Positions 1 to 64,000 of a DNA stretch of 64,000 nt are shown one piece after another. The notes beneath the pieces are model-generated. The model made no database searches and was not told where the DNA came from. It saw only the letters and a list, made by a program, of their open reading frames with translations. Every line of letters begins with the position of its first letter. Within the stretch, counting starts at the first letter, position 1. The DNA is taken from the IMG/VR virus record IMGVR_UViG_3300018080_000123, positions 1 through 64,000 of that record; one strand, 5' to 3'. The DNA is from a virus. Both the position numbers and the translations under genes were made by a program.

Positions 1-2
1 CC

Positions 3-3000
3 CGTAGCTATAGCATAATTATTTGTAGCTCCTGTTATACCTCCGACATATAAGCCATATTTATTAATACCAGTATCTGCGCTACAAGAATCAACTCTCA
101 TAGCCGCATAATATGTAACTTCCACATCACCGACATCGGTAAACAGTGCCGCTTTGACCCTAACTCCCGCGTAACCGTTTGAATTTGTGTATGTATATGT
201 ATATCCGCTTCCAACATCAAACCTCATATCAACATGGACGCCATTGAATCCGTAAGCAGAAGTATCTGTCACATTAGCATTAACTTCTCGTTCAAAAAGA
301 AATCCACCAGCAGCAATTGATGAGCCTGAAACTGCTATATCTGACGATTCGTTAAGACCAACAGATAAGAGATGTTTTCCGCTAGCCGCACTTGAATCGC
401 TATATGTTTTTTGCGCACCAAGCATAAAATTGCCAAATCCAGACGGTACCCCTGTTGGGCTAGGTCCAACTAAAACCTTACCTTCAAAATAGTTGGTGGA
501 ATCACCTTCAACGTAAAGCTGATAATTATTAGTAGCCCCGCTCATACTCCCAATACGGAGGCCGTATTTATTTATACCAGTTACCACGGAATCAGAATGA
601 ATATAGATACCATGCATATTGGAAACAGCTAACGATCCGCCACCAGAAAGCGACACTTGAGGCACTCTAATTGCTGCCATTCCCGTTGAAGCAAGCAGCG
701 TGTATGTTTTCGTTGAAGCAACATCATAAATGCGAGAAAGATACATGTTTTGAATAGCGCCCAAACCACCAGCTGGCGCGTCAGTAACATCATCAGTAAT
801 TGTACGTTTAAATCTAGAATAAATAGAACAATTGCTTCCAGAAGTTAGAGCATTATTTGTGTTCAGTTCTAGATTTATAGTAGCGCCAATCTGAATTCCC
901 GAGGCGGTTCCACTATATGTTTTATGAACGGATAGCTTTTCTCCATCGCTAATAACTCCATTCAAATCCCCAACACGGACTGCTCCACCAAAATAGTTAT
1001 CGTTTCCTGCGTAAGATTGATAGATACCATAGTTATTTGTAGCTCCCCAGATCTGATCAATATACATTGCATATTTGTTTGTACCGGTATCGAGATGAGT
1101 GTTACTACTAATAACGAGATAAGCAAAATGATCAAAATCTACAGTCCCCGGCGTGCTATTATCATTAACGGGGGCCTGGATATTAATGGTACAGGGCATT
1201 GTCCCTGCAGTAGAGTTATTATTTGTAAGAGTAACCCCAGTTGGGACATTATATCTACTACGAAGTGCTAATACCCTGTCTCTTCCGGTATCTGTTTGAT
1301 TTGAAGTTATTGTTCTATAGTGTTCAAGACCTAATGTATCATGCGTACTTGAAACTGTTCCATTAATAGTACTATACCCGCGAATCATGGCAGCCGCGAA
1401 AGAACCGCCACCTGAATATGTTTCTGTAACGTAAAGTATTTCATTGCTTCCATAGGCACTGGTTGATCCAATTCTTACCGGACCTCCAATATAACTTGGA
1501 ATGGTTGTGCTGGAACTATAAATTTGCCAGTTATTGGTAGCTCCGCTTTGAGTTCCAACATAAATACCATATTTATTTGTTCCAGTATCCAACGAGGAGT
1601 CTTGAATACGAATTCCAGAAAAATCATTTATATCGAGAATTCCGCTACCATCATTTATCGGGCCATAAACAAATAGACCATTCCAACCATAAGCCCCAGT
1701 ACAGGAATAAGTTTGAGCAGACGCAATATTGAATCTACAGGCTGCAGCATTTGCCGCCCAATATCCGCCAGTATCGGTTACGCTGGCTGTTATATTTCTG
1801 CGAATTCGAGAATATATACCAGTATTTGAGTTTGCAGTATAGGCATTATCTGAATCAAAATAAGCCTGAATAGCAATAGCCCCGCTATTTACTCCTGTGG
1901 CAGAATCTCCAAAATTTCGAGAAGCGCTAATTATATTATTAACAAGAATCGTTGGGGTATTTATACCAACATAAAATGAACCAGCATGATAACTTGGATT
2001 AGTATTTGAAAGATAAATGCTATAGTCCCCTGTCGGATAGGTGTCAGAGACTAAAACATTATATGTTGAACCAGACCATACGTTCGGCAACCTAATAGCA
2101 GTCTTTCTATTTCCAGTCGCCACTGTACAATTCGGGAAGTAGATTCCATTGTAATTGTCGATTGACAATGTTCCAGGAGATGCTGTAGTCCCGCTCACAA
2201 CCAACTTCGAAAACACCGAACTTGAATACGTTTTTCCTGATGAAACGTAAAATATGTCCTCAAGGACCATAACACCAGCGTGACTAAAACCACCACTTTG
2301 AGTATCTGTAACATCGTCTGCTACTATGCGATCTTTTCTTATGTAAGCCGCAAAAGCAGAACCAGAGGTAAGATTATCGTCTGTTTGGAGTTTTGTATAT
2401 ACAGCTAGCCCTAGATTAGTATCGCCAGGAGTTCCGTTATAATCTCGCCTAACTCCAAGCTTTTCTGAACCAGAAAGAACCTGAGAGGAGATTCCAACTC
2501 GCAAAGTACCTTCTATGTAACTGTTTTTTATAGTTTCTAGATAAATCCCGTAATCTCCAACAAACGAAGGACTATCTGCAATAAAGGCGTTATTTGTACC
2601 GCCAGTTTGCATTACACCGCCATAGGAAATCTTATTAGTTATTGAACTACCGGCGCCCTTCGATCTATCAGCAGCCCAAAACTGTGCTAAGTAGGGCGTT
2701 GTAAAAGCGGCAGCCTCAGTTGTTATGTTTGAAAGAACACCAACCACTCTAACTGTGGCATTTGATGTAGCTTCCATCTCAGTCGCGATGCCGCCCTGAC
2801 TTGTTCCACCAAGAGGGTTTGCAGAACCTGTTCTTAGAATATAATTTGCCGATGCAGCACCGCCAACCCCCATTCTTGCTGCGAATTCTGAAGGATTGGT
2901 TGTCGAAAGATTAATCCCGTAATCGCCAGTGAATGCTATATTGTCTGCTAAGAAAGCATTATTAACGCCTGAAGTTTGCGGAACGCCAGCATAAGCAATC

Positions 3001-6000
3001 TGTCGCGTAATAGTTGATGCCGCGCCCTTACCTGGATTATAGGCATAAAACCTAGCAAATACCGGGCAAGTAAACGCTACATTATTCGTAGTAGAGTTGA
3101 CAGCGACCCCGTAAAAACTTGCTATAGCAGAAGAATTAGCAATCGTATCTACCCGGATTCCCCGTTGGTTTGTTTCTGTTGTTGAGGTATTTGTTACAAG
3201 TAATACTGCATTAATATTTGGGCTACCATCGCCAATCGCACAGCGCTTAGACCTATCAAAAGTCATAACAGGTGTGCTTAAGCTTACAGAGCCAATACAA
3301 AATTTAAGTTGATCCGAATCTTGAAAATCTTGTCCGATAATCCAACTATTACTCGGTCTACTAAATCTTATAGCAGAATAAGCAGCGCTTGATCCAGCCC
3401 CGCTAATTGATACAACTGCTTTACTATCTGCTGTATTAGAATTATTTACAACATTAAGAAAAACTGTTCCAGCATCTTCAGTTCGAGATACTGTAAAATC
3501 TCCGGCCGTATTAAAATAGCCAGAAAGTTGGGTCGTCTGTTTGAACTCAATATAATCTGGTTTAGATCCATGGGTAGGTCCATACATCCAGATATTTCCA
3601 CCGCTAGCAGATCCCGTTCCAGATGCTATTTTCAAAATACCATCGCTTGATTCACAATAAATAATCGAATCGCCAGTAGAAGACATCCCCAAACGCATCC
3701 AACGCTGGGTGGCTGATCCGCTAAAAATAGCAACTTCATATCCGCCGCCTGCAATACCTAAATAATCAGCACCGGCTCTATAAAGCCCAGTATCTGGATC
3801 AGAAGCAAATGTTATAGACGGGGCCGCAGCCGAACCATTAGGGAACTGCATAGGGCCAGCTAAATAACTTGGATTAGTTGTAGCAAGATAGATACCCCAG
3901 TCTCCTGTAAACGAAAGACTGTCTGTTAAGAGGGCATTATTAACGCCCTGAGTAGGCATCACTCCATAAAAAGCCACATCTCTTGTTATTGTGCTAGCCG
4001 CTCCTTTAGTCTTATTATAACTAGCAAATCCAACTCTAGAAGAACAAGTAAAAGAAGCATCTGCTGTTCCATGCGTGGCTACAAATCCAATAGAAGAAGT
4101 TGTGGCAGCAGAAGTAGCATTGTGTTCGACTCTCACACCTTCTTGGATAACTCCTGAAAGCGGATTGGCTTGACCAATACGAAGAATATTCGATGAGCCG
4201 TAAGTTCCGCCTAACCCAACTGTACCTGCGACTCGAAGCCAATTAGATGTCCCGCCAATATCAATGCTTCCAGCAAAATAACTCGGAGCTGTTCCTTCAG
4301 AATAAATTTGATAATTATTGGCAGCCCCCGATTGAGCTCCAATCCTTAGCCCTGTTTTTGTAGTCCCAGTATTTAATGAACTAGACTCAATACAAATTAA
4401 TGCATAATTAGTAACCGCTAGTGTTCCAGTTCCAACTAGACTTGGAGTCCCGGCATTAATTGACGAACTCCACGAAGATGAATTATTTGTATATGTTACT
4501 CCAACTGGGACTGTATAAGCTATTCCAGCACTGTGAAGCGTTCGATGATTCCCGGTATCCGCAATATCAGTTGTTATGGTTCGATATAGATTAAAACGCC
4601 CTCCACTGCGACTCCCTGCTAAAACTTCATCTGTTCCCCAAAGAGCTCTTGCCTCTAAAGCAGCGTAGTAATGCCCTGCGTCTCCAGATGGCATTACTTT
4701 ATAAACTAAAAGAGCAGCATTATCTTCGTAAAGCGGAACTGTAGTTCCAATTCTTACTGAATCTGCAAAATAACTAGGACTTGTTCCCGAACTATAAAGT
4801 TGCCAATTATTTGTAGCTCCGGTTTGAGCACCAATATAGATACCGTACTTATTTGTACCTGTATCTACCGAATCGTCATTAATGGCAATTTTTCTGTAAT
4901 CAGTATAATCAATTGCCCCGCCCCCAGCGATATTCATAGCCTCAACCCAAATATCACTCAAAATGCCAGAAGCATTTGTTACAGTTTGGCCTGCAGCGAC
5001 CGAAAACGTTTTACCAACATCAATACCGCGAATTGTATTCGTATCGGTGACTGAAGTCGTGATGGTTCTTCCACCCTTAACTTCCAATCCGACTTGACCG
5101 CTGCCAATATTAGAATCTGCAGTTTGTTCAGTTTTAATATCGACGCCATAAGCATGGCCATTCCCACTCCACAAACCGTAAACTTTCAACGGCCACCCAT
5201 CGGTAGCCGCGTCCGGAACAATTCCGATTCCCATTCCATATGGGACATAAACATGGTAATCATTTTGAAGCTTTAAAGCAGTTCCAGCCGATCCTGCATT
5301 ATAAGTCTGAAGTAGCATATGAGAGCTATTATCGGCTCCATCGCGAACAACTTGAATGGCCCCAACATTAACCTCTGCGCCAGGAATGTCGGCATCTTCA
5401 AATGTAAAGTTGATTGATCCGCCAAATCCATCGGCCATATTACCGGAGCATCTCGCTCTAGCTTCAAGAACGCGATAAACTCCAGTCGTCGCCGAACCAA
5501 CCATTTCCGCAAGAAGAGCCATATCGGTTCCACCTTCAACGTGAAGACGCGCGCTGTCGGCCGCTGCAGAGGTATTCCCAATTTTTACATTCTTATTGGC
5601 ATCAATAAGCTTTAGATAGGTTGTATTACCAACATTAACTTCAACCTCGCTCGGCTGCGATCCGTGAGCATCTCCGTATAAACGAAACTGTCCGCCTGCA
5701 GCTGATCCAGTATCTCCCGTAATAACTAATCTTCCGGTACTGATTCCGTGAAAAATAGATACGCTAGATGCGGCTGGCATCCCCGATCCAACCTGAATTG
5801 AATTTCCAATCACCAATGCAGTGCTATCTAGACGCGGAACAGTTAAAGTTCCTTCATCGTCTAAGCGCATCAATTGGGTCCCATCTGGAGAATTCAATGT
5901 AGTCGAATTGGTTTTCCAAATGAAATCTGCAACGGTAGAATTGTTTCCATAATCAGAAATAAAATATACCGAAGCTGTTCCTTCACTAGCAATAGCAAAC

Positions 6001-7160
6001 TGCTCATCATACGCCCTAATATGAGCAGTCATTGTATTATCAGTAATCTGAAGATCAGATCCTTCGTCGCTACTAACAACCTTTAACGGGGCATCTCCGG
6101 CCGACGTTATTACCATTCCCAATGCGGTTAAAATTGCAATATTGGGGTCTTTTATTAATTTTCCAGTAACTCCATCAAATACTGGAATTGAATTGTCTAC
6201 TGAAACTGCCGGGCCTTGCACGTCTCCTGCCGCTGAAGTATCAATTGAAACCCACGCTCCATTCAAATATAATAGAAGAGCATGATCTCCTGTATTATCA
6301 TAGTAGAGATCTCCATTAGTAGGAACCCCCGGAGCTGCTCCCTGAGGAGTTAACGAAAGATATGTTCCGACAGTTACATTTCCTGTAGTGAGGACTTGAT
6401 CTCCAAATCTTACCTTCCCTGTATTAGTATAAATCGCGTAATTATTTGTTCCGCCTGCAATTGTTCCAACATAAAGCCCATATTTATTGGTAACGCCTAC
6501 GACCGAATTTGCTTTAATATAAGCCGCGGCGGCATGAGAGATAGCTAAACTACCAGAGCCGGCATTTTCAATTCCATTAAGAACTAAATCGACCACACCC
6601 ATAGTCCCGTCACTATGAGTATAAGTAACCACTCCTCCATCTGGATCTAAAACGGATTTTAACTCTAAAGCTGTTAAAATTCCGGCAGTGTCTTCAGTGC
6701 TGGTAGATACTTTACGTCTAATTTCAGAGTAAATTGTAGATTGATTTACTGTATTGGCTGAATCTGAATCAAGCAATAGTTTGGCGCCAATAGTTGTATC
6801 TACTGATCCAGCTGTTGCTTCGTTGTAAGCAGTTAGTTTTTCGCTATTTCCTTTTACTGTGGTAGTCAAGCCAATTCGTAAAGCATTTCCTCCTGAATTG
6901 GTCGGAGCGACGCCAATACCAATATTTCCCGATTCAAGATTAACTACAAGAATATTATCAACTTTAGTGGAATCATCGTCTTTAACGGAATACAATTTAT
7001 AGTTTCCGCCAGATACGACTTCGCGAATCGTTTTTTTATCAAGCGCGCCACTTAGATCTTTTATTGTGCGCAAAGGATCTGCGACACTAGTCTGAGTAAT
7101 ATTCCGTTGGACCAGTAAGTCTCTTTCTACGGTCTGATCGCCTTTAAGCTTTCTAGGCAT
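3..7160 (-). CDS. Giant mosaic tail fibre / receptor-binding protein, at least 2386 aa, 3' end outside the window
   Basis: ATG at 7160 with GGAG upstream. Translates MPRKLKGDQTVERDLLVQRNITQ... Segments translated by hand are in the same frame down to the edge (...DTGINKYGLYVGGITGATNNYAIAT), and the ORF track lists no terminated ORF in this frame. Carries fibre motifs GDVQGPAVSVDNSIPVFDGVTGKLIKD and GSAAAPSITFASDPDTGLYRAG. Lies downstream of the baseplate genes. Confidence 0.88.
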   Translation of the reverse strand, partial: MPRKLKGDQTVERDLLVQRNITQTSVADPLRTIKDLSGALDKKTIREVVSGGNYKLYSVKDDDSTKVDNILVVNLESGNIGIGVAPTNSGGNALRIGLTTTVKGNSEKLTAYNEATAGSVDTTIGAKLLLDSDSANTVNQSTIYSEIRRKVSTSTEDTAGILTALELKSVLDPDGGVVTYTHSDGTMGVVDLVLNGIENAGSGSLAISHAAAAYIKANSVVGVTNKYGLYVGTIAGGTNNYAIYTNTGKVRFGDQVLTTGNVTVGTYLSLTPQGAAPGVPTNGDLYYDNTGDHALLLYLNGAWVSIDTSAAGDVQGPAVSVDNSIPVFDGVTGKLIKDPNIAILTALGMVITSAGDAPLKVVSSDEGSDLQITDNTMTAHIRAYDEQFAIASEGTASVYFISDYGNNSTVADFIWKTNSTTLNSPDGTQLMRLDDEGTLTVPRLDSTALVIGNSIQVGSGMPAASSVSIFHGISTGRLVITGDTGSAAGGQFRLYGDAHGSQPSEVEVNVGNTTYLKLIDANKNVKIGNTSAAADSARLHVEGGTDMALLAEMVGSATTGVYRVLEARARCSGNMADGFGGSINFTFEDADIPGAEVNVGAIQVVRDGADNSSHMLLQTYNAGSAGTALKLQNDYHVYVPYGMGIGIVPDAATDGWPLKVYGLWSGNGHAYGVDIKTEQTADSNIGSGQVGLEVKGGRTITTSVTDTNTIRGIDVGKTFSVAAGQTVTNASGILSDIWVEAMNIAGGGAIDYTDYRKIAINDDSVDTGTNKYGIYIGAQTGATNNWQLYSSGTSPSYFADSVRIGTTVPLYEDNAALLVYKVMPSGDAGHYYAALEARALWGTDEVLAGSRSGGRFNLYRTITTDIADTGNHRTLHSAGIAYTVPVGVTYTNNSSSWSSSINAGTPSLVGTGTLAVTNYALICIESSSLNTGTTKTGLRIGAQSGAANNYQIYSEGTAPSYFAGSIDIGGTSNWLRVAGTVGLGGTYGSSNILRIGQANPLSGVIQEGVRVEHNATSAATTSSIGFVATHGTADASFTCSSRVGFASYNKTKGAASTITRDVAFYGVMPTQGVNNALLTDSLSFTGDWGIYLATTNPSYLAGPMQFPNGSAAAPSITFASDPDTGLYRAGADYLGIAGGGYEVAIFSGSATQRWMRLGMSSTGDSIIYCESSDGILKIASGTGSASGGNIWMYGPTHGSKPDYIEFKQTTQLSGYFNTAGDFTVSRTEDAGTVFLNVVNNSNTADSKAVVSISGAGSSAAYSAIRFSRPSNSWIIGQDFQDSDQLKFCIGSVSLSTPVMTFDRSKRCAIGDGSPNINAVLLVTNTSTTETNQRGIRVDTIANSSAIASFYGVAVNSTTNNVAFTCPVFARFYAYNPGKGAASTITRQIAYAGVPQTSGVNNAFLADNIAFTGDYGINLSTTNPSEFAARMGVGGAASANYILRTGSANPLGGTSQGGIATEMEATSNATVRVVGVLSNITTEAAAFTTPYLAQFWAADRSKGAGSSITNKISYGGVMQTGGTNNAFIADSPSFVGDYGIYLETIKNSYIEGTLRVGISSQVLSGSEKLGVRRDYNGTPGDTNLGLAVYTKLQTDDNLTSGSAFAAYIRKDRIVADDVTDTQSGGFSHAGVMVLEDIFYVSSGKTYSSSVFSKLVVSGTTASPGTLSIDNYNGIYFPNCTVATGNRKTAIRLPNVWSGSTYNVLVSDTYPTGDYSIYLSNTNPSYHAGSFYVGINTPTILVNNIISASRNFGDSATGVNSGAIAIQAYFDSDNAYTANSNTGIYSRIRRNITASVTDTGGYWAANAAACRFNIASAQTYSCTGAYGWNGLFVYGPINDGSGILDINDFSGIRIQDSSLDTGTNKYGIYVGTQSGATNNWQIYSSSTTIPSYIGGPVRIGSTSAYGSNEILYVTETYSGGGSFAAAMIRGYSTINGTVSSTHDTLGLEHYRTITSNQTDTGRDRVLALRSRYNVPTGVTLTNNNSTAGTMPCTINIQAPVNDNSTPGTVDFDHFAYLVISSNTHLDTGTNKYAMYIDQIWGATNNYGIYQSYAGNDNYFGGAVRVGDLNGVISDGEKLSVHKTYSGTASGIQIGATINLELNTNNALTSGSNCSIYSRFKRTITDDVTDAPAGGLGAIQNMYLSRIYDVASTKTYTLLASTGMAAIRVPQVSLSGGGSLAVSNMHGIYIHSDSVVTGINKYGLRIGSMSGATNNYQLYVEGDSTNYFEGKVLVGPSPTGVPSGFGNFMLGAQKTYSDSSAASGKHLLSVGLNESSDIAVSGSSIAAGGFLFEREVNANVTDTSAYGFNGVHVDMRFDVGSGYTYTYTNSNGYAGVRVKAALFTDVGDVEVTYYAAMRVDSCSADTGINKYGLYVGGITGATNNYAIAT

Positions 7161-7186
7161 TCTAGGCTCCTAATATATACAAATCG

Positions 7187-7480
7187 TTACTTTACTTCTT
7201 CTAATGATTTTAGTATTGCAGCAGGCTGATCAAAGGTTCCATCGCTATTCTCAAGATATTTAATTGTAAGCTCAATCTTATATTTTTTATCAAGATCAAG
7301 TTTAGAAAGATCAACAAGCTCTTTTTTTACAACAAAATGTCTGATATCATCAATGGTTTGCTCGTCATTGTTCTTATAGGGGCTATTCCACTCAAGAACT
7401 TCAATATCGGTTTTATCCCTATTAACACGAATGACCGCTCTTTGATCAAAACTATACGTTTCTAGTGTATCTTTTTTCAT
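7187..7480 (-). CDS. Small hypothetical protein, possible fibre chaperone
   Basis: 97 aa ORF with AAGGAG RBS directly upstream of the giant fibre gene. Confidence 0.5.
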   Translation of the reverse strand: MKKDTLETYSFDQRAVIRVNRDKTDIEVLEWNSPYKNNDEQTIDDIRHFVVKKELVDLSKLDLDKKYKIELTIKYLENSDGTFDQPAAILKSLEEVK

Positions 7481-7516
7481 TTTATTTCTCCTTTTGTTTT
7501 ATTTTACTAATAGAGC

Positions 7517-7543
7517 GTTGGGCTAGCGTTAAGCTAGCCCAAC
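7517..7543 (-). terminator. Strong stem-loop (terminator-like or processing hairpin)
   Basis: Perfect 11-bp inverted repeat GTTGGGCTAGC-N5-GCTAGCCCAAC just after the stop of 7559..8194; no clear U-tract. Confidence 0.55.
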
Positions 7544-7558
7544 ACCTACTATTATCAA

Positions 7559-8194
7559 TTACACAAGGACAATTTTGCCCGCAAATCGAAGATCAGGATC
7601 CTCGGTAGTGCGAAAAGCAGCATCGCCCGAAGCATTAATGCTAAGCTGATCAACGTCAACAATCAGATCATTACCGCCCGACGTCTCAAAAATCTGAACA
7701 ATCGGATCGGCTCCACGACTATGAGACGCATTAGTCACTGTAATGGTATAGTAACCACCAGCGGCTGCGCCCCAACTCGCACCAGCATCAAACGTTGATG
7801 TATAGCGCGTAGCAACGAGAGATAGATCATCTTCAAGGAAGTTCACATACCACTCCCCAGCAGCATCTGAATTATCAACACATGTAAAAGAATAAGCTTT
7901 TCCAACCGCAACGGTTTTCAATGCACCAGCTTGATCATCTTTAACATTGAGACTATCAGTTGAGCCAAAGTTCTGAATAATGACCATCCAGCCTTCACTG
8001 AGCGTAGTCGCATCAGGAAGGGTAACAGTTTGCTCTCCGAGGTCGTCAGTTGTAAGCCTTTGCCACTTGTGCGAATGAAGGTCCAAAATTCGCTCTGCAT
8101 CTAGTGCGGCAGGCTGAATAAGGCCTTCATTAACTCTGCGATCAGCATCAAGAGTTCTTTTAACCCTAAGATCGCCTTTTACTTCTTTCGCCAT
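7559..8194 (-). CDS. Short tail fibre-associated protein
   Basis: TVTLPDATTL fibre motif; C-terminal ~75 aa beta domain ending DLRFAGKIVLV; N-terminus resembles that of the giant fibre. Confidence 0.65.
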   Translation of the reverse strand: MAKEVKGDLRVKRTLDADRRVNEGLIQPAALDAERILDLHSHKWQRLTTDDLGEQTVTLPDATTLSEGWMVIIQNFGSTDSLNVKDDQAGALKTVAVGKAYSFTCVDNSDAAGEWYVNFLEDDLSLVATRYTSTFDAGASWGAAAGGYYTITVTNASHSRGADPIVQIFETSGGNDLIVDVDQLSINASGDAAFRTTEDPDLRFAGKIVLV

Positions 8195-8269
8195 TTACAC
8201 ATCTCCCTTTCATTAATGAACAGTTAGACTAACTTATATTGAACGTTACAATATAAGCACTTATTTATT

Positions 8270-8989
8270 TTATTGTACGCGTAAAATATTTGCATGTCCC
8301 GCAAACCTTAAATCGGGGACAGACGGTACAATAATTCGAAGGTTATTATTATCATACTTTAATTTTGTAATAATAACCTGCTGTCCAGTATCGTCATATA
8401 CCTCACAAACGATGTTACTGGAACCAGCGTTGTGAGGAAAATTTACATAATAAGTAGCTCCATCAAGAACCCATGAAGTAGTCGAATTAAAATTAAATAC
8501 TTGTCCGGGAACATTAGGATCGTCAGCTTGTACAACAACAATCAAACCAGAAAACCGCGTATCGGGGACCGCAGTTACTTCAATCCGAATAGTGTTCCCA
8601 TCAATAACAGTTTTAGCGTCTACATTAACTTCCTCATTAAAATTATCATAAACTGTACAAAACACTTGAGTGGAGCCCAAATTGTGTTGAAAATCTATAT
8701 AATAAATATCCCCACTTAGCGTCCAATTAGTAGTCCCATTAAAACTAGAAGAATATCCATCAGGAGTTGCAAGAGCTCCGCCCTGAAGAACTCCATTGAC
8801 AGCTGTAACTAAGCCATTTAAATTATCAACTTTTAACTCTTGCTGAACTTCAACTTGCCCAGTGGCATTGTGAACTCGAATAAGCTCAACCCCGCCAGCC
8901 GTAATAATAGTATCTCCTGAAGGATACTCTTGATAAATTAAAGTTTTCTTAAGTTTAGATGATTGTTTATCGCCTAACTTTAGAGCCAT
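8270..8989 (-). CDS. Fibre-associated protein with two tandem beta domains
   Basis: Internal duplication FNGTTNW...HNLGS...DTRFSG and FNSTTSW...HNAGS...DLRFAG. Confidence 0.65.
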   Translation of the reverse strand: MALKLGDKQSSKLKKTLIYQEYPSGDTIITAGGVELIRVHNATGQVEVQQELKVDNLNGLVTAVNGVLQGGALATPDGYSSSFNGTTNWTLSGDIYYIDFQHNLGSTQVFCTVYDNFNEEVNVDAKTVIDGNTIRIEVTAVPDTRFSGLIVVVQADDPNVPGQVFNFNSTTSWVLDGATYYVNFPHNAGSSNIVCEVYDDTGQQVIITKLKYDNNNLRIIVPSVPDLRFAGHANILRVQ

Positions 8990-8993
8990 TTTT

Positions 8994-10091
8994 TTATCCT
9001 ATGAGTCGATCGATTATAATAATATCGCTTCCATCTCGCTTCACAACAATATATCGATTATCCTGATCGACATATGAACTGCTTGCAACAGTTTGAAAAA
9101 CGATATTTGTTGTTTGAGTCGGGTCAATATCGATAAATGCAATCTCTCCGGCCCCAATTGATAGCGGACTCCCTGCTGCTAAAATTGTATTAACAAAAGC
9201 AACCCCTGTAATGTCAATAGTGAAATCAGAGGTCCATGTCATATCAGATCCATCCCAAGCGATAGTTCCGCCTCCACGTAAAAACAACTCTCTTCCCAAT
9301 TGGCTAATCGAAGTAGGAGTGGGATCAGTCCACGAAACGCCGACCGCACTTCCAAACTTGATTACTTTCAATTCAGTCATGACAGCATCGGCCCAATCCT
9401 TGAACGACTGAATTTGCTTGTCTCCTTTAAGAATTTCACTGCCATCGGGCGCTAAATCGCTGTTAGGTTCTCCTCTACTCGTCCAAGGAAACTCATAATC
9501 TTCATCGTAAGGTTCTCCGGGAACAAGTCTAAAAAACAAATTTCTACTATCAATGGCTGAAGTAATGCTTCCGGCGGCTACGGCGACCTTATAGAGGGGA
9601 ACTTTTGTCCCGCCACTAAATCCTGTCGTATTAACAGTAATCGTAGCAACAATATTTTCAACCGTATCGATAATCTGAGTATAGTCCGCTCCCTCTCCGG
9701 CATTTGCATTTGGATCTCTGAATGTCCTCGTTGCTGGGACTGCGGGCTCTCTTGAGATATCTAATTCAATGTAATTTGTTTGCCCATCGGTTAAAGTAAT
9801 TTCTTCAGCTGCAACTAAAGACGACCCAACATAAAAACTAGGGCCAGAAGAATCTGTATGAAGAATGGTAGACTCTTCCATTTTTATATAAACAGGAGAA
9901 GCAGTTGGAGTCCTTTGTGTTAATGCCGCATCATCAAAAATTTCAAACCCATTAATTATAGCGGTAGAGCTAGTAAAAATCCTTCGAAACATTTGATTGA
10001 AATCATCACAAACAAACGTCTCTATATTATCATAATCTGTCTTGTCTAATCGTTCTTGAGGTCTTATTCTTGTTTTTTGCAGAACGGCCAT
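8994..10091 (-). CDS. Baseplate peripheral / fibre-attachment protein
   Basis: 365 aa, follows the wedge genes; C-terminal domain shared with 31046..31900. Confidence 0.55.
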   Translation of the reverse strand: MAVLQKTRIRPQERLDKTDYDNIETFVCDDFNQMFRRIFTSSTAIINGFEIFDDAALTQRTPTASPVYIKMEESTILHTDSSGPSFYVGSSLVAAEEITLTDGQTNYIELDISREPAVPATRTFRDPNANAGEGADYTQIIDTVENIVATITVNTTGFSGGTKVPLYKVAVAAGSITSAIDSRNLFFRLVPGEPYDEDYEFPWTSRGEPNSDLAPDGSEILKGDKQIQSFKDWADAVMTELKVIKFGSAVGVSWTDPTPTSISQLGRELFLRGGGTIAWDGSDMTWTSDFTIDITGVAFVNTILAAGSPLSIGAGEIAFIDIDPTQTTNIVFQTVASSSYVDQDNRYIVVKRDGSDIIIIDRLIG

Positions 10092-10155
10092 TTTTCCTCC
10101 AACTACATCAATACATTATAATATTATATTATATTTGTGTGGTCGTTTTAAATTA

Positions 10156-11865
10156 TTAATCTCGACAAAGATTAAACAAATACTCTGGGGTATTAATAAT
10201 AAACCTTATGACAACTCCCGCTGCTTTAATTTGTCTAATCAACGTTTGAGCGACTAGTCTGGCCTCTTGAGGGTCAACCATATATACTGGCTTGTCAATC
10301 CCACTTGAGCGAGGAATGTGAGGTGTCAAATCAGGGTCTAACAAATTAATTGTATCCCCGGCAGTATGATCGTATTGAAAAATATGTCCTGGATCAATTA
10401 ACAAGCTTGAATTAGTTGGCCTTCCGCGGTATGCAATTGGACCCTCTTCATTTGCTCTGCCAAAATTAAACACCAGATACCCGCTAGCATCAGGAATATC
10501 ACTGGAATCATCGGCCACAATAATCGGATAAATGTTCCCTGTTGTAATTGCTTGATTCAAAATTGTCTTTTCTCTTTGAACTGTATAAGGAGAATCTGCA
10601 GGGTCATATACAAATGACCCAATCCAGTTTTCGTAGAAAACAACAAATCCGTTTTTCCCGGTCGCTATAGACACTCTCGACAGATCAACAGCAGCTCCAA
10701 ATTGCAAAATAACGTTATTAATTCCAGTCGTATGAGATTGAATGGTGAATTCCTCTGTATTCTGCGAAAAGGTTTTACCTACATATACATCAGCGACAAC
10801 TTGATTATCAAAATCGCACGTGACGGTTTTTCCCACGTTATCTACAGCAGTAACGATTCCGTTGTCAGAATGAAAAAAATGGCTATTAGCTAAACCAATA
10901 GCAGGAGCTAAATCTGGAATTATTACAACGATTTCTCTGTTATTTACCTCATAAATAACCGTCGGAGATGGCAAATCAGATATTAGTTTTTCGCCAGTTT
11001 CAAATTGTAAGATTATATTAGCCGATCCGCCAGTAACACTAATAGATCCCGCCGCGCCGGGAGTATCGGTTCTCAGATTCAATTGAGGGACATTAGTTTC
11101 ACTATTCACTACGTCGGCTACAACAACTTCGCTTTGATCATTTATTAGCTCTATAAGCTCATCGACCGTTGCCGCGGAAGTATCGCTGAAATACGTGGGA
11201 TCAAAATCTAAGATAATACCTCGTTCTGCATCGCAATCTAATTCTAACACTTTAGAAGTATACACAACTCCTACACCGGAAGCCGCGCTTCCTCTATACT
11301 TAGTAGCCAAAGACAAGGTATTATTATCAATAATTCTAATTACTTTGACAAAGAAACTATTATCGTCTGTTGACAGTTTAATATACTGTCCTACGGTAAT
11401 CTCGGCTATAAAAAAAGTCCCAGCTCCAATAATAGTATTGGAGTCGTTAACAAAAGAAACCGTCCCCGTCAAAGGAATCGAAGTTCCAAAATTATAAGGC
11501 TCGGAGGTTTGAGCAGTTATGTTCGCCCTCGAAAATAAAGGACCCCAAAAAATATCAAGCAGCTTATACATTGTCACTAAGACCTGCTTAGGATCAAAAC
11601 TCATAACAGGAACTAGCTGTCTAAATTGGTCGTCAGATAAATTAGCTGCTAAAGGCTTACTAACACCAACATTTGATCCTAATGCTGTTAGATATTTATC
11701 GCTTGCCAAATTAACAAAAATCTGATTTTTTGCTTCTTCAATTTGCAAAACTAAATTTTCGTTTTCTTGAGCCCAAGCTTCAACTAGGCCTCGAACGAAA
11801 GACCCCTGGATCCTGGTCGGGTACATATTAGGAATAGTTTTAATATAGCGATCTAATTTACTCAT
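10156..11865 (-). CDS. Baseplate wedge protein (gpI/gp7-like)
   Basis: Directly after baseplate J; N-terminal ASDKYLTALGSNVGV..LSDDQFR and C-terminal IKAAGVVIRF motifs. Confidence 0.7.
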   Translation of the reverse strand: MSKLDRYIKTIPNMYPTRIQGSFVRGLVEAWAQENENLVLQIEEAKNQIFVNLASDKYLTALGSNVGVSKPLAANLSDDQFRQLVPVMSFDPKQVLVTMYKLLDIFWGPLFSRANITAQTSEPYNFGTSIPLTGTVSFVNDSNTIIGAGTFFIAEITVGQYIKLSTDDNSFFVKVIRIIDNNTLSLATKYRGSAASGVGVVYTSKVLELDCDAERGIILDFDPTYFSDTSAATVDELIELINDQSEVVVADVVNSETNVPQLNLRTDTPGAAGSISVTGGSANIILQFETGEKLISDLPSPTVIYEVNNREIVVIIPDLAPAIGLANSHFFHSDNGIVTAVDNVGKTVTCDFDNQVVADVYVGKTFSQNTEEFTIQSHTTGINNVILQFGAAVDLSRVSIATGKNGFVVFYENWIGSFVYDPADSPYTVQREKTILNQAITTGNIYPIIVADDSSDIPDASGYLVFNFGRANEEGPIAYRGRPTNSSLLIDPGHIFQYDHTAGDTINLLDPDLTPHIPRSSGIDKPVYMVDPQEARLVAQTLIRQIKAAGVVIRFIINTPEYLFNLCRD

Positions 11866-11866
11866 T

Positions 11867-14800
11867 TTATCCTACAACTATGTCTGTATCTCTAATTCTC
11901 GGAACCTCATTATCTGCAATAACAATGTTCGAACTAGGAGTAGAAATCTCGACATCCGTGACGCCCTCTACAGAAATAATTCGACACGACAACTCCTGTA
12001 CAATTACGTCTTCTCCGACTCCCAGTCCGTTAATATATTGTGAAATAGCATTCTTAATATCTTCTTGAATTGTTGTTAATGTTATTCCCTCTGCCAAAGT
12101 AACGTTGACTTCAACAGAAACTTGCTTAACTGTAGGAGGCAAAACTTCGATTTGAATTCCCGCTGCTTTAACTCCGGGAAAAGTTATCGGATCCGAACCT
12201 AGTCCATCGACTGTTCTTTGGACTCTTCGCAGGAGTCCGGTATAATATTTATATCCATCTAGCCCTCTGACTTCATTGGTTTGAAACTGAAGCTTATCGT
12301 TCGCATCTTCACCTGTCACTTGAACACTTCCGCTTTCACCGGTAATTGTCGAGCTAATTTGAACCCTACTTGTCCCAATTAATTCGACATTTGAACGAAG
12401 AGCCATTGTTGTTACAAAACTATTATTAAGATATCTAACGACATTTTCAGCAGTAATTGGAACAACAATAAACGTGTCTCCTATTGCGAGACCAAAAGGG
12501 GCCGCTACTGTTAAGCTAATCCGACCATTTCCAGTAACCGGATTATAGCTATTTACTGTCGTAATATGTCCGGCACTTGCTCCTGTTTTAATAACAACTC
12601 TGTATCCTAGAATCTCATTACTCTCGGTAAATTTTGATCCAAAAGCGTCCCCAGTTACACTAATATCGGCATCAAAAACACTTGGACTTACAACGTTTCT
12701 AATCGTTCCATCTACATTCATTGTAATTGTATAAACAGCATCTCCGTCCATAACAACAATCAACTCATCTCCCTCATCAAAAATAAAATTCTCAGTTGTA
12801 GAAATTACTGCGGCCGTGTGAGACTCTAAGCTCTGAACCCACTCTCCAATCGGAAACCCAAGTGAAGGAGCGGTAGATACAGTAATTTCAATACTCCCGG
12901 AGGAAGTAAGATTGTTTGTTCTTATAAGAACTTTTCCATTGCTTAACGCAAAAGCCGTCGCCCCGCCGATATCTTCGTTGATAACTTCAGCCACCTCAGC
13001 GGCTGTCGCTTGTGCAATATTAGCAAAATCAGCTGTATTAAATGTTGCAACTTGACCGCCGCCGCCATCAATTTCGACTGTAATTGCTTCTCCATTAGAT
13101 AGATTGTATGGCTCGGCAAATGCAGTAACTAAAAATCCTCTTGTCTGATTAGATCCAGCTGTATACTGATCTCCAACAGAGGCTGGCGTTTCAAGTTCAA
13201 TTTGTCCATTAAATCTATTTAACGTGTAATCTTTACTCGATCCAATAACGGCGTTTGTATCAAAACCAAACTCGACGTTAGCCACTCCGCCTGTTACCTG
13301 AATACTTGAAATAGCACTATTTTCTAAATTAGATCTAAGAGTAATTCTCAAATCTTCAGAGGTTACTATAGCAGTTACTCCAGCTAAATCTTCGTTTAAA
13401 ACAGCAACAACCTCTTCGGCAGTCGCGGCATTAATATTGGCAAAATCAACAGTATTAAAAGTCGCGGTTTGAATATTAGCGGCTTTACCATCAACAATTA
13501 CTGTTAGGGTATCCCCATTATTCAAATTATACAATTGAGGGTTTGCGCACTCAATAGAAGCTGTTGTTCCGTCTTTATTTAACAAACTAATTGAAAGTCC
13601 ATCAAACTTATATAGCCTCAAAGACTCATTTAATCCGGTTGGAAAATTCAATTTGTCTGATGCATTAGCTGTCCCGCCAGTAACTTGAATTGACTCGTTT
13701 TCTTGAGCTTTTGCTCTAATAGTAACTTTTGTTCCATTCTCAGAAGTTCTCGCTTCAATCAATGTAGCATTATCATTAATCGACTCGACCACTTCTTCTG
13801 CTGTAGCAATTCCAGGATTAGCAAAATTATCCGAACTGAAAGTAACTATTTCTTCTACCCCGTTAGCCTCATAGATAAGAGTTTCGTTAGCGATTCCTAA
13901 CGAATAAGACTCCGAATTAATTGTCTCAACCTGTGCTTTAATAACAGGGGGAGTGTCTAGCTGTAAAAATTCTTCTCCGCCAGTGGCAGAATTTAAAATT
14001 ATCTCTCTTCCTTGGCCAGCAAACGAAGGCTCAAATCCTGTTCCATCGTCAATATATAAAAAAGCTAAATCATTTAACGTAGTCGAATCAACAAAATTTG
14101 CAGACACAACGCGCTTGTTCTCGTCGGGATCGGTAATACCTACTATTGTTGATATAATCGACTGAGCCGTTCCGCGGCTTAAGCCTTGAATATGAGCTCT
14201 AATTCTATCTCTTAGTTGTTCGTCTGTTTCTTCATCTGCTCCATTAGTAAATGTTTCTGGATTTGTAACCTCAGCTCCTTCAAATGGCAACGAATCAAAC
14301 TCATTGATAGCCCCAATTGGAGCGTTTCCATCCGCGCCGGGAGAAAGAGCTGTCACTAAAACATTTTCAACCTCTTCTTCGCCATCAAGAATCGTTTCCT
14401 CATTATTTACCGAATATAGGACTTCCTCATTAATATCGCTTGCGGGAATCTTAACGGTTGTCCCAGCGGGAATTGCCCTATCCCCGCCCTGCGATAAAAT
14501 AACCGACTCTTCGGTTCCATGATCATTTGAAAGACCTGCGGATAGATAGATTGTCCAATAGCTAACAAAATTTTCTTTTCCATTACTTCCTAGAGCAGTA
14601 TTAACAGGAACTGTCTCAACGTTGTCGGTTCCACGACCGATAATTACTGACCAGGTTCCAGATGTTGGAAAGCTTGTTGCATCGTCGACGTATATTTTTA
14701 TTCCTCCAGTAACAGGGCCCGGCAAGTTGTCATAAATATTAGTTTCAATTTTTACAATATTGCTATCGCTAATTGTAACTAAGCCAGAAGCCGATTGAGC

Positions 14801-15049
14801 GGCAATTCTTCCTTCTAGTCCATACTCGATTGCTCTATTAACTAAATCATCTCCCGCAGTAGTGTTAAGATTGTAGTTTCTAATAATCTGAAGCATGTCG
14901 TAATTTTCTTGAAATGCTTCTTGCGCTGCAGCTTCGAGCAAAGTTCGAATAACCGAAGCCCTATTAATATCGTTAACTGGGGTTTCAGCAAGCATTTTAG
15001 CTATCATATCGGCTAATATTTGCTGTCTCGATCTAAGATTGAATGCCAT
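11867..15049 (-). CDS. Baseplate J/gp47-like wedge protein with large repeat insertion
   Basis: SVIRTLLEA, NGADEETDEQLRDRI and YINGLGVGEDVI..SVEGVTDV motifs; 1060 aa. Confidence 0.88.
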   Translation of the reverse strand: MAFNLRSRQQILADMIAKMLAETPVNDINRASVIRTLLEAAAQEAFQENYDMLQIIRNYNLNTTAGDDLVNRAIEYGLEGRIAAQSASGLVTISDSNIVKIETNIYDNLPGPVTGGIKIYVDDATSFPTSGTWSVIIGRGTDNVETVPVNTALGSNGKENFVSYWTIYLSAGLSNDHGTEESVILSQGGDRAIPAGTTVKIPASDINEEVLYSVNNEETILDGEEEVENVLVTALSPGADGNAPIGAINEFDSLPFEGAEVTNPETFTNGADEETDEQLRDRIRAHIQGLSRGTAQSIISTIVGITDPDENKRVVSANFVDSTTLNDLAFLYIDDGTGFEPSFAGQGREIILNSATGGEEFLQLDTPPVIKAQVETINSESYSLGIANETLIYEANGVEEIVTFSSDNFANPGIATAEEVVESINDNATLIEARTSENGTKVTIRAKAQENESIQVTGGTANASDKLNFPTGLNESLRLYKFDGLSISLLNKDGTTASIECANPQLYNLNNGDTLTVIVDGKAANIQTATFNTVDFANINAATAEEVVAVLNEDLAGVTAIVTSEDLRITLRSNLENSAISSIQVTGGVANVEFGFDTNAVIGSSKDYTLNRFNGQIELETPASVGDQYTAGSNQTRGFLVTAFAEPYNLSNGEAITVEIDGGGGQVATFNTADFANIAQATAAEVAEVINEDIGGATAFALSNGKVLIRTNNLTSSGSIEITVSTAPSLGFPIGEWVQSLESHTAAVISTTENFIFDEGDELIVVMDGDAVYTITMNVDGTIRNVVSPSVFDADISVTGDAFGSKFTESNEILGYRVVIKTGASAGHITTVNSYNPVTGNGRISLTVAAPFGLAIGDTFIVVPITAENVVRYLNNSFVTTMALRSNVELIGTSRVQISSTITGESGSVQVTGEDANDKLQFQTNEVRGLDGYKYYTGLLRRVQRTVDGLGSDPITFPGVKAAGIQIEVLPPTVKQVSVEVNVTLAEGITLTTIQEDIKNAISQYINGLGVGEDVIVQELSCRIISVEGVTDVEISTPSSNIVIADNEVPRIRDTDIVVG

Positions 15050-15060
15050 TATTTACATCC

Positions 15061-17103
15061 TTATAAAGGTAATGTTACCGGAACGGGCTGCTGTATCCAT
15101 TTTATTTTTAAATCTACTTCCATTTTCACCGTATTGCCCTCAATATTAACGGAAAGATTAGTGATTCGCTCAAATCTTGAATCTTTTAATATTGCCTCTC
15201 TAATTTGATCTGCTACGTTCTCAACGGTGGTCATTTTCTCGCCAACGGCTAATCCAATTCCAATATCAGTATGATACTTCAAATCCCCTCTTTCAAGAGT
15301 AAGGTTAATTATAACTGCTTGTCCGGCATTATCGGCTCCTGCAACTAGCTTAAAATCTCCCTTGTTAGAAAATTCAAGATCAAAATTCTTATCAAGTTTA
15401 ATATCAACACCAAGATTTTTTTCTGCAGCTGTCAGCGCGGCCGTAATAGGATAATCCTTAGTAACAGGAATATCAAAATCAACAGCTTGTTCAGCTTGCG
15501 GAAGAAGCAGCTTATCTCCAGGTTGCTTAATCCTCGGATCGGTGGGTGCGTCTTGGATATAAGGCGGTTTCAAATTATTAAGCACCGCGATATCTATCCA
15601 CTTTTCAGGATCATTAAAATATTGAGAAGCAATATCTTCTAGGGTTGTATCAAAAGGAATTGTTATTTCTTCAACGGACCCGGGGATAACAACAGGAATT
15701 CTCTTATTAAATACAGTATTAATTTGATTAATGTTTTCTTCAAGCGTATTTCTAAACGGCAAATTAGTAGATACCATGTAATCAAGAGCTTTATCAATAG
15801 TATCAAAAGCGCCTAAAACGTCAGATTCGCTATCAGAAGGCCTTCTTCCTTCTCCCGGAGTAAATGTTTGGAGTCGATTAGTAAATGCATTATAATCTTC
15901 ATTCCCTAAGCCAAACGCTTCGCTTGCATTGTCATAAATTCTTTGATTTTCTTCCTTTAAGGTCTCGTAAAACTCTCTTGAAGAATTTTTAACGCTACTA
16001 ACTTCTTCATTAAACTCGCGCTTTTCGTCGTCATTTAAAAAATCTAAGGTAACTTGTTCCGCTGCTTCAGGAGGAAGAAAATCATTGGTATATTTCTTTG
16101 TTGCTTCTCTTTTAATATTTTTAGGAATAGCTACTTCTCTAAACGCCGGATTTCCTTCTCTTTTTAAACTTGCAATCAGGTTATAATAAGCAGCCTTAGA
16201 CCCCGCCGTAAGCTTATTTGCAAGCGAACTTGGCATATCATAGATACTATAAATTGCTCCGATCAAAGCTTTCGTAGCTAAGGTTGCTTTTCTTAATGGC
16301 TCTAAAAATGTCTGAGCGATGTTTCCCTCAATGTTTCTTAAAATAGCCTGATTCTTTAACATCACTCCCCTGGCAATTGTAAGCTTCTCATTTACCTCAC
16401 TAATTACATTGTCAAAGTCTTGAAACATTCCAGGCAGCGGATCGGCTATTGTTTGCTCTGCTTCGACTGCTCCAAGAACGCGCATTTGAATTGTATAGTC
16501 ATATAAAAAACCTCTAGAAGCGGATCTTTTCAAAGAAAATGATTCCGGCTCAACAATAAAAACTTCGTTGTCTTTTCTATTAATGAATAAGAGCCTCAAC
16601 TCTAATTTGTTTTTCTTTTCCTCAGCATATGCTCTAAAATAATTTCTTAGCTCTTGAAAATGCTCATATCCTGTTCTCAAATCAGATCGACCGGCAATAA
16701 CCTTACCGCTACTCTGAGCTCCTCCAACTCCTTTAAAGGGATGAAGGCCAGTCGTTCCAGAAATTATTAAGGTTTTAAAAATAATTCCATTATGTTCGAC
16801 AACTATTCCGCCCTGTGTCGGGGTAATTAAAATAGAAAATTGTTCATCTTGTTGCAAATCTGACGGATTAATATGTAACTTAAACTCAGAATATCCCTCG
16901 GCCGCTGACTCAGGCTTTAAAGGCCTATTGTTGTTAATGACCTTGAAGCTATATGGAAGACTAAGTTTCCAGTTTTTACCCTTAATAGTGTTCGTTATAA
17001 GAGAGAGATCTGGATATAGAGCTCCCCTTTTACCCGCAGCTTCTCCTGTGAAGAAGTCCACTGTATTCTGAACCTGTTTGATAATTTCGCCAATTCCAGC
17101 CAT
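15061..17103 (-). CDS. Fused tail-tube initiator / LysM / gp25-like sheath-initiator protein
   Basis: N-terminal INPSDLQ..TQGG..IISGTTG; TLEDIASQYFNDPEKWIDIAVLNNL (LysM-like); C-terminal GDFKLVAGADNAGQA..ILKDSRF (gp25/GPW-like). Confidence 0.7.
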   Translation of the reverse strand: MAGIGEIIKQVQNTVDFFTGEAAGKRGALYPDLSLITNTIKGKNWKLSLPYSFKVINNNRPLKPESAAEGYSEFKLHINPSDLQQDEQFSILITPTQGGIVVEHNGIIFKTLIISGTTGLHPFKGVGGAQSSGKVIAGRSDLRTGYEHFQELRNYFRAYAEEKKNKLELRLLFINRKDNEVFIVEPESFSLKRSASRGFLYDYTIQMRVLGAVEAEQTIADPLPGMFQDFDNVISEVNEKLTIARGVMLKNQAILRNIEGNIAQTFLEPLRKATLATKALIGAIYSIYDMPSSLANKLTAGSKAAYYNLIASLKREGNPAFREVAIPKNIKREATKKYTNDFLPPEAAEQVTLDFLNDDEKREFNEEVSSVKNSSREFYETLKEENQRIYDNASEAFGLGNEDYNAFTNRLQTFTPGEGRRPSDSESDVLGAFDTIDKALDYMVSTNLPFRNTLEENINQINTVFNKRIPVVIPGSVEEITIPFDTTLEDIASQYFNDPEKWIDIAVLNNLKPPYIQDAPTDPRIKQPGDKLLLPQAEQAVDFDIPVTKDYPITAALTAAEKNLGVDIKLDKNFDLEFSNKGDFKLVAGADNAGQAVIINLTLERGDLKYHTDIGIGLAVGEKMTTVENVADQIREAILKDSRFERITNLSVNIEGNTVKMEVDLKIKWIQQPVPVTLPL

Positions 17104-17107
17104 TATA

Positions 17108-17299
17108 TTACCCTGTTATTCCTCCAGTTTGAGGCCCGCTATGTTCGACTGTCACTTCTGCGTTAGCGATTAAATGATCAATAATTGCCTTTGAAATTGC
17201 CTGCCAAATCGCCAGAACCTGCGGAGTCTCGGCTCCGCCCGTAACGCTCTTTATTGCGTCAACAATTTCTTGCCCTAGCTGATCTTTATTCATTGCCAT
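17108..17299 (-). CDS. Small baseplate protein, possible spike tip
   Basis: 63 aa directly after the spike gene. Confidence 0.45.
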   Translation of the reverse strand: MAMNKDQLGQEIVDAIKSVTGGAETPQVLAIWQAISKAIIDHLIANAEVTVEHSGPQTGGITG

Positions 17300-17302
17300 G
17301 TT

Positions 17303-18415
17303 TTATCCCCCAGCCTTTATTTTATTGTAGCCCGCTACATGAGGGGCCATCAAAAATGGATCATAGCTTCCTGTAGTAACGATGTCTTTCCCGTTCCCTT
17401 GAATTTCAACATTACTACTTGCATCAATCGTAACCTTCCCACCGCTATTAAGATCGACATCTCCCGAAACATTAATTTGCCATTTTTGACCTATTGTCTC
17501 AGTTACATCTTTTTGATAATTGTTAGTAACAGTATCTTTTACAGTCTCTGTATGTGTTCCTTCGACGGTTGTTTGCTTATTTCCGCCAACGGTCGTTGTT
17601 TCGTCTGTTCCAACCGTATTAATCTGCTTTTCGCCAGATATGTTTTTGACATCTTTATTTGCGTTAACTTCAATGGTCTTATTAGGAATATCAAGCTGAA
17701 TAAAAGCTTCTGGATTCTCAATTCGGATTGTCTCGCTAACTCTATCAATTAAGATTTTTTGATTCTTATTATCAGTAACAAATACCTTTCCATCTTTGTC
17801 AATCTTAATCTCTGTAGGAGCCGTGCCAGATCGTACTGGAGTATGAGGGGTTTTTGGGTTTCTCTTGCCGCCAAAATAAGTAATGATCAACTCACCATCA
17901 TCATTAATTTTCCACCGGAGACCATTAAATTCCCCCACCAAAGTTTCACCATCGCTAACTGCTGGTTTTTCAACAAGATTTCCCGGATGAGGATAGGCTC
18001 CCAGAATTACAGCCGAATTGTAGTGACCGCTAATAAACCCAACAATTACATACGAGTTATCAAAGTTTTGAGCGGCTTCTGTAGCGCTCATTTTCCCGCC
18101 CGTTAGGTTGGTCGTTCTTTTATTGTAAACCCATTCACAAAAATTATTGATTCCGCCAAATGAATTTAGCGACACTACATTACTTAATCTTTCTCCTTCT
18201 CTGCTTCCGCCCTCAATAAGGACATTATACTCGGTTCCAAATCCATAAACATTTCTAGAATCCGTTTTTGGAATAACGTCCGTGACGACTGCTTTATAGA
18301 TTTCAAAATTATTAAAAACTCTCGAATTGCCAGACCTACGCGCTGCTGGAGTATTAGAGCTGATAATTGTTCCATCTACCATTCTTCTCGTCATCGTCTC
18401 TCCGCAATTACGCAA
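17303..18415 (-). CDS. Baseplate central spike (gpV/gp5-like)
   Basis: OB-like N-terminal part and gp5-type beta-helix repeats (TTTVGGNKQTTVEGTHTETVK); true start may be slightly downstream. Confidence 0.78.
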   Translation of the reverse strand: MRNCGETMTRRMVDGTIISSNTPAARRSGNSRVFNNFEIYKAVVTDVIPKTDSRNVYGFGTEYNVLIEGGSREGERLSNVVSLNSFGGINNFCEWVYNKRTTNLTGGKMSATEAAQNFDNSYVIVGFISGHYNSAVILGAYPHPGNLVEKPAVSDGETLVGEFNGLRWKINDDGELIITYFGGKRNPKTPHTPVRSGTAPTEIKIDKDGKVFVTDNKNQKILIDRVSETIRIENPEAFIQLDIPNKTIEVNANKDVKNISGEKQINTVGTDETTTVGGNKQTTVEGTHTETVKDTVTNNYQKDVTETIGQKWQINVSGDVDLNSGGKVTIDASSNVEIQGNGKDIVTTGSYDPFLMAPHVAGYNKIKAGG

Positions 18416-19862
18416 AAGTCGGACCGCTTGGAAAATCCCCTAGCAGCTCAAGTTCGTCAACAAATTGACCGTTTGATTTAATTCCATGCGTTACTTCTAG
18501 CGAAGTGAATATTGGCTGTAAATAGCTCCACTGAATGGAAATACTTTCCACCATATACAATCGCTCTCTATCTTTTAGCTCAACCATCTCGCCTATCTGA
18601 AAATTGGACATGTTCGCAACGACTATTGTCCCGTTCTCATATCTGTAATAATCGTGCCAATAATTGGCCATTCTCTCTGACCATTTGATAATATTATTCC
18701 ACTCTACAAAAGAAGATGTGCTTTCTTTAGTGACGGCAAATTCGGTATTTCTATCAATCATATTCAGACCATATCTTCTTATGGAATCAATATTTGTTAG
18801 AGGTAATCCCTTTTTACCAGCAGCATTTAAAAAATTAATACCAGTTAAATTGCTTGTTGACGATCTAACTAAGGTATAGTTATATCTTTCGTGATCGCTA
18901 AAACCAAGATCGTCTGATATAATGTTAAGCTCAGGAATAGAAACTCTTTGATCTTTCGGAGTCAGCTTTTTCAACTCATCGTTGGTCATAGGAATTCGTC
19001 TAAAAATCAATGTTGGAGCCATTCCTAAATTTTCTTTTCTCAAATCAATGAATATCTCATTCTGAATGGGATTAGAAGCCTGAGTTAACACACTCCAAAC
19101 ATTCCCGCTAGTAATTCTACTTACATCTCTAAAAATACTATATCCTTCAATATCTTTTCCAATCTTCTGACGCAATATGTCAAAAAACGCCGTTGTAGAT
19201 CCTTTCTTTCTCGTTTCCCCTTTTAAAGCATTAAACACTCGCGGCGGAAGAAGTAATTGAAACAATGACTGAGTATTTGTTTCTGAGTCAACGGTGGCGT
19301 CTTTATATTTACCGCCAAAGAAAACGTTAAAATATTCCTTGACAAAATCTACCGGAGATCCTTCTAGTTTGAATCCGCTAGCTGTTAGTGCTAATTCTTG
19401 TATTCTTCTATCATGAAATGGAGCGAAATACATCTGCGTCTTTTCTAATATCTTTCCAATTCCTCTTCCAGCGATTATCAAAACACGAGTAACGGCTCCA
19501 TTTTCCATGACCTGTTTACTCACAGAAACTCTATCTATGCTTCCAACCAGCTTAAGCCCTCTGTTTGTAGAATAATCAATATTTTCAGCTTTATCTAAAT
19601 AGATCATAATCCAGTCGCCAGGTCTAACTTTAGCCACACTATCATTCGGTTTCATTTCTATAGTAAAAGTAGCGGCTGGATCGTTCTTAGTTCGAGTAAT
19701 ACTACACGAAGTTATTCCTTTTTCAACATCTATTTCTACCGTATCTAACAGCTCACTGTCGTTCATTTCTCTTTCATTAAACTTATTTTCCAGAATCTGA
19801 TTCGCGAAAGAAAAAATTCTTACAGCGCATTCCGTTCTTGTATTTTCTAAAATATTTGGCAT
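18408..19862 (-). CDS. Baseplate hub protein (gp27-like)
   Basis: Between tape measure and spike; DSIRRYG motif. Confidence 0.65.
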   Translation of the reverse strand: MPNILENTRTECAVRIFSFANQILENKFNEREMNDSELLDTVEIDVEKGITSCSITRTKNDPAATFTIEMKPNDSVAKVRPGDWIMIYLDKAENIDYSTNRGLKLVGSIDRVSVSKQVMENGAVTRVLIIAGRGIGKILEKTQMYFAPFHDRRIQELALTASGFKLEGSPVDFVKEYFNVFFGGKYKDATVDSETNTQSLFQLLLPPRVFNALKGETRKKGSTTAFFDILRQKIGKDIEGYSIFRDVSRITSGNVWSVLTQASNPIQNEIFIDLRKENLGMAPTLIFRRIPMTNDELKKLTPKDQRVSIPELNIISDDLGFSDHERYNYTLVRSSTSNLTGINFLNAAGKKGLPLTNIDSIRRYGLNMIDRNTEFAVTKESTSSFVEWNNIIKWSERMANYWHDYYRYENGTIVVANMSNFQIGEMVELKDRERLYMVESISIQWSYLQPIFTSLEVTHGIKSNGQFVDELELLGDFPSGPTFA

Positions 19863-21979
19863 TACCCATTATTCCCTGCGGGCCTATCTATATTAAAAGC
19901 AGGATTACGAGCATCCATACCGCCTTTAGGAAGAGCAGCTTTTATCTGTCTTATTTGTTCTCTAAGCGTAGAGATAGTTTCTTTTTGACTTTCACTAAGC
20001 TCTTTATTGTTATTTATAATATCAGCTATCCCTTCTCGTAAAGGAGCAGTAACTTTTTCGAATACAGTAGCTAAATTAGCTTTAGCGGCTTCATATTCTT
20101 TAGAAGCAGCGGTTCTCTCTTCTTTAGTCAGCTCTCTTCCACGACCTCTAGCATGCCATTCGTGGGTAGCTAAAGCTCCAACTCTTGCTTTTTGTGTTTT
20201 ACGCCAAGCTTGCTGAAACTCTCCAGCGCCAGTCTCGCCTAATGTTTCCGCTTCTTCAACTGTTAGAGCTTGATCTTTTTCTAGCTTTCTCCTAGCGGTA
20301 GCAAGGGTCATCTGGGTCATTTTATCTTCAGCTTCCTGAGCAACGGCTCCAATCTCTCCCATAAACGGAAGCTTACCTAACAGCTTTACCATAGTCCAGA
20401 TCCCCTTATTGATCATCACAGTAAGAGGAACCATTGCATCGCCGAGATCCAATTTCAATTCTTCTAACATTGCCTCTTGAACTTTTACTTGCCCATCTAT
20501 AGACTCAACGATATCGCCTGTAGTCTTTTTGTTCTTCTCCATTTCATCTTTAATTTTTTGCTGCAGATCTTTCGACTCTTGAGCTTCCGGATTCTTAACC
20601 ATCGCTCTTACTAGCTGGTCGGCAAGACTCATACTAACGCCTAAGGTTTCTTGCATCCTAATTGCGCCCATTCTTGTTCGCTGTTCTCTCTCTTCGGGAT
20701 TTGCAGATCTAATCTGCTCTAAAGACATTCCGCCAGCGCCAGCTTCTGTAATGGTTCTTAAAAACTGATTTCCTAAGCCTACCGCTGTTCTACCTTTTTC
20801 ACCAGGAACTGCTTCTCCAAATCCAAATCTTTGCCTCCACAACAAATCGGCCATTGACTTGCTTCCGGCCCCTGGCATTCTTTTCAACGCTCTTAAAGCT
20901 AACATTTGATTCGGGCCGCTTGATGCAGTAAAAGCAGCAGTCATTCCTGTTAAAGCGGCAAATCCTCTTGCCGGAGTCTCCTTAAAAAATCCTGATTTTC
21001 TAGCTAAAGCTTCTACAATTCCAGTCGTTCCGGCAATATTAGCGGACCCCGACTGAGCCATTGCAGAAGTAGCTTGAGCCGTCATCTGTAAAAAATTTAA
21101 AGCTCTTGATTTATCAAAGCCTTGAGCAGTAGCTCTAGCGTATATCTCTTCCATTTGTCTTGCAATCTGTTGCCCTCTTAAACCCTGTTGTCGAAAGGCA
21201 CCCCCTATTTGCATAGTTTCGCCGAGCTCCATTCCTGTCCCGCGGGCAAACTGAGCAAATCTCCCCATGGTTCCCGCTCTACCTAATTCGGGTCCCATAG
21301 TTCTTAAGCCCTGAGCCGCAGCCGCTAGTGTCTCCTGAGCTCCAAATCCCTGCCCTATCCCCGCTTCTCTGAGACCCTCTAATCCTCTCCTACTTGTAGG
21401 TCCGCCCAAACCCATAATTTGCATATTCTGACCGGCGATTCCTCTCCTCGGGCCACCAAGCATACTTGCGCCAGCATACAAAGCTAAGGGAATTGCAGCA
21501 ATTGCTCCCGCAACCCCTAACTTAGTCAGCAACCCCATTCCAGCTCCACCGCCCATCCCGCCACCGGCCCCAAGCCTTGCTATTCCTCCCATTCCAGAAG
21601 TCATTTTCTGTAACATACCAGAAAATTGTTTTCCTTTTTCCGCTACTTCCCAGGTCTGGATCTCTTTGCCAATCTGTCTAGCAAACCTTTTAGTGACAAT
21701 CAAATGTTTATTAAGCTTATCAATTTCTTGAGGAGATTTTGCAGTTTTCAAGCTCGCAGCCAACTCGTCGATAGCTTTCTTTGTAGCTTGCTGCATCGTT
21801 TTAAGATTGCCGATTACCTCAGTACTCTTCGTTTTGAAGATATCAAGAGATTCGGTTTTAAGATTAACACCAAGTTCCTTCCGACTAAAAGCTTCTAGCT
21901 TGTCAGATAGACCTTTGAACTTAGTTTCAAAATCTTTAAAATCGCCTTTTATTAGTAATGTATGTTCGCTTCTAGGCAT
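19862..21979 (-). CDS. Tail tape measure protein
   Basis: 705 aa Ala/Gly/Gln-rich helical protein after the tube and chaperone genes. Confidence 0.8.
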   Translation of the reverse strand: MPRSEHTLLIKGDFKDFETKFKGLSDKLEAFSRKELGVNLKTESLDIFKTKSTEVIGNLKTMQQATKKAIDELAASLKTAKSPQEIDKLNKHLIVTKRFARQIGKEIQTWEVAEKGKQFSGMLQKMTSGMGGIARLGAGGGMGGGAGMGLLTKLGVAGAIAAIPLALYAGASMLGGPRRGIAGQNMQIMGLGGPTSRRGLEGLREAGIGQGFGAQETLAAAAQGLRTMGPELGRAGTMGRFAQFARGTGMELGETMQIGGAFRQQGLRGQQIARQMEEIYARATAQGFDKSRALNFLQMTAQATSAMAQSGSANIAGTTGIVEALARKSGFFKETPARGFAALTGMTAAFTASSGPNQMLALRALKRMPGAGSKSMADLLWRQRFGFGEAVPGEKGRTAVGLGNQFLRTITEAGAGGMSLEQIRSANPEEREQRTRMGAIRMQETLGVSMSLADQLVRAMVKNPEAQESKDLQQKIKDEMEKNKKTTGDIVESIDGQVKVQEAMLEELKLDLGDAMVPLTVMINKGIWTMVKLLGKLPFMGEIGAVAQEAEDKMTQMTLATARRKLEKDQALTVEEAETLGETGAGEFQQAWRKTQKARVGALATHEWHARGRGRELTKEERTAASKEYEAAKANLATVFEKVTAPLREGIADIINNNKELSESQKETISTLREQIRQIKAALPKGGMDARNPAFNIDRPAGNNG

Positions 21980-22365
21980 TATTCACCGAGCACATCAAAT
22001 TTCTCTTCAAATCCTATCTTTTGTTCATCTCGAGAAGAGTTGAGAGTTTTACTATTGTTGTATTCCTCTTCTCCCATTTGTTTTCTGAACCAATCTTCGT
22101 CTGATTTTCTTATCCCCTCACGAATCTCATAGTCTTTAGTTTCTTCTCCATCTTCATTCCTAAAGGTATCTTTGAAGTACATAATAAGGAGCTCTTCAAA
22201 GGTTTTTTCTAATAAGAGGGGATGATTGTCGGGTAAATTAAACTTATCACTCCACCAATCTTTTAAAAATTCTTCCAGCTCTTCAAGAGTAGCAGGATCT
22301 TTTTTGACTTTGTTATATGCTATTCGTTTAAGATTTTGGAAGCTTATCTTGACTTTCTTCTCCAT
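21979..22365 (-). CDS. Tail assembly chaperone 2
   Basis: Immediately before tape measure; WWSDKFNLPDNHP motif; own GGAG RBS. Confidence 0.6.
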   Translation of the reverse strand: MEKKVKISFQNLKRIAYNKVKKDPATLEELEEFLKDWWSDKFNLPDNHPLLLEKTFEELLIMYFKDTFRNEDGEETKDYEIREGIRKSDEDWFRKQMGEEEYNNSKTLNSSRDEQKIGFEEKFDVLGE

Positions 22366-22729
22366 AAATCTTCTCCGCCCACTCTTTTTCGAACTTCAAT
22401 GTTTCCTTATACACCTCTTCGACTACATTCAAATCATGTAGGTTGTACCCATGGTCGGTTTCTTCCCACCAAACAGGACATTTTTGGATAGTGTATCTTA
22501 GAATTGAAATCATTGAATGGAACAGCTGGATGTTAGGATCGAGATTTGCTAAATCTCCATCAAGTCTTGTGCGCATAACCTGAGCTTTGGCTCTATCGCC
22601 AATACTAGGCTTACGATAAGTAAAATCCCCTTTATACATCTGGTTGGTCGTCTCGCCAATTACAGACAAATGAAAGGTGTGCTCCATAGAAGGGAGAGAA
22701 GTAGTCAGTTTTTTACTTGTATTGCTCAT
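22328..22729 (-). CDS. Tail assembly chaperone 1
   Basis: Directly after the tail tube; GDFTYRKPSIGD and CPVWW motifs. Confidence 0.65.
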   Translation of the reverse strand: MSNTSKKLTTSLPSMEHTFHLSVIGETTNQMYKGDFTYRKPSIGDRAKAQVMRTRLDGDLANLDPNIQLFHSMISILRYTIQKCPVWWEETDHGYNLHDLNVVEEVYKETLKFEKEWAEKIYGEESQDKLPKS

Positions 22730-22808
22730 TATATTATCCTTTTATTTTAATTTTTGATGTAGACTTCCACCTTTTCTACATCCGCGAATCCAACCGCACA
22801 TAATGTGC

Positions 22809-23222
22809 TTATTGACCAGCTTCGTCAGAAGCTTTAATGCCAATAAAATTCCAAGTCTCGGTAAAAACGCCGCGAGCGTCAACCGTACCAGAACGAGTAG
22901 TCATTTTCACTCGCTCAATAAGAAGAAGCGTAGTTTCAGTTTGACTATCGATAATTTCAGCCGTGAGTTCAGGTTGCTGTAAAATCTCTGCTAACTTAGG
23001 TTGAATACCAAGATTAACAGCAGATTGATTAGCAATTCTAAACGTCGTACAACTAAAATCAACCGTATACCCTGTTTCAGCCTGCTCAATGGGTTCGATT
23101 CTATCTAAAACATCAATTGGCTGAAGAGTATGATTGATATTATAGTTGCAATTAGAGGCATAAACTACTTTCTCACCATTAATTTTGAAAATAGCTCTTG
23201 CACCAGTTGTAACAATTGACAT
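22809..23222 (-). CDS. Tail tube protein
   Basis: 137 aa after the sheath; VTTGARAIFKING..PIDVL motif. Confidence 0.85.
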   Translation of the reverse strand: MSIVTTGARAIFKINGEKVVYASNCNYNINHTLQPIDVLDRIEPIEQAETGYTVDFSCTTFRIANQSAVNLGIQPKLAEILQQPELTAEIIDSQTETTLLLIERVKMTTRSGTVDARGVFTETWNFIGIKASDEAGQ

Positions 23223-23237
23223 TATACTCTCCTTTTA

Positions 23238-25412
23238 TTATGCTGATTGTCTAATGTTATCAAGCCTAATTGTCGCAAGAATAAAATCAATACCTTGCAC
23301 AGGCGTAATAGTTACGTCCACATAGGCCGTATTCCCGACCAAAGTAACTGTTAGAGCTTTATACCCTAACAAATCGTTGGTATCGTCGCCAACGATAATA
23401 TCTTCTCTCAAGTAACCAGTCATCCTAGCTTTCACCGCATTAGCAATACTCTCAGCGCTACCTGTTTTTGCTTTTGTCCCGATAAAGATATTCTCAAGAT
23501 ATCCTCTCAAATCGAAAGCAACATAAAACGCAGCTCCAAGAACCGACGGCCTGTTATAGACGAAATTATCATCTTTGGAGTATGTAGAATTGTGAACCAC
23601 AACCCTAATTCCACCAGAAGATGGTTTCTCGACAATTAACAACCCGTTATCGATTGCTTGATTAAACTGTTTGGCAGGATCAAACAGCTCCAAAGCGCTC
23701 GGAGTAACGCCTTGTTTCTTAAGATGTCTAATGCCAAAAGCATTAATATATTTGAAGGTCACCGGCTCTCCAATTTCCGCTCCCGCTTGCATTCCGGCCA
23801 CTAGACATGCAAGGATGTGCGGCTGTTTAAAAACCAGCTCTCCACTATTATCTACGACTTGAACATCTTGCATAGCAAGTGAAACAAGTTCACTATTCAA
23901 CGAAAGAGACTGAGACTTACACTCTTCAAATGCTCCGCGATATCCGACATATACCTGTCTCTCGCTTCGATTCTGAGTATTTCCCATCTTCTTAGCGTGA
24001 TTGAGTGCAGCAACTTGAACAGACTCAATATCATAAGACGAAGCTGCATCTGTAATCGTTGAATCTTCGACAATATCATCTGAAGCGTCTTGTGAAATCA
24101 AAGGAACCAACATATTGATTCTTTCTGATTCAAGAGCTGTAAATCCGGCAGAAAAATCAGAACTCGCCGAAGCTCCTCGAGCCCCGCCAGACAAAAACGT
24201 CTTACTGAGAACGTCTGGCAGGCCTTTAGAACTTGAAGGTTCAAGCTCTGTCAGCTGCGAACTTTGAGAAATAAACTGCTCAACAGCATATGAGTCAGCT
24301 TTAATTCTTCCAGGTTTATTAGCTCCAGACGCGACCCCAATTGCGCTTACCCTATCAAGAACCGATGGCGAAAGTCCGCCATTAATCCCTGAAGGAATAG
24401 AAGCACTGTAATCGGCCTGCGCATTAATGAAAGAAGCTAAATCATTCAACGTAGAATAATCAGATAGATCGAGAGATAGTGAAGCCGGACCGCCAACGGC
24501 AACAGTCGTGAGTTGCGTCGCACTAATTGTCAAAGAACAAGTAGTTGCATCGCATCCAATTTCCATGAAAATGTCTCCACCAAGAGGTCCGGTTGAATCA
24601 TCTGTGTTCTCTTGCGTTCCGTCCGACTGCCTTTCAATAAGCATAGATCGATTCGGCTCTTGTGAAGGAACGGATAGTCCAGCTGAAAGATTAAACAGCG
24701 GATCGGAGCTAACAATCTCAAAACTTCTTCCAGCTCCAAGCTTATGAGCGCTTGCATCTGCGTCTTGAGAGATAATCAGCTTATCTCCATCATTTGTTGC
24801 GGTCAAAGTTGGAGGAACAGTCCAATTTGCATCGTTATTAAAATCAGCAAGAAGCGCAGCTATATCAGCCATGTTCCCGCTAACCGTATAAACGTTGACT
24901 GCTCCGCCATTTTCTCTCACTGTAATCTGAGCGCCTGACTCGTCTCCAGTGAAAACAATACTCGAACTAGATTGAGTTGTAGCCTCAACAACTGACAAAT
25001 CTTGCTCAATGGTAGCGCTAATTAAGTTCCCTTCAGCTCCATATGAAGCAGCTTTCAGATCTCCAAAACTATCGGCAAGCGTCAAAGATGCTTGAAGAGA
25101 AGCGTTGGTCTTAAAAACTTTAAGCCTATTGGCGCCATTAGCAACTCGTCCATCATTTGATGGATTAACAAGCGCTAGAGCAGCGTCAACAATAGGTCCG
25201 CTTCCATAATATGCGATCAGATCAGGTAGCTGAGTGCTATCCCACTCTGTCACGCCATCAACTGATCCTGGAGCGCCTCTCAGAGACTCTCCAACAATCC
25301 CGACGATTCCGACAGCAACGGAGGGCAAACCGCCATCAAGCTGAACCTTGAGCGCACTATACGCTCCGGGCTTCCTTAGCGAGGCTCCATTAAAATTCCT
25401 AATTATGGCCAT
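23238..25412 (-). CDS. Contractile tail sheath protein
   Basis: FNGASLRKPGAYS N-terminus, EPVTFK motif and PVQGIDFIL C-terminus; 724 aa. Confidence 0.92.
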   Translation of the reverse strand: MAIIRNFNGASLRKPGAYSALKVQLDGGLPSVAVGIVGIVGESLRGAPGSVDGVTEWDSTQLPDLIAYYGSGPIVDAALALVNPSNDGRVANGANRLKVFKTNASLQASLTLADSFGDLKAASYGAEGNLISATIEQDLSVVEATTQSSSSIVFTGDESGAQITVRENGGAVNVYTVSGNMADIAALLADFNNDANWTVPPTLTATNDGDKLIISQDADASAHKLGAGRSFEIVSSDPLFNLSAGLSVPSQEPNRSMLIERQSDGTQENTDDSTGPLGGDIFMEIGCDATTCSLTISATQLTTVAVGGPASLSLDLSDYSTLNDLASFINAQADYSASIPSGINGGLSPSVLDRVSAIGVASGANKPGRIKADSYAVEQFISQSSQLTELEPSSSKGLPDVLSKTFLSGGARGASASSDFSAGFTALESERINMLVPLISQDASDDIVEDSTITDAASSYDIESVQVAALNHAKKMGNTQNRSERQVYVGYRGAFEECKSQSLSLNSELVSLAMQDVQVVDNSGELVFKQPHILACLVAGMQAGAEIGEPVTFKYINAFGIRHLKKQGVTPSALELFDPAKQFNQAIDNGLLIVEKPSSGGIRVVVHNSTYSKDDNFVYNRPSVLGAAFYVAFDLRGYLENIFIGTKAKTGSAESIANAVKARMTGYLREDIIVGDDTNDLLGYKALTVTLVGNTAYVDVTITPVQGIDFILATIRLDNIRQSA

Positions 25413-25434
25413 GGTTAATCTCCTTTTTATCGCC

Positions 25435-25665
25435 TTAATACTTGTTCAATATCTCAATAAAATCCTCTAGCGAGGCTTTCAAAGATGGCATTCTTTTCGC
25501 GACAAATACTTTTACTGATTCTTTGTCCCACAAACTAGCTAAGGGACTTTGTAATTTAAAAATTCTAAAAGCTTTATCGAACCCTATTACTTCCGCGGCC
25601 TCATCGCGCTTTGGCTCATCTTTCATCACCTTCTCCTTTGTATTTTTTCTTTTTTTCTTTTTCAT
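25435..25665 (-). CDS. Small conserved pre-sheath protein
   Basis: 76 aa in the position where SPO1/Twort-type tail modules have a small gene. Confidence 0.5.
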   Translation of the reverse strand: MKKKKRKNTKEKVMKDEPKRDEAAEVIGFDKAFRIFKLQSPLASLWDKESVKVFVAKRMPSLKASLEDFIEILNKY

Positions 25666-25674
25666 ATTTGGTCC

Positions 25675-26640
25675 TTAATTTTCTAAATCTGGGTCTTCTA
25701 ATGTTCTTACTGTCATCTCGTCTTCATTCTCTCTCGGAATTTTATCAGGTCTGCGCTGCGTCCTGACAACTGATTCAACAGTATCAACGAGGGTGACCAA
25801 TCCCGTCTCGTATTTATGGTAAACTAACGCTTTAAGCGTTATAAATCTAGTATAAATATTTGACGGTATCTTACTAACATCAAATCCAAAATCAGAAGCA
25901 TCCAAGGCCGTTATTCTTAATCCCCGAGTAAAAAGATCGTCTTTCCTAGATAGCAAAATGTATTTAACAATATTATACAGCCATTTGGTCTGAAGAGCGT
26001 TCTCGGTATGAATCCCAACCATAACATTTTCTCTATCAGGAATTGTCTGCTCTTCTCTCCTCTGAAAATTAGTTTGAGAAATAATTGTGCATCCCACTAA
26101 ATTAAGAGTCAAATCTTTTTCAACGCCAAATTTTTTATTTCCACTTTCATTAGTAATCGCGCCCTTAATTTCATACTGATTTCCAGAGCCATCTTTAAAT
26201 ATATGCCCTCTTCTTATTGGCGCTAAATTAGGATCCGCAGTTGATACATCAATAATTCCTGTTACCGAGTTATAACTATCACAATCAAAAGAGCTTACAA
26301 ACTCTGTAGGAGCAGCTGCATAATCGTGATTTTCACCAAAATCCCCTAACACCGCATGTTGCTCGTCTTCCGATGCATCCATCAAATGAATTGAAATGCA
26401 AGGCGTTTTGGTATCTACTTGAGCAAATGAATGAACAACATGAATAGTATCTTGAACTCCCACCATTGTCGAAATCGAATCAATTTCACCTTGGCCATAT
26501 TTTACCGACAAATGAGAAGCTAAAAGCTCTGAAAACACATCTGGGACTTGATCATCACTAGTGGCAAGTTTATTTTTCATATCCACAAGCCCGTCGCGGA
26601 TAATCGATTCAATAACCAGATCTGTAAAAATGAAACCCAT
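25675..26640 (-). CDS. Tail terminator / completion protein
   Basis: Synteny before the sheath; TPCISIHL motif. Confidence 0.6.
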   Translation of the reverse strand: MGFIFTDLVIESIIRDGLVDMKNKLATSDDQVPDVFSELLASHLSVKYGQGEIDSISTMVGVQDTIHVVHSFAQVDTKTPCISIHLMDASEDEQHAVLGDFGENHDYAAAPTEFVSSFDCDSYNSVTGIIDVSTADPNLAPIRRGHIFKDGSGNQYEIKGAITNESGNKKFGVEKDLTLNLVGCTIISQTNFQRREEQTIPDRENVMVGIHTENALQTKWLYNIVKYILLSRKDDLFTRGLRITALDASDFGFDVSKIPSNIYTRFITLKALVYHKYETGLVTLVDTVESVVRTQRRPDKIPRENEDEMTVRTLEDPDLEN

Positions 26641-27353
26641 TATTCAAATATCGCTTTTAGTATTTTGTCTACTTGTTTTTCCAAATAATCTTCAACCTCG
26701 GGAAATAAATGAGCTCCGCCATATCCAGGATGAATCCACTTACTCGGATCACTATTGTCGCTCACTCTTCTAAATGTCATATAAAAGCTCTGTGTTTTCT
26801 CTTTATACCTTTTCTGTACTTTAACCAGCCCCTGCAATCTCTCAATCCCTGTTTCTTTTACCGCAGCAACAATTCCCTCTAATGGCCTTCCGGTTGTTTT
26901 ATCCTTAAAAATCTTTTGCATCTTGTTGGCCGAAATTACTTCTTGTAGTTGCTCCCTCAACCCCGGAGCCATGATCGCTTGCTTTGATTTCGGTCTGTAT
27001 GTTTGAGGGACTGTATTATATCGAGTTCCTTTTTCTGTCGTTTTAGCATTTGGTCCTTTTAACAAACCAGGCTTCATATCAAATGTTGAGAAGCCGTCTT
27101 CTATGTGTCCCATCGTATCATCTAAATAGATAATGTATGAATCAGGGCCAATTTGTTCCCAATGCAAAGCGTTTATGTAGTCATCTCGGGTTGTTTTTAA
27201 CTTATCTTGCGCTCTCCTTACTAATTCATTATATGTCGCGGTTGCAGTTTGCTTTAATGCGCTTTGAAGTTGTTTTATCGCCGTTTTCGCTGCAAACCGT
27301 AAATCTATTCCAAGTTCCTTTGCCTTGCTATCTATACTAATATTCTTACCCAT
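26640..27353 (-). CDS. Neck / tail completion protein
   Basis: FDMKPGLL and FRRVSDNSDPSKWIHPG motifs typical of SPO1/Twort-like neck genes. Confidence 0.7.
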   Translation of the reverse strand: MGKNISIDSKAKELGIDLRFAAKTAIKQLQSALKQTATATYNELVRRAQDKLKTTRDDYINALHWEQIGPDSYIIYLDDTMGHIEDGFSTFDMKPGLLKGPNAKTTEKGTRYNTVPQTYRPKSKQAIMAPGLREQLQEVISANKMQKIFKDKTTGRPLEGIVAAVKETGIERLQGLVKVQKRYKEKTQSFYMTFRRVSDNSDPSKWIHPGYGGAHLFPEVEDYLEKQVDKILKAIFE

Positions 27354-28126
27354 TATGGATTCTGTTCGTTAATAATCTTGTTAGGTGTTAGTAAGTTTTC
27401 GTCTAAATCTTTTCTCTCAATCAAAAAATCTCTCTTACAATTCCATTGCTGCGGTAGCTCGATCGGCTCTTTATGATCTCTTTTAGCTCCAAGCTGTGAG
27501 AACCTATTAATATGAACTGCATTTACTGCTCTAAACGTTACTGGATAATTGTAATGTAGTGTATAAATCTTTCCTTTGTCCGGCCTGCGAACTTCAATCC
27601 ATTGGATATTTCCATTTACGCCAACTTGAAAATCTGTATCCTGATAATATCTAACTCCATCTATGTCAATTAAAACATTAACAGAATGTGCGGGGTATTT
27701 CAAATTATCAATATCCCCATCTTGACGTTGAACTAGTTCAATCATTGGAGTCGTAAAGTCCATTAGTTCAATTTTAGCCCAGTAAAAAACTTCAACCCCT
27801 GTTGGAAAGGTCATTACAACTCCTTGTTCGTCCCAAGCTCCTTCTACATTAAACTGTTTCGTTAGATCCTGATTTCCAACAAATGCCCATGTTTCAACTG
27901 GTTCAAGGTCAATAAATCCGTCTTTTGTTTTACAAATCGAACAATTAATCTCATGCTCAGCGGAATCAATACTTTTCCTATTTGGACACAATACTGTGCG
28001 ATATACTCTAACCCGCACCCCTTGATCCTCAATCATCTGATTTACTTTAGCAGGATTAAGCGAAATAGTATTAAATTTAGGATCAAAGGATTTTGTTTTT
28101 GGTATTTTTTTATTAATTACGGCCAT
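27353..28126 (-). CDS. Head closure / neck protein
   Basis: CP..C..C motif, YTLHY and LPQQW motifs, synteny. Confidence 0.65.
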   Translation of the reverse strand: MAVINKKIPKTKSFDPKFNTISLNPAKVNQMIEDQGVRVRVYRTVLCPNRKSIDSAEHEINCSICKTKDGFIDLEPVETWAFVGNQDLTKQFNVEGAWDEQGVVMTFPTGVEVFYWAKIELMDFTTPMIELVQRQDGDIDNLKYPAHSVNVLIDIDGVRYYQDTDFQVGVNGNIQWIEVRRPDKGKIYTLHYNYPVTFRAVNAVHINRFSQLGAKRDHKEPIELPQQWNCKRDFLIERKDLDENLLTPNKIINEQNP

Positions 28127-29625
28127 TACGACCTTTCTTTCATCCCATCCATTTTGCCCGCTTTACCATCCCGACCCATTCCGCCACTTCCTTCGTTCTC
28201 AATCTTACTTTGCTCGGTTGAAGAACCAGCATCTGGAGAGGGAGCTGAAGAAGTTTTTTGCTGAATTTCGCTCACTCCACCATTCCCCGCTTCTCCATTC
28301 TCCGAACGCTCAGGGGTAATATCCGATTTCTTCTGAGTAGAGGGTTGAGGTTGCATCATAGCATTTAAACGTGAGGCAAATTGCTGTATTTCGTCGTTTC
28401 CACCTCTGGCATCACTCATATGATAGCTTCCATCAGGATCCATCTTTGGCATTTGAGACGCAAAAGAATCCTGCGTCCCCGGATTATTGCTCTGAATTTT
28501 TTCGTTCTCGCCGCTTCCATCTACACTCGGCTCATCTCCTGTATTAGGGCTGGCATTTAGTCCGGACTTCTCCATGTTCTCTTCACGCATCTGAATTCTA
28601 TATAGTCCGATATTCTCACTAGCCTTGTAAAAATCCTTTGACTCAACCAAAGCCCCGCTCTTATTCATTTCAGGCATTGTATCGTCAAGTTTATTGGCTT
28701 TTACTTTCAAGAGGGCAAAAGTCTTTGGAAACAAATCACCAAGGGTTTCTCTCCAAGAAGTATTGGTTTCTTTAAAAGACTTCTTCAGCTGCTTCATTCC
28801 CTCAATCCCGTATTTCCCTTTCAAAATTGAGAAGGCGCGACGACTGGCTTGCTCTTTCTTCTCAGACTTACAAAAATCTTTAATCATTCGCCTAAAAGCC
28901 TTTTTACCTTTCATAATCTTTTCATCGGTATCGAGAGACTCTGGGAGTCCATACTCTTCCTGATAATGCGTAAAGCTCTTTTTAACGGTTTTTTGGCCTT
29001 GTAATCTCTTCTGAAAAGCTTCTCGTCTATTTTCTGGCAGCTTGCTAATTAATTCACTAATATTAGAAGCGCTTTTGATCTCTTTAACGGTATGCCCGGA
29101 TTTCTTCAACTCTTCATAAAGATCTTTAACCAACGACTTCCTGCCCTTTTCGTTATTACGATTCATAATCGCTCCCTTACTTTTATGAACATTGATTGTA
29201 ATATTAATATCTCCCTTTGACGACGGCACCACAATATTCTCCGCCTCAACGGGTTGCGGAGCTTCGGTGTCTTCGCCCCTCTCCTCTAGCTCTGGGAGAG
29301 AAGCAATCGATGCAGGCTCAATATACTCTTTAACCTCGAGCATTTTAACAATCTCGGGAAGAGTTTTTTTATCAAACTTCAGCGGAATTTCGCCTGTATC
29401 GCTCACTTCACTTTTAACAAAACTTCCGCTATATACTCCGTCATCGTCTTTTCTTAAACTTAAAACCCCTGAGGGTAGATCGACATCTTTAAAATCGTTT
29501 ACCTTCATTCCTCTTGTCTTCATCCACATATAGAATTTGTACTTCTCTGGGATTGACATTGAAGACAGAGTATGAGAACTGATATCGGTAACCGAAGTTG
29601 ATGTTTCATGTGGAACAAATGGCAT
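28126..29625 (-). CDS. Putative internal head protein with many hydrophobic-X-K-S sites
   Basis: 499 aa low-complexity protein containing FVKS, VHKS, LKKS, VKKS, FCKS, MNKS, FYKA, MEKS. Confidence 0.5.
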   Translation of the reverse strand: MPFVPHETSTSVTDISSHTLSSMSIPEKYKFYMWMKTRGMKVNDFKDVDLPSGVLSLRKDDDGVYSGSFVKSEVSDTGEIPLKFDKKTLPEIVKMLEVKEYIEPASIASLPELEERGEDTEAPQPVEAENIVVPSSKGDINITINVHKSKGAIMNRNNEKGRKSLVKDLYEELKKSGHTVKEIKSASNISELISKLPENRREAFQKRLQGQKTVKKSFTHYQEEYGLPESLDTDEKIMKGKKAFRRMIKDFCKSEKKEQASRRAFSILKGKYGIEGMKQLKKSFKETNTSWRETLGDLFPKTFALLKVKANKLDDTMPEMNKSGALVESKDFYKASENIGLYRIQMREENMEKSGLNASPNTGDEPSVDGSGENEKIQSNNPGTQDSFASQMPKMDPDGSYHMSDARGGNDEIQQFASRLNAMMQPQPSTQKKSDITPERSENGEAGNGGVSEIQQKTSSAPSPDAGSSTEQSKIENEGSGGMGRDGKAGKMDGMKERS

Positions 29626-30455
29626 TAGATCACGTCTATCCTTATTCCTTTGTAATTATCTTTAGCTTTCTGGAGTAGCCCTGGCTTCTTTCCGCCGCCA
29701 CCGCCAAATCCGCCACCGCTTCCGCCATAAAGCTGACTCTCGTACTGAATAATACGAGCGCCATATCCAGCGTTAGTGGCGGACGATGTAGTCGCAATGC
29801 TTTGACTTAACCCATCTAACCCAATAGACTGAGATGCAATTCCCGCCCCTGTAATTAAGTCTCCAGCAATATTCAGAACATCGATTGCAGCCCTCAATCC
29901 AATAATATTATTTAACAAAACAGGAATTTTGTCAAGCTCAAATCCCGCCGTATACTCAATCTGTAGCATCTGCGGAATCAACCTTCTTTGAAGGGCTAAA
30001 TGCGGAAGAAGAACCCCCGTGTTCGTTAATACGAGCGGAACTGATCCGCTATCGGGAACAAGTCTCAAAATTCCCGTATCCTCCTCAACCCTAAACCAAC
30101 TCACTGGATATTCAATCAAATCTTGATGAGTTGGAAACTTTACTTTCACCGACTCAACGGAAAGTACCGGATAAACATCAAGCCTAATAAAATTCCAATT
30201 CCAATAAGTATCAACATTCCGATAGTCGTGCCACTCTTGATTTTCATTCGCTTCGCTAAACACAAGCGGGCGAATAGGAATATCTAACTCTTCCTCTAGC
30301 CAACCAACTGCGTTATTGATAAGCTCAGAAAGAGTCTGGTTTGATAACTCTTTTCCATCGTCGTCTTTGGTATTAACGCCGTGAAGATACCTTCTCTTCA
30401 AAACAGACGGCGTAATTAAAGCTTCGGTTCTCGATGTAAAGTTTCTATTTGACAT
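29625..30455 (-). CDS. Head-tail connector (adaptor) protein
   Basis: IEYTAGF and GAGIASQSIGLDGLSQSIATTSSATNAGYGARI motifs. Confidence 0.8.
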   Translation of the reverse strand: MSNRNFTSRTEALITPSVLKRRYLHGVNTKDDDGKELSNQTLSELINNAVGWLEEELDIPIRPLVFSEANENQEWHDYRNVDTYWNWNFIRLDVYPVLSVESVKVKFPTHQDLIEYPVSWFRVEEDTGILRLVPDSGSVPLVLTNTGVLLPHLALQRRLIPQMLQIEYTAGFELDKIPVLLNNIIGLRAAIDVLNIAGDLITGAGIASQSIGLDGLSQSIATTSSATNAGYGARIIQYESQLYGGSGGGFGGGGGKKPGLLQKAKDNYKGIRIDVI

Positions 30456-30663
30456 CTAACTCTCTTAAATGTTTAACAATATCGCCCTCTAATTTTTCCA
30501 TCTCGCTTTTAAGTCTCATATGCTCAAGCTTTAGGCGACTTAACTCACACTCTTTTTCAAATATTGCCGTTTCTACTTGAAGAATTTTTTTATCTAACTC
30601 AGTAAACAGTCTCTGATTCTTTTTAGCTTTTTTTTCTTCAAACCCCGTGACTTTCCGCTTCAT
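30445..30663 (-). CDS. Small coiled-coil hypothetical protein
   Basis: 72 aa heptad-rich, overlapping its neighbours. Confidence 0.5.
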   Translation of the reverse strand: MKRKVTGFEEKKAKKNQRLFTELDKKILQVETAIFEKECELSRLKLEHMRLKSEMEKLEGDIVKHLRELDVK

Positions 30664-31037
30664 TAGAAAGACCTAACCTTTGACAGCAGCTTCATCTTGT
30701 TAATTCCTCTGGCTATTCTCGTTTGACCGGCATCAACAATTGTGACGAGAATATTTCCGCTAATCAATTCGGCAGTTTCGGCTGCAGTAAGGGCAGCAAT
30801 AATAACACTTCTATGAGTAGTGTTGATCGTCGCTGCTTTAGTCAAATTTGTATTATCCTTTTTTCGTAAAACGATACTTACTGTGGCGGTCAACGGAATC
30901 AAGTAAACACTGTTTGATAACTCATCAAAAATTTGAAGCTTAATTATTCTATCTTCATCGGCAAAAAACTCGAACTCATTAACCTCTTGAAATCGAGCTG
31001 CATTCAGTTCATTAAGCACTTTTACTTCTAATGACAT
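30663..31037 (-). CDS. Putative virion protein, single beta-sandwich domain
   Basis: Paralogous to the N-terminal ~120 aa of 31046..31900. Confidence 0.5.
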   Translation of the reverse strand: MSLEVKVLNELNAARFQEVNEFEFFADEDRIIKLQIFDELSNSVYLIPLTATVSIVLRKKDNTNLTKAATINTTHRSVIIAALTAAETAELISGNILVTIVDAGQTRIARGINKMKLLSKVRSF

Positions 31038-31045
31038 TATACACC

Positions 31046-31900
31046 TTACACAAGCATATCATAGATTGTTATTTCGTCTTCTAGACGCTTTGCCATGATA
31101 TATCGACCCTGCTGATCAACAAAACTAGATTCATCAACAACCGTTACCGCAATTGTTTGAGATGTAGTAAGACTAACATCAATGTAAGCTACTTGATCAT
31201 TAGCACTAAAAACAATTGGGGAGCTTACAGTATAATCAATTGTATTAATAACAGTTGTCCCAGGAATATGAATTTCTATATCTTTATCAAAAATTAACTG
31301 CCCTGTCGATAGATCCCAAGTAAATGCCGCTTCTGTAGTCAGAGTCAGGTTTGATTGCTCAATAGGATTAGAAATAGCGGCAATTTTTGTTTTCTCTTGG
31401 CCCCCGACGGTTTCCTTTGTAATCTGAATTCCTGCCCCAGCTAACAACTCATCTAACAAAAATCCAGCAACAGGATCTGTTCCGCTTGTTTTAACAGTCT
31501 CTCCCCCTGCTCCCGTTCCAGAAGGCTGCTGACCTGAGGCCTCTGTATAGGTTAGTTTTCTCACCGCTCCGCCATAGTAAGCAATCGTCGTTCCGAACCC
31601 CTCTGTAATCTGAACTTGAACTCCACCTGTGGTAATGAAAGGTAGAGTGTCTCCAGGGATCGTTACTTCAACAAGACTTCTGTTACCTAGAATAGCCCCG
31701 TCAAGAACTATGTTTTCTTCGGCGCCGGGAAAAGTAAGCTTAACGGTAGCCGCGACACTAATGTGATACGGGACCCCACTAACTTCTTCAAGAATCTGAG
31801 CTCGAAAAACTTTATCTCCCTCGCTCCCATAGAAGGAGAATGTGCTGATATCAATGATCTCGTCGCTATATCCGTCTATAACATTGAATATCAGACTCAT
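31046..31900 (-). CDS. Putative virion adaptor protein
   Basis: N-domain like 30663..31037; C-domain like that of 8994..10091. Confidence 0.5.
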   Translation of the reverse strand: MSLIFNVIDGYSDEIIDISTFSFYGSEGDKVFRAQILEEVSGVPYHISVAATVKLTFPGAEENIVLDGAILGNRSLVEVTIPGDTLPFITTGGVQVQITEGFGTTIAYYGGAVRKLTYTEASGQQPSGTGAGGETVKTSGTDPVAGFLLDELLAGAGIQITKETVGGQEKTKIAAISNPIEQSNLTLTTEAAFTWDLSTGQLIFDKDIEIHIPGTTVINTIDYTVSSPIVFSANDQVAYIDVSLTTSQTIAVTVVDESSFVDQQGRYIMAKRLEDEITIYDMLV

Positions 31901-32392
31901 CTAATACTCCCACCTTCTATCTCTATCGACTCTTGTATCAATATGAACCCACGTCGAAGCAACGCCAACCGCTCTCACCCCTTCTGAACGGGCGATATCT
32001 TCTAAATCAGATCCCGAAAGCCCAATTATTTTAAAATCGACCGCTCTAACTTTTCCGCTTTCGTCGGGAACGTGCTTACTATTTGGATGTCCGCCGATTT
32101 TTTTATTGTGTTTTTTACATCTCTTTCCTGATGTAATGGTTATTTTTGTGTCCTTACCAAACTGACAGCTAATCTTTTTTCTAATAGCTTCTAACCATTT
32201 GATAATTTGACCGTCCACCACAGCAGGAGGGCAACTGCCACAGCTACAATTAAACTCTTTGCGTCTAAAATGAGCAGAGAGCTTATCGCCTGGGCCCAAA
32301 GGGGCTTCTTTTTTCTTTTTTTCATCTAAAAGAACCACTTTAGGGCCCCTAGAATCAGAGCTCCCAAAGAGACGGCTAAACCAATTGCCCAT
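31901..32392 (-). CDS. Peptidase M15-family endolysin (D-Ala-D-Ala carboxypeptidase fold)
   Basis: LSAHFRRKEFNC, ITSGKRC..HN..IGG..NSKH, AVDF and WVHIDTR motifs. Confidence 0.88.
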   Translation of the reverse strand: MGNWFSRLFGSSDSRGPKVVLLDEKKKKEAPLGPGDKLSAHFRRKEFNCSCGSCPPAVVDGQIIKWLEAIRKKISCQFGKDTKITITSGKRCKKHNKKIGGHPNSKHVPDESGKVRAVDFKIIGLSGSDLEDIARSEGVRAVGVASTWVHIDTRVDRDRRWEY

Positions 32393-32733
32393 TTTAGGTA
32401 ACCTTTGTAGTCTTTCAATGTTTTAGATTCTACCTTTTCTGCTGTTTGCATCAAGGCAATATCTTTTTCGTTTTGTCCAATTCTCTTATCTTGTTCGTCG
32501 TCTTTTTTATTAAATCGTTCAAACTGTTGATTAACAGTTGCGACTAACATTTGAACACTAGACTCAATTCTAGGGATAGCTCCGTTTTGTTTGGCGAGAC
32601 TAATACGAATCCCATCGACTTTCTCGCCAAGATCTACTTGAGCTAGTTTTAAGTCTCCAGTTGTTTGCTGAAGGGTTGTAATTTCTTGTTTTAAGAGTTG
32701 AAATTCGATGGTCCGCTCTTTATCTTCGGGCAC
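32326..32733 (-). CDS. Holin-like coiled-coil protein with C-terminal TM helix
   Basis: Coiled coil followed by WAIGLAVSLGALILGALKWFF; overlaps the endolysin start. Confidence 0.55.
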   Translation of the reverse strand: MPEDKERTIEFQLLKQEITTLQQTTGDLKLAQVDLGEKVDGIRISLAKQNGAIPRIESSVQMLVATVNQQFERFNKKDDEQDKRIGQNEKDIALMQTAEKVESKTLKDYKGYLKWAIGLAVSLGALILGALKWFF

Positions 32734-32778
32734 TGGGCTCTCCTCCTAGAAAAAATTAAAGCACAAGGCTTTAAAGTT

Positions 32779-33093
32779 TTATGCTCTGAAAATCACAAAT
32801 GAGAGCACAGCGTCATTATTCGTCACACCCGCTGGCGTAATTTTCAAATTTCCAGCCTCGCACTCGGCAAGAATAAGCCCAACCGGGGCTCCTGTGTCGT
32901 CGCTAACGAGAGAAACGATAGCGATATCGCCGGCTGCAATGCCTTCAATCGCTACGTTTGTCGGGGAAGCCGCAAGAACAACCCGACCGACGGCGAGAGG
33001 GGCAAGCTTCTCTTCAATTTTATCTTCTTTCTTCAGGGGAACCGCCGCGCGAACGTACTTCACCTGTTTATCGCTAAGTCTTTTGTTTGCCAT
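32779..33093 (-). CDS. Small virion (decoration-like) protein
   Basis: 104 aa, AAGGAG RBS, preceded by the ATACTATAAT motif. Confidence 0.45.
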   Translation of the reverse strand: MANKRLSDKQVKYVRAAVPLKKEDKIEEKLAPLAVGRVVLAASPTNVAIEGIAAGDIAIVSLVSDDTGAPVGLILAECEAGNLKITPAGVTNNDAVLSFVIFRA

Positions 33094-33145
33094 TGCTAAC
33101 TCCTTTTACATGTAAAATTGATTAATTATGGGTATATACCTTACA

Positions 33146-33155
33146 ATTATAGTAT
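33146..33155 (-). promoter_or_regulatory. Putative late-promoter motif ATACTATAAT
   Basis: Identical 10-mer in intergenic gaps at 33146, 40428 and 61504; one-mismatch copy at 37707. Confidence 0.55.
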
Positions 33156-33175
33156 CTTTTTATGTACAATTTAAA

Positions 33176-33691
33176 TTAAATTGATTTGACAATTTTGTCA
33201 AAACACTCGCTATTTTTGACCCATTCATGCAACTCTATGGGTGTCATAGATTCTTTGTCTAACCCCTTAAGGACAACATCTGCTGTCTCGCGCAATAATT
33301 CCTGAGCAAGCTCTGTACAAATGAGTTCATTTCTCGACCCCAGTGGGTTTTTAATTGTAATTCCTATCTTCTTAAACACAATCTTAATAGCAAAACCAAG
33401 AACTTCGAGATAGTCATATGGTTTATGTCCATATTTATCTATCAGCTTGTCAAGAGCTGCGTCTCCGCCTTCTGGTTTATATCTGTAGCGATATATCGTG
33501 TCGTATCTTTTGATAAAATATTGCCACCAATCAGGCTCGACTCCAAAACACGACGCTTCTACCATCCACTCATGCTCAGGCTCACTATAACGAATAGCTA
33601 CGTGAGATACTTTTTCACAGCCCCTTTTCGAGCTAAACAACATGATAGCCTTAGATATTAGCGATTTTCCCTCGCAAAAGATAATTTCCAT
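33176..33691 (-). CDS. Permuted papain-like amidase (YiiX/YebB, NlpC/P60 superfamily)
   Basis: SHVAI..VEA, KPYD and LICTEL, with His before Cys. Confidence 0.8.
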   Translation of the reverse strand: MEIIFCEGKSLISKAIMLFSSKRGCEKVSHVAIRYSEPEHEWMVEASCFGVEPDWWQYFIKRYDTIYRYRYKPEGGDAALDKLIDKYGHKPYDYLEVLGFAIKIVFKKIGITIKNPLGSRNELICTELAQELLRETADVVLKGLDKESMTPIELHEWVKNSECFDKIVKSI

Positions 33692-34500
33692 TATGACACT
33701 ATTTTATTCCTAAATGTTTCGAGAACAACCATAATATCGTGGCTATCTCCAGCTCCATGTTTTATAATAACGCGCATTTTATTTGAGTGATATGTCTCAC
33801 TATATGACAAAAATGTAGATGCTCTTCCGTCAGCTGTAACTTGATCTCCTGGATCAATGTACGACATATTAACCCCGCCAATCATAGGAATGGATCCCCC
33901 ACTAGATGCCGGGATATCAGGAGCGGCAGTCACCCAAACACGGATGTCGCCTGAAGGAGTACTCTTCTGACGACACGAGCCGCCAATAATTTCATAGTCA
34001 TATGGTGGTTCAAAATCTACTATAGTCTTAACAGCATTTCCTTCATTTTCCTCACTTGTGATTTCATCGTCGCTCGAATCATATAATTTTAAAGTAACTC
34101 CGCTACGATCAGTCCCATCGTCTAGCTTACTATACACACTATCAAGATCCGAAGTAGTAAATTCAATAGGAATAAGATTATAAATCCAACCCAAATTTGA
34201 TGCTTTTATTCTACTAATCCGGGCGCCATCAATATCGGTTGGACCCAACAAATAGTTAACTGTTCCCTTTAGCCAATCAACTCCACTATTGACATCTAAA
34301 TCGCTATCTCCATCGTTAACGACTAAATCTTCGCTGCCGATATCTGAAACAACTGTACTATCTGCTCCCCATTGAAGATCTTCTCCTACTTGAAGCTGAT
34401 AGAAATCATTATTTTGAATTGTGACTCCACACCACGTTCCTTCTGCGCCGGACTTATTGTATATCTTAATTACTCTCATGTTGCAGCCTTTCTCAGCCAA
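33691..34500 (-). CDS. Putative virion protein with LVVNDG N-domain
   Basis: N-domain paralogous to 35153..35869 and 35871..36614. Confidence 0.55.
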   Translation of the reverse strand: MAEKGCNMRVIKIYNKSGAEGTWCGVTIQNNDFYQLQVGEDLQWGADSTVVSDIGSEDLVVNDGDSDLDVNSGVDWLKGTVNYLLGPTDIDGARISRIKASNLGWIYNLIPIEFTTSDLDSVYSKLDDGTDRSGVTLKLYDSSDDEITSEENEGNAVKTIVDFEPPYDYEIIGGSCRQKSTPSGDIRVWVTAAPDIPASSGGSIPMIGGVNMSYIDPGDQVTADGRASTFLSYSETYHSNKMRVIIKHGAGDSHDIMVVLETFRNKIVS

Positions 34501-35153
34501 ACAAGAACCTTCGAATCATTTGGCTTATCGTTCCCTGTTGCTGTAACTTTTGCAGACAATCCATATCCCTGCCCGATTGTAACGGAAAATTGAGGACTAA
34601 CATACGTCTTACTTGAGATTGACGGCGAGGTATAAATCAATGTTTCATTCCCTCCCGTAATTGGATCGTATTTATAGAGCTTAATTACAACATCATCTGG
34701 AACAATCTTGTTTGAGAATGTAATTTTTCGAATCTCCATATTATAACCCATAACTTCTGGCGATTGATTTGATGGAAGATTATCAAATGTATTCATAAAA
34801 GCGTCTGTTGTGGTTCCAGATCGTCCAAACCCAAGAGTATCAAGATCGGCCTCATAGGCCTCCTCAAAAACAACATCTACATTTATTGATCCGTCTTCGT
34901 TATCGGTTACAATTACTCCATTATTAAAATTAATTGTCTCCGTACTAACATTAACAGATTCTCCGCTTTTTTTGGTTTCAACAGTCCCTAGAACAATCCA
35001 ACGGCTCTTAGTCTGAGACCACACTTTGAATTTATTGTCGGCAGAATCAATACAAAAATATCCATGTGCCGGACTCTCTGGCAAAGGTTGAGGGACAACA
35101 ATATTGTTTCTCCCTTCTATAACTACCCTATCGCCTTTGAATCTAAATCCCAT
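34476..35153 (-). CDS. Putative virion fibre/decoration protein
   Basis: C-domain (FGRSG..LPSNQSP) paralogous to 35871..36614 and 36614..37483. Confidence 0.55.
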   Translation of the reverse strand: MGFRFKGDRVVIEGRNNIVVPQPLPESPAHGYFCIDSADNKFKVWSQTKSRWIVLGTVETKKSGESVNVSTETINFNNGVIVTDNEDGSINVDVVFEEAYEADLDTLGFGRSGTTTDAFMNTFDNLPSNQSPEVMGYNMEIRKITFSNKIVPDDVVIKLYKYDPITGGNETLIYTSPSISSKTYVSPQFSVTIGQGYGLSAKVTATGNDKPNDSKVLVWLRKAAT

Positions 35154-35869
35154 TAGTCAATAACTCTCTGCCAATATTTATTGTAAATAGATACAATGAT
35201 AGGATCATTGGTTGGATTATCATAGCCTTCTTCATTTGCAATTCTTTCTAGTCCCATGAAAATATATTTTTCATCATTGGCGAATAGAGATACAGGGAGA
35301 GTAATTTCGTAAGAAAATATTCTAAATGGATCTGTCGTAACCGGCACAGGTCCGACATCAAAATTTAGATCAGATGTATTCAAATATTTATCTTCATTTC
35401 CATTAGATGTAAGAAGATGGATTCTATAAGATGCATACTTATTTGGTTGATCATTGTCTATACAAAAATGTGCTACAATTACATAATAGTCTCCAATTAT
35501 ATTTTCCGCTTTTGATCTAAGATAGCCCTTATCCCCAATTTGTACTTTATAGCCCATTGTGGCGCCATTTAATTCCACTACTTCCGGGCTCTTCGTTCCA
35601 ACACCAGGTACTATATCCATCCGGGTATGCATCTTTACAATTTTACGTTGTAGATAGCCACTTCCAACGTTTGGACTTAAGTCTTCTATCCCATCGTTAA
35701 CTATTAATTTTGGAGGATCGCTGGTAATGTCACTTAAGGTTTTCTGGTAAGTGGAAAATCCAACTCTCTCTTGGTCTGATTGAATGGTATAATACTCTCC
35801 CGGCTCAATTACGATACCAAACCAAACATCAGTTACTTCTTGATTATTTTTTAGCTTGATTATTTCCAT
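35153..35869 (-). CDS. Putative virion protein with LIVNDG N-domain
   Basis: Paralogous N-domain. Confidence 0.55.
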   Translation of the reverse strand: MEIIKLKNNQEVTDVWFGIVIEPGEYYTIQSDQERVGFSTYQKTLSDITSDPPKLIVNDGIEDLSPNVGSGYLQRKIVKMHTRMDIVPGVGTKSPEVVELNGATMGYKVQIGDKGYLRSKAENIIGDYYVIVAHFCIDNDQPNKYASYRIHLLTSNGNEDKYLNTSDLNFDVGPVPVTTDPFRIFSYEITLPVSLFANDEKYIFMGLERIANEEGYDNPTNDPIIVSIYNKYWQRVID

Positions 35870-35870
35870 A

Positions 35871-36614
35871 CTATCTTTGTCTTGTCCAAACTAAAACATT
35901 TAAATCACTAGGTTTTGGATTTCCAACATTGATTGCCTTTACATAAAGTCCCCAACCCTTATCGACGGAGACTGCTAAATCCGTCGTAGTATATCCTGAG
36001 TAACCTGTAAAGTTTCCATTAGCTATGCTAAAAGTCTCAGAATAAATCATCGTCCGGACTGAGTGATTAGAATCTGCCTTCCATAGCTCTAAAGTAAAAG
36101 GAGCGGCAAGAGCTGAAACTGAAACAGAAAACCCACGAAAAATAATATTGTACTTTAACGTGTCAGGAGAATCATAACTAACAATATTATTTAAAGTTAA
36201 GAGATAAGTATTATTCGAAGTGCTTCCTTGCCTAGCATATTGAAATTTATCTAAATCATTATCAAATGCTCCCGACTTCGCATATTCAATTGCCTCTTGA
36301 ACAGTGTCTTTGTCGTTAGGAAACCCATTTGCTCTCCTATCGTCGGTCCAAAATCTGACGTTCCACGCCTCATCTGGATGTTTCAAAAACTTAATCGCTT
36401 CGTAAACATTAAGATTTTCGTGCCCGTCATTAACTACGAGGCTCCCGGCTGTAATCAAAGTATCAATTTGAGAGGCTGGAGTTTTATCAACTCCCGAGGC
36501 CCACAACGAGTAATTTTCTGGATCAATAGTGATCGTTTCTCCGGCCTGGATTAATATCCCCGTATGAACGATACTAATGTTTCCCCCAGTAGTGTTTGTA
36601 ATAATCTTAGGCAT
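35871..36614 (-). CDS. Putative virion fibre protein combining both shared domains
   Basis: LVVNDG N-domain, TVQEAIE motif and shared C-domain. Confidence 0.55.
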   Translation of the reverse strand: MPKIITNTTGGNISIVHTGILIQAGETITIDPENYSLWASGVDKTPASQIDTLITAGSLVVNDGHENLNVYEAIKFLKHPDEAWNVRFWTDDRRANGFPNDKDTVQEAIEYAKSGAFDNDLDKFQYARQGSTSNNTYLLTLNNIVSYDSPDTLKYNIIFRGFSVSVSALAAPFTLELWKADSNHSVRTMIYSETFSIANGNFTGYSGYTTTDLAVSVDKGWGLYVKAINVGNPKPSDLNVLVWTRQR

Positions 36615-37483
36615 TATGGTCCAATCGATCCGCCCAGAATTAGCGACACAACCGGATTAGTTGCCTTATCGGACCCGGTTGCTGACGCTATATAAACTGC
36701 TAGCTCTTTCCCGCGCGTGACATTTATACCGGTAACAATAAAATTTCCACTTCTTTGAGTAACCATATTTACAGTAGTAAGAAGAGTATAAGTAGTCCCA
36801 TCGTGTTCATAAACTAAAACATCAAATGTGTTTGGTACTTCATTTGAAACTGAAATTTGTTCAAGCGTACCATTATAAAAAGGAAAAGTACGGCCGGTTC
36901 GATTAGACGGAACAGTGTCATTTAAAATCCACTGATTTCTAACCGTACCGCTCATACCCCATGTAAAGCCCGGACTAGCACTTAGTTTTAGTTCTGTTGC
37001 TAATTCTTCAATTGCATCCCGAACATTGGTTGATTCTAAATCGCTTATCGATTTTGTGAAAGAAAGACTCCTAGCATCTAAAACTTCCCAATTATTGTTA
37101 TCCTTGTGTTCTACTAAAATAAGAACGCCAGGATAAATTGTAACAATACTGCTTCCTAAATTATCTTGAATAATGATTTGCTCGGTGCCAGAATTTTTAA
37201 TCCAAATCTGTCTCCCACTCAAAGCATCGTCTGTAGCTATAAGACCACACGGCAACCTAACCGTAGCGGCTGTTGTTTGGTGAGTTTCAACTATACCGGG
37301 GATATTCTTAAGAAATTGAATAACTCTACTAACGTTAATTCGGCGATAAGTTCCTAGTTCAGGGGGTGTGTAGGCAGCGCCGGCGACGGCAGCAAAATCA
37401 GACTCTAAAATGTCTACGTAATTAAATGCCGCTCCGCCGAAGGCTTTGATAGTCTGTACAATCTCTTTTTCGCCTGCGGACAC
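36614..37483 (-). CDS. Putative virion fibre protein
   Basis: TVRLP and STNVRDAIEEL motifs; shared C-domain. Confidence 0.55.
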   Translation of the reverse strand: MSAGEKEIVQTIKAFGGAAFNYVDILESDFAAVAGAAYTPPELGTYRRINVSRVIQFLKNIPGIVETHQTTAATVRLPCGLIATDDALSGRQIWIKNSGTEQIIIQDNLGSSIVTIYPGVLILVEHKDNNNWEVLDARSLSFTKSISDLESTNVRDAIEELATELKLSASPGFTWGMSGTVRNQWILNDTVPSNRTGRTFPFYNGTLEQISVSNEVPNTFDVLVYEHDGTTYTLLTTVNMVTQRSGNFIVTGINVTRGKELAVYIASATGSDKATNPVVSLILGGSIGP

Positions 37484-37501
37484 TGCCTACCCCTACCTTG
37501 T

Positions 37502-37690
37502 TTATTCTAATCCAAGTTCCTTCAATAAAGCAGATTCCTCTTGTTCAAGATTTTTCAAAGACTCTTCTCTTTTCTTTTTCTCTTCAACAAGTCTCTTCAG
37601 CTCAACGATATCGGAACGTTTAGCTCTCTCTCTGCTACTAAGGTCTTGGATTTCGTTTTTTAGCTCTTTGAGCTTATCTCTAACGCCCAT
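37502..37690 (-). CDS. Small coiled-coil protein
   Basis: 62 aa, AGGAG RBS. Confidence 0.5.
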   Translation of the reverse strand: MGVRDKLKELKNEIQDLSSRERAKRSDIVELKRLVEEKKKREESLKNLEQEESALLKELGLE

Positions 37691-37715
37691 TTTTATCTCC
37701 TAGACTTTAATAGTA

Positions 37716-38675
37716 TTAGTCGAGAGTACCAACAATCAGCATCACACCATTAAAAGCAGTTCCAAGGCCTGCCTTCAAGATAGTAATATTGCCGCTTGAA
37801 TCAAACTGAACTTCAGCGTCCACGATTTCGTCCGGAGTTTGATCGGTATTAACAATCTGAACAACGTACGAACCGGCGACAGTCAATCCGTGAGGACCAA
37901 TCTGCCCAGCTCCTGGAGCTCCAGTCTGTAAACAAGTAATTTCATTGTTTGTTCCAGCAGCCCAATCAGCCGCAGCAAACGGAATGCGCTTCATTGTAGC
38001 AGTAACTTCACCTGGAGTCGGAAGAACGTTAATCCTCCAAACACCGCCACTCACATGATGAAGTAAATAGTCACTAGTCGTCTCAATATCAAACGAAGCA
38101 GCTCCATTAATAGTCGAACTACTACTCAACGTAATTTTATTAGTTGAGCTAATATCCGAATTCTGAATAGAAAGATAGCAAAATCTACCATCGAGAGGAG
38201 CGCTACCTTGTGCAACATTTTCTGCTTCCATGTTATCGAGAGCTAAGGTTCTAGCTGCGCCCAATACTCCTGTTGAAACGAGAACGTGAGGAGCGTCAGT
38301 TTCCATAGCGCCATTTCCAGCTTTAAGAAGGATATCCTGAATATCAGTGTCGGGAGATCCATCAAACACAACGTCCACGCCTGCTTCATCAACAGGAGCC
38401 GGACTCACCACGATATCCGAAGTACTATTAACTACAGTAATAGTAAATGGACCCGGGTTTAGAATAGAATCCGTACTGAATTCTGCTCCCACAACTTGCA
38501 TCCAAGCAGGGAAAGTTCCGGCAGATAATGTAATTTTACCAGTCGCGTTAGTAAAAGTAACATCATTGGCTTGGCCCGAACTATCAAAGCTTTGGTTGTG
38601 GCCTTGAGTAATGTCCCAGTTTTCGCCGGAGAAACCAGCGCTTGCAAAGACATGTTCGTAATTAAGTTTAGCCAT
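37716..38675 (-). CDS. Putative virion fibre/decoration protein
   Basis: C-domain FAAADW..GAPGAGQIGPH..FNG shared with 38856..39347. Confidence 0.55.
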   Translation of the reverse strand: MAKLNYEHVFASAGFSGENWDITQGHNQSFDSSGQANDVTFTNATGKITLSAGTFPAWMQVVGAEFSTDSILNPGPFTITVVNSTSDIVVSPAPVDEAGVDVVFDGSPDTDIQDILLKAGNGAMETDAPHVLVSTGVLGAARTLALDNMEAENVAQGSAPLDGRFCYLSIQNSDISSTNKITLSSSSTINGAASFDIETTSDYLLHHVSGGVWRINVLPTPGEVTATMKRIPFAAADWAAGTNNEITCLQTGAPGAGQIGPHGLTVAGSYVVQIVNTDQTPDEIVDAEVQFDSSGNITILKAGLGTAFNGVMLIVGTLD

Positions 38676-38869
38676 TATTTATTCTCCTTTGTCGACAAAA
38701 TGTTTTCGACTTGCCTTAAGAACCCCTCCGGAACGTCCGTCTGTCTTAATGCATTGACAATTAAAAATAGTACTACTTCCAATTTTTCTATTCGCCTAAG
38801 CAACCTCTCCTTGTCGCCTAGATTAGTTTTGATCTCTGTTTTTTGTATTTTTTCATTATTCTGCATCAA
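38675..38869 (-). CDS. Small hypothetical protein
   Basis: 64 aa, RIEKLE motif, overlaps both neighbours. Confidence 0.45.
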   Translation of the reverse strand: MMQNNEKIQKTEIKTNLGDKERLLRRIEKLEVVLFLIVNALRQTDVPEGFLRQVENILSTKENK

Positions 38870-39347
38870 TGATTACCTTTCCATTAAATGCAGGAGGTAG
38901 CGAAGTTTTCCTCAGGTATATACTCTTTGTATTCCCATTAATTACGATAGAAGTAAAAACCTCTTTTCCTATATTTACCGCGATTTTCTTATAAACTTGG
39001 ACCTGAAAACAATTTGCTGCATCATATGTATGAGGTCCAATTTGCCCAGGACCAGGGATTCCTGTAGCAATAATCTCAATCTGATTATTCACCCAATCGC
39101 TTATAGCAAAATCGAGACAAACCTTCTCATTATGAAGAAACGGGTCATGATAATGACCACCCTGACATTCGTTCTGAGGATGATTGACGTTAAAGATAGT
39201 ATTGCCATCGTGTGCTTTGGCAATTAAATTATTTCCGATAGAGGCGGCTTTAGCTCCACCGTCTCTAACCCCGTGAAATATCTTTGAACGTCGACCCCAG
39301 AAAACGTCAAATGTAATAAGTTTTTTGACGAACTCTGTAAGTGTCAC
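38856..39347 (-). CDS. Putative virion protein
   Basis: FAISDW..GIPGPGQIGPH..FNG domain. Confidence 0.5.
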   Translation of the reverse strand: MTLTEFVKKLITFDVFWGRRSKIFHGVRDGGAKAASIGNNLIAKAHDGNTIFNVNHPQNECQGGHYHDPFLHNEKVCLDFAISDWVNNQIEIIATGIPGPGQIGPHTYDAANCFQVQVYKKIAVNIGKEVFTSIVINGNTKSIYLRKTSLPPAFNGKVIIDAE

Positions 39348-39424
39348 TTAAACCTACCTTACTATACCCATTCTTCCGCATCCGATATTCCGCTTTACTC
39401 GCCCAATTCCGATGAACAGGTGGT

Positions 39425-39934
39425 TTAAATTAAATTGTAAATTAGAGGATCAGACTCTTCCGATTCTCCTTCCAAGTTTTGTACTTTCACTGTTAAACTA
39501 ACACTAGCCGGAGTCGAATATCCGGCTCCAGCTAAATCAATTGAAAACGAAAAAGCATTAACAGCAAGGGTCCCGGTTTCTTTCAATCTAGTTCCATCTG
39601 CATAAATGTAAACAACATCTCCATCGTCGTCTGTACAAGTTCCATTAACCGTAATTGTAGTAGCCGCATTTGGAGACGCGGGAACGGTTCCAGTAATAAC
39701 AGGCTTTGGCGGGACCCCTAAATCCTCATAAGTAACGGCGTCTGTTGTAGTGCGAGGAATAATACGCGTTAAAGTACAACAGTTTTCATCATACTTAAAT
39801 CTAGTGACATGAACACGGCGCTGCCCTAACTTTGCTAGATAGGAAAACTCGCGAATCTCAATCACGTTTAAGCAACTATCATAAATAAGCCGGGTTTTAG
39901 TTTTATCCGGCGCATCCTTTACTTTTTGGGGCAT
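39425..39934 (-). CDS. Protein with C-terminal Ig-like domain
   Basis: PPKPVITG..TITVNGT..VYIYADG..GESEES pattern. Confidence 0.55.
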   Translation of the reverse strand: MPQKVKDAPDKTKTRLIYDSCLNVIEIREFSYLAKLGQRRVHVTRFKYDENCCTLTRIIPRTTTDAVTYEDLGVPPKPVITGTVPASPNAATTITVNGTCTDDDGDVVYIYADGTRLKETGTLAVNAFSFSIDLAGAGYSTPASVSLTVKVQNLEGESEESDPLIYNLI

Positions 39935-40404
39935 TAGGCTTCAGCTACTTTCTTAGACTTTTCCTTCTTGGCTACGTTCTTTTTTTCTTTCTTCTCTTTT
40001 TTGAATTCTTCAAAAACTTCGTCAAGAAGAATCAATGTCTTTGTTGCAACCTTAACATCGCCAAGATCGTCAAGTTTAATTGTGTCATCAATCACAAACT
40101 CAATATTGAGAAGATCGTCAAGATCCTTTGCCAGAGCTTTTGTGGAGTCTGGCGTAAAGGTATACTGGCTATTCTCAATCTTTGGCTTCCCTTTTACTGC
40201 GCCCTTTTCTTCATCATCCTCTTCCCACTTAATGCAATGCTTCTCTAGAACCTGAGTTCGCGTACTGTGGAAAAGTTCCATTGATTTTCCCACCTGATCG
40301 AGGATCTTCTTCAATCGATAGGCGGTGCGAACTGGAACGTCCTTCTCGGACAGATCCTTGAGAGCAACCATAAAGTCGTCGGACGCAAATACTGCATTCT
40401 TCAT
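39934..40404 (-). CDS. Conserved phage protein (DUF1617-like, often fibre-associated)
   Basis: VPVRTAYRLKK motif; AAGGAGG RBS. Confidence 0.5.
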   Translation of the reverse strand: MKNAVFASDDFMVALKDLSEKDVPVRTAYRLKKILDQVGKSMELFHSTRTQVLEKHCIKWEEDDEEKGAVKGKPKIENSQYTFTPDSTKALAKDLDDLLNIEFVIDDTIKLDDLGDVKVATKTLILLDEVFEEFKKEKKEKKNVAKKEKSKKVAEA

Positions 40405-40427
40405 AATCTTACCTCCTTGGTAATTTT

Positions 40428-40437
40428 ATTATAGTAT
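40428..40437 (-). promoter_or_regulatory. Putative late-promoter motif ATACTATAAT
   Basis: Repeated intergenic 10-mer. Confidence 0.55.
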
Positions 40438-40452
40438 TATTTTATTATACAA

Positions 40453-40821
40453 TTATGATTCGCCATCTGTGTCTGAATCATAAATTATGTATTGAGCCGC
40501 TGCCTGAGCTCCATCAAAACGAATAAACCTATGATCGGGTCCCGTATTAATCACAAGGCTTTCTTTATCAAGGATCGCAATTCCATTTGTCATCCCCGTA
40601 GGAGCAGCCATTCCAATATCTCCAATTGCGACATAAATTGTCCCGCCAGATCCATTAGTAATACGAACAGGCATTCTTTTGCCTACTTCAATCTCAGTAG
40701 CTGGAACCGCACCAAGTGATCTAACCGCAAACCCTGCATCCATATTTCGCTGGTTAAAAGTACTATCTTCGAACTGTAGATTGGTAACAGTCCTTTCATT
40801 TCTAGCTCTTTTACTTCCCAT
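40453..40821 (-). CDS. Hypothetical beta-rich virion-type protein
   Basis: 122 aa; VRITNGSGGTIYV pattern. Confidence 0.45.
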   Translation of the reverse strand: MGSKRARNERTVTNLQFEDSTFNQRNMDAGFAVRSLGAVPATEIEVGKRMPVRITNGSGGTIYVAIGDIGMAAPTGMTNGIAILDKESLVINTGPDHRFIRFDGAQAAAQYIIYDSDTDGES

Positions 40822-41102
40822 TATTTGTTCCCTTTATTTTTCTTCAAGTCTTCTTCTTTGTTCTCTCTGCGAAGCTTCTCAATCTCCGCTCGATAAAAGA
40901 ACCCCAGATCTCTATACTTCTTAAAGTCAGAGAATCTGAAGCTAATCTCTAGATCCCGACCGGTACCTTTTTCGTCATCAAAAACAAAATAAACTTTCGA
41001 TTTGTTGTTTTTCCCCATTCCCCATTCAGCGCATAGATACTTAAGCCCCTCCATTTCCAAGTAGGGACATAGAGCAAGATTGTCGGTCTTAAATTGCTTC
41101 AT
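40821..41102 (-). CDS. DUF5659-like small protein
   Basis: FKTDNLALCPYL and KVYFVF motifs. Confidence 0.55.
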   Translation of the reverse strand: MKQFKTDNLALCPYLEMEGLKYLCAEWGMGKNNKSKVYFVFDDEKGTGRDLEISFRFSDFKKYRDLGFFYRAEIEKLRRENKEEDLKKNKGNK

Positions 41103-41130
41103 AAACTTTTTCCTTTTTTTTATTGTTGTA

Positions 41131-41218
41131 TCAATTCGTCAACGCCAACTTTAACTGCGTTGCTGTTTTGGCTCAAGGAAGATTACAATCTCAATGTTGT
41201 AAGATCCTGACGAGTTGA
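41131..41218. ncRNA. Candidate three-way-junction RNA (leader or antisense)
   Basis: Outer stem TCAATTCGTCA/TGACGAGTTGA enclosing GCCAA/TTGGC and TTACAA/TTGTAA hairpins. Confidence 0.4.
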
Positions 41219-41265
41219 ACACCGTACACGATTAATATTATACCGGATTCTGCAAAATAATTAAA

Positions 41266-41457
41266 TTATTTGGTGAAGGTTACGTCTTTTAACTTTGATT
41301 GTTTGGATTCTTTTTTCTCCTTCTTTTTCTGACGAGCTTCCCACTCCCACTTACAATATTTCTTGTCAACATATTCCGACGCTTCTTCATAGGTGTCAAA
41401 CTGAGTATCAACCCACTTACCTTCTTTGTCCTTCTCTCGGACATAACATTTTGACAT
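41266..41457 (-). CDS. Small hypothetical protein
   Basis: 63 aa abutting the upstream gene. Confidence 0.45.
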   Translation of the reverse strand: MSKCYVREKDKEGKWVDTQFDTYEEASEYVDKKYCKWEWEARQKKKEKKESKQSKLKDVTFTK

Positions 41458-41775
41458 TTAGTACTCCCAGATAAGAAACGGGATAGATAACCCGATGCCT
41501 CCTGAGTTAGCTAAGATATCATAGGGATCTGCTTGAGGATCTTTAATGTATTCCTTTGCCAATCCCAATCCCATAGTGACCATACTACTTCCTATTATAC
41601 ACTCATTCTTGCTTAATTTCAATTGGTTTTTGCAGACTACATAAAGAACATGATTAATGGCGAAAGACCCGCCGATATGATAAAGCTTATCTTCATTGTC
41701 AAAAGAATAAACATTTGACCCTAGTATCAAAAACAACAAAACAACGATAACTTGTCTAATCACTAGTCCCACCAT
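41458..41775 (-). CDS. YfiM/DUF2279-like membrane protein
   Basis: DKLYH, GLAKE..D and DILAN..G motifs. Confidence 0.6.
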   Translation of the reverse strand: MVGLVIRQVIVVLLFLILGSNVYSFDNEDKLYHIGGSFAINHVLYVVCKNQLKLSKNECIIGSSMVTMGLGLAKEYIKDPQADPYDILANSGGIGLSIPFLIWEY

Positions 41776-42344
41776 GATCTGGAATATTTAGCAAACAATT
41801 TGCCAAAAATCTCTAAATCTCTTGACATAATCTTTTCTTCCATGTCTGCGCACTCAAACATCTCTTTTCTTTCTTGCTCTTCGTCTTCTGGAGTTTTGAC
41901 ATTTTCTCTTTCCATAGTCATTCGTCTGCAATTATTTTTCAAGACTGGGCCAAATGTTGTCTTAAAGCTTCCCCATTTTCTATCATGTCGGTCCCAAATT
42001 CTATCATGATATTCCCACCTGTGACTCATTCGATGCATAATCTTAATACAAATTCTAAGAGCTTGAAGGACGTCTTTTTCATGTTCTGCGCTTCCATTTT
42101 CGAGAGCATAAAACATTCGCTTCATTTTGAATTCCATTAACTCAAACAAGAAATCGGCATCCCAATCCTCGCCCTTCCAGATTACTGAGAAATAAGAGAG
42201 CATCTTTTTAATTGTGTAGCAGAAATGCCATACCCGGCTGTAGGGGTTATGAATAACATCAAACCAATCTGATAGGTAGATTCGATTCCATATCGATGGT
42301 TTCGTTTCATCTTGATCTTTAAGTGCTTTCATTAGTGTTCTCAC
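41763..42344 (-). CDS. Conserved phage hypothetical protein
   Basis: DWD..FL..LMEFK..RM and C-terminal SWWD pattern. Confidence 0.6.
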   Translation of the reverse strand: MRTLMKALKDQDETKPSIWNRIYLSDWFDVIHNPYSRVWHFCYTIKKMLSYFSVIWKGEDWDADFLFELMEFKMKRMFYALENGSAEHEKDVLQALRICIKIMHRMSHRWEYHDRIWDRHDRKWGSFKTTFGPVLKNNCRRMTMERENVKTPEDEEQERKEMFECADMEEKIMSRDLEIFGKLFAKYSRSWWD

Positions 42345-42347
42345 ATC

Positions 42348-43115
42348 TTACTCCAGTATCATTTTAATCGCATTGGGAGTTCGATTAGGCTTCCCATCTT
42401 CATAGTAAATGGTTTCGCCTAATCCAAGTTCGCTCTTTGCTCTTTCAATATCAAAAATACTTAACTCGTATTCTCCGCTAGGATTATAGATTCCTTTTCC
42501 GTACATTATGTCAAACTTATTCTCAGTGTGTTGGAGATTCATGCAATGACCAAGTTCATGCATCATCAAAGCTCTAAGATAATCGTTTCCTTTGTCAACG
42601 TAATACGTTCTCGAGCCATCTTCGTTAGTCAGCGGAACGCCAAACTCATATTTCTTAACTCTGATATCGCACCTAATCTTTGCTCCACACCCCTTCCACC
42701 AACACGCATCCCCTGCAGCCTTCTCATCTAGCTCATCTCCTAGCCAGTGAATTGTATTGATATAGTCATCGGTATCGTAGGGAGTATCAGATCGGCCATC
42801 GTATTTAAACACTTCTACGCCAAGAGCTCTATTCCACTCCTCCATTGCTTCTTTAATGTATTGGATTCTTTCTTGCGGGAAATCGCTGTGGACATAAAAC
42901 TTGGCCGGAAATTCATCCTTTCCGCAACCACTAACCTCTTCTCCGCAACCAACCATAATCACAATCAAATAAATAACAACTAACAATAAGATGAATCTCA
43001 CAAGAATCTTCAGCCAAATATTTTGAGTCACTCGCTCTCTAAACGAAAGATGAGGTTTCCTCAAATCTGGGAACTTAATTATCTTTGTTGGCGTCCTTCT
43101 TTTTTGCTTTTTCAC
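42348..43115 (-). CDS. Matrixin-like (metzincin) zinc protease, membrane-anchored or lipoprotein
   Basis: HELGHCMNLQH..DIM motif; hydrophobic stretch ending MVGC. Confidence 0.85.
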   Translation of the reverse strand: MKKQKRRTPTKIIKFPDLRKPHLSFRERVTQNIWLKILVRFILLLVVIYLIVIMVGCGEEVSGCGKDEFPAKFYVHSDFPQERIQYIKEAMEEWNRALGVEVFKYDGRSDTPYDTDDYINTIHWLGDELDEKAAGDACWWKGCGAKIRCDIRVKKYEFGVPLTNEDGSRTYYVDKGNDYLRALMMHELGHCMNLQHTENKFDIMYGKGIYNPSGEYELSIFDIERAKSELGLGETIYYEDGKPNRTPNAIKMILE

Positions 43116-43329
43116 AAACGCACCTTTTAGTCCCGGTCATCAGATTAATGTTTACTTCTCCCGTAAACACAAACCCTGTCCGCTCCATTCCTTTGAAGCG
43201 ACAGAGTTGGTTACACGCTGACATCATCTCTTCATAATTAAGACAAATATCGCCAACATCTGCCTTTACTACATTCATTATACAGAGAAACAATAGAGCT
43301 CCCAGCGCTATTAAAACATATCTAATCAT
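43075..43329 (-). CDS. Small secreted Cys-rich protein
   Basis: Signal-like N-terminus followed by several Cys. Confidence 0.5.
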   Translation of the reverse strand: MIRYVLIALGALLFLCIMNVVKADVGDICLNYEEMMSACNQLCRFKGMERTGFVFTGEVNINLMTGTKRCVCEKAKKKDANKDN

Positions 43330-43725
43330 TTTTCCCTCACAGTATGTTCAAAAATTGAGACGCAGCATAGGTCTCCTTCAATATCAGAAGCCCCTTTTTT
43401 TGTGAAATCAAGAACTACGGTTTCTTTACGAGGATGCTCTTTGCTCATTTTCCGACGTATTCGTTCGGCCGCCTCGCGGGCCGCTTTAAGTGTTTTATAA
43501 AAAAGCTCATGGCAATCCCAATCATTTAAAACACCATAGATTTTCATTTCCAATACTCCACGTCGCCCTTATTTTTAGGCATTCTGTGATCGCACTTCTC
43601 GAACCACCAAAGAGACTTCCAATTCTTAGCCTCTTTGACTATAACCATATCCCCATCGCATTTAGGACACTTCTTGCGAGGGCGTCCTTTCTCTTGCTTT
43701 TGTTGTGTTGGTTTCCAAGCTGCCA

Positions 43726-44268
43726 TTATTCCTCCAGCATATCGCGATTAATGACACGTGTTATCACGCCATTGTTCGTTTGAAACACTTGTAGGTTAAT
43801 CGCTAACAATTCATCGTCGTTAAACGAAATTACGACCTCATATCGATAAGTCCGGGTTGCTGTAGTCGATAGGCTCGATCCTGTATCACTATCACAATTT
43901 CCACTTGCAAGAGCAACAGTGGTTCCGTAAAGCAGAACATCATTATGAATATTAATCGAACTCCCATTCAGCAAAAGAGAACAAATTGAGCCATCAGGAT
44001 TTAATGTCTCATAGCGCGCGGTAACGCTATACATTTCTTCATGATTGACGTTGACGATAACATAGCCAGAAAATGGCAAATAATACTCACCAACAAATTC
44101 AGGAAGAGTTGGAACTTCGGCAACAACTGTTTCTCCTGACTCGCCCTTATCGCCTTGCTCTCCCTGCGGCCCATTATTGGTAACCGTCTCGACTACCTTC
44201 TCGCTTCCGCAGCTAATCAAAAATAAACCAATCAAAACTAACGCAATTCCAAGTAATGTCTTCCTCAT
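43726..44268 (-). CDS. Lipoprotein with short collagen-like repeat
   Basis: Lipobox LISC; GPQGEQGDKGESGE; strong RBS. Confidence 0.75.
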   Translation of the reverse strand: MRKTLLGIALVLIGLFLISCGSEKVVETVTNNGPQGEQGDKGESGETVVAEVPTLPEFVGEYYLPFSGYVIVNVNHEEMYSVTARYETLNPDGSICSLLLNGSSINIHNDVLLYGTTVALASGNCDSDTGSSLSTTATRTYRYEVVISFNDDELLAINLQVFQTNNGVITRVINRDMLEE

Positions 44269-44283
44269 TGTCCTCTCCTCCTT

Positions 44284-44391
44284 AAAAAGGGCGCTGGGGG
44301 TCTGGTTAGCTGCTAGCTACTCTGAGCTTTATACCCTGTGCACTTACCGGGTCTAGAACCCGGGTTGGGCGAGCCAGCCTCGCCCCAGCGC
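44284..44391 (-). ncRNA. Candidate structured RNA with a T-arm-like hairpin
   Basis: GCGCTGGGG/CCCCAGCGC closing stem followed by a U-tract; internal CCGGG-TTCTAGA-CCCGG. Confidence 0.5.
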
Positions 44392-44449
44392 TATGTCTTG
44401 TACATTACTCCCGACGGAGCGGCTTTTATAATACCCACTTGGGGCGAAT

Positions 44450-44947
44450 TTACCCCTCTATTATACATTTCAATGTTTCATACTCCACGGGTTCATAATC
44501 CCAAACTTCTACTGAAACGTTGATCAGCTTCTTATCTTTTTCTATTTTCCAAAGACCATGAACATGGCCGTGGATCAACCAATCGTCTTTTAGCAAAGTG
44601 ACTTTAATAGCTGGATCATGAGCAAGATAAATATTGTCAACTTTTAAACTAGTATGTACACTCACAAACCCGGCCTCAACATAGGCAAAAGGTTTCAGTT
44701 TATCGTGATTGCCGAGAACTAAATGCTTATCTCCATTTAGTCTTCTAATAAAAGATCCGATATGTTCGGCATTTGTTCCCCAGGCAAAATCTCCCAAATG
44801 ATAAACTGTATCGTCTATTCCCACAATTGTATTCCAAACAGCTACCATTTTCTCATTCATTTGAGAGGAATTCTTAAAGGGACGGTTGGTGTGTCTAATA
44901 ATATTGGTATGCGAGAAGTGATGATCGGATGTAAAGAAAACAGACAC
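44450..44947 (-). CDS. Calcineurin-like metallophosphoesterase
   Basis: SDHH, HLGD, GNHD and HGHVH motifs. Confidence 0.9.
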   Translation of the reverse strand: MSVFFTSDHHFSHTNIIRHTNRPFKNSSQMNEKMVAVWNTIVGIDDTVYHLGDFAWGTNAEHIGSFIRRLNGDKHLVLGNHDKLKPFAYVEAGFVSVHTSLKVDNIYLAHDPAIKVTLLKDDWLIHGHVHGLWKIEKDKKLINVSVEVWDYEPVEYETLKCIIEG

Positions 44948-45237
44948 TACTTAACCTCCTTTACCTCAAACTTACGACAATACTCATTCTGACCGCTCGC
45001 CTTGTAGTACTCTTTCAGCATTGTATAGATATAGTACGCCTTGCAGTAGTCCCACCTGTACTCTGCTCCATCGGTTTTGATTGAAAGGCCATTTCCATTG
45101 TCGTGAAGCTTCCCGCAAGCACCGCCAGGCTTAGTCCAGCTCTTATCAAATTCAGAGTATTTCATATTTGCGTTATGATCATCGCACTCTACCTCATAAA
45201 GGCCACCCTCCTGAGGAACAAGTAGAAACTTTTTCAT
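44947..45237 (-). CDS. Hypothetical protein
   Basis: 96 aa with GGAGGA RBS. Confidence 0.55.
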   Translation of the reverse strand: MKKFLLVPQEGGLYEVECDDHNANMKYSEFDKSWTKPGGACGKLHDNGNGLSIKTDGAEYRWDYCKAYYIYTMLKEYYKASGQNEYCRKFEVKEVK

Positions 45238-45238
45238 A

Positions 45239-45526
45239 TCACTCCTCCCAATTCATCGGGGCATTGCTTTCGCACTCAAAAGCATAATCCATAGATTTCG
45301 GACAATCATCATCAAAACAGCAAACGACTTCCCGATAGGTCCCGAAATCATGAGAAAAGCTTTTCACCACAAGCTTGGCATTTTCAGGTTCTGGACCAAG
45401 CTTCTTACGAATTAGATCGATAAACCGACGACATTCCTGGCGAGATTTCATCTCGTAATCTTCATCTCCAAGCTGAGCACACAGCTCGTCCCCTGGAGCA
45501 GGTCCTATCTCAACAAAATCTTTCAT
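45239..45526 (-). CDS. Conserved phage hypothetical protein
   Basis: IGPAP..E.CAQLG and HDFGTYREV motifs; very strong RBS. Confidence 0.65.
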   Translation of the reverse strand: MKDFVEIGPAPGDELCAQLGDEDYEMKSRQECRRFIDLIRKKLGPEPENAKLVVKSFSHDFGTYREVVCCFDDDCPKSMDYAFECESNAPMNWEE

Positions 45527-45560
45527 ATATCCTCCTCCTCTATCTTAATTATATCCTATC

Positions 45561-45863
45561 TCAAGAGAAAGATCCAGCTAAAAGTACATAGATTACAAAG
45601 CTGTTCCACAGTATAATCGCCCCATGCAAAACCCCAAGGATTCCAAGAGCGTAGACAGCTTTAGGGTAGTATTTGGCCGTTAGTCCTAAAATTGCTACTA
45701 CCCAGCAAAATAATAGTAACAAAGCCCAATCAACCCCTATTAGCCTCATCAGATAATTCGCTATTGGATTGGCCTCGCTCCCACCCATGCCTAGCGCAAT
45801 TCGCGTTAAATACACATCAAGAAACTTAAGCATTATGTTGAGAGCTAATAGTTGTTTGATCAT
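45561..45863 (-). CDS. DUF5658-like membrane protein
   Basis: LDVYLT..G..EANP motif; about 3 TM segments. Confidence 0.7.
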   Translation of the reverse strand: MIKQLLALNIMLKFLDVYLTRIALGMGGSEANPIANYLMRLIGVDWALLLLFCWVVAILGLTAKYYPKAVYALGILGVLHGAIILWNSFVIYVLLAGSFS

Positions 45864-45881
45864 TCCCTTTCCTTTTTCTGT

Positions 45882-46009
45882 GTACTCGGCCCGATGGACG
45901 TGTTAGGACGGCCATCGGGTGGACGTATTCGCAGAGGCCATAGAGAGTGGCGGTTTTCTATGGCTTACCCTAACACCTAACCGTCCGATCCGCCTACAGA
46001 CCCGAGCAC
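45882..46009 (-). ncRNA. Candidate multi-stem RNA with two potential pseudoknots
   Basis: Five stems plus complementarities GTGTTAGG/CCTAACAC and GGCGG/CCGCC; G-U pairs favour the minus strand. Confidence 0.6.
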
Positions 46010-46032
46010 TATATTTGAGCACACGCCTCCGC

Positions 46033-47001
46033 TTATTTATAGTCATACAAATCACCTATTGATGTATCGGTATGGACACACGAAATCGCCTGAGCAAGAA
46101 GTCTAGCTACCGATATAATCTGAATCTTATCAGAGTTTTCGATTCGTTCTTCAAGCTTAATTGTATCGGTTATAATTAATTCTGTTAATGATTCGGACCG
46201 TTCTATTCTATCCATTGTCCATCCGGAAAGTACCGGATGGGTAACTGCTGCCCTTACATCTTCCGCTCCTTTTTCTTTCAACACGTCGGCCGCTAAAAGC
46301 AGCGTTCCGGCCGTATCACACATATCATCAAGAATAAAAATATCTCTTCCCTTCACATCTCCAATAATCTCCATCGTCTCAATTTTATTATGCTCATTCC
46401 GCCTCTTACTCATCACCGCCAAAGGGACACCTAAATGTTTAGCAAATATGTGAGCCCTCCCCGCGCCTCCAGCATCTGGCGAAACAATTGTAAGCTTATC
46501 GTCCCATGAATAGCGCTCTTCAATGTATTGAACAAATAATGGGCCGGCTAAAAGATGATCAACTGGAATGTTGAAGAAACCTTGGATTTGCGGTGAATGA
46601 AGATCAATAGTAATCACTCGATCTGCTCCTGAAACCGTGATCAGATCTGCTACTAATTTAGCTGTGATAGCTGTTCGAGGGGAAGTCTTGCGATCTTGTC
46701 TTGCATACCCGAAGTAAGGAATTACAGCCGTCACTCTACCAGCTGAAGCTCTCTTTAGGGCATCGATTATGATTAGAAGCTCCATTAAGGTTTCATTGGC
46801 AGGCGAGCTAGTGGATTGAACAACGAACACATCCTCTCCTCTCACGCTTTCCTCTACCTTTACAAATAACTCTTTGTCGTCGAAGCGCCTTCCCGACATC
46901 TGGCCCAGAGTAACGCAACGACTAAGCAAAACGCTCAAATCCACAACTACACCGCTAGCAAGACTCATGGAAGCAGTTCCACAGAAAACTTTGATACCCA
47001 T
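46033..47001 (-). CDS. prs: Ribose-phosphate pyrophosphokinase (PRPP synthetase)
   Basis: PYFGYARQDRK, DLHSPQIQGFF, VSPDAGG and DDMCDTAGTL motifs. Confidence 0.95.
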   Translation of the reverse strand: MGIKVFCGTASMSLASGVVVDLSVLLSRCVTLGQMSGRRFDDKELFVKVEESVRGEDVFVVQSTSSPANETLMELLIIIDALKRASAGRVTAVIPYFGYARQDRKTSPRTAITAKLVADLITVSGADRVITIDLHSPQIQGFFNIPVDHLLAGPLFVQYIEERYSWDDKLTIVSPDAGGAGRAHIFAKHLGVPLAVMSKRRNEHNKIETMEIIGDVKGRDIFILDDMCDTAGTLLLAADVLKEKGAEDVRAAVTHPVLSGWTMDRIERSESLTELIITDTIKLEERIENSDKIQIISVARLLAQAISCVHTDTSIGDLYDYK

Positions 47002-47010
47002 TTCTTCTCC

Positions 47011-47835
47011 TCAAAAAATAATACTTGCCGGAGTATCCCAGCTTGTATACATATGTCCATCTTCAGCAAAAATCAAGCTTCGGATATCATTTGTTCTATT
47101 ACAGCTTTGCATACACGTGTCAATATGCATCACCGAAATTCCTTCGTAATCATAGACGCGCCCGCCATGGACCATCTCGCGCACCAAATCAAGACCTGCC
47201 TCATTCATTTGCTCTACATATTTATAATACAAGCTTTGTGGGGCAAATTTTTCAATCCACCCTCTAGTCCCCCAACCTCCCGACATACGTTGAGGACACA
47301 TAATTCGTCGCAACGAGAATTGTCTAACCTTTGTTCGCTTACACTCCTCAATCATTCTTTGAAAAGTATCCTGAGCATTAAGAATGCTCGTTACATTCAT
47401 CGCCACTCTAACTGTTATTCCTTCCTTATCGAGATAGTCAAACAACTTCTCGAACTTCTGAAAGTCATTCATACAATCAAACGAGAAAGCAACAACATTG
47501 AACTTGAGGTCGCTAAACTGCGTAAGAAATTTAACATCATTCTCCTCGAATCGATTCAAGAGACGAAGTCCGTTTGTTTGGACTTCGAGAGGAAAATCGT
47601 TGAACTGAGTGGTAAAATAGAACAAATCATCCCAGTTCATAAAAGGCTCGCCCTTGCCAGTAATCAAAACACACGCCACACCGGCAAGCTTAGCCATCAT
47701 ACGAACCTTACGAATATTTACGCCCATACGATAGATGTTAGGCGTAACTTCTGGAGTCATATTACTTACGCAATATGCACACTTCTTATCACATCCCTTA
47801 TTCGGCAGACAAATCGTCAGACTTTGCGCCTTCAT
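47011..47835 (-). CDS. Radical SAM enzyme
   Basis: CDKKCAYC (CX3CX2C), LITGKGEP and QTNG motifs. Confidence 0.88.
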   Translation of the reverse strand: MKAQSLTICLPNKGCDKKCAYCVSNMTPEVTPNIYRMGVNIRKVRMMAKLAGVACVLITGKGEPFMNWDDLFYFTTQFNDFPLEVQTNGLRLLNRFEENDVKFLTQFSDLKFNVVAFSFDCMNDFQKFEKLFDYLDKEGITVRVAMNVTSILNAQDTFQRMIEECKRTKVRQFSLRRIMCPQRMSGGWGTRGWIEKFAPQSLYYKYVEQMNEAGLDLVREMVHGGRVYDYEGISVMHIDTCMQSCNRTNDIRSLIFAEDGHMYTSWDTPASIIF

Positions 47836-48313
47836 TTTTCTCCTCCTCGATAACAGTATCAGTCAATAGATCAAGCTTAACGATCCGAATCTTATTCATA
47901 TCTTTGGCCCCATATCGCGTATAATCTCTTCCTCCGTCAATCATTGCTTCGTTTGGGCACCCACAAGTGTGATAATGGTGTCGGCAGACGCTATATAATA
48001 CCACATCACACTCCAAACAATGAATAGCATTCTGATAGCGATATTTTTCCATTTCATCTTTATCCATTCCGCCTACAACTAGATGTCCAGGAGCATCCTC
48101 ATCTAGTCCAATAAAAGTGTACGGATACTCCATGAACAAGAGCATGTAATCTTTATGATTCTTCTCACGATTAGGATTCGCATTATGATAAACAGCAACA
48201 GGTCTATCCCAATTACGAACGCTGAATTCATTGATGAAGGTCAAGTCCCCTTCAAACTTCTCATAGACCTTTTTGTGATTAAAACCATACCAGTCTATCT
48301 TCTTAACTTTCAC
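47798..48313 (-). CDS. Conserved phage protein with C-terminal Zn-binding domain
   Basis: CLEC..S..RHHYHTCGC..IDGG.DY motif. Confidence 0.65.
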   Translation of the reverse strand: MKVKKIDWYGFNHKKVYEKFEGDLTFINEFSVRNWDRPVAVYHNANPNREKNHKDYMLLFMEYPYTFIGLDEDAPGHLVVGGMDKDEMEKYRYQNAIHCLECDVVLYSVCRHHYHTCGCPNEAMIDGGRDYTRYGAKDMNKIRIVKLDLLTDTVIEEEKNEGAKSDDLSAE

Positions 48314-48648
48314 CAGCGTTCCTCCTCATATTTGTTAATTTCCTCAAGCTTATATTTCTCCTTCAACCACTCTTCAACCAGCTCTTTGAGAGTAAACAGC
48401 TCGCTAAAGGCCTGGACAATCTTGCGGGCCTTTTCAACAACATCTCTTTGATTATTTTTCAGCTCATTGATCTGTAGCTCAAGGCGTCCAATTTTGGCAT
48501 CTTTATTCTTAACCTGACGCTCGAGTGTGATAAGCTGCTTCTTTACATCTTTTTTAAGCTGGGCTTCAATCTCGGCATATGTTTCGGCCGGAACCGATAC
48601 CTTGACTGTCTTAGCCTTCATTATTCTCCCCCTCCAAGTATCTACCAT
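48310..48648 (-). CDS. Coiled-coil hypothetical protein
   Basis: Likely start at MKAKTVK with GGAGGGGAG RBS. Confidence 0.5.
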   Translation of the reverse strand: MVDTWRGRIMKAKTVKVSVPAETYAEIEAQLKKDVKKQLITLERQVKNKDAKIGRLELQINELKNNQRDVVEKARKIVQAFSELFTLKELVEEWLKEKYKLEEINKYEEERW

Positions 48649-48832
48649 TTAAGGTTTCCTCCTGCTGTAAATCTTGTTCTGCTAATTGAAGAGCAGTTTC
48701 AAGCGCTTCCTCAGCTCGTGCCAAATATTCATCAACAACATCAAGAGGGCGTGCATAATCAACCTCAGCAATAACTTTCAGGTTTTCCTTAATCTTGGCT
48801 ACCCTTTTTTGATACCACTTGAGTTTTTTCAT
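48611..48832 (-). CDS. Hypothetical protein
   Basis: 73 aa with GAGGAGG RBS. Confidence 0.5.
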   Translation of the reverse strand: MKKLKWYQKRVAKIKENLKVIAEVDYARPLDVVDEYLARAEEALETALQLAEQDLQQEETLNGRYLEGENNEG

Positions 48833-48914
48833 TTTTAAGCCCTCCTCGCCGGCCTAATATCTCGAATGGAAAATCTAAATCTATCATACCGACTCTGTGT
48901 TATTGACTTCTCAA

Positions 48915-48987
48915 CTCCGGGGATAGGATTCGAACCTATATATTTCTGATTAACAGTCAGACTCATTGCCAGTTATGATACCCCGGA
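48915..48987 (-). tRNA. tRNA-Asn (GTT), CCA not encoded
   Basis: TCCGGGG/CCCCGGA acceptor stem, TCAT/ATGA D-stem, TCTGA-CTGTTAA-TCAGA anticodon arm, ATAGG-TTCGAAT-CCTAT T-arm, discriminator G. Confidence 0.92.
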
Positions 48988-49411
48988 ATTCAGAAGTCAA
49001 TTCATATTTTTCAGCCCAATTAATCCCCTTTTTTTGATTATTTTTAGGCTTGTTTATTCTCAAAAAAGCTCCATTAGCACTACAAGTTTTAACCGGAATA
49101 ACATAAATATTATCATTCTCTGGACAATATACTGCAAACAAATTGCAGCTATTTTTATAATCCATTTTCTTAGCTCTTTTTCCAGATCCAGAGAAATTAT
49201 AAGTATAAAAATGAATTACTCCTCTTTTTAATCGACCAGTCTTAATCTGAATCTTTAGTAATTTCCCCTCCATATCTGCGATTAGATCATACCTTTGATT
49301 ATCTCCGAATGGAATAGATACAGTTATTCCCAACTCAATAAATCTTGATATAACTTTGGCTTCAGAAATATCGCCAATCTGTTTTGTATTGTTCCTCATA
49401 ATATTAACCAC
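48950..49411 (-). CDS. PD-(D/E)XK homing-type endonuclease (PDDEXK_5 / I-Ssp6803I-like)
   Basis: KQIGDISEAKV, PFGDNQRYDLI, KIQIKT and FAVYCPE motifs; probable start at MRNNTK. Confidence 0.88.
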   Translation of the reverse strand: MVNIMRNNTKQIGDISEAKVISRFIELGITVSIPFGDNQRYDLIADMEGKLLKIQIKTGRLKRGVIHFYTYNFSGSGKRAKKMDYKNSCNLFAVYCPENDNIYVIPVKTCSANGAFLRINKPKNNQKKGINWAEKYELTSEFRGIITGNESDC

Positions 49412-49754
49412 TCGCCAGCACTCTCCTCCTTCTCTTCGTCCACCTCAATGCACTCAATTATACAAATTCCCCCTATGAACATATAACTGAGATCAACATC
49501 CCACGAGTTATCAACGGTCGTCCAATAATCATCTTCGCCGAAACGATATCGATATTTCTTCACACAACCCCATGTCGTTGGTACATCGCTCTCGCATCGA
49601 ATCTTTTTTCCTCACTAACGCCTACGGCGCCTATCTGGAATAAGCTGAATCAAGAATAAAAGACACGCTGCGATTCCTACGCCCATTTTGTCTCCAAAAC
49701 AATACCCGATAATCAAACCGAGAACGATAATTGCGACTCCAGTTGGATTCCAAT

Positions 49755-50033
49755 TCATTTGTTTTCCTCCTCGTATTCAATTCTTGTACACCCAGCATTT
49801 GGCATACCGAAATCCTCCAACGGGCCAAACTCATTTTCCCCGAGCATATATCCTTCATAATACAGTTCTCCGTCATCGTCGAACATCTTGAACTTCCTAC
49901 CGCGGGCAGTTATATGATCGTCATCAAAAGGGCATCCATACGGTCCCGAAATTCCAACTGCGTTACAGTTAGTCTTCAGCGGAGCTTTTGAGTCCGCAAT
50001 ATGATCCTTTGTAATAACCCAACCGTATTCCAT
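49755..50033 (-). CDS. Conserved phage hypothetical protein
   Basis: Start MEYGWVITKD with AGAGGAG RBS; FKMFDDDGELYYEG motif. Confidence 0.6.
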   Translation of the reverse strand: MEYGWVITKDHIADSKAPLKTNCNAVGISGPYGCPFDDDHITARGRKFKMFDDDGELYYEGYMLGENEFGPLEDFGMPNAGCTRIEYEEENK

Positions 50034-50046
50034 CTTTATCTCCTCT

Positions 50047-50235
50047 TTACGCTGCAATTTGCTTTTCTGCAAACCGAGCTGCGTCCGCATAATTGGTAAA
50101 TGTTTTATACTCGCTCTCGATATGTCGATCAACTCTCACATAAAATGTGTGCTCGTTGAGCTTAAGAATCTGGACAAAATGACCGCGGGTGTTCTCGCCT
50201 CTCCAAACCTCTGACTGGTGATAGTTGTTTTTCAT
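50047..50235 (-). CDS. Small hypothetical protein
   Basis: GAGGAGG RBS; downstream of a sigma70-type promoter. Confidence 0.55.
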   Translation of the reverse strand: MKNNYHQSEVWRGENTRGHFVQILKLNEHTFYVRVDRHIESEYKTFTNYADAARFAEKQIAA

Positions 50236-50247
50236 AAATCCTCCTCA

Positions 50248-50604
50248 CTAATCAAGCGTGATCTCATCACGCGTTTTAAGCTGAAAATCCCAACCGCTCA
50301 ACACATACGTGTCCTCTTTCTCAACATCTTCGTTCACCTTGCTCCCGACTCGGTTACCACAAAACAGCGAGGTGAAATCCGATCCAACAATCACACCAGG
50401 CATCTCAACAAAAAAATCAGCCCCTGGTTTTTCCTGATAAACTGGATACCAGCCGGGCTGTACTTCAATGTTCGTGTACCACGCCGCTACCTCATAGTAG
50501 CGTGTAAAGACTGTTTCCTCATTCACGTGAAACCAGCCGATGCGCTTAAACTCAACCTCGACCGAATGACCGTCCCGAATAAGCTTGCGAGTGATTTTTT
50601 CCAT
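50248..50604 (-). CDS. Hypothetical early protein
   Basis: GGGGAGG RBS; first gene after the promoter. Confidence 0.6.
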   Translation of the reverse strand: MEKITRKLIRDGHSVEVEFKRIGWFHVNEETVFTRYYEVAAWYTNIEVQPGWYPVYQEKPGADFFVEMPGVIVGSDFTSLFCGNRVGSKVNEDVEKEDTYVLSGWDFQLKTRDEITLD

Positions 50605-50628
50605 TTGATGTCCTCCCCTCTTTCTTAT

Positions 50629-50657
50629 ATTATAGCTGATTTCGCAGAAAAAGGCAA
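50629..50657 (-). promoter_or_regulatory. Sigma70-type promoter TTGCCT-17-TATAAT
   Basis: -35 at 50652..50657, 17-nt spacer, perfect -10 at 50629..50634. Confidence 0.7.
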
Positions 50658-50668
50658 GGACTTTTTTG

Positions 50669-50872
50669 TCAAGAATGAATATTTTTTGTGCGATCCTCTA
50701 ACACTGTGATTTCATTAGCTAATTCATCTCTACGTTCTTTGAGCTTAGCTTTGAATTGATCTGAGCTCTTATCTAGCTTAGCACAGCGTCTCGGTATATG
50801 ATTGGGATCATTGAAGAATTTACGAGCTCGCTCCAAAGCACTAACTCTACGTTTTTCTTGGTTTTTCTTCAT
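50669..50872 (-). CDS. Small basic hypothetical protein
   Basis: 67 aa with GAGGAGGGAGG RBS. Confidence 0.5.
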   Translation of the reverse strand: MKKNQEKRRVSALERARKFFNDPNHIPRRCAKLDKSSDQFKAKLKERRDELANEITVLEDRTKNIHS

Positions 50873-51026
50873 TTCTCATCTCCCTCCTCATAGGTAATAA
50901 GAACCTTAACTTTACCTTGAAACTCGCCAGGGATATCGGGATTATCATCCCACATCTCGCTAATATCTCTTTCCATATCATAGATATCTTCAAAACCGTA
51001 ATATATTTTCTCAAAGAGAATCTTCT

Positions 51027-51530
51027 TCATGCTGCTTCTCTCCTCATTATCTTAAACCTGAGAAACCATGCTGACGGCGATTCCAATCGACGCTCTACTA
51101 CATAATGATGTTTGAGGATTTCCGCCATATCGCCCCAGCTTATCTTACTCTCAGCTCTTTTCTCTCCTCCATCTTTATTAACTACAGTATATTCCTTTTT
51201 AGCCGGATCATAATCAACGATCAGAAGATAGTGACTATTATCAAGAGGATCGAGTCTATATGACAAAACAATAATCCCGCCTTCTCTAAGATGATTGTTA
51301 ATATCGAGAATCCCAGGCCAATTTTTACGGGTAGTAGTCATGAGCTTAGACATGCTTCTAATGGCGCTAGTAAAATCATTCCAAGAACAACCGTTAGGAT
51401 AGGTGCATTTACAAAGTCTTTGAAAGCGTTTTAGATCTTTATAGGTATACTTAAATCCGGCCCACTTGAGCGCATTAATCAAAGCAACCGGCCCGCAACT
51501 GTAGGTGTCTTTTTGCTTAATATACCTCAT
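51027..51530 (-). CDS. Peptidase C39-like cysteine protease
   Basis: Q..TYSCGPVAL and SHYLLI motifs. Confidence 0.8.
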   Translation of the reverse strand: MRYIKQKDTYSCGPVALINALKWAGFKYTYKDLKRFQRLCKCTYPNGCSWNDFTSAIRSMSKLMTTTRKNWPGILDINNHLREGGIIVLSYRLDPLDNSHYLLIVDYDPAKKEYTVVNKDGGEKRAESKISWGDMAEILKHHYVVERRLESPSAWFLRFKIMRREAA

Positions 51531-52507
51531 TATCTTTCCTCAGTTTTTCTAGTATTTTTTGTTTGGCCTTTTCATCAAATTTGGGCTTTGTACATTGATC
51601 TCTCATGAAGAGGCGATAGCACTCCGGACTGCAAAGGTGTAATATTCCCACCTGAGTTTTAAGATGCACAAATCCTTTAGGCAATGGCTTAAAAGATGTC
51701 ACCATTTTTTTACACCAATCGCATTCATACCCCTCGCCTTTAATCATTTCTTTTCCCAATCTTCCCAGTTTTGGCCTAACATCTTCATTGCCTTCTTGCA
51801 AATATCTTGACCAGCCATTTGAGTATCTCTCCAGTTACCATTCCACATGGCATCGCACATTTCAGCTATCGCACGCCAAGAATAGTTATGCTCCATATAC
51901 ATCCTGCGAATCCAGTTAGCTTGCCGCCTTGTCATGTCTTCGAAGTTATCGTCCCACCTAGGCATTTTATTCAGGAACCTCGACCTTTTCATTCTCATTA
52001 CCACCCCTCGGTCCTCCGTTCCTCGTCCTCTCTCTCCTCTGAATGCTCTTGACAGCATTTCATTGAACAATAGTGGTATTGGCGCTTCTTGCCTCGGATT
52101 ACGATAGGCTTCATAATTTGTTCATAATCCAGAACTTTTCTACATTGATCGCAAATATTGCAGTATAGCTTTTCTACCATGTCCCCTACTTTCTTTATAC
52201 AGCAACTGTCTCGTCCACGCCGTCTGTTTTTATATTTTTTACGGCTCAAGGATGGTCCGCTAAATTATTTTATATGCGGAAGACCCTGACAGACGATTGC
52301 TATTTTTTAATTTGATTCCAATTGAGACCTTTCTTAATAACACTAACCCCGCCAGTCCTTAGACAAATCCAAGTCGTTCGTCCACATTTGTTACAGTGGT
52401 AGACTGTATTGAATTTGTCACAAACGTAATTCCAATCCGACTCCCCACAGCCGCAAACCGTCCTATAATTATCCTGTTGTTCGGCTCTCCAGCTTTTGAT
52501 ATGCTGT

Positions 52508-52735
52508 TTAATTGTTGTGTTCTTCATCCCATCCGCCTTCTGCTATTTGGTTGTCAATAAATTTGAACAGCTTTTCGTGCCTACCTATCTTGATCATATC
52601 GAGTGGGCTAATTCCTCCGAGAAGCGGGTTTGGCGTTTCGAACCAAAGTATGCCTTTTGCGTAACCGAGCACGCGCTCCACCTTCTTGTGGTATTTATTA
52701 ACGCGCCTTTGTAGCTCGTATGGATCTTCTTTCAT
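52508..52735 (-). CDS. Orphan Xre/MbcA/ParS antitoxin C-terminal (toxin-binding) domain
   Basis: LWFETPNPLLGGISPLDMI..G motif. Confidence 0.8.
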   Translation of the reverse strand: MKEDPYELQRRVNKYHKKVERVLGYAKGILWFETPNPLLGGISPLDMIKIGRHEKLFKFIDNQIAEGGWDEEHNN

Positions 52736-52759
52736 GATATTATCTATAGGTGTAAACGC

Positions 52760-53341
52760 CTATTCCTCCTCATTCTCTTCTAGGTCTTCTCGAGCCTTAA
52801 TATCCTCATCGCTATCCCCTTCTCTCGCATGTTCATTACAACTCACATAGAGCCATCCTTGGCCACGCAGGCTCCCATATTTACCGCATTCTTCGCACGT
52901 GTGATATGATACTCTCTCAGCGAGACTGATAAGACTATGAATTCTACTATTACAAGCCTGAGTATAGAAGCGCAAACCCCCAAATTTCTCTTTTACCTGA
53001 GTAACTTCAAATACTCCCGAATCTGACCACATAATCCAGCGAGCAATAGGCCCAAAGTCCGTTTTCCGATAAAGCCACTTTGGCTGATGTCTAAACATCA
53101 ACCTATTCCACTTCCGAGCAAACCAACTTTTCAAAAGAGCCCGCCTGATTTTAAGCCAGGTGTGCCCACAATTTCTCTTGAGCTCGTCCTCGATAGCCAA
53201 ACTGAGCATCCATAAGAGGTCAAACCAACCATCCCCACAACTGAAACCCCAACACATACAAGTCTGGCGCATGTCTTTGTAGTAGCCTCGATACAGGAGC
53301 GGAAAACGTTTAAGTAATTTTTTCGTATTCTCCTTATTCAT
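52760..53341 (-). CDS. Conserved phage hypothetical protein
   Basis: CGDGWFDLL, QVKEKFGGLRFY and CEECG motifs. Confidence 0.7.
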   Translation of the reverse strand: MNKENTKKLLKRFPLLYRGYYKDMRQTCMCWGFSCGDGWFDLLWMLSLAIEDELKRNCGHTWLKIRRALLKSWFARKWNRLMFRHQPKWLYRKTDFGPIARWIMWSDSGVFEVTQVKEKFGGLRFYTQACNSRIHSLISLAERVSYHTCEECGKYGSLRGQGWLYVSCNEHAREGDSDEDIKAREDLEENEEE

Positions 53342-53539
53342 ATTTAACCACCTCTCTACTATTGTTCCTTTTTAATAAATCATTTACATTAAGTTCAATT
53401 CTTATTTCAGGTTTAATCTCTTGACTGGGCTCTAAGTCGATATTTCTTATCGAATGATTGGTATTCTTCTTAGTGCTCAATATTCTGTCTTGTCCATAAA
53501 CCGGGCCAAACACAATCATAAATATTATAATCATCCAAA

Positions 53540-53845
53540 TCAATCTAAATCCTCCAGAAAACGATCTAAATTCTCCTGTTCTTGTTCAGATGTAAGATCT
53601 TTGAATCCGTGCTTTTTCCTAATCTTCTTGGCAGAAATCTTCTTAACCTTTCCTCTCTTAGGCTGCCAAGGCTCGGAGACCCTTGTTCCAGTACTATCAA
53701 CAAAAACCGGACCACATCCTTCACATAAAGCAGCCACTTTCTCTCCATCTTTGCACAGGCCGGTCAGATCCCCAAAATCTTGACCAAAAAGCTTGATTGA
53801 GCACTGTTTACAAAAATCTGCCATTTTACCTTTCAATTGGAACAA
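53540..53845 (-). CDS. Small Zn-binding protein
   Basis: MADFCKQC..LCEGCG; probable start at MADF. Confidence 0.55.
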   Translation of the reverse strand: MFQLKGKMADFCKQCSIKLFGQDFGDLTGLCKDGEKVAALCEGCGPVFVDSTGTRVSEPWQPKRGKVKKISAKKIRKKHGFKDLTSEQEQENLDRFLEDLD

Positions 53846-54152
53846 TATCTTGTCTCTCTGCTATAACAATCTCTTCTAGTGCATCCATTGCCTCATTTGC
53901 CTCATCTATCTTCCCGCGCACTCTCAGCGACTGAATAGTTGTTAAATATCGCTTTCTGAGTCGATCGTGGTGTTGCATAGCCTCTGTTCTAGTGTTGAAC
54001 TCCTTCTCGTCTACTCTTTCCTCGTTTGACTGCCTGACTAAAAAGTATTTCATTTAACCCTCTTTGGCCATTTGCCTACCATACCTCCAAAAATGTATGG
54101 AGCAAATCGCCCTAAACTAATTTCCCAATATTCACAAAAATCCCAAATTTGC

Positions 54153-54725
54153 TTAAATACCCAACGAATCATAATACTTCTTACCTGTAAAATATTCTAC
54201 AATTATGTGCACATCTCCAAGCTGAAGACCATGCAAGGGATTTGTTTTATGCAAATGATCCATGTACGGCTCCATATCGGAGTAGTCGTCTAAAATTACA
54301 AACTTTGATGGATGCCCATTCTTCTTAATCCATTCATCAATCTCTGCCCCTCTCTCATGACGAGGTTCTGATATCCTAGATGGACACAACGTAGGAGTTA
54401 CCCCTTTGATTCTCTTATAATAGTCTCCTTTGAGCCAATCTTTGAACATAGTTTGAAGCTCTTTTAAGTTCTTCCAATTGCGCCAGGCACTTGAAATAAC
54501 AATCACAACATCTGGACATTTTTTAAGAATTTGAATAAGGTTGCCGAGAGCAATTGGACAGGGACGTTGGTCCCAACTAGGAGGGATCGGATAATAAAGA
54601 TTTCGATACATTACCTCACTCTGATATGAGTTCAGCACCCCATCAATATCAAGAAAAAGAACCTGGCGGTACTTTGGAATACTTGAGGTAAATTTTGTAG
54701 ACTTGTTTGTATTTCTTTTTACCAT
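54153..54725 (-). CDS. HAD-family phosphatase (Swiss Army Knife RNA-repair-like HAD domain)
   Basis: FLDIDGVLN, ISSAWR, RG.EI..W and FVILDD motifs. Confidence 0.88.
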   Translation of the reverse strand: MVKRNTNKSTKFTSSIPKYRQVLFLDIDGVLNSYQSEVMYRNLYYPIPPSWDQRPCPIALGNLIQILKKCPDVVIVISSAWRNWKNLKELQTMFKDWLKGDYYKRIKGVTPTLCPSRISEPRHERGAEIDEWIKKNGHPSKFVILDDYSDMEPYMDHLHKTNPLHGLQLGDVHIIVEYFTGKKYYDSLGI

Positions 54726-54910
54726 CGTAATCTAAATCCCAATAAAATGGGTCTCCATTTTTACTCATTTCAAACTCTAAACCCCAACATGTATACATAC
54801 ACTCTTTTGGACCAATCATTTGAGCCGCTTTCTCATGCTCCTCAAGGGAGTCATCTAAAATATAGCAACCTCTATAATTATACTTCTTGTATAGTTTTTC
54901 CCAAAACTCC

Positions 54911-55219
54911 CTACTCACTCCTTATCTCCTCTGCCTCTGCAACTAGCTTTTGTCTTCTTTCTTCAAGTTTTTTGACGAGTTCATTGGCCTGTCTAACATA
55001 ATCTTTTGCGTCTTTGATATCAATATCGCATTGCAAAATTTGACGCATTTTTATGGCATGCTCCTTATTAACTGCTCCTGGGGTATCTTTCACCAGACAT
55101 TCCTCGCATACCCAACACCTATAAACTTCCTCGCCCGTCATAAACTTATATGTTCGAAACCCACTTCTTCCTATCGTTATCTCTTCGTTACATGAGCTAC
55201 AAATAAAACCCACTTCCAT
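54911..55219 (-). CDS. Zn-finger / coiled-coil hypothetical protein
   Basis: CSSC..CEEC; GGAGG RBS; TATAAT at 55237..55242. Confidence 0.55.
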   Translation of the reverse strand: MEVGFICSSCNEEITIGRSGFRTYKFMTGEEVYRCWVCEECLVKDTPGAVNKEHAIKMRQILQCDIDIKDAKDYVRQANELVKKLEERRQKLVAEAEEIRSE

Positions 55220-55244
55220 TTCTATCCTCCGTACTTATTATACA

Positions 55245-55282
55245 GGGAAAGGGATTAGTCTTTTTACAACTAACCCCTTCCC
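55245..55282 (-). terminator. Hairpin after the major capsid gene
   Basis: GGGAAGGGGTTAGT/ACTAATCCCTTTCCC, 14 bp with G-U pairs on the minus strand; no U-tract. Confidence 0.6.
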
Positions 55283-55314
55283 GTCTATATGAATCTGTAA
55301 TTAGATTCTAGATC

Positions 55315-56781
55315 TTATGAACGCCCAATGTTCTTCACGATACAATTCTTGCGAGGTGTATACATATGAAGAGCACCGTACATCAGCTGCATCCATCGAT
55401 AGTTCGTACCAAGCAATGCAAGGTCGATCTTCATCATGGTAAGAAGCTGTTTGAACGCAAAGTTGTCCTCGTTTACCTGCATGAGGTAAGCTTTGGACAA
55501 ACCAGGCATACTAGCGTTGAAGTCAATATCCAAATCACGGAAGTCACCGTCACCAGCGTGGAAGTTTGCAGGCTTCACGCGGCCGATAAACTCATGATTG
55601 CTCGACCCAGCCTTGGGTGAGCGGAAGATATTGAAATACTGAACACCACTCGGATTCGAACCCGGGAGAATATCCAGCACGACTTTGTCGCCAGCGGCCA
55701 CGGTAACTGCCTTAGCAGCGCTTGCCAACGTTTCACCGTCGGAATACACTGCTGAACACTTATACTCGTAAGCGCCAACGTCAACAGCCGCAAACTGAGA
55801 ACTACCAGAAGCCGGGCTGTTGTCGCCTGAGTTCGCATCCTGAAGGGTAGGGGCCGATTCAGCTGAAACGGCCGCAGCCAACGGAATACGACGAGGACGC
55901 TGGAACACGCCAGACTTAAGGTTGAAAGTACCAGAACCGGAAACGAACTGCTTCACAACGTAACCAGCTTTTCCTTCCATACCGAGCGTATTGATGCGCT
56001 CCTTGGCATAGAAAGCACGACTGAAGTCACTGTGGGCTTTCGTATCCATATACATATCCGTGCACATACCGAAATTGTTGGCCTGAACGAGGGCTGCCTC
56101 TTCGAGGATTTCCTCATCCAAAACCTCTCCACTCTGGAGATCATTTCGTTTGTCGAGGATGATGGTATCTGCGCCACTCAGCACATTGTAACCATCAAAG
56201 GCCTGAGCTTTAAACTCAGCCTGGCTCTCTTTGTCGCCAATCTGCTTATCAATACCGTCGAATTCGAGGCCATTGATTGAACTGTCGGCTGAAAAGAGGG
56301 CTCGCTCAAGCTGGGCCAGAATCCAAAGAGCACCATTCTTGATCTCTCTCTGAACGATCGGACCATGAGCTTGCCTAACCAGCATAACGTCGTGGTTAAT
56401 CTGTTTCTGAACGCCCATGTACTTGATCTGCACCACGTTTCGGTCATAACCGGAATCCGCAGTTGCTGGAGCCGAGGCCATTGTGAAAAATGGAGGAATC
56501 TGGGCGCCATAACTGTTGTTCGTATTCGCTTGTTCAACCGTGTTGTATGCAGGAGTCTTCGGAATATCATTCCAAAGAAGCAGGTGCTTTTGTTCGTGGG
56601 TCACCACTCGGAGGGTCTTATCCAAAGATTCGACCTGGAGAGCGGGAGCACCTGTAAAATCACCCGGAAGAGTATCCGAATAATTTTGGCTTGCAAAGCT
56701 GAGGGCTTTGCTGATTTCTTCAAGAAGCTGGGGAGCATCAGCTCCAAAACCAGTCAATGAAGAAGGATTGCTATTTTGCAT
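55315..56781 (-). CDS. Major capsid protein (SPO1/Twort-type HK97 fold)
   Basis: ALQVESLDKTL, LWNDIPKTPAYNTV and YGALHMYTPRK..KNIG motifs; 488 aa; probable processing at ISK|A. Confidence 0.93.
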   Translation of the reverse strand: MQNSNPSSLTGFGADAPQLLEEISKALSFASQNYSDTLPGDFTGAPALQVESLDKTLRVVTHEQKHLLLWNDIPKTPAYNTVEQANTNNSYGAQIPPFFTMASAPATADSGYDRNVVQIKYMGVQKQINHDVMLVRQAHGPIVQREIKNGALWILAQLERALFSADSSINGLEFDGIDKQIGDKESQAEFKAQAFDGYNVLSGADTIILDKRNDLQSGEVLDEEILEEAALVQANNFGMCTDMYMDTKAHSDFSRAFYAKERINTLGMEGKAGYVVKQFVSGSGTFNLKSGVFQRPRRIPLAAAVSAESAPTLQDANSGDNSPASGSSQFAAVDVGAYEYKCSAVYSDGETLASAAKAVTVAAGDKVVLDILPGSNPSGVQYFNIFRSPKAGSSNHEFIGRVKPANFHAGDGDFRDLDIDFNASMPGLSKAYLMQVNEDNFAFKQLLTMMKIDLALLGTNYRWMQLMYGALHMYTPRKNCIVKNIGRS

Positions 56782-56796
56782 TGATTAATACTCCCT

Positions 56797-57426
56797 TTAC
56801 TTTAACTCTTTAATTGCCTGTTCAACAACTTCTCGATCCTTGGCATCAAGAATCTGAGACGTTGCCTCATAACCACTCAGTGAGGCGCCGGAAATCTTTC
56901 CAGCTTTCCAAAGCTCTTCCATTGTATCAAGAACCTGGGACTTAGAAATTTTCTTTGGTCCCTCATTCTCAGAAGCCGTATGAAATGACTTTTTAACTTC
57001 GTTCACCTTGTCAACCGACTGACGACCGGTCTTAGGAGCGCGAAGGGCTTTAGTCAACTCATTAACAGCTTCTCGGAGATCTTTGATTTCCTCTTGGACG
57101 ACGCTCTGAATCGACTTCTTGAATTCCTCTTCTTTCTTAGCCGACTCTTCTTTTGCCTTCTGCTCTTTTGCAGCTTTCAGCAACTGAAGATCTTCAGCTG
57201 TAATCTCGATGGATTCAGGAGTCTCTTCATCTTCTGAGCCTTCTTCTGACTTCTCAACCTGCTCATCGCCAGTCTCGTCATCAGTAGAATCGGCTTCAGC
57301 CACCTCTTCGTCCTTGAGGTACTCATCGATAAGATCATCGATGGACTTCTCAAGCTCTTCGTCAGTAACAGTTTCGCTGTCCTGCTCTTCAAGCTTGGTC
57401 TTCTCAAGATCAGACATTTTCACCAT
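56797..57426 (-). CDS. Capsid scaffolding protein
   Basis: Acidic coiled-coil protein directly before the MCP, with multiple KS/KA sites. Confidence 0.75.
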   Translation of the reverse strand: MVKMSDLEKTKLEEQDSETVTDEELEKSIDDLIDEYLKDEEVAEADSTDDETGDEQVEKSEEGSEDEETPESIEITAEDLQLLKAAKEQKAKEESAKKEEEFKKSIQSVVQEEIKDLREAVNELTKALRAPKTGRQSVDKVNEVKKSFHTASENEGPKKISKSQVLDTMEELWKAGKISGASLSGYEATSQILDAKDREVVEQAIKELK

Positions 57427-57433
57427 TCTCCTT

Positions 57434-58267
57434 TTATTGTTTGTTATCGGACTCAGATGTTGTATCTGAATCCCCCTGTAGAAGTTTCTTTTGCCACTTT
57501 TCCGTTGTAATCTCGATTATCGTTTGATAATCGGTTTCTGGAAACCTTTCTTTAACCTCCTTTAATATTGCTTTAAAGATTTGCTTACGTTTCTGTCTAG
57601 ATATGTCATCATTTGCACTAAGTAAATCACAGCCTTTAATTTTGTTTTTGCCTTTACCGGGCCCCATCCCACGCCCACTAGAGCCCTGAACTGAACCTTT
57701 TCCATCTCTCTGGAATACTAACTTCTTCTTCCCTTCTTTAGTTGTCTCTACCTCGAACTGTCTATTCTTATCTTTCGGATCTTTGACAACAATAGCACCC
57801 TTCTTAATCCCTTCCTTTTTAGCCTTATCTTCCATTGTCTTGAGACGAGTATAATAATCCGAAATTTCTGCTAAGTGATCTTTTGCAATTTCTTTAGCCT
57901 TGGTTTTATCCTTTGTATGCTCCATCTCAACTTTAATACCCATAGCTAACTGCTTTGGGTCAAAATCACTATCGGGCCTTCCAGCTGCCTTTCCTCCAGG
58001 GATTTTCTCAGCCTTGGCTAGATTTGATAAAAGCTTTTCGTCTTCTTTAATTACCTGCTCAACGTCCGACTTCTCTACATTTTCGCCCTTATGTTTCTGT
58101 TTGCGCTTTTTCTTCTTCTTTCTAGCAAGGCTCTCTGTTGTTGTTACCACAGCCCCACTCATGTCTCCTGGCAACGTATTGGCATAACTAGGACCGCCCG
58201 CACCAATAGTGAGCGCTTTTTTAAATACTCTAAGGAGCTGTTCTAGTTTTGTCTTTTCAATTTTCAT
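57434..58267 (-). CDS. Modular head protein with MCP-N-arm-like segment and DUF5661-like domain
   Basis: TLPGDMSGA..ESL; QLAMGIKVEMEHT..AKEIAKDHLAE..DYYTRL. Confidence 0.7.
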   Translation of the reverse strand: MKIEKTKLEQLLRVFKKALTIGAGGPSYANTLPGDMSGAVVTTTESLARKKKKKRKQKHKGENVEKSDVEQVIKEDEKLLSNLAKAEKIPGGKAAGRPDSDFDPKQLAMGIKVEMEHTKDKTKAKEIAKDHLAEISDYYTRLKTMEDKAKKEGIKKGAIVVKDPKDKNRQFEVETTKEGKKKLVFQRDGKGSVQGSSGRGMGPGKGKNKIKGCDLLSANDDISRQKRKQIFKAILKEVKERFPETDYQTIIEITTEKWQKKLLQGDSDTTSESDNKQ

Positions 58268-59484
58268 TAGTATTTAGATTTCATTTGCTCTTTTTCTGTT
58301 TTTTTTCCAATCTTAGCTACAAAAGCCTGATTGCGTTTCTCTTTTCGCTCTTTCATACGTTCCCCGAACTTCTTATCGGCCTCTTCTCCTTCTTTCCTTT
58401 TCGCTGTGACCTTACCTACGGCTGCTTGATTGCGTTTTTCTTTACGGGCTTTCATACGTTCGGCGAACTTCTTATCCCAATCTTCGCTCTCTTTTCGCTT
58501 TGAAGTAATCTTACCTAAAGCAGCCTGATTGCGAGACTCTTTTCCCGACTCATAAATTGGCTTACCGCTCTTTGTGCGACCAACAATTCTGCCACCTTTT
58601 GAGCCCTCTCCGCCAGCCTTCTTCAGTTTTGACTGTTTACGGGCTCTAAGCTCAGTCAACACCGCCCGCTTCGTGGTATCATCGAGCCCTCGAAGCACTT
58701 CATTTACTTTTGCTCCCGGGCTTATGATCTTATCAACAAGTTTACTAACGTCGCCATCTGTCTTCTTCATGCTCTTGCGATTTGTTGTTCCTCCAATCGA
58801 TGCCCGACATACTGCATAAGGATTAACGCCTGGGCTCTCCTTTTTAACCTCTTTTACACAACGCTTTTCTTTTGGCGTACAACCCTTATTGAGATACTTT
58901 CTTGCCACATTAAGGATCTTCTCAAGCTTATCTTTATCAATCTCAACATATTCATCTTCGCCATCGTCAGTTGATTTACGCATACATTTCTTTGCGTCTT
59001 TTTGACCTTCTTTCAAGAGTTTTTCTTTTCCATCTTTTCCTTCGCCCATAAAGCTCTTTTTATCTTTTGAAAGCTTTTTGTGCTCTTTCTCAATAGCCGA
59101 AACTCTATCACTTAATGAACGCATTTCCTTATGCTCTTTTTTCTCCTCGCCCTTCGACTCTCCTCCGTCTTTTTTCAATGGCATAAGCTTTGTCTCGCTT
59201 TCTTTTGTCGATGGCTTCTTAGGCTTCTGTTTCTTCGGCTCTAGCTCATCTGATCCGGCTTCTTCGGCAGCTTTCTTATGCCCAACCTGATCAGTAGCTC
59301 GGGAGTCGTGGGGGTGGTGTTCATAGCGAGGCTTTGAATTAATCTCATCAATGTTCTTCGGACGATCTCCTGGAATCATCGCTTTCTTCTCGTCCTCGTG
59401 CCAATAAACATAATTACCGGGTGTACCGGTTCGCTTGGCATATTTCAACTTAGACTGTGATTTATCTTTTTCTTTATCTGTCAT
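58267..59484 (-). CDS. Basic modular head protein
   Basis: KYAKRTGTPGNYVYW, NPYAVC and GEGSKGGRIVGRTKSGKPIY modules; 33-aa tandem repeats. Confidence 0.65.
   Translation of the reverse strand: MTDKEKDKSQSKLKYAKRTGTPGNYVYWHEDEKKAMIPGDRPKNIDEINSKPRYEHHPHDSRATDQVGHKKAAEEAGSDELEPKKQKPKKPSTKESETKLMPLKKDGGESKGEEKKEHKEMRSLSDRVSAIEKEHKKLSKDKKSFMGEGKDGKEKLLKEGQKDAKKCMRKSTDDGEDEYVEIDKDKLEKILNVARKYLNKGCTPKEKRCVKEVKKESPGVNPYAVCRASIGGTTNRKSMKKTDGDVSKLVDKIISPGAKVNEVLRGLDDTTKRAVLTELRARKQSKLKKAGGEGSKGGRIVGRTKSGKPIYESGKESRNQAALGKITSKRKESEDWDKKFAERMKARKEKRNQAAVGKVTAKRKEGEEADKKFGERMKERKEKRNQAFVAKIGKKTEKEQMKSKY
58322..58540 (-). repeat. 99-bp (33-aa) tandem repeat, about 2.3 copies
   Basis: RNQAALGKITSKRKESEDWDKKFAERMKARKEK / RNQAAVGKVTAKRKEGEEADKKFGERMKERKEK / RNQAF. 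Confidence 0.8.
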
Positions 59485-59501
59485 TGTTTAATCCTCTACG
59501 G

Positions 59502-61457
59502 CTATTTCTTTCTGGCTTTTTCAATTTCCGCCTTTTTTAAGCTATGCTTAGCGTCCCAACGCCTAAGAAATTCCTTCTCACTGATGTTATACTTTGTTGG
59601 GTTCTTTTTCTTTGCCTCTTGAAACATCTTAAGAGCAACGCCACGATTACTAGCTATTCTCCCAGGCCCGCGATCGGCAAATGCCTGTCTTTGGATAGCT
59701 CTTGCTGACGTCCCTGGACCGGGCTTACGGCCGCTTCCAGGGCCGCCCTTTTCAAAAAGCTTGGCTCGCTGTTTCTTTTTCTCCTGTTCTTTCTTCCAGC
59801 TTTCTCCGGCTCTATATTCAGAAATCTTTTGTTTAGATTCTATTGCTCTATCAACCTTCTTTCCTTGATCTCGCGCTTGATTAAAATGACTGGTAGCTTT
59901 AACATTTTTTCCTTCTGCGACTGCACTGTGGAAATCGGCTAGATGCTCGTGATATTTTGCTTTCTCTTTAGCAATCCCGCTACCAGAAACAGGAGCTCCT
60001 CCCTCAGTGCGACTTGGCTTAGATCTCTTCTCAGCTGCTTCTGCTTCCTTTCTGTGAGCGGCAGCAGCGTCTTTATGATCCTCTTTCGACCAATCATGAT
60101 GATAGCCTACTGTATACCCGCTGTGACCTTTACCGTGTGAGGAATAAATAGGTTTGCCCGACTTCGTTCTTCCTATTACTTTTCCGCCTCTGGAGCCTTC
60201 TCCTGCTGCTTTATCGAGAGCTTCCGAAATCGCTTCAACGATTACGCTTTTAATGAAATGCTTCCTATCTTCTTTACGCGTAACAATTTTGGGCTTGAAA
60301 TCTTCGCCAGGCTGGGCTTGATGATATTCAACGCGAGAAACATGTTCTTGATATGGAATGTGTAAGCTATTAACTGCTTCTTTAAAACGATTTAAGTGCC
60401 CGGGAGTATGAAATGAGTCTCCATGCTCACTAATTATCTTTCCATGCTCATCTAAAAGTTTTTGAATTTTCTTGTACGTCTCGTTAGCATGGCTTTCGAC
60501 AGCATCTCTACCTGGAGCATTATGTTCGCCCGCTCCTCGCTTTTTTCTTGGAGCCTTATCTTTTGCTCCCATGCGACGGGCCTTTTCGAGGACACTTAAA
60601 AGGGTCATTAAATTACTTTTTTTGACTCTTACTGCGCCCGGTGAAGGGGCGGAGGAGGCGACATCCCCTATCACCGGTTGACTAGCCACTGAAGGACTAG
60701 CCAGGGAAGAATCTTCATCTGTATATCCTAAAAGCTCGCCATCCTCCGACTTAGCAAGGGTTGGATTATCGTCGTAAGTAGAAAGCTCTACTGCTTCACT
60801 GTCCTTTTTCTTTTTCTTCTTTTCGCCATCCTGAATTTTATCTGCCTGACTTGCGCCTTCGGCCTGAATCTTTTCTACCTCACCCTCTCCCACACTTTCA
60901 AGAATACAGGCCTTATCAATTTCTTCAATAGTATCTGAGCACTCATTAACTTCAAACCTCTCAACAGATAAAGATTTGGCAATCTCTGCATAAGTGCTTG
61001 TATTGACTGGATCAAGTGTTAAGGCGACTTTCTCCACTCTCGCCCTTGCAATAACGCTCTTATCAATATCGTCTCGTTTAACAATCTTTCCCTCAATTGA
61101 CATTTGCACTCTGTTCTTATCTGCTTTCTTCAACGAGCGCATAATGTTATAGAAGGCCTGAGCGCGGGGTTGGTGCTTAAAAAGATAGCCCTCAACATAC
61201 AACCCGTTCATTGTGTTTTGGGCATAATCGATCTTACCGAGAACATTTTCTGGGCCCTTTTGATGGTCGTTATTAAAAAGTCCTTTTCCGTTTTTCAACG
61301 GACCAATATCGAGCCCCGACTGCTGAACCACTTCACCTTGTAAATCCTTATCACCTGTGGAAGCAATTCCTTTAATGCGCCATTCGTCTTCGTTCTCGCC
61401 TTTGGCGAGCTCGACGGGCACAAAAAATTTGAAGGTGTCTTGGTCGCTTTTCCCCAT
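59502..61457 (-). CDS. Prohead protease with long modular C-terminal extension
   Basis: IKGIAST..DLQGE, NNDH, MSIEG and VALT..PVN motifs in the first ~165 aa; 651 aa in total. Confidence 0.88.
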   Translation of the reverse strand: MGKSDQDTFKFFVPVELAKGENEDEWRIKGIASTGDKDLQGEVVQQSGLDIGPLKNGKGLFNNDHQKGPENVLGKIDYAQNTMNGLYVEGYLFKHQPRAQAFYNIMRSLKKADKNRVQMSIEGKIVKRDDIDKSVIARARVEKVALTLDPVNTSTYAEIAKSLSVERFEVNECSDTIEEIDKACILESVGEGEVEKIQAEGASQADKIQDGEKKKKKKDSEAVELSTYDDNPTLAKSEDGELLGYTDEDSSLASPSVASQPVIGDVASSAPSPGAVRVKKSNLMTLLSVLEKARRMGAKDKAPRKKRGAGEHNAPGRDAVESHANETYKKIQKLLDEHGKIISEHGDSFHTPGHLNRFKEAVNSLHIPYQEHVSRVEYHQAQPGEDFKPKIVTRKEDRKHFIKSVIVEAISEALDKAAGEGSRGGKVIGRTKSGKPIYSSHGKGHSGYTVGYHHDWSKEDHKDAAAAHRKEAEAAEKRSKPSRTEGGAPVSGSGIAKEKAKYHEHLADFHSAVAEGKNVKATSHFNQARDQGKKVDRAIESKQKISEYRAGESWKKEQEKKKQRAKLFEKGGPGSGRKPGPGTSARAIQRQAFADRGPGRIASNRGVALKMFQEAKKKNPTKYNISEKEFLRRWDAKHSLKKAEIEKARKK

Positions 61458-61503
61458 CGTTTCTCCAGATTTATGAACGGATTTGTAGAGTGGTCAATAT
61501 TTA

Positions 61504-61513
61504 ATTATAGTAT
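61504..61513 (-). promoter_or_regulatory. Putative late-promoter motif ATACTATAAT upstream of the head operon
   Basis: Repeated intergenic 10-mer. Confidence 0.55.
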
Positions 61514-61547
61514 AACATGGGGTATTTTTTAAATTAAATTGTGCAAA

Positions 61548-61880
61548 TTAGTTATCACCAAACTCGCCTAGCTCTTTCATAATCTTGACAATCTGTGTCC
61601 GGAAGTTCTTCTTTGCCTCTTCCTCACGCAAAGCAATATTGTTGATCGATGTTGCCGTCAACTTGGCCACCTCTTCCAATGTATGTTCTCTTCCATTGTC
61701 CAACATATATTTGAAGAAGCAATAGTTGGCCTTTCGATCATCCACATACCAAACACACTCATTCTTGGCACAAGGTAGGACATTAAACCGGCCTGATTTC
61801 ATCTTCTCAGCCTTCCGCCTTCCCATGCTACAAACCCGAGTAGGATACTTATCCAGTTTTCGAGGACATCTCTGATCCAT
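61548..61880 (-). CDS. Cys-rich protein with sigma70 region-4-like HTH
   Basis: HTLEEVAKL..SINNIALREEEAKKNFR; five Cys upstream. Confidence 0.6.
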   Translation of the reverse strand: MDQRCPRKLDKYPTRVCSMGRRKAEKMKSGRFNVLPCAKNECVWYVDDRKANYCFFKYMLDNGREHTLEEVAKLTATSINNIALREEEAKKNFRTQIVKIMKELGEFGDN

Positions 61881-61965
61881 TTGACAAAACCTATAATTTG
61901 TCGGGAATTTATCTGGCCTATTTATGACACATTAATAGACCACTAATGGCCACTAATATCAAGTA

Positions 61966-62238
61966 TTAATGACGGAGCCACCAAAATCTTTGCCCAGCTT
62001 CTTCATTTTGCATAACCCAGCGATCAAGAACATTTTCTCCATCACACTTCTCGCATACGAGAAAATTAATACAGCTTCTAGATACCGCATAAACCCAGCG
62101 CCAAACATCTCCTACCTCAAACCTATGACCACACATATAACATCGAAAACCATCTCCACTCTCTCTCGGTCCCCATTTTGCTTGAACATCTTTTTCTGTT
62201 GCAACTCTAGGCTTCTGATCTACAAAGCTAGTAGTCAT
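61966..62238 (-). CDS. Small Zn-finger protein
   Basis: CYMC..CEKC. Confidence 0.55.
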   Translation of the reverse strand: MTTSFVDQKPRVATEKDVQAKWGPRESGDGFRCYMCGHRFEVGDVWRWVYAVSRSCINFLVCEKCDGENVLDRWVMQNEEAGQRFWWLRH

Positions 62239-62255
62239 TTTTATCTCCTGTATAG

Positions 62256-62522
62256 CTACTCTGCAGCTGACTCTTCTTTTTTCTTCTTCTGTATAACGGG
62301 GTTTTCTTCGTTATAAATAGGCAAACAAGTTCTACACATCCAATATCGTTTATCTCTCGTTTTCCTCGTCTTTCTAGGTTTCCCACATCCATCACATTTG
62401 ATATTGGCTATTGCACGTCTGCGATAGAATCTAATAAGCTCAAATGCTCCTTCTGCAGCTATTCCTGCAAAGAAGATTATCATAAACCATATGGTGTACT
62501 CTATCATAGATTCGGCCGGCAT
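62256..62522 (-). CDS. Membrane-anchored Zn-ribbon protein
   Basis: N-terminal TM helix; CDGC..CRTC. Confidence 0.5.
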   Translation of the reverse strand: MPAESMIEYTIWFMIIFFAGIAAEGAFELIRFYRRRAIANIKCDGCGKPRKTRKTRDKRYWMCRTCLPIYNEENPVIQKKKKEESAAE

Positions 62523-62524
62523 TT

Positions 62525-62797
62525 TTATTTCTTGTAATCCTCTAAGATATGGCCTTTCGTTGCCAGGTAATCTGCAAAACCTGGATCTATTTGTCCAAGC
62601 ACGTATACACTCCCTGACTCAGTTCGGGCTGTCAACCGCTCGGGGTCAAACTCTGTCACATTCGATGTAATGATTCGCTTTCCATTCTCAAAATTTGGAT
62701 TCCCATGAACCTCCCCTGCAAGAGCCCTTCGCCACTGCTCGGGGGCCTTGTACGGATCACCAATTGACACTACAAATGACCAATTCTCTAACTTCAT
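62525..62797 (-). CDS. Conserved phage hypothetical protein
   Basis: LENWS..PYKAPE..GEVHG.P.F.NG..I.TS pattern. Confidence 0.6.
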   Translation of the reverse strand: MKLENWSFVVSIGDPYKAPEQWRRALAGEVHGNPNFENGKRIITSNVTEFDPERLTARTESGSVYVLGQIDPGFADYLATKGHILEDYKK

Positions 62798-63235
62798 CCT
62801 TTTCCCCTCCTAATACTTCTCCGGTAACGTGTCAAGCTCTGGGCTACAGCCACAGCACTGCGTATCCCCACTTAAGGCAAGATCTGTCTTTTCTGACAAA
62901 TTCCTGAGAAATTCAATCAACCCTTTCTTATTAAATTCCAGATCAGCGAGCTCTCCATTATTATAATGAGCTTTAACTAGCCCCTGTTCAATGGCCCAGT
63001 CCCAAATGTTCTGCCCTTCATCTTTTTTATACTTGTTTGTCATCGTCTTTCTCCTTATCATCAAAAGACTCTTGATACGAAATATGAGCAACATGAACGC
63101 CTTCACTATAGAACGTTTTAACGCTTCCTATCACAGCTCCTTTTATCTCAAGAATTTCTACAATTGCCCGCTCCAGCCTATCTTCAAATCCAATATCGTG
63201 CTCATCTCTTACAACTTTAATTCTAAAAACGCGTG

Positions 63236-63907
63236 TCATTTTTCCACTCTCCTCTTATCGATCTTCTCTAAAATCTTACTTTTATCCTCGCAATATTTGT
63301 CCCAGTGTTTGTCACATAGACCTATCTTTCCAAGCTCCGGTACCATTACCCAACATTCCAGCTGCATCTTACAATACTTAACACTACACCTCAGATCTTT
63401 ATCTTCATAATCTTGAAAAAAGCCTTTTTGAGCAGTGCCAGCAAATTCTGCTTCAATGTTTTGCCTATACAATTCTGCCGCTCCCTCCAGCGCATATCCT
63501 CTTTCATATTTGTACTTTCCCTCGTATGCTCTCTCCATCAACTGTTCCCCAACCTTGTCAACATATCTCTCCGCTCTTAATCCAATTTGTTTTGCTACAT
63601 CATATGTCAAAGATCTGTTATGATACCGAGCAAACTTTCTATCTAACTTACACTGCCAGTGTCCAAGCTCATGGAACAGGTGATTTAAAAATCGCTCTAC
63701 ATTCGTAAAACGACCCTTAGAGTCTCTCATGCTAATTTTGATTTCTTTTGTCTCCAGATTGATCATAGCACCGCCGCATGTCGTCCAATCAAAGATCAAT
63801 CCCAGCCCGCTTCTCAAAGCGATATCGATTCCTTTAGCTACATCTGGATGTTTCAAAAATCTATTCACAATCCACCTTTGTGAATCCGCCCGTAAAACTA
63901 ATCGCAT
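63236..63907 (-). CDS. HEXXH zinc metallopeptidase-like protein
   Basis: LFHELGH followed by a downstream E (AERY). Confidence 0.6.
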   Translation of the reverse strand: MRLVLRADSQRWIVNRFLKHPDVAKGIDIALRSGLGLIFDWTTCGGAMINLETKEIKISMRDSKGRFTNVERFLNHLFHELGHWQCKLDRKFARYHNRSLTYDVAKQIGLRAERYVDKVGEQLMERAYEGKYKYERGYALEGAAELYRQNIEAEFAGTAQKGFFQDYEDKDLRCSVKYCKMQLECWVMVPELGKIGLCDKHWDKYCEDKSKILEKIDKRRVEK

Positions 63908-64000
63908 ATCCGAGGCGGCGATCTCTTTCTTTCCTTTTCCAGTTAACTCTCCTCACCTCTCCATATACTCTAAACGTGCTAGGTCCATACCAATTAGGAT

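Follow-up and report, generated by a model that had tools for sequence, protein, structure and literature searches.

A probable structured RNA domain with two predicted long-range pairings between prs and a DUF5658 gene of an uncultured phage

The minus strand of an uncultured phage genome carries, between prs and a gene for a DUF5658 membrane protein, a 128-nt element that is very likely a real structured RNA. Comparison with its single relative indicates a genuine RNA domain whose fold is under purifying selection. The secondary structure is modelled as a four-way junction made of the helices P1, P2', P4a-P4 and P5, and two predicted tertiary pairings, PK1 and PK2, would lock the domain shut. 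No described family matches the element, which founds an RNA family with two known members. It starts 26 nt past the prs stop codon and ends 18 nt before the AUG of the DUF5658 gene, on the same strand as both. The sequence-only reading of this DNA had announced an unrecognised RNA directly after prs. A structured, selection-maintained element on the gene strand and outside the Rfam families is indeed found there, whereas the choice offered between ribozyme, riboswitch and sRNA is not discriminated.

The window, i.e., the whole stretch of DNA analysed, comprises positions 1 to 64,000 of a virus record that is complete at 113,606 bp and bears direct terminal repeats. The sole public run containing this record is a sediment metagenome (DNA), possibly the source sample itself, and no RNA run is found among the public runs containing the phage sequence. 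The major capsid protein is ~31% identical to capsid proteins of SPO1-like Bacillus phages and falls in an uncultured capsid clade of phages of ~110-120 kb; its closest homologues are 62-63% identical. All genes around the element are carried by the minus strand. The positions of the element, its parts and its neighbours are collected in Table 1.

Table 1. The element, its helices and pairing strands, and the features that flank it (positions in the window).
Feature	Coordinates	Strand	Sequence	Remarks
Structured RNA element	45882..46009	minus		128 nt; index 1 = 46009, index 128 = 45882
Upstream gene prs (ribose-phosphate pyrophosphokinase)	46033..47001	minus		322 aa; Pfam PF13793, PF14572, PF00156
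Invariant 23-nt 5' flank	46010..46032	minus	GCGGAGGCGUGUGCUCAAAUAUA	second GUGCUC copy; part of a 41-nt identical run
P1, 5' strand	46002..46009	minus	GUGCUCGG	partner strand 45882-45889; the relative has G-C for G3-U126
P2', 5' strand	45997..46000	minus	UCUG	P2 re-registered, from RNAalifold; G-C to C-G and U-G to C-G keep pairing
PK1 strand, P2' loop	45990..45994	minus	GGCGG	partner strand CCGCC; the relative has U-A for C-G and G-U for G-C
P2', 3' strand	45984..45987	minus	CGGA
PK2 strand, P2'/P4a junction	45969..45976	minus	GUGUUAGG	perfect 8-bp complement of 45900-45907
P4a, 5' strand	45966..45968	minus	GUA	3-bp extension below P4, from RNAalifold; U-G to C-G in the relative
P4, 5' strand	45957..45964	minus	GCCAUAGA	compensatory C-G to U-A
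PK1 strand, P4 loop	45949..45953	minus	CCGCC
P4, 3' strand	45937..45944	minus	UCUAUGGC
P4a, 3' strand	45931..45933	minus	UGC
Invariant junction	45920..45930	minus	GAAUACGUCCA	apparently unpaired; within a 22-nt identical run; candidate fold core
P5, 5' strand	45912..45919	minus	CCCGAUGG	compensatory G-C to A-U, plus U-A to U-G
PK2 strand, P5 loop	45900..45907	minus	CCUAACAC
P5, 3' strand	45890..45897	minus	CCAUCGGG	directly abuts the P1 3' strand
P1, 3' strand	45882..45889	minus	CCGAGUAC
A-rich linker and ribosome-binding site of the DUF5658 gene	45864..45881	minus	ACAGAAAAAGGAAAGGGA	one change in the relative
Downstream gene, DUF5658 membrane protein	45561..45863	minus		100 aa; Pfam PF18902

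The phage genome contains no NAPRTase-family gene, so that prs is probably a true PRPP synthetase and not half of a NAD-salvage pair; for this reason, the locus of the element was dropped as a partner for NAD-salvage genes. The phage prs shares ~55% identity with the cellular Prs of MAGs from Nitrospirota and Desulfobacterota, a likeness that may give a weak hint of the host or donor. After the close relative, the best prs score (413 bits, 51% identity) belongs to P0004, a 484-aa protein that appears to be a prs fusion and is encoded on a 61,859-bp ENA contig of phage size. On the other side of the element, the DUF5658 family is phage-enriched. A search of 5.8 billion proteins returned only two homologues of this neighbour, none was found in GenBank phages, and a literature search on DUF5658 found no paper.

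In the revised model, P1 closes the domain with 8 bp, and P2' (4 bp, 9-nt loop), P4a-P4 (3 + 8 bp, 12-nt loop) and P5 (8 bp, 14-nt loop) branch from it. PK1 joins the P2' and P4 loops by 5 bp and shows covariation; its duplex is calculated at -10.9 kcal/mol. PK2, between the P5 loop and the strand joining P2' to P4a, counts 8 bp, or 9 with a G-U, is invariant in both phages and reaches -10.0 kcal/mol as a duplex. The P5-loop linkers flanking the PK2 strand are short (4 and 2 nt), and PK2 may therefore form only partly; the presence of GUUAGG in two places gives the P5 loop two registers to choose from. Two side-by-side stacks, P1-P5-PK2 and P2'-PK1-P4, could build up, with the invariant unpaired strands CGGUUAG and GAAUACGUCCA as a putative core of the fold.

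Most of this architecture had been proposed from the letters of one phage. The helices P1, P4 and P5 drawn there are present on the minus strand, at the positions of Table 1, and are kept in the relative, where the complementarity of the P5 loop to an unpaired strand over 8 bp is also confirmed as invariant. The pairing of the P2 and P4 loops holds as well, over 5 bp (GGCGG/CCGCC) that covary. Conservation of the loop complementarity in homologues had been named as a point on which the proposal could fall, and it is kept in the only homologue. Helix P2 (GGUC/GAUC) exists in the sequence, but one of its pairs breaks in the relative and the register UCUG/CGGA fits better. Helix P3 (GGACG/CGUCC) can likewise be drawn, but the relative breaks it (C-G to G-G) and it overlaps P2', so it was dropped. 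The suggested switch between GGACGG and CCGUCC did not survive either, as a C-to-G change in the relative weakens this alternative pairing instead of preserving it.

The relative, IMGVR_UViG_3300018080_000170, is a 70-kb IMG/VR contig with conserved synteny and 74-84% nucleotide identity. Identity reaches 92% for prs and 77% for the DUF5658 protein, and the relative's copy of the element differs by 16 substitutions over 128 positions with zero indels. Fourteen of these changes lie inside proposed pairs (12 of them within the 44-pair model), and none falls in the junction strands CGGUUAG and GAAUACGUCCA or in the P5 loop. The original model was written without the relative's sequence, so that the relative provides an independent test. 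Set against it, this model shows three double compensatory changes (C-G to U-A in P4, G-C to A-U in P5 and C-G to U-A between the P2 and P4 loops), four one-sided changes that keep the pair and two breaks, one in P2 and one in P3. At least three double changes together with at most two breaks occur in a fraction of 1.7e-4 of 200,000 random placements of 16 substitutions.

RNAalifold, run on both sequences, independently picked P1, P2', P4a, P4 and P5. All 44 pairs of the revised model are standard in both phages; four carry a change on each side and five on a single side, and no pair is broken, a score (4 double, 0 broken) reached in 0 of 200,000 random placements, although P2' and P4a were selected once the relative was known, so that these two adjustments weigh less. 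A column-shuffle control, which has little power with two rows, gave 27/500. As only two sequences are available, PK2 and all junctions are invariant and stand outside the reach of covariation. The longest identical runs in the 2.8 kb alignment of the two phages measure 53, 43 and 41 nt.

The folding statistics point to the same strand as the genes. The element has 58.6% GC vs 39.8% for the genome, in agreement with the earlier description of a GC-rich element in an AT-rich genome. Eight regions of the genome reach this level (0.09% of 128-nt windows), six of them inside long ORFs; the other two, the only non-coding peaks, are this element and an RNA candidate located 1.5 kb downstream. The minimum free energy on the minus strand is -56.5 kcal/mol (z = -3.5), equalled by 1 of 200 shuffles, whereas the plus strand has a z-score of -1.5 and loses P1. 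On the other strand, the five G-U pairs counted over both phages would turn into A-C mismatches, which argues for a selected structure on the gene strand; thus, G-U pairs and z-scores both designate this strand. Only 1 of 3000 dinucleotide shuffles contained, within 128 nt, as many as four different 8-bp helices with no more than one G-U.

The downstream candidate, at 44290-44425 on the minus strand, is a second conserved structured RNA candidate closed by a 9-bp stem, GCGCUGGGG/CCCCAGCGC, after which comes a U run. It includes a T-arm-like CCCGGGUUCUAGACCCGG and a hairpin AGCUCAG...AGCU that becomes AGCG...CGCU in the relative. It contains the longest identical run of the region (53 nt) and has no Rfam match at E<=10. 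Positions 7477-7705 of the relative hold ~228 nt, located between this second RNA and the next gene, that are absent from the window, and the ribosome-binding motif AGGAGG is duplicated at both ends of this insert. Other differences concern genes. The 274-aa radical-SAM gene directly upstream of prs (47011-47835, minus) lacks an equivalent in the relative: the BLAST alignment skips from 47844 to 47012. The block with an endonuclease and tRNA-Asn (~48650-49400) and a 95-aa ORF (45239-45526) are absent or replaced. These differences mark the region as a hotspot of gene gain and loss.

The element is not a coding sequence, as judged from the codon changes between the two phages. The open frame that runs through it shows 15 non-synonymous vs 1 synonymous codon change, and the other five frames are similar, with non-synonymous changes far above synonymous ones; prs, used as a control, shows 105 synonymous vs 25 non-synonymous changes. 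An extension of prs by read-through or frameshift was also rejected, as an in-frame stop would end the read-through after 7 codons and conservation is lacking in the other frame.

None of the 4227 models of Rfam 15 reaches its gathering score on the element. Local scans at E<=10 with 501-nt and 136-nt queries returned noise only, snoJ33 (15.7 bits) and mir-1180 (14 bits). The single gathering-level match in the window is the tRNA at 48915-48987, the same tRNA-Asn (48914-48988) being the only one called by ARAGORN. At the element, no tRNA or tmRNA is called by ARAGORN and RF00005 does not match; its last arm has 8 bp and a 14-nt loop. The hammerhead, twister, twister-sister, pistol and hatchet models gave no match at E<=10 with the 136-nt query, and a hammerhead core is absent. 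HDV-like ribozymes are nested double pseudoknots with the order P1-P2-P3-P1'-P4-P2' and a catalytic C in J4/2. The element does not follow this order, as its crossing helices run PK2a, P4 hairpin, P5a, PK2b, P5b, with a gap of 4 nt between P5a and PK2b. The sequence-only reading had likewise seen no fit to hammerhead, HDV or tRNA, a judgement with which these scans agree. Covarying stems around invariant junctions, a trait of riboswitches, are found, on two sequences. Downstream of P1, the gene strand shows neither a terminator-like site nor a U-tract. The ribosome-binding site is unpaired in all computed folds, none of which offers an alternative structure hiding it, the sole alternative pairing detected being that with the 5' flank; a classical expression platform is thus missing. 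Neither TROVE/Ro60 (PF05731) nor RtcB (PF01139) is matched in the complete phage genome, and no Rfam Y-RNA model matches.

Partial likenesses to several known RNAs can nevertheless be drawn. SAM-I (RF00162) also measures ~100-130 nt and has a P1-closed four-way junction in which a hairpin loop pairs with a junction strand, and SAM-I-type aptamers share with the element covarying stems, invariant junctions and a position upstream of a same-strand gene. The pairings nevertheless differ, L2'-L4 and L5-J2'/4 in the element vs L2-J3/4 in SAM-I, and the element displays no sequence or covariance-model match, no recognised kink-turn and no expression platform. Twister, twister-sister and HDV-like ribozymes share a compact fold, two long-range pairings and invariant unpaired strands with the element, but their conserved cores are absent, Rfam does not match and the strand order is not that of HDV. 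Like a tRNA, the element has a four-way junction whose 8-bp closing stem is continued by the last hairpin stem in the acceptor/T-stem manner, and a 4-bp first arm with a 9-nt, GG-containing loop in the D-arm position. It differs from a tRNA by the lack of a T-loop sequence and of a CCA-type tail, by a middle arm that spans 63 nt and by a 'D' loop pairing with the middle-arm loop instead of the last-arm loop. The pRNA of phi29-type phages is also a phage RNA of ~120 nt with paired ends and two mutually complementary loops, which pair between molecules and build a ring. The element is unlike it in having no Rfam match, in belonging to a 113.6-kb phage, pRNA being to our knowledge known only from small phi29-like phages, and in showing no link to packaging genes.

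The distribution of the element appears narrow. Blastn against GenBank phages and against plasmids found no third member. Five IMG/VR pattern scans and nhmmer gave, among the matches listed, only IMGVR_UViG_3300018080_000170 or chance matches; one scan of JGI metagenomes gave only a chance match inside a coding region, and one of GTDB genomes only a chance match in cyanobacterial repeats. A covariance model run on 80 viral prs loci and on the phage's own genome revealed no further copy. On 36 records of the same capsid clade (10 complete), this model, whose reach is limited by its two sequences, did not find the RNA, and prs is absent in all 14 clade records searched for it. The Pfam DUF5658 model is blank in these relatives, but it also misses the homologue of the known relative. 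With neither RNA nor prs in the clade records and no third member, the string prs-RNA-DUF5658 appears to be an accessory module of one lineage. By its description of motif selection, a survey of structured RNAs in IMG/VR retained a motif only when it matched three or more regions (Fremin, Bhatt and Kyrpides 2023, PMC10690425), so that a two-member family would, on this description, be missed. The candidates that it describes are, like the element, orphan intergenic covarying RNA motifs of uncultured phages.

The 5' flank of the element adds a possible dynamic side to the fold. The 41-nt identical run spans the last prs codons, the whole 23-nt flank and the P1 5' strand. The GUGCUC of the flank lies 13 nt upstream of the first copy, and such a repeat occurs in 1 of 100 window shuffles. 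This upstream copy can pair with GAGUACAC and displace the P1 5' strand at almost equal energy (-59.7 vs -59.8 kcal/mol, secondary structure); in the relative, the same alternative has a larger gap (-50.8 vs -54.6 kcal/mol). As read from the sequence, GCGGAGGC of the flank likewise has a complement, GCCUCUGC, at the base of P4; a fold pairing both halves of the flank simultaneously was rejected as energetically poor. A scan for sigma-70-type sites found neither a sigma-70-like promoter nor an intrinsic terminator bordering the element on the gene strand, and the element is thus read as transcribed, presumably, within the prs-to-DUF5658 message. A phage-specific promoter may lie within the invariant flank. 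The flank was discarded as a recurring promoter motif, its sequence being unique in the window, and TATAAATA at the prs stop was discarded as a T4-type late promoter, the motif occurring in the genome at chance frequency.

The function tentatively favoured for the element would be exerted in cis, as a switch or processing element within the prs-DUF5658 transcript. In such a role, it would act as an aptamer-like switch or a processing signal. The closed form would compete with the pairing to the invariant 5' flank through the second GUGCUC copy, a ligand or protein would bias the balance between the two, and this bias would set the expression or stability of the downstream membrane-protein message. 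The cis-acting role is favoured because of the tight intercistronic position, the lack of a bordering sigma-70-like promoter or terminator and the invariant flank with its alternative pairing. It is also supported by the absence of trans-target complementarity above chance, complementary 10-mers in the phage genome being at chance level. The combination of changing stems and frozen junctions resembles, by analogy, the core of an aptamer or ribozyme. As a rule, riboswitch and ribozyme classes are widely distributed, and the narrow range of this element, which is lacking in 36 related phage records and in all collections searched, speaks against a cis-acting switch. The missing expression platform, with a ribosome-binding site left unpaired by the computed folds and no terminator behind P1, weighs in the same direction.

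The element could instead be a stable trans-acting small RNA, cut from the polycistronic transcript at A/U-rich single-stranded flanks and working with a phage or host protein or, via its loop complementarities, as a homo-oligomer. Such an RNA is rather unlikely here, although its ends pair in P1 with P5 abutting P1, as in tRNA, Y RNA and other stable RNAs, and its flanks AAAUAUA and ACAGAAAAA are single-stranded and A/U-rich. The same gene string also holds tRNA-Asn and the second conserved structured RNA (44290-44425); of the eight high-GC regions, this candidate and the element alone are non-coding, and covariation does not separate intramolecular from intermolecular loop pairing. The failure of the sigma-70-type and intrinsic-terminator scan to find a promoter or terminator of its own, the chance-level target complementarity in the phage genome, on account of which an sRNA seed region was discarded, and the lack of a Ro60 or RtcB partner in the phage weigh on the other side. 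A self-cleaving ribozyme of a new class, predicted to cut the prs-DUF5658 transcript, e.g., at the 5' edge of P1, and so to uncouple the fates of the two messages, is distinctly improbable. The 128 nt, compact double pseudoknot and invariant junctions of the element resemble twister, HDV-like and glmS ribozymes, its position in the phage is intergenic, as is often the case for double-pseudoknot self-cleaving ribozymes in phage genomes, and its invariant upstream flank offers the 3' strand of the closing helix an alternative partner. This last trait recalls HDV, whose ribozyme folding is modulated by upstream alternative pairings. Yet no Rfam ribozyme model matches even at E<=10, the hammerhead core is lacking, and the helix order is unlike that of the nested HDV fold, the only hairpin between the crossing strands preceding P5 instead of separating the second strand from the third.

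Less specific explanations call for no partner or no RNA at all. A passive structure that stabilises or insulates the mRNA without a specific partner, or a fold surviving partly by chance in two recently diverged phages, would fit with the identity of the element (87.5%), which is not above that of the flanking genes (~84% over 1.5 kb), with a family of two sequences and with a column-shuffle control that is weak with two rows. It is very unlikely in view of the four compensatory doubles and zero breaks among 16 substitutions, found in none of the random placements; moreover, two long-range pairings and invariant junctions exceed the needs of a protective hairpin, and four 8-bp helices are rare in shuffled sequences (1/3000). 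That the conserved object is a small peptide gene or a single-stranded-DNA structure, such as a priming or recombination site, is hardly credible. One frame is open from before the prs stop to a UAA in the P5 loop, GGAGG is present in the 5' flank, and compensatory changes would preserve a DNA hairpin too. That frame, however, accumulates non-synonymous changes (15 vs 1 synonymous), the GUG codons read from the sequence come only 1-3 nt after GGAGG, the five G-U pairs would be A-C mismatches on the other strand, and no repeat or origin-like feature is seen around the element.

Complex folds with two long-range pairings within ~130 nt typically belong to ribozymes and riboswitch aptamers, of which new classes seldom appear. 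That the element represents a new class of catalytic or ligand-sensing RNA, either a self-cleaving ribozyme whose four-way junction with two tertiary pairings is unlike the known classes or a metabolite riboswitch, is possible, if on the doubtful side. In its riboswitch form, the ligand would be, e.g., PRPP, given the phage's own prs, a 7-deazaguanine intermediate or c-di-GMP. With two known copies only, the element may prove to be a lineage-specific oddity. It is short and cleanly bounded with explicit pairings, and therefore suited to mutation and rescue work. It sits in an accessory gene island that holds prs, and a sensing or self-processing RNA at this place would, if true, show how a phage tunes such genes.

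Follow-up and report, generated by a model that had tools for sequence, protein, structure and literature searches.

The homing endonuclease I-Ssp6803I of Synechocystis PCC 6803 is encoded within a self-splicing group I intron of a tRNA-fMet gene and has the anticodon loop as its target. To our knowledge, this intron-borne cyanobacterial enzyme has been the one characterised member of its PD-(D/E)XK family. The other system of relevance is the phage homing endonuclease SegB, for which we know of no report of a tRNA overlap or of the replacement of a same-isotype gene. SegB of phage T4 recognises a tRNA T-loop motif and drives the inheritance of neighbouring tRNA genes (PMC2330249), and its homologues are widely associated with phage tRNAs, with no isotype preference (PMC13096335). 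The I-Ssp6803I family, also referred to as PDDEXK_5, was described in a 2012 review as generally cyanobacterial (PMC3384342), and 80 stand-alone PDDEXK_5 genes have been counted in gut jumbo phages (PMC12880540). Within the literature searched, no paper was found on PDDEXK_5 genes at phage tRNAs.

The DNA analysed here (the window) is a stretch of 64,000 nucleotides, positions 1 to 64,000 of the IMG/VR virus record IMGVR_UViG_3300018080_000123. The 113.6-kb record has terminal repeats and contains exactly one tRNA gene and one PDDEXK_5 gene, which are the pair described in this study (Table 1). The nuclease of this pair resembles I-Ssp6803I (PDB 2OST, PF11645) in its family, its small size, its D...QxK motif and in having a tRNA gene as genomic home. 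Unlike I-Ssp6803I, it is encoded without an intron and is followed by a complete tRNA-Asn, and the resident tRNA, once interrupted, appears to have been replaced, not repaired by splicing. As with SegB of T4 and T6, the gene is an intron-less homing gene among phage tRNA genes that is absent from related phages, and the recognition of a tRNA-gene motif and the carrying along of neighbouring tRNA genes may, by analogy, be shared as well. On the other hand, the two differ in their fold (PD-(D/E)XK versus GIY-YIG), and the lineage of the window enzyme, unlike SegB, prefers tRNA-Asn. We consider it likely that a free-standing PDDEXK_5 homing gene travelling with a complete tRNA-Asn replaced, as one block, the resident tRNA-Asn of this phage, and that the run of its reading frame into the tRNA results from the loss of a stop codon.

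Table 1. Features of the nuclease and tRNA-Asn locus, in coordinates of the window
Feature	Position	Strand	Remarks
PD-(D/E)XK homing-endonuclease gene (predicted; PDDEXK_5, I-Ssp6803I family)	48950..49399	minus	149 aa from ATG
Read-through tail (E141 to C153 + TAA)	48950..48990	minus	almost wholly encoded by the 5' half of the tRNA
Spare tRNA-Asn(GUU), complete	48915..48987	minus	Rfam 65.9 bits, four stems fully paired
Conserved 55-aa phage ORF directly upstream of the nuclease	49396..49563	minus	also in L005, within the 91% nucleotide block
Remnant of the resident tRNA-Asn, positions 1-12 (12 nt), TGGCGAGTgGTT	49406..49417	minus	left edge of the replaced block
Apparently replaced block, 764 bp: nuclease, spare tRNA, 73-aa ORF	48642..49405	minus	blastn against L005
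73-aa ORF, no assigned function, in the replaced block	48611..48832	minus	L005 has three other small ORFs there

Judged by its sequence, the nuclease belongs to the PDDEXK_5 (I-Ssp6803I) family, in a free-standing setting. The Pfam model (PF11645) matches residues 8-138 of 153 over profile positions 2-137 of 138, with an E value of 1.9e-38 and 132.1 bits (curated cut-off 26.1), and the I-Ssp6803I structure is matched at E 1.8e-10 with retention of the D...QxK active-site motif. YD42 and Q55-I-K57 have identical counterparts in 2OST and do not vary among 28 homologues, and all the invariant family residues of this 28-protein alignment (G13, P34, Y41, D42, Q55 and K57) are retained. The core is full-length and without internal stops, and an AlphaFold (AF2) model based on the 28 homologues has a mean pLDDT of 89 and a mixed alpha/beta core. 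With the nuclease as single query, no close relative was found in IMG/VR; the nearest protein anywhere searched has 50-51% identity, and the locus DNA gave no match to phage GenBank records with megablast or blastn.

Besides the ATG at 49399, the frame offers an alternative GTG start at 49411 (48950..49411, minus strand, 153 aa), but the ATG is the likelier of the two. It overlaps, as ATGA, with the TGA stop of the upstream 55-aa ORF, and this suggests that the nuclease is translationally coupled to that ORF within one operon. A promoter and terminator scan of the locus remained at chance level and gave no convincing separate promoter or terminator. The GC content is ~30% over the nuclease ORF and ~42% in the flanks. 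Rfam searches at E<=1 of positions 47000..51500 detected neither a group I intron nor another RNA family, and the intron models were also without a match in ten related loci; the nuclease gene is not borne by a tRNA group I intron, and the downstream tRNA is uninterrupted. The sequence-only reading had described an intronless member of the I-Ssp6803I family that is AT-richer than its neighbours, and all of this has been borne out.

The tRNA-Asn(GUU) next to the nuclease, whose linear and standard numbering coincide, is called by ARAGORN one base wider at each end than by Rfam. It has a U10-A25 D-stem (TCAT/ATGA) and a G73 discriminator, and the CCA is not encoded. The D-stem had already been pointed out as unusual in the sequence-only reading, and a T at position 10 is indeed present in only 5% of the 545 phage tRNAs of the loci surveyed below. 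An exact-pattern search for this tRNA in IMG/VR returned none.

One relative lacking the nuclease is known (locus L005), which was reached via a neighbouring gene with 71% protein identity. In this virus, the 55-aa ORF (3821-3988) runs directly into a GC-rich tRNA-Asn (L005:3979-4052) and uses U8-A9-G10 (TAG) of that tRNA as its stop; with a degenerate pattern of the ORF, the L005 virus was the only one found in IMG/VR. The corresponding triplet in the window is TGG (A9-to-G), and the frame of the 55-aa ORF runs six codons further. Two blocks of homology were detected by blastn, window 49601..49406 with L005 3793..3990 at 91% identity and window 48641..48228 with L005 4678..5086 at 78% identity. 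The first one ends within the resident tRNA, after its position 12 (window 49406, L005 3990), and the L005 counterpart of the 764 bp that follow in the window consists of 687 bp, which hold the remainder of its tRNA-Asn and three small ORFs. The window therefore contains an orphan 12-nt fragment of the resident tRNA and, beside the nuclease, a second tRNA of that isotype, which is complete and divergent in sequence. This second tRNA is only 57% identical to the tRNA-Asn of L005 and is therefore a different gene and not a mutated allele; the two differ in all stems, including the anticodon stem (CCTGG versus TCTGA). Considering the break of homology at position 12/13, we conclude that the block of nuclease and spare tRNA appears to have taken the place of the resident tRNA-Asn beyond its position 12. 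The arrangement in L005 is taken to be the older one because of the stub in the window and the AT-rich, foreign composition of the nuclease. These results agree with the earlier proposal of an intron-less unit of nuclease and tRNA: L005 is without the unit, another tRNA-Asn is in its place, and the break falls inside the tRNA gene.

The two alleles were also found together in the environment. Contigs of one public run (X1; a sediment metagenome, probably the source sample) were aligned to the locus, and a second contig of this run connects 48627|49406 through 702 other letters, breaking at the same base as L005. This contig is probably the L005 virus itself and so provides no independent second relative. 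Its depth is 10.6, about one fifth of the 49.1 of the nuclease-bearing contig. Both alleles, with and without the nuclease, are present in one sediment sample and could serve directly as a pair of substrates in cleavage and homing assays. The same run contains a 676-nt contig of low depth (3.2) that matches only the part of the spare tRNA-Asn from the T-arm to the anticodon (window 48924-48970), with 6 differences; it is probably the tRNA-Asn of another organism.

The alleles differ in the tRNA as well as in the small ORFs downstream, in a comparison that rests on one relative, and the replaced block also holds the 73-aa ORF, whose GC content equals that of the genome. The block may, as this ORF of normal composition would allow, have arisen by ordinary mosaic exchange of a variable region instead of co-conversion of the markers flanking a cut site. 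For the homing replacement that we prefer, the locus presents sporadic occurrence among relatives and foreign composition (30% versus 42% GC), as are looked for in free-standing homing genes. Two other arrangements were considered and rejected, namely a simple insertion regenerating the tRNA from a carried 5' half, as no tRNA 5'-end repeat flanks the window nuclease, and a split or intron-containing tRNA, as the resident 3' acceptor strand is absent downstream.

The sequence-only reading had proposed to survey PDDEXK_5 genes for tRNA overlap. For this survey, 77 IMG/VR loci were fetched with a homologue alignment and scanned with ARAGORN, and counts are based on 63 non-redundant intact genes; the locus search used the narrower alignment A3, the wider A2 being too diverse. 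A tRNA lies <=2 kb away in 53 of the 63 non-redundant viral homologues, mostly on the same strand. Of 42 nuclease genes with a same-strand downstream tRNA, 13 have their stop inside that tRNA and 14 have it 0-10 nt upstream; in 2 the distance is 11-100 nt and in 13 it is larger. The expected start of 13 of the 63 genes lies <=10 nt from, or overlaps, the 3' end of an upstream tRNA. Control ORFs of >=60 aa from the same loci (n=164) stop inside a tRNA in 22 cases, at 0-10 nt in 20, at 11-100 nt in 22 and beyond that in 100. Flush contact, i.e., a stop inside the tRNA or <=10 nt from it, is thus found for 27/42 nuclease genes versus 42/164 control ORFs (p 5.7e-6), and the adjacency of nuclease and tRNA is far above chance. 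Phages in GenBank follow the same pattern: the nuclease ORF overlaps a tRNA-Ile by 7 nt in My1, ends 2 nt before a tRNA-Ser in SelmaRatti and starts 23 nt after a tRNA-Asn in FKP10.

ORFs that end inside tRNAs are, as such, ordinary in phage arrays, and the flushness of the nuclease genes is in part array compactness. The commonest overlap is 10 nt, with the tRNA's own U8-A9-G10 (TAG) as the stop. Positions 8-10 read TAG in 45% of the 545 tRNAs of the surveyed loci and any stop triplet in 52%, and run-ins are ordinary for array ORFs because these positions so often read as a stop; tRNAs are built-in terminators for one upstream frame. That ORFs routinely end inside tRNAs in phage arrays matters for annotation and for the question of non-stop messages.

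Some of the surveyed nuclease genes have tRNAs for the same amino acid on both sides, i.e., Ile/Ile (L048:1907-2470), Lys/Lys (L037:1917-2460), Ser/Ser (L059:1900-2470) and Asn/Asn (L049:1908-2808). Such pairs are as expected if a cassette adds a second copy beside the resident one.

The tRNA-Asn is preferred by one part of the family. It accounts for 14 of the 39 tRNAs in flush contact and for 23 of the other 506 (p 1.6e-8, a rough value as the background includes redundant loci). Of the 15 Asn-linked genes, 14 are united in a group of 34 (SH-aLRT 93) in a maximum-likelihood tree of the 63 proteins, and the Asn label requires 7 changes on the tree versus 13.6 when shuffled (0/500 shuffles as low). 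The nearest rows to the window enzyme are all Asn-linked (L014, L011, L010, L008 and L007). The tree shows that Asn-linked genes cluster around the window enzyme; its deep branches are weak, so it does not show a single origin. The nuclease of this lineage is positioned either immediately 5' of the tRNA, as in the window, or immediately 3' of it, with the start codon 1-2 nt after the tRNA in L014 and L039.

In several loci with the nuclease on the 5' side, pieces of another tRNA-Asn upstream of the nuclease were recovered by pairwise alignment, in L042 (positions 1-35) and L027 (positions 4-35), in both cases with 0/500 shuffles scoring as high, and also in L011 (2/500) and, as a 3' piece, in L029 (3/500). 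A covariance search at E<=5 for truncated tRNAs upstream of the nuclease detected none in ten loci. The remnants in L027 and L042 break after position 35, after "CTGT", and thereby resemble the anticodon-loop target of I-Ssp6803I, which the window break does not. Because the window break at 12/13 does not fit an anticodon-loop target, the loci do not point to one common insertion site.

The sequence-only reading had further noticed that the nuclease frame enters the tRNA-Asn and stops in its anticodon loop. This is correct: the overlap is 38 nt, nuclease residues 142-153 (FRGIITGNESDC) correspond to tRNA positions 1-35, and the nuclease TAA (48952..48950) is U36-A37-A38 of the tRNA (T36-A37-A38 in the gene). 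The 13-residue tail lies past the end of the Pfam core (residue 138) and is not conserved, since most of the 28 aligned proteins end a few residues from 138 and the longer tails are mutually unrelated. In the AF2 model, the pLDDT falls from 67 to 43 along the tail, with no predicted structure. The nuclease of L029 reads ...DYQLTS followed by TGA, five nt before its own tRNA-Asn, and the window nuclease reads ...KYELTS followed by GAA. This comparison is suggestive of a lost stop; we infer the loss, because the two nucleases are only ~41% identical, and no stop-bearing close relative of the window nuclease was found in the collections searched. The simplest reading is that a substitution or the deletion of one base removed the natural stop and that the resulting read-through was tolerated.

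The codon register of the window frame corresponds to tRNA positions 3-5, 6-8 and so on, and positions 8-10 are passed out of frame. The common register is missed, and therefore no in-frame stop is met until U36-A37-A38. The exact position of the stop is no more than chance, as GUU-AA gives the next stop in this register. The alignment and the structural model point to the anticodon-loop stop as being, most likely, an incidental read-through after loss of the natural stop. This stop does not have the look of a designed feature, given that the core ends at 138, that the stop of homologues as a rule precedes the tRNA or falls on its positions 8-10, that L029 has a TGA and that the pLDDT of the tail is low. 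The sequence-only reading had itself named homologues stopping before the tRNA, with a chance stop loss in the window, as the outcome that would speak against it, and for the anticodon-loop detail this is largely what was found.

A second, independent run-in ending at positions 36-38 was observed at L017:1998-2432, in which a PDDEXK_5 ORF runs ~38-40 nt into a tRNA-Ile(UAU) and has its TAA at these positions. Besides, the C-terminal tails of two metagenomic homologues (P0006 and P0007) resemble translated tRNA when the alignment is inspected by eye, the tail '...GRVAQQVGAV' being similar to a tRNA 5' end and D-arm and '...VELRGLEPLTS' to the antisense of a tRNA 3' end.

Based on these comparisons, we propose the following scheme. 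The enzyme would cut the tRNA-Asn genes of those related phages that lack the nuclease, and repair of the break would copy the nuclease together with its own divergent tRNA-Asn into the cut genome, both by analogy with I-Ssp6803I and SegB (PMC2330249). The block would thereby replace the resident tRNA-Asn from position 13 onward and leave the 12-nt stub. The spare tRNA might escape cutting because none of its stems, the anticodon stem included, is the same as in the resident type. That the nuclease-less tRNA-Asn is the target and that the linked tRNA is resistant is something we infer purely from the analogous systems. The nuclease gene would be translationally coupled (ATGA) to the upstream ORF, and it directly adjoins the spare tRNA, an arrangement shared by many relatives. 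With the stop after ...KYELTS missing, the frame continues 38 nt into the tRNA to the next stop at U36-A37-A38, and the 13-residue tail would most likely be a tolerated, unstructured appendage, as the model suggests. If both products come from a shared transcript, the RNase P 5' cut that releases the tRNA would, by geometry, therefore remove the nuclease stop and leave a message without a stop codon, a mechanical effect for which we claim no adaptive value.

This last step could also be read as an evolved control, in which RNase P strips the stop, the nuclease made from the non-stop message is tmRNA-tagged and degraded, and the dosage is kept low. The removal of the stop necessarily follows from a cut on a shared transcript; the ATGA coupling and the lack of a convincing separate promoter or terminator point to one operon; and the conflict is family-wide, with about a third of the relatives with a downstream tRNA (13/42) stopping inside it as well. 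However, the same overlap is found in 22/164 unrelated ORFs, for which compaction is an explanation without selection, 52% of phage tRNAs offer a stop triplet at positions 8-10, and the 38-nt overlap of the window looks like stop loss. Because unrelated array ORFs show the same overlap, we rate a designed throttle low and regard an evolved control as unlikely. It is likewise doubtful that tRNA maturation throttles toxic selfish nucleases of phage arrays in general. In that case, 5' processing of tRNAs would work systematically against translation termination, and RNase P would give non-stop mRNAs for the third of the nuclease genes, and for many other array ORFs, whose stop lies inside the next tRNA, with the 38-nt overlap of the window as the extreme case.

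Homing genes are expected to decay once they are fixed in a population. The missing natural C-terminal stop might then be the first sign of a decaying nuclease, whose gene is fixed and whose enzyme is inactive, with only the tRNA mattering to the phage. Although the form with the nuclease predominates in the sample (depth 49 versus 10.6), such a state seems quite improbable for a gene with a full-length core without internal stops, with G13, P34, Y41, D42, Q55 and K57 kept, with a confidently predicted fold and with a start well coupled to the upstream ORF. That the nuclease is instead kept for the benefit of the phage, e.g., by amplifying or spreading the tRNA against a host tRNA-targeting defence, as in T6, in which SegB-driven amplification of tRNA-Tyr counters Septu (PMC13096335), is highly improbable, since the window contains no repeat or amplification, no host defence is known and the relative L005 does without the nuclease, even though the phage has no tRNA other than the linked tRNA-Asn, whose D-arm is unusual.

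Together with the locus described here, the 63 surveyed relatives show the family to be mainly free-standing in phage tRNA arrays. In one lineage, which is linked to tRNA-Asn, the breaking of an essential small gene would be offset by a spare copy and not by splicing. The locus would represent intron-less homing in phage tRNA regions, by another nuclease family and with a spare tRNA of the same isotype.

Other RNA genes were observed in or beside the surveyed arrays. Full-length bacterial-type RNase P RNA genes are present at L052:3372-3793 and L016:2935-3267 (175.6 and 155.4 bits, respectively), inside viral tRNA arrays and ~0.5-1 kb downstream of the nuclease genes. A GOLLD RNA (L011:2961-3401, 154 bits) and a tmRNA gene (L029:395-710, 113 bits) were detected beside PDDEXK_5-bearing tRNA arrays on viral contigs.

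Follow-up and report, generated by a model that had tools for sequence, protein, structure and literature searches.

Candidate head polyproteins in an uncultured phage, with modules bounded by putative prohead protease sites

Three adjacent proteins encoded among the head-assembly genes of an uncultured phage (genome 114 kb) appear to be polyproteins that the prohead protease would divide into small, mostly basic modules, carried as internal cargo of the head. From sequence comparison we assign this reading as a whole a probability of roughly 0.6. The modules start at the Lys-(Ser/Ala/Gly) bond which such proteases cut in the capsid protein, and are therefore probably freed inside the head as cargo.

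Results

Organisation of the head-assembly block

We examined five minus-strand ORFs in the window, the 64,000-nucleotide stretch of phage DNA that was analysed:

61457..59502 (minus): protease with C-terminal extension, 651 aa
59484..58267 (minus): ORF405, between the protease and ORF277
58267..57434 (minus): ORF277, adjoining ORF405
57426..56797 (minus): scaffold-like protein of 209 aa, acidic (pI 4.4), eight motif sites
56781..55315 (minus): capsid protein, the last of the five ORFs

The order (protease, ORF405, ORF277, scaffold, capsid protein) thus places the protease gene beside the scaffold and major capsid genes, and a matching protease/scaffold/capsid neighbourhood was found in at least 20 loci. 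An HExxH protein is encoded at 63236..63907, 2 kb upstream of the head block.

By its matches, the capsid protein is an HK97-fold major capsid protein of the Herelleviridae type: it matches phrog_752 (E 1e-65) and PDB entries 9vel (E 7.5e-53) and 5lii (E 5e-18), is approximately 31% identical to SPO1-group capsid proteins, and is homologous to SPO1 gp6.1 and the phi812 capsid protein over its full length. Similarity likewise indicates that the protease is an HK97-type (Peptidase S78/U35) prohead protease of the Herelleviridae branch. The phrog_1028 head maturation protease family is matched by residues 4–162 (E 3e-36), prohead proteases of Herelleviridae are 29–41% identical, and the 744 phage records matched in a tblastn search with the protease are nearly all Herelleviridae prohead proteases. 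A Pfam search with the protease gave no match at E ≤ 0.1; its homologue in Listeria phage LMTA-57 is annotated Peptidase_U35, and on visual alignment its E-H and S-I-E-G correspond to the candidate catalytic His and Ser of the window's protease, which lie in D-H (approximately aa 64–65) and in S-I-E-G (invariant S120). Judged by these comparisons, both proteins are distantly related to the type found in Herelleviridae (SPO1/Twort/A511).

A lysine motif shared by capsid protein, scaffold and protease

The motif [LIVMF]-x-K-[SAG] ends the protease domain (I-A-K161↓S), recurs through the scaffold and marks the capsid propeptide, as had been proposed in the initial annotation, and all nine sites quoted there lie where it had placed them (protease K161↓S, K292↓A, K416↓A and K570↓G; ORF405 K200↓G and K289↓A; ORF277 K17↓A and K85↓A; capsid K25↓A; the arrow marks the bond). 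A conserved L-A-K19↓G also lies near the protease N-terminus. Cutting at K25 would divide the capsid protein as follows:

56707..56781 (minus): capsid propeptide (aa 1–25), ending I-S-K25↓A
55315..56706 (minus): predicted mature major capsid protein (aa 26–488) with stop codon, carrying the phrog_752 and PDB matches

The form h-x-K↓A stands at the aligned capsid position in relatives with an intact N-terminus and in SPO1 gp6.1, while the capsid chain deposited as PDB 9row (phi812-type) starts at Ser25, right after V-V-K. This chain start is our basis for a Lys-Ser site in staphylococcal phi812-type phages, and it agrees with the Lys-Ser maturation site of Twort-type phages named in the initial annotation. 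The scaffold of the close relative L001 keeps all eight of the eight motif sites. The capsid comparisons support the motif as a conserved capsid-protein maturation site of the lineage.

In composition shuffles the motif was in excess in the protease (14 sites vs 4.3 expected, p < 0.0005) and the scaffold (8 vs 1.2, p < 0.0005), with no significant excess by count in ORF277 (5 vs 2.3), ORF405 (3 vs 2.9) or the capsid protein (2 vs 1.9), and no enrichment in the remaining 153 proteins of the genome (132 vs 122). With local-composition shuffles only three of 158 proteins stood out: besides the protease and the scaffold, this was a protein of 499 aa encoded at 28126..29625. The strong support for the motif comes from sequences of relatives, not from site counts in the window. 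Seventeen protease homologues without the GSRGG domain (described below) contain 211 sites where 39 are expected, and 184 proteins with that domain contain 1,311 where local shuffles predict 437; in the latter set reversed, shifted, Arg-for-Lys and Glu-for-Lys control motifs gave ratios of only 0.9–1.2. The site logo has acidic residues at P5 and P4. The motif and the Herelleviridae-branch protease family co-occur in at least 24 independent loci, and the catalytic domain ends at a motif site in all protease homologues. NUDIX, Zeta toxin, LPD1, DUF6321, DUF6496, DUF5661 and MuF domains are flanked by motif sites, although a few sites fall within NUDIX and LPD1 domains. We consider it quite likely that the motif sites are real protease sites.

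Modular architecture of the protease extension, ORF405 and ORF277

Cutting at the motif would divide the three chains into the following parts:

60975..61457 (minus): prohead protease catalytic domain (aa 1–161), phrog_1028 match, ending I-A-K161↓S
60582..60974 (minus): acidic linker (aa 162–292), four motif sites, pieces of pI 4.1–5.7, conserved with L001 to aa 274
60249..60581 (minus): basic module A (aa 293–403, net charge +7), missing from L001
60210..60248 (minus): 13-residue acidic amphipathic spacer between K403↓S and L-D-K416↓A
59748..60209 (minus): fragment aa 417–570 (net charge +13) with the GSRGG-His domain at its start
59532..59747 (minus): basic G-G-P-G-S-G module (aa 571–642, pI 11.4), lying between F-E-K570↓G and L-K-K642↓A
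59502..59531 (minus): C-terminal protease tail (aa 643–651 with stop codon), one further site
58975..59484 (minus): ORF405 N-terminal part (aa 1–170, basic), conserved with L001 ORF411
58885..58974 (minus): ORF405 acidic spacer (aa 171–200) between M-R-K170↓S and L-N-K200↓G
58618..58884 (minus): ORF405 Cys-containing basic module (aa 201–289), with a G-G-P-G-S-G module in its place in L001
58270..58617 (minus): ORF405 C-terminal fragment (aa 290–405, net charge +19), a second GSRGG core and then R-N-Q-A-A repeats
58217..58267 (minus): ORF277 leader of 17 residues, ending F-K-K17↓A
58070..58216 (minus): ORF277 copy of the capsid N-terminal arm and Lys-rich tract (aa 18–66), similar to the capsid protein
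58013..58069 (minus): ORF277 acidic spacer (aa 67–85) between V-E-K66↓S and L-A-K85↓A
57800..58012 (minus): ORF277 DUF5661 module (aa 86–156), A-E-K-I-P-G-G immediately after the site
57437..57799 (minus): ORF277 C-terminal part (aa 157–277), a basic fragment and an acidic tail

By computed charge, the site-bounded fragments are basic modules (pI 9.1–11.4) alternating with short acidic spacers (pI 4.1–4.6), three to five modules in each of the three proteins. The last 12 residues of the acidic linker are also an amphipathic spacer, ending L-E-K292↓A. DUF5661 is the sole named family among the modules (Pfam PF18905, ORF277 aa 105–148, E 6.6e-13, 49.2 bits vs a cut-off of 27) and begins identically after L-T-K↓A in another protein, P0085. 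Neither basic module A nor the Cys module of ORF405 has a Pfam match, and no enzymatic effector domain was found in the window's own chains (277–651 aa). A stretch near the ORF405 N-terminus, K-Y-A-K-R-T-G-T-P-G-N-Y-V-Y-W, recurs after h-x-K↓A sites in two related loci (L003, L031).

The ORF277 leader resembles the capsid propeptide with its I-S-K25↓A end. ORF277 shares 28% identity over 118 aa with the L001 capsid protein (E 4e-5), and in L024, ORF281 shares 45% over 42 aa with the capsid protein (E 1e-6). In six relatives (L014, L031, L029, L009, L022 and LMTA-57) the mimic of the capsid N-arm is found on the protease.

An undescribed domain behind the sites

A repeated 22-residue piece forms the core of a folded domain of approximately 75 residues, GSRGG-His, in which G-S-R-G-G-K-V-I-G-R-T-K-S-G-K-P-I-Y is followed by His-rich helices (AlphaFold2 on the L024 copy, pLDDT 89.8). 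The modules had been described as peptides in the initial annotation; they are indeed small and mobile, but with at least one of them a well-folded domain that term understates them. The domain is undescribed and widespread, with 2,057 clusters in metagenomes and no occurrence in Pfam, PHROGs, 50,697 GenBank phages or the cultured Herelleviridae searched; all relatives that carry these modules are uncultured. The protease and ORF405 copies are identical at 20 of 31 residues, with only 5 of those 20 codons identical.

A site lies 0–8 residues upstream of 88% of 280 domain copies, compared to a base rate of 12%, and of 83% of 209 copies in a second set, although the upstream motif could in part simply reflect conservation at the N-terminal border of the domain; the spacer between site and domain varies from 2 to 8 residues. 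Across 283 proteins, site density per 100 aa is 8.8 just before the domain, approximately 0.05 inside it (in part because the sequence is conserved) and 1.35 overall. Sub-lineages carry different residues at the junction position before the domain. Phages whose head genes belong to other sets have different leaders on the domain and encode it next to portal, MuF or protease genes. Together with the flanking of named domains, this piling of sites extends to hundreds of homologues the proposal that the motif marks module boundaries.

Module exchange with a close relative

It had been suggested that module gain and loss in related phages be compared with the sites, and in L001 the two coincide: at three of the four internal breakpoints, blocks of DNA homology with the window stop no more than one codon away from a site, although BLAST block ends may be drawn to conserved junctions. 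The homologous G-G-P-G-S-G block runs from aa 569 to aa 643 of the protease, that is from site to site, and the ORF405 block stops at aa 201, next to K200↓G. Modules have been swapped or moved between genes. The window's chains both sit beside virion genes and show rapid domain shuffling, as seen in L001 and in related loci.

Discussion

Proposed mechanism

We propose that the serine protease, of HK97 type, recognises [D/E][D/E]-[L/I/V]-x-K↓[S/A/G] and cuts behind its Lys, which would remove the 25-residue capsid propeptide and chop up the acidic scaffold, as conservation and the phi812 deposit suggest. The same bond recurs, as is seen in the sequence, through the 490-residue protease extension and the next two proteins, where successive basic modules are predicted to be separated by a short acidic amphipathic spacer with a site on either side. 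Fusion to the protease would bring the chains into the procapsid, or, in the case of ORF277, its copy of the capsid propeptide end and N-arm would do so. There the protease would free the modules (GSRGG-His, DUF5661, the G-G-P-G-S-G module and the Cys module), while acidic spacers and scaffold pieces would exit. The basic modules probably remain with the DNA, like T4 internal proteins, and may enter the host with it; the conserved junctions would double as points of module exchange between phages. The steps are not equally secure. Judging from the sequences, the proteins are probably loaded into proheads; we see an even chance that mature heads retain the modules, and ejection of these and action in the host is a tentative suggestion that we would on balance doubt. 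The roles suggested in the initial annotation (DNA condensation, host takeover or anti-defence) are likewise hypothetical.

Alternative explanations

It is possible, but in our view unlikely, that the protease extension, ORF405 and ORF277 act solely in assembly as scaffold or core, all fragments, the basic modules too, being degraded and expelled before DNA packaging or in its course, with nothing delivered. Acidic, scaffold-like protease extensions are found in the majority of related phages; they lie directly before the capsid gene and hold 14–23 sites, as a protease-scaffold fusion would, and in those phages the sites may serve degradation and removal only; propeptides are also generally expected to leave the head (PMC10052503). 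However, an acidic scaffold with eight sites is encoded here by a gene of its own. Its modules are basic and the GSRGG-His domain is predicted to be stably folded and is free of sites, so the products appear meant to survive. Elsewhere this domain is moreover joined to NUDIX and Zeta-toxin enzymes, for which no part in assembly is apparent, and free module swapping between close relatives would be unusual for core assembly parts.

Alternatively, h-x-K-[S/A/G] with the Gly-rich residues beyond it might be a helix end and hinge in multidomain proteins of the polyvalent kind that stay uncut, packaged or not. The motif does lie at domain boundaries, where linkers are expected, G-G-x-G-S after the Lys resembles a flexible hinge, and some polyvalent proteins are transferred unprocessed (PMC5512222). 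A hinge would not explain the strict requirement for Lys, at which neither Arg nor Glu gives enrichment, nor the identical motif at the capsid maturation site, the eight sites in a scaffold with no domains to link, the different residues at the equivalent position in sub-lineages, or the restriction of enrichment within the genome to head proteins. We regard this explanation as improbable.

It is more improbable still that the cutting is done by a protease of the host or by another one of the phage, for which the HExxH protein upstream would be a candidate, since the motif also occurs at the capsid propeptide site and propeptide removal is the defining job of this lineage's prohead protease; the co-occurrence of motif and protease family, and the site at the end of every homologous protease domain, also point to the prohead protease. 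Chance matches to a loose four-residue motif in helical proteins rich in Lys, Ala and Glu, conceivable from the chance-level counts in ORF405 and the capsid protein, are rejected by the local shuffles, the reversed and shifted controls, the site-density profile around the domain and the breakpoint coincidence.

Comparison with known systems

Processing of head polyproteins into internal cargo, the reading that we favour, has published precedents in the T4 internal proteins, the ejection proteins of phiKZ and SPN3US, and polyvalent proteins. In T4, an N-terminal address, the capsid-targeting sequence, loads the basic proteins IPI-III and Alt into the prohead core, and the prohead protease gp21 removes this address and frees internal proteins at a short motif also used on capsid and scaffold proteins, after which they stay with the DNA and are injected (PMC9026906; PMC5512222). 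Basic head cargo and a release motif common to capsid and scaffold proteins would be shared features, predicted here from sequence. The T4 protease, however, is of another family and cuts after Glu (L/I-x-E), whereas cutting here would be after Lys by an HK97/Herelleviridae-type enzyme; T4 has a separate gene and one site per internal protein, whereas here each chain holds several modules and the protease is itself part of one of them. Its mode of action may resemble that of T4, but the system would not belong to the T4 type, as its protease is not gp21-type and its sites have Lys at P1, where Glu brings no enrichment.

In phiKZ, 201phi2-1 and SPN3US, the prohead protease cuts the propeptides of many head proteins (ejection and inner-body proteins) at a consensus motif, some of them multiply, and the mature parts are ejected (PMC10052503; PMC5694885). 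These giant phages differ in their motif (A/S/G-x-E, T4-like protease), in substrates that lose long N-terminal propeptides and are not divided into rows of modules, and in genome size, at least 240 kb as against the 114 kb of this phage.

Polyvalent proteins (Iyer, Burroughs, Anand, de Souza and Aravind 2017) combine 2 to 15 distinct, unrelated domains per polypeptide, shuffled from a shared conflict-related pool, lie near virion genes and are predicted to be packaged and injected; their processing was proposed to be mainly via built-in zincin metallopeptidases, with assemblin-like protease domains rare and always C-terminal (PMC5512222). The fusions of GSRGG-His elsewhere to LPD1, NUDIX, Zeta toxin and MuF are of this kind. 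The window's chains differ in being short (277–651 aa), made of small non-enzymatic modules, with an N-terminal protease, no metallopeptidase in the chain and junctions bearing the prohead-protease motif. The Dar proteins of phage P1 (DarA, DarB, Hdf, DdrA/B, Ulx) are head-internal anti-restriction proteins, some proteolytically processed (PMC5512222; PMC12810830; PMC9024508). Incorporation during assembly and processing of some would be common to both, as predicted here from sequence; the Dar proteins are separate large proteins of known function, with no repeated junction motif and no protease fusion.

The Herelleviridae themselves (SPO1, Twort/phi812/K, A511) share the protease and capsid families, the protease-scaffold-capsid order and the h-x-K↓S/A site, and the LMTA-57 protease tail copies the capsid N-arm. 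The cultured members differ in having a protease of approximately 260 aa, one protein between protease and capsid gene and no GSRGG-His domain, and identity to them is only approximately 30%. If the proposed reading is true, this phage would represent a lysine-specific counterpart, based on an HK97-type protease, of the internal proteins of T4 and the ejection proteins of phiKZ, with an architecture like that of polyvalent proteins.

The head gene block and its families

The window covers the initial 64 kb of one 113.6-kb contig, on which nearly every gene is encoded by the minus strand. Five consecutive genes form the head block. In the list below, sites are matches to [LIVMF]-x-K-[SAG] (h-x-K↓[SAG], the arrow marking the bond after Lys).

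Genes of the head block, with motif sites found and, in brackets, the number expected from composition shuffles
61457..59502, minus strand: protease protein, 651 aa, residues 1-161 being the prohead protease (phrog_1028, E 3e-36); 14 sites (4.3)
59484..58267, minus strand: ORF405, second of the five genes; 3 sites (2.9)
58267..57434, minus strand: ORF277, with DUF5661 as its sole named family (E 6.6e-13); 5 sites (2.3)
57426..56797, minus strand: acidic scaffold-like protein, 209 aa, fourth of the five genes; 8 sites (1.2)
56781..55315, minus strand: HK97-fold capsid protein, 488 aa (phrog_752, E 1e-65); 2 sites (1.9)
Remaining 153 proteins of the genome: 132 sites (122)

The protease domain shares 29-41% identity with the prohead proteases of Herelleviridae, and the capsid protein is ~31% identical to those of the SPO1 group, with PDB matches to 9vel (SPO1 gp6.1) and 5lii (phi812). 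ORF405, ORF277 and the scaffold had no match in PHROGs, the 6-kb block had no blastn match among GenBank phages, and separate Pfam searches with the individual modules, taken to E 5, returned sub-threshold noise only. Since cultured Herelleviridae have a protease of ~260 aa and one protein encoded between it and the capsid gene, the long protease extension and two extra ORFs are additions. The 2.5 kb upstream of the protease (61458-64000) are filled by small ORFs and an HExxH protein, with no portal gene directly upstream, in which respect Herelleviridae differ; portal-sized candidate ORFs lie at ~73-77 kb of the contig, outside the window.

The Lys motif as a probable protease site

All nine example sites quoted in the initial annotation lie where it placed them. 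The excess of sites over composition shuffles is significant for the protease and scaffold only (p<0.0005), and against local-composition shuffles three of 158 proteins stand out, namely the same two and a third, of 499 aa, at 28126..29625. This third protein (minus strand) has 11 h-x-K-[SAG] sites compared to 3.2 expected, clustered at aa 148-353, and sits in the neck/tail-proximal region, upstream of the tail sheath. Its neighbours on either side are a phrog_772 protein and a phrog_1004 virion protein, and it too may be cut by the head protease. Cutting in silico at every site yields a regular alternation of basic pieces (70-170 residues, pI 9.1-11.4) and acidic amphipathic spacers (12-30 residues, pI 4.1-4.6); pieces of the scaffold are mostly acidic.

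In all relatives recovered with an intact N-terminus, the capsid protein carries [L/I]-x-K↓A-[L/M] at one shared position near its N-terminus, where SPO1 gp6.1 has L-N-K↓A. For the staphylococcal phi812-type capsid, PDB 5lii is a 463-residue precursor and 9row a 439-residue chain starting at Ser25, right after V-V-K, in agreement with the Lys-Ser maturation site that the initial annotation attributed to Twort-type phages. A Lys-Ser maturation site is reportedly used in the A511 capsid likewise; our literature search found nothing direct on cleavage in Herelleviridae. The motif had also been said to end the protease domain, and in every homologue, including that of Listeria phage LMTA-57, the catalytic domain does end at such a site. 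In an independent sample of 17 protease homologues lacking the repeated module, the motif occurs 211 times (39 expected) and its reverse 61 times.

The GSRGG-His domain

The protease extension and ORF405 have in common a 22-residue piece, which forms the core of a larger domain of ~75 residues. This domain, here termed GSRGG-His, comprises a beta-hairpin followed by His-rich helices. AlphaFold2 modelled it from a 92-sequence alignment with a mean pLDDT of 89.8 and pTM of 0.77, the Gly-rich first nine residues being less confident. Foldseek (best E 3) and VIA-align (best Z 6.4) matched the model to generic helical hairpins only, which is no proof of a new fold, and the ESM Atlas gave no usable match. 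Profile search of 1.84 billion representative proteins recovered 2,057 clusters at E<=1e-3 (1,226 at E<=1e-10), many proteins containing 2-8 copies, yet the domain is absent from Pfam, PHROGs and, by tblastn, 50,697 GenBank phage records. GSRGG-His is a sizeable, unannotated new domain family, with a fold that is confidently predicted.

Just two of 185,579 species genomes contain the domain, one of them in a 108.9-kb contig of a Flavobacteriales MAG. This contig (L106, CAYRMV010000001.1, 108,852 bp, binned as uncultured Flavobacteriales) fits in size the 105-119-kb module-bearing IMG/VR contigs; it probably comes from a phage and was binned together with the host, a hint that some members of the phage group infect Bacteroidota. 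Fusion partners of the domain include NUDIX, Zeta toxin, LPD1, DUF6321, DUF6496, DUF5661 and MuF, the same domain make-up as that of polyvalent proteins (Iyer et al. 2017, PMC5512222). No mention of DUF5661, DUF6496 or DUF6321 was found in the literature.

The two GSRGG cores of the window share 20 of 31 residues and only five of the 20 corresponding codons. Because codons differ at identical residues, the protein sequence, including the K-A-G junction, is kept by selection, and a recent duplication as the origin of the two cores was rejected.

Sites at module borders

Among 184 domain-bearing proteins we counted 1,311 motif sites, 3.0-fold the 437 +/- 19 predicted by shuffling within blocks of 30 residues, with a site logo of [D/E][D/E]-[L/I/V]-[E/Q/K]-K↓[S/A/G]. 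Controls (reversed motif, shifted registers, Arg or Glu replacing Lys, Asp/Glu after Lys) gave ratios of 0.9-1.2. A composition artefact was considered, as the reversed motif was at first 2.0-fold in excess; it was rejected, this excess consisting of G-K-I-I and G-K-P-I in the domain core and falling to 1.2-fold after masking.

The sites are concentrated at domain borders. A site lies 0-8 residues upstream of 88% of 280 domain copies (base rate 12%), with a spacer of 2 to 8 residues, and in a second set of 109 proteins 83% of 209 copies have an upstream site. Density per 100 residues is 8.8 in the ten positions before the domain, compared to 1.35 overall, and 4.1 in the next ten positions further upstream, where a second site closes the short spacer; it is 0.00-0.13 across domain positions 0-69 and, from position 80 onwards, is back at about 1.1-1.5. 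Around partner domains, sites lie from a few to ~30 residues outside the Pfam envelopes, with few inside, and DUF5661 begins A-[E/D]-K-I-P-G-G directly after the Lys both in the window and in an unrelated NUDIX fusion.

The initial annotation had proposed that gain and loss of modules in related phages should coincide with the sites, and comparison with the closest relative, IMG/VR contig 3300018080_000170 (capsid protein 93% identical), bears this out for most breakpoints. Two stretches of DNA, one covering the protease gene up to codon 274 and the other reaching from where ORF405 ends through the capsid gene, are collinear between the two phages at 82-84%, and what lies between these stretches is a mosaic. 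The block containing the G-G-P-G-S-G module spans codons 569-643, with sites K570 and K642 at its two ends; homology in ORF405 stops at codon 201, beside site K200; the GSRGG core of the window protease matches one in ORF411 of the relative; and the R-N-Q-A-A repeats and GSRGG module occur in reversed order. Three of the four internal breakpoints fall within one codon of a site and the fourth is six codons off; the probability of three such coincidences is ~1e-4 by a rough estimate, and conserved junctions may draw alignment ends towards them.

Possible route of entry into the head

The first 17 residues of ORF277 form a leader that ends F-K-K↓A, and next comes a copy of the N-terminal arm of the mature capsid protein; in the close relative, the ORF277 counterpart and the capsid arm are 45% identical over 42 residues (E 1e-6). 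In other relatives a capsid-arm copy lies on the protease, just past the site ending the catalytic domain, and reproduces the 30-50 residues with which the mature capsid protein begins, as well as the preceding Lys site. We found no description of it in the literature.

Protease tails with a capsid-arm copy, by contig
L014:994-1827, 72% identity
L031:16452-17273, 67% identity
L029:944-4240
L009:13914-14870
L022:12232-13092
L002:4977-5771, Listeria phage LMTA-57

We infer that the arm copy is a docking signal of this lineage; in cultured Herelleviridae, the protease-tail copy could be what loads the protease into proheads. The protease extension would enter the head along with the protease. For ORF405 we saw no entry signal beyond gene position and an N-terminal K-R-T-G-x-P-G-N-Y-x-Y motif. 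This motif, K-R-T-G-[T/S]-P-G-N-Y-x-Y-x-[Y/H] within aa 1-35 (59380-59484, minus strand), recurs in three other loci (L003:9467-11899, L031:13636-16137, L064:13274-14371), twice right after an h-x-K↓A site, and bears a loose likeness to the hairpin of the GSRGG core.

Other leaders in other lineages

Domain copies with no upstream Lys motif fall into leader groups. One has x-V/T-D-[A/V/M/Q]↓G-E. A second, M-x-N-D-[A/Q]↓G, occurs in contig L060, where the domain forms three stand-alone genes interspersed with those for the small terminase, portal and MuF proteins. A third, [A/G/S]-x-E↓[V/I/T]-G-P-R-G-G, is preceded by a short amphipathic N-terminal leader resembling the T4 capsid-targeting sequence; this sub-family (G-P-R-G-G-x-I-I-G-K-T) comprises metagenome proteins P0143, P0196, P0204, P0210 and P0233 (alignment A4) and L098:432-1055, and the sole contig recovered for it, L098 (5.5 kb), carries DNA ligase and helicase genes and no head genes.

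Four high-GC phage contigs have ~ten adjacent small genes, one of them with a GSRGG-His domain, which encode a common N-terminal leader, P-Q-Q-I-K-Y-Q-G-Q-x-Y-V-x-A (I-K-Y-x-G-x-x-Y-V-x-A), and unrelated C-terminal parts.

Runs of genes with the common leader, by contig
L036:4415-11456
L104:1003-8044
L102:1632-11864
L105:4194-16250

These genes adjoin a portal gene and a head protease of another family, phrog_18299, which in L036 has them on both sides, and look like a cargo gene family with a single address tag. The diversity of leaders fits cargo that carries lineage-specific addresses.

Interpretation

Most likely, on this sequence evidence, the prohead protease cuts the chains at h-x-K↓[S/A/G] and so would free folded basic modules inside the capsid. 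The proposed release resembles that of the internal proteins of T4 and the ejection proteins of phiKZ and SPN3US; what differs here is the Lys code and the HK97/Herelleviridae-type protease, for which we found no published description of such cargo polyproteins. The chains are also built like polyvalent proteins, among which assemblin-like proteases have been recorded only as rare C-terminal domains, with autoprocessing by zincins proposed (Iyer et al., PMC5512222). The main rival accepts the same fragments and holds that all of them are assembly parts, expelled from the head.

We also offer a wider and tentative reading, with a probability of roughly 0.3, namely that a large uncultured group of ~105-120 kb phages and relatives in other lineages possess a general cassette system, in which any small domain placed behind a lineage-specific junction, at once prohead-protease site and recombination joint, becomes head cargo. 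GSRGG-His would be the commonest cargo, and the modules would be injected with the DNA as first-wave host-directed or anti-defence proteins. The domain would stand behind K↓[SAG] where the protease is Herelleviridae-like, and behind x-V-D-x↓G, [A/G/S]-x-E↓ or the I-K-Y-x-G-x-x-Y-V-x-A hairpin where the head genes differ.

If the chains are indeed released as cargo, protease-released head cargo, as in T4-like and phiKZ-like phages, would extend to an HK97/Herelleviridae-type protease with a Lys-specific code, and polyvalent proteins would gain a processing rule readable from sequence, making cargo and the borders of unknown domains predictable in metagenomic phages. The capsid-arm copy, as a docking signal for protease and cargo in the Herelleviridae lineage, is testable in phage K, A511 or SPO1, and could serve to load foreign proteins into capsids. 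GSRGG-His itself may be the internal protein that occurs most commonly across the whole phage group.
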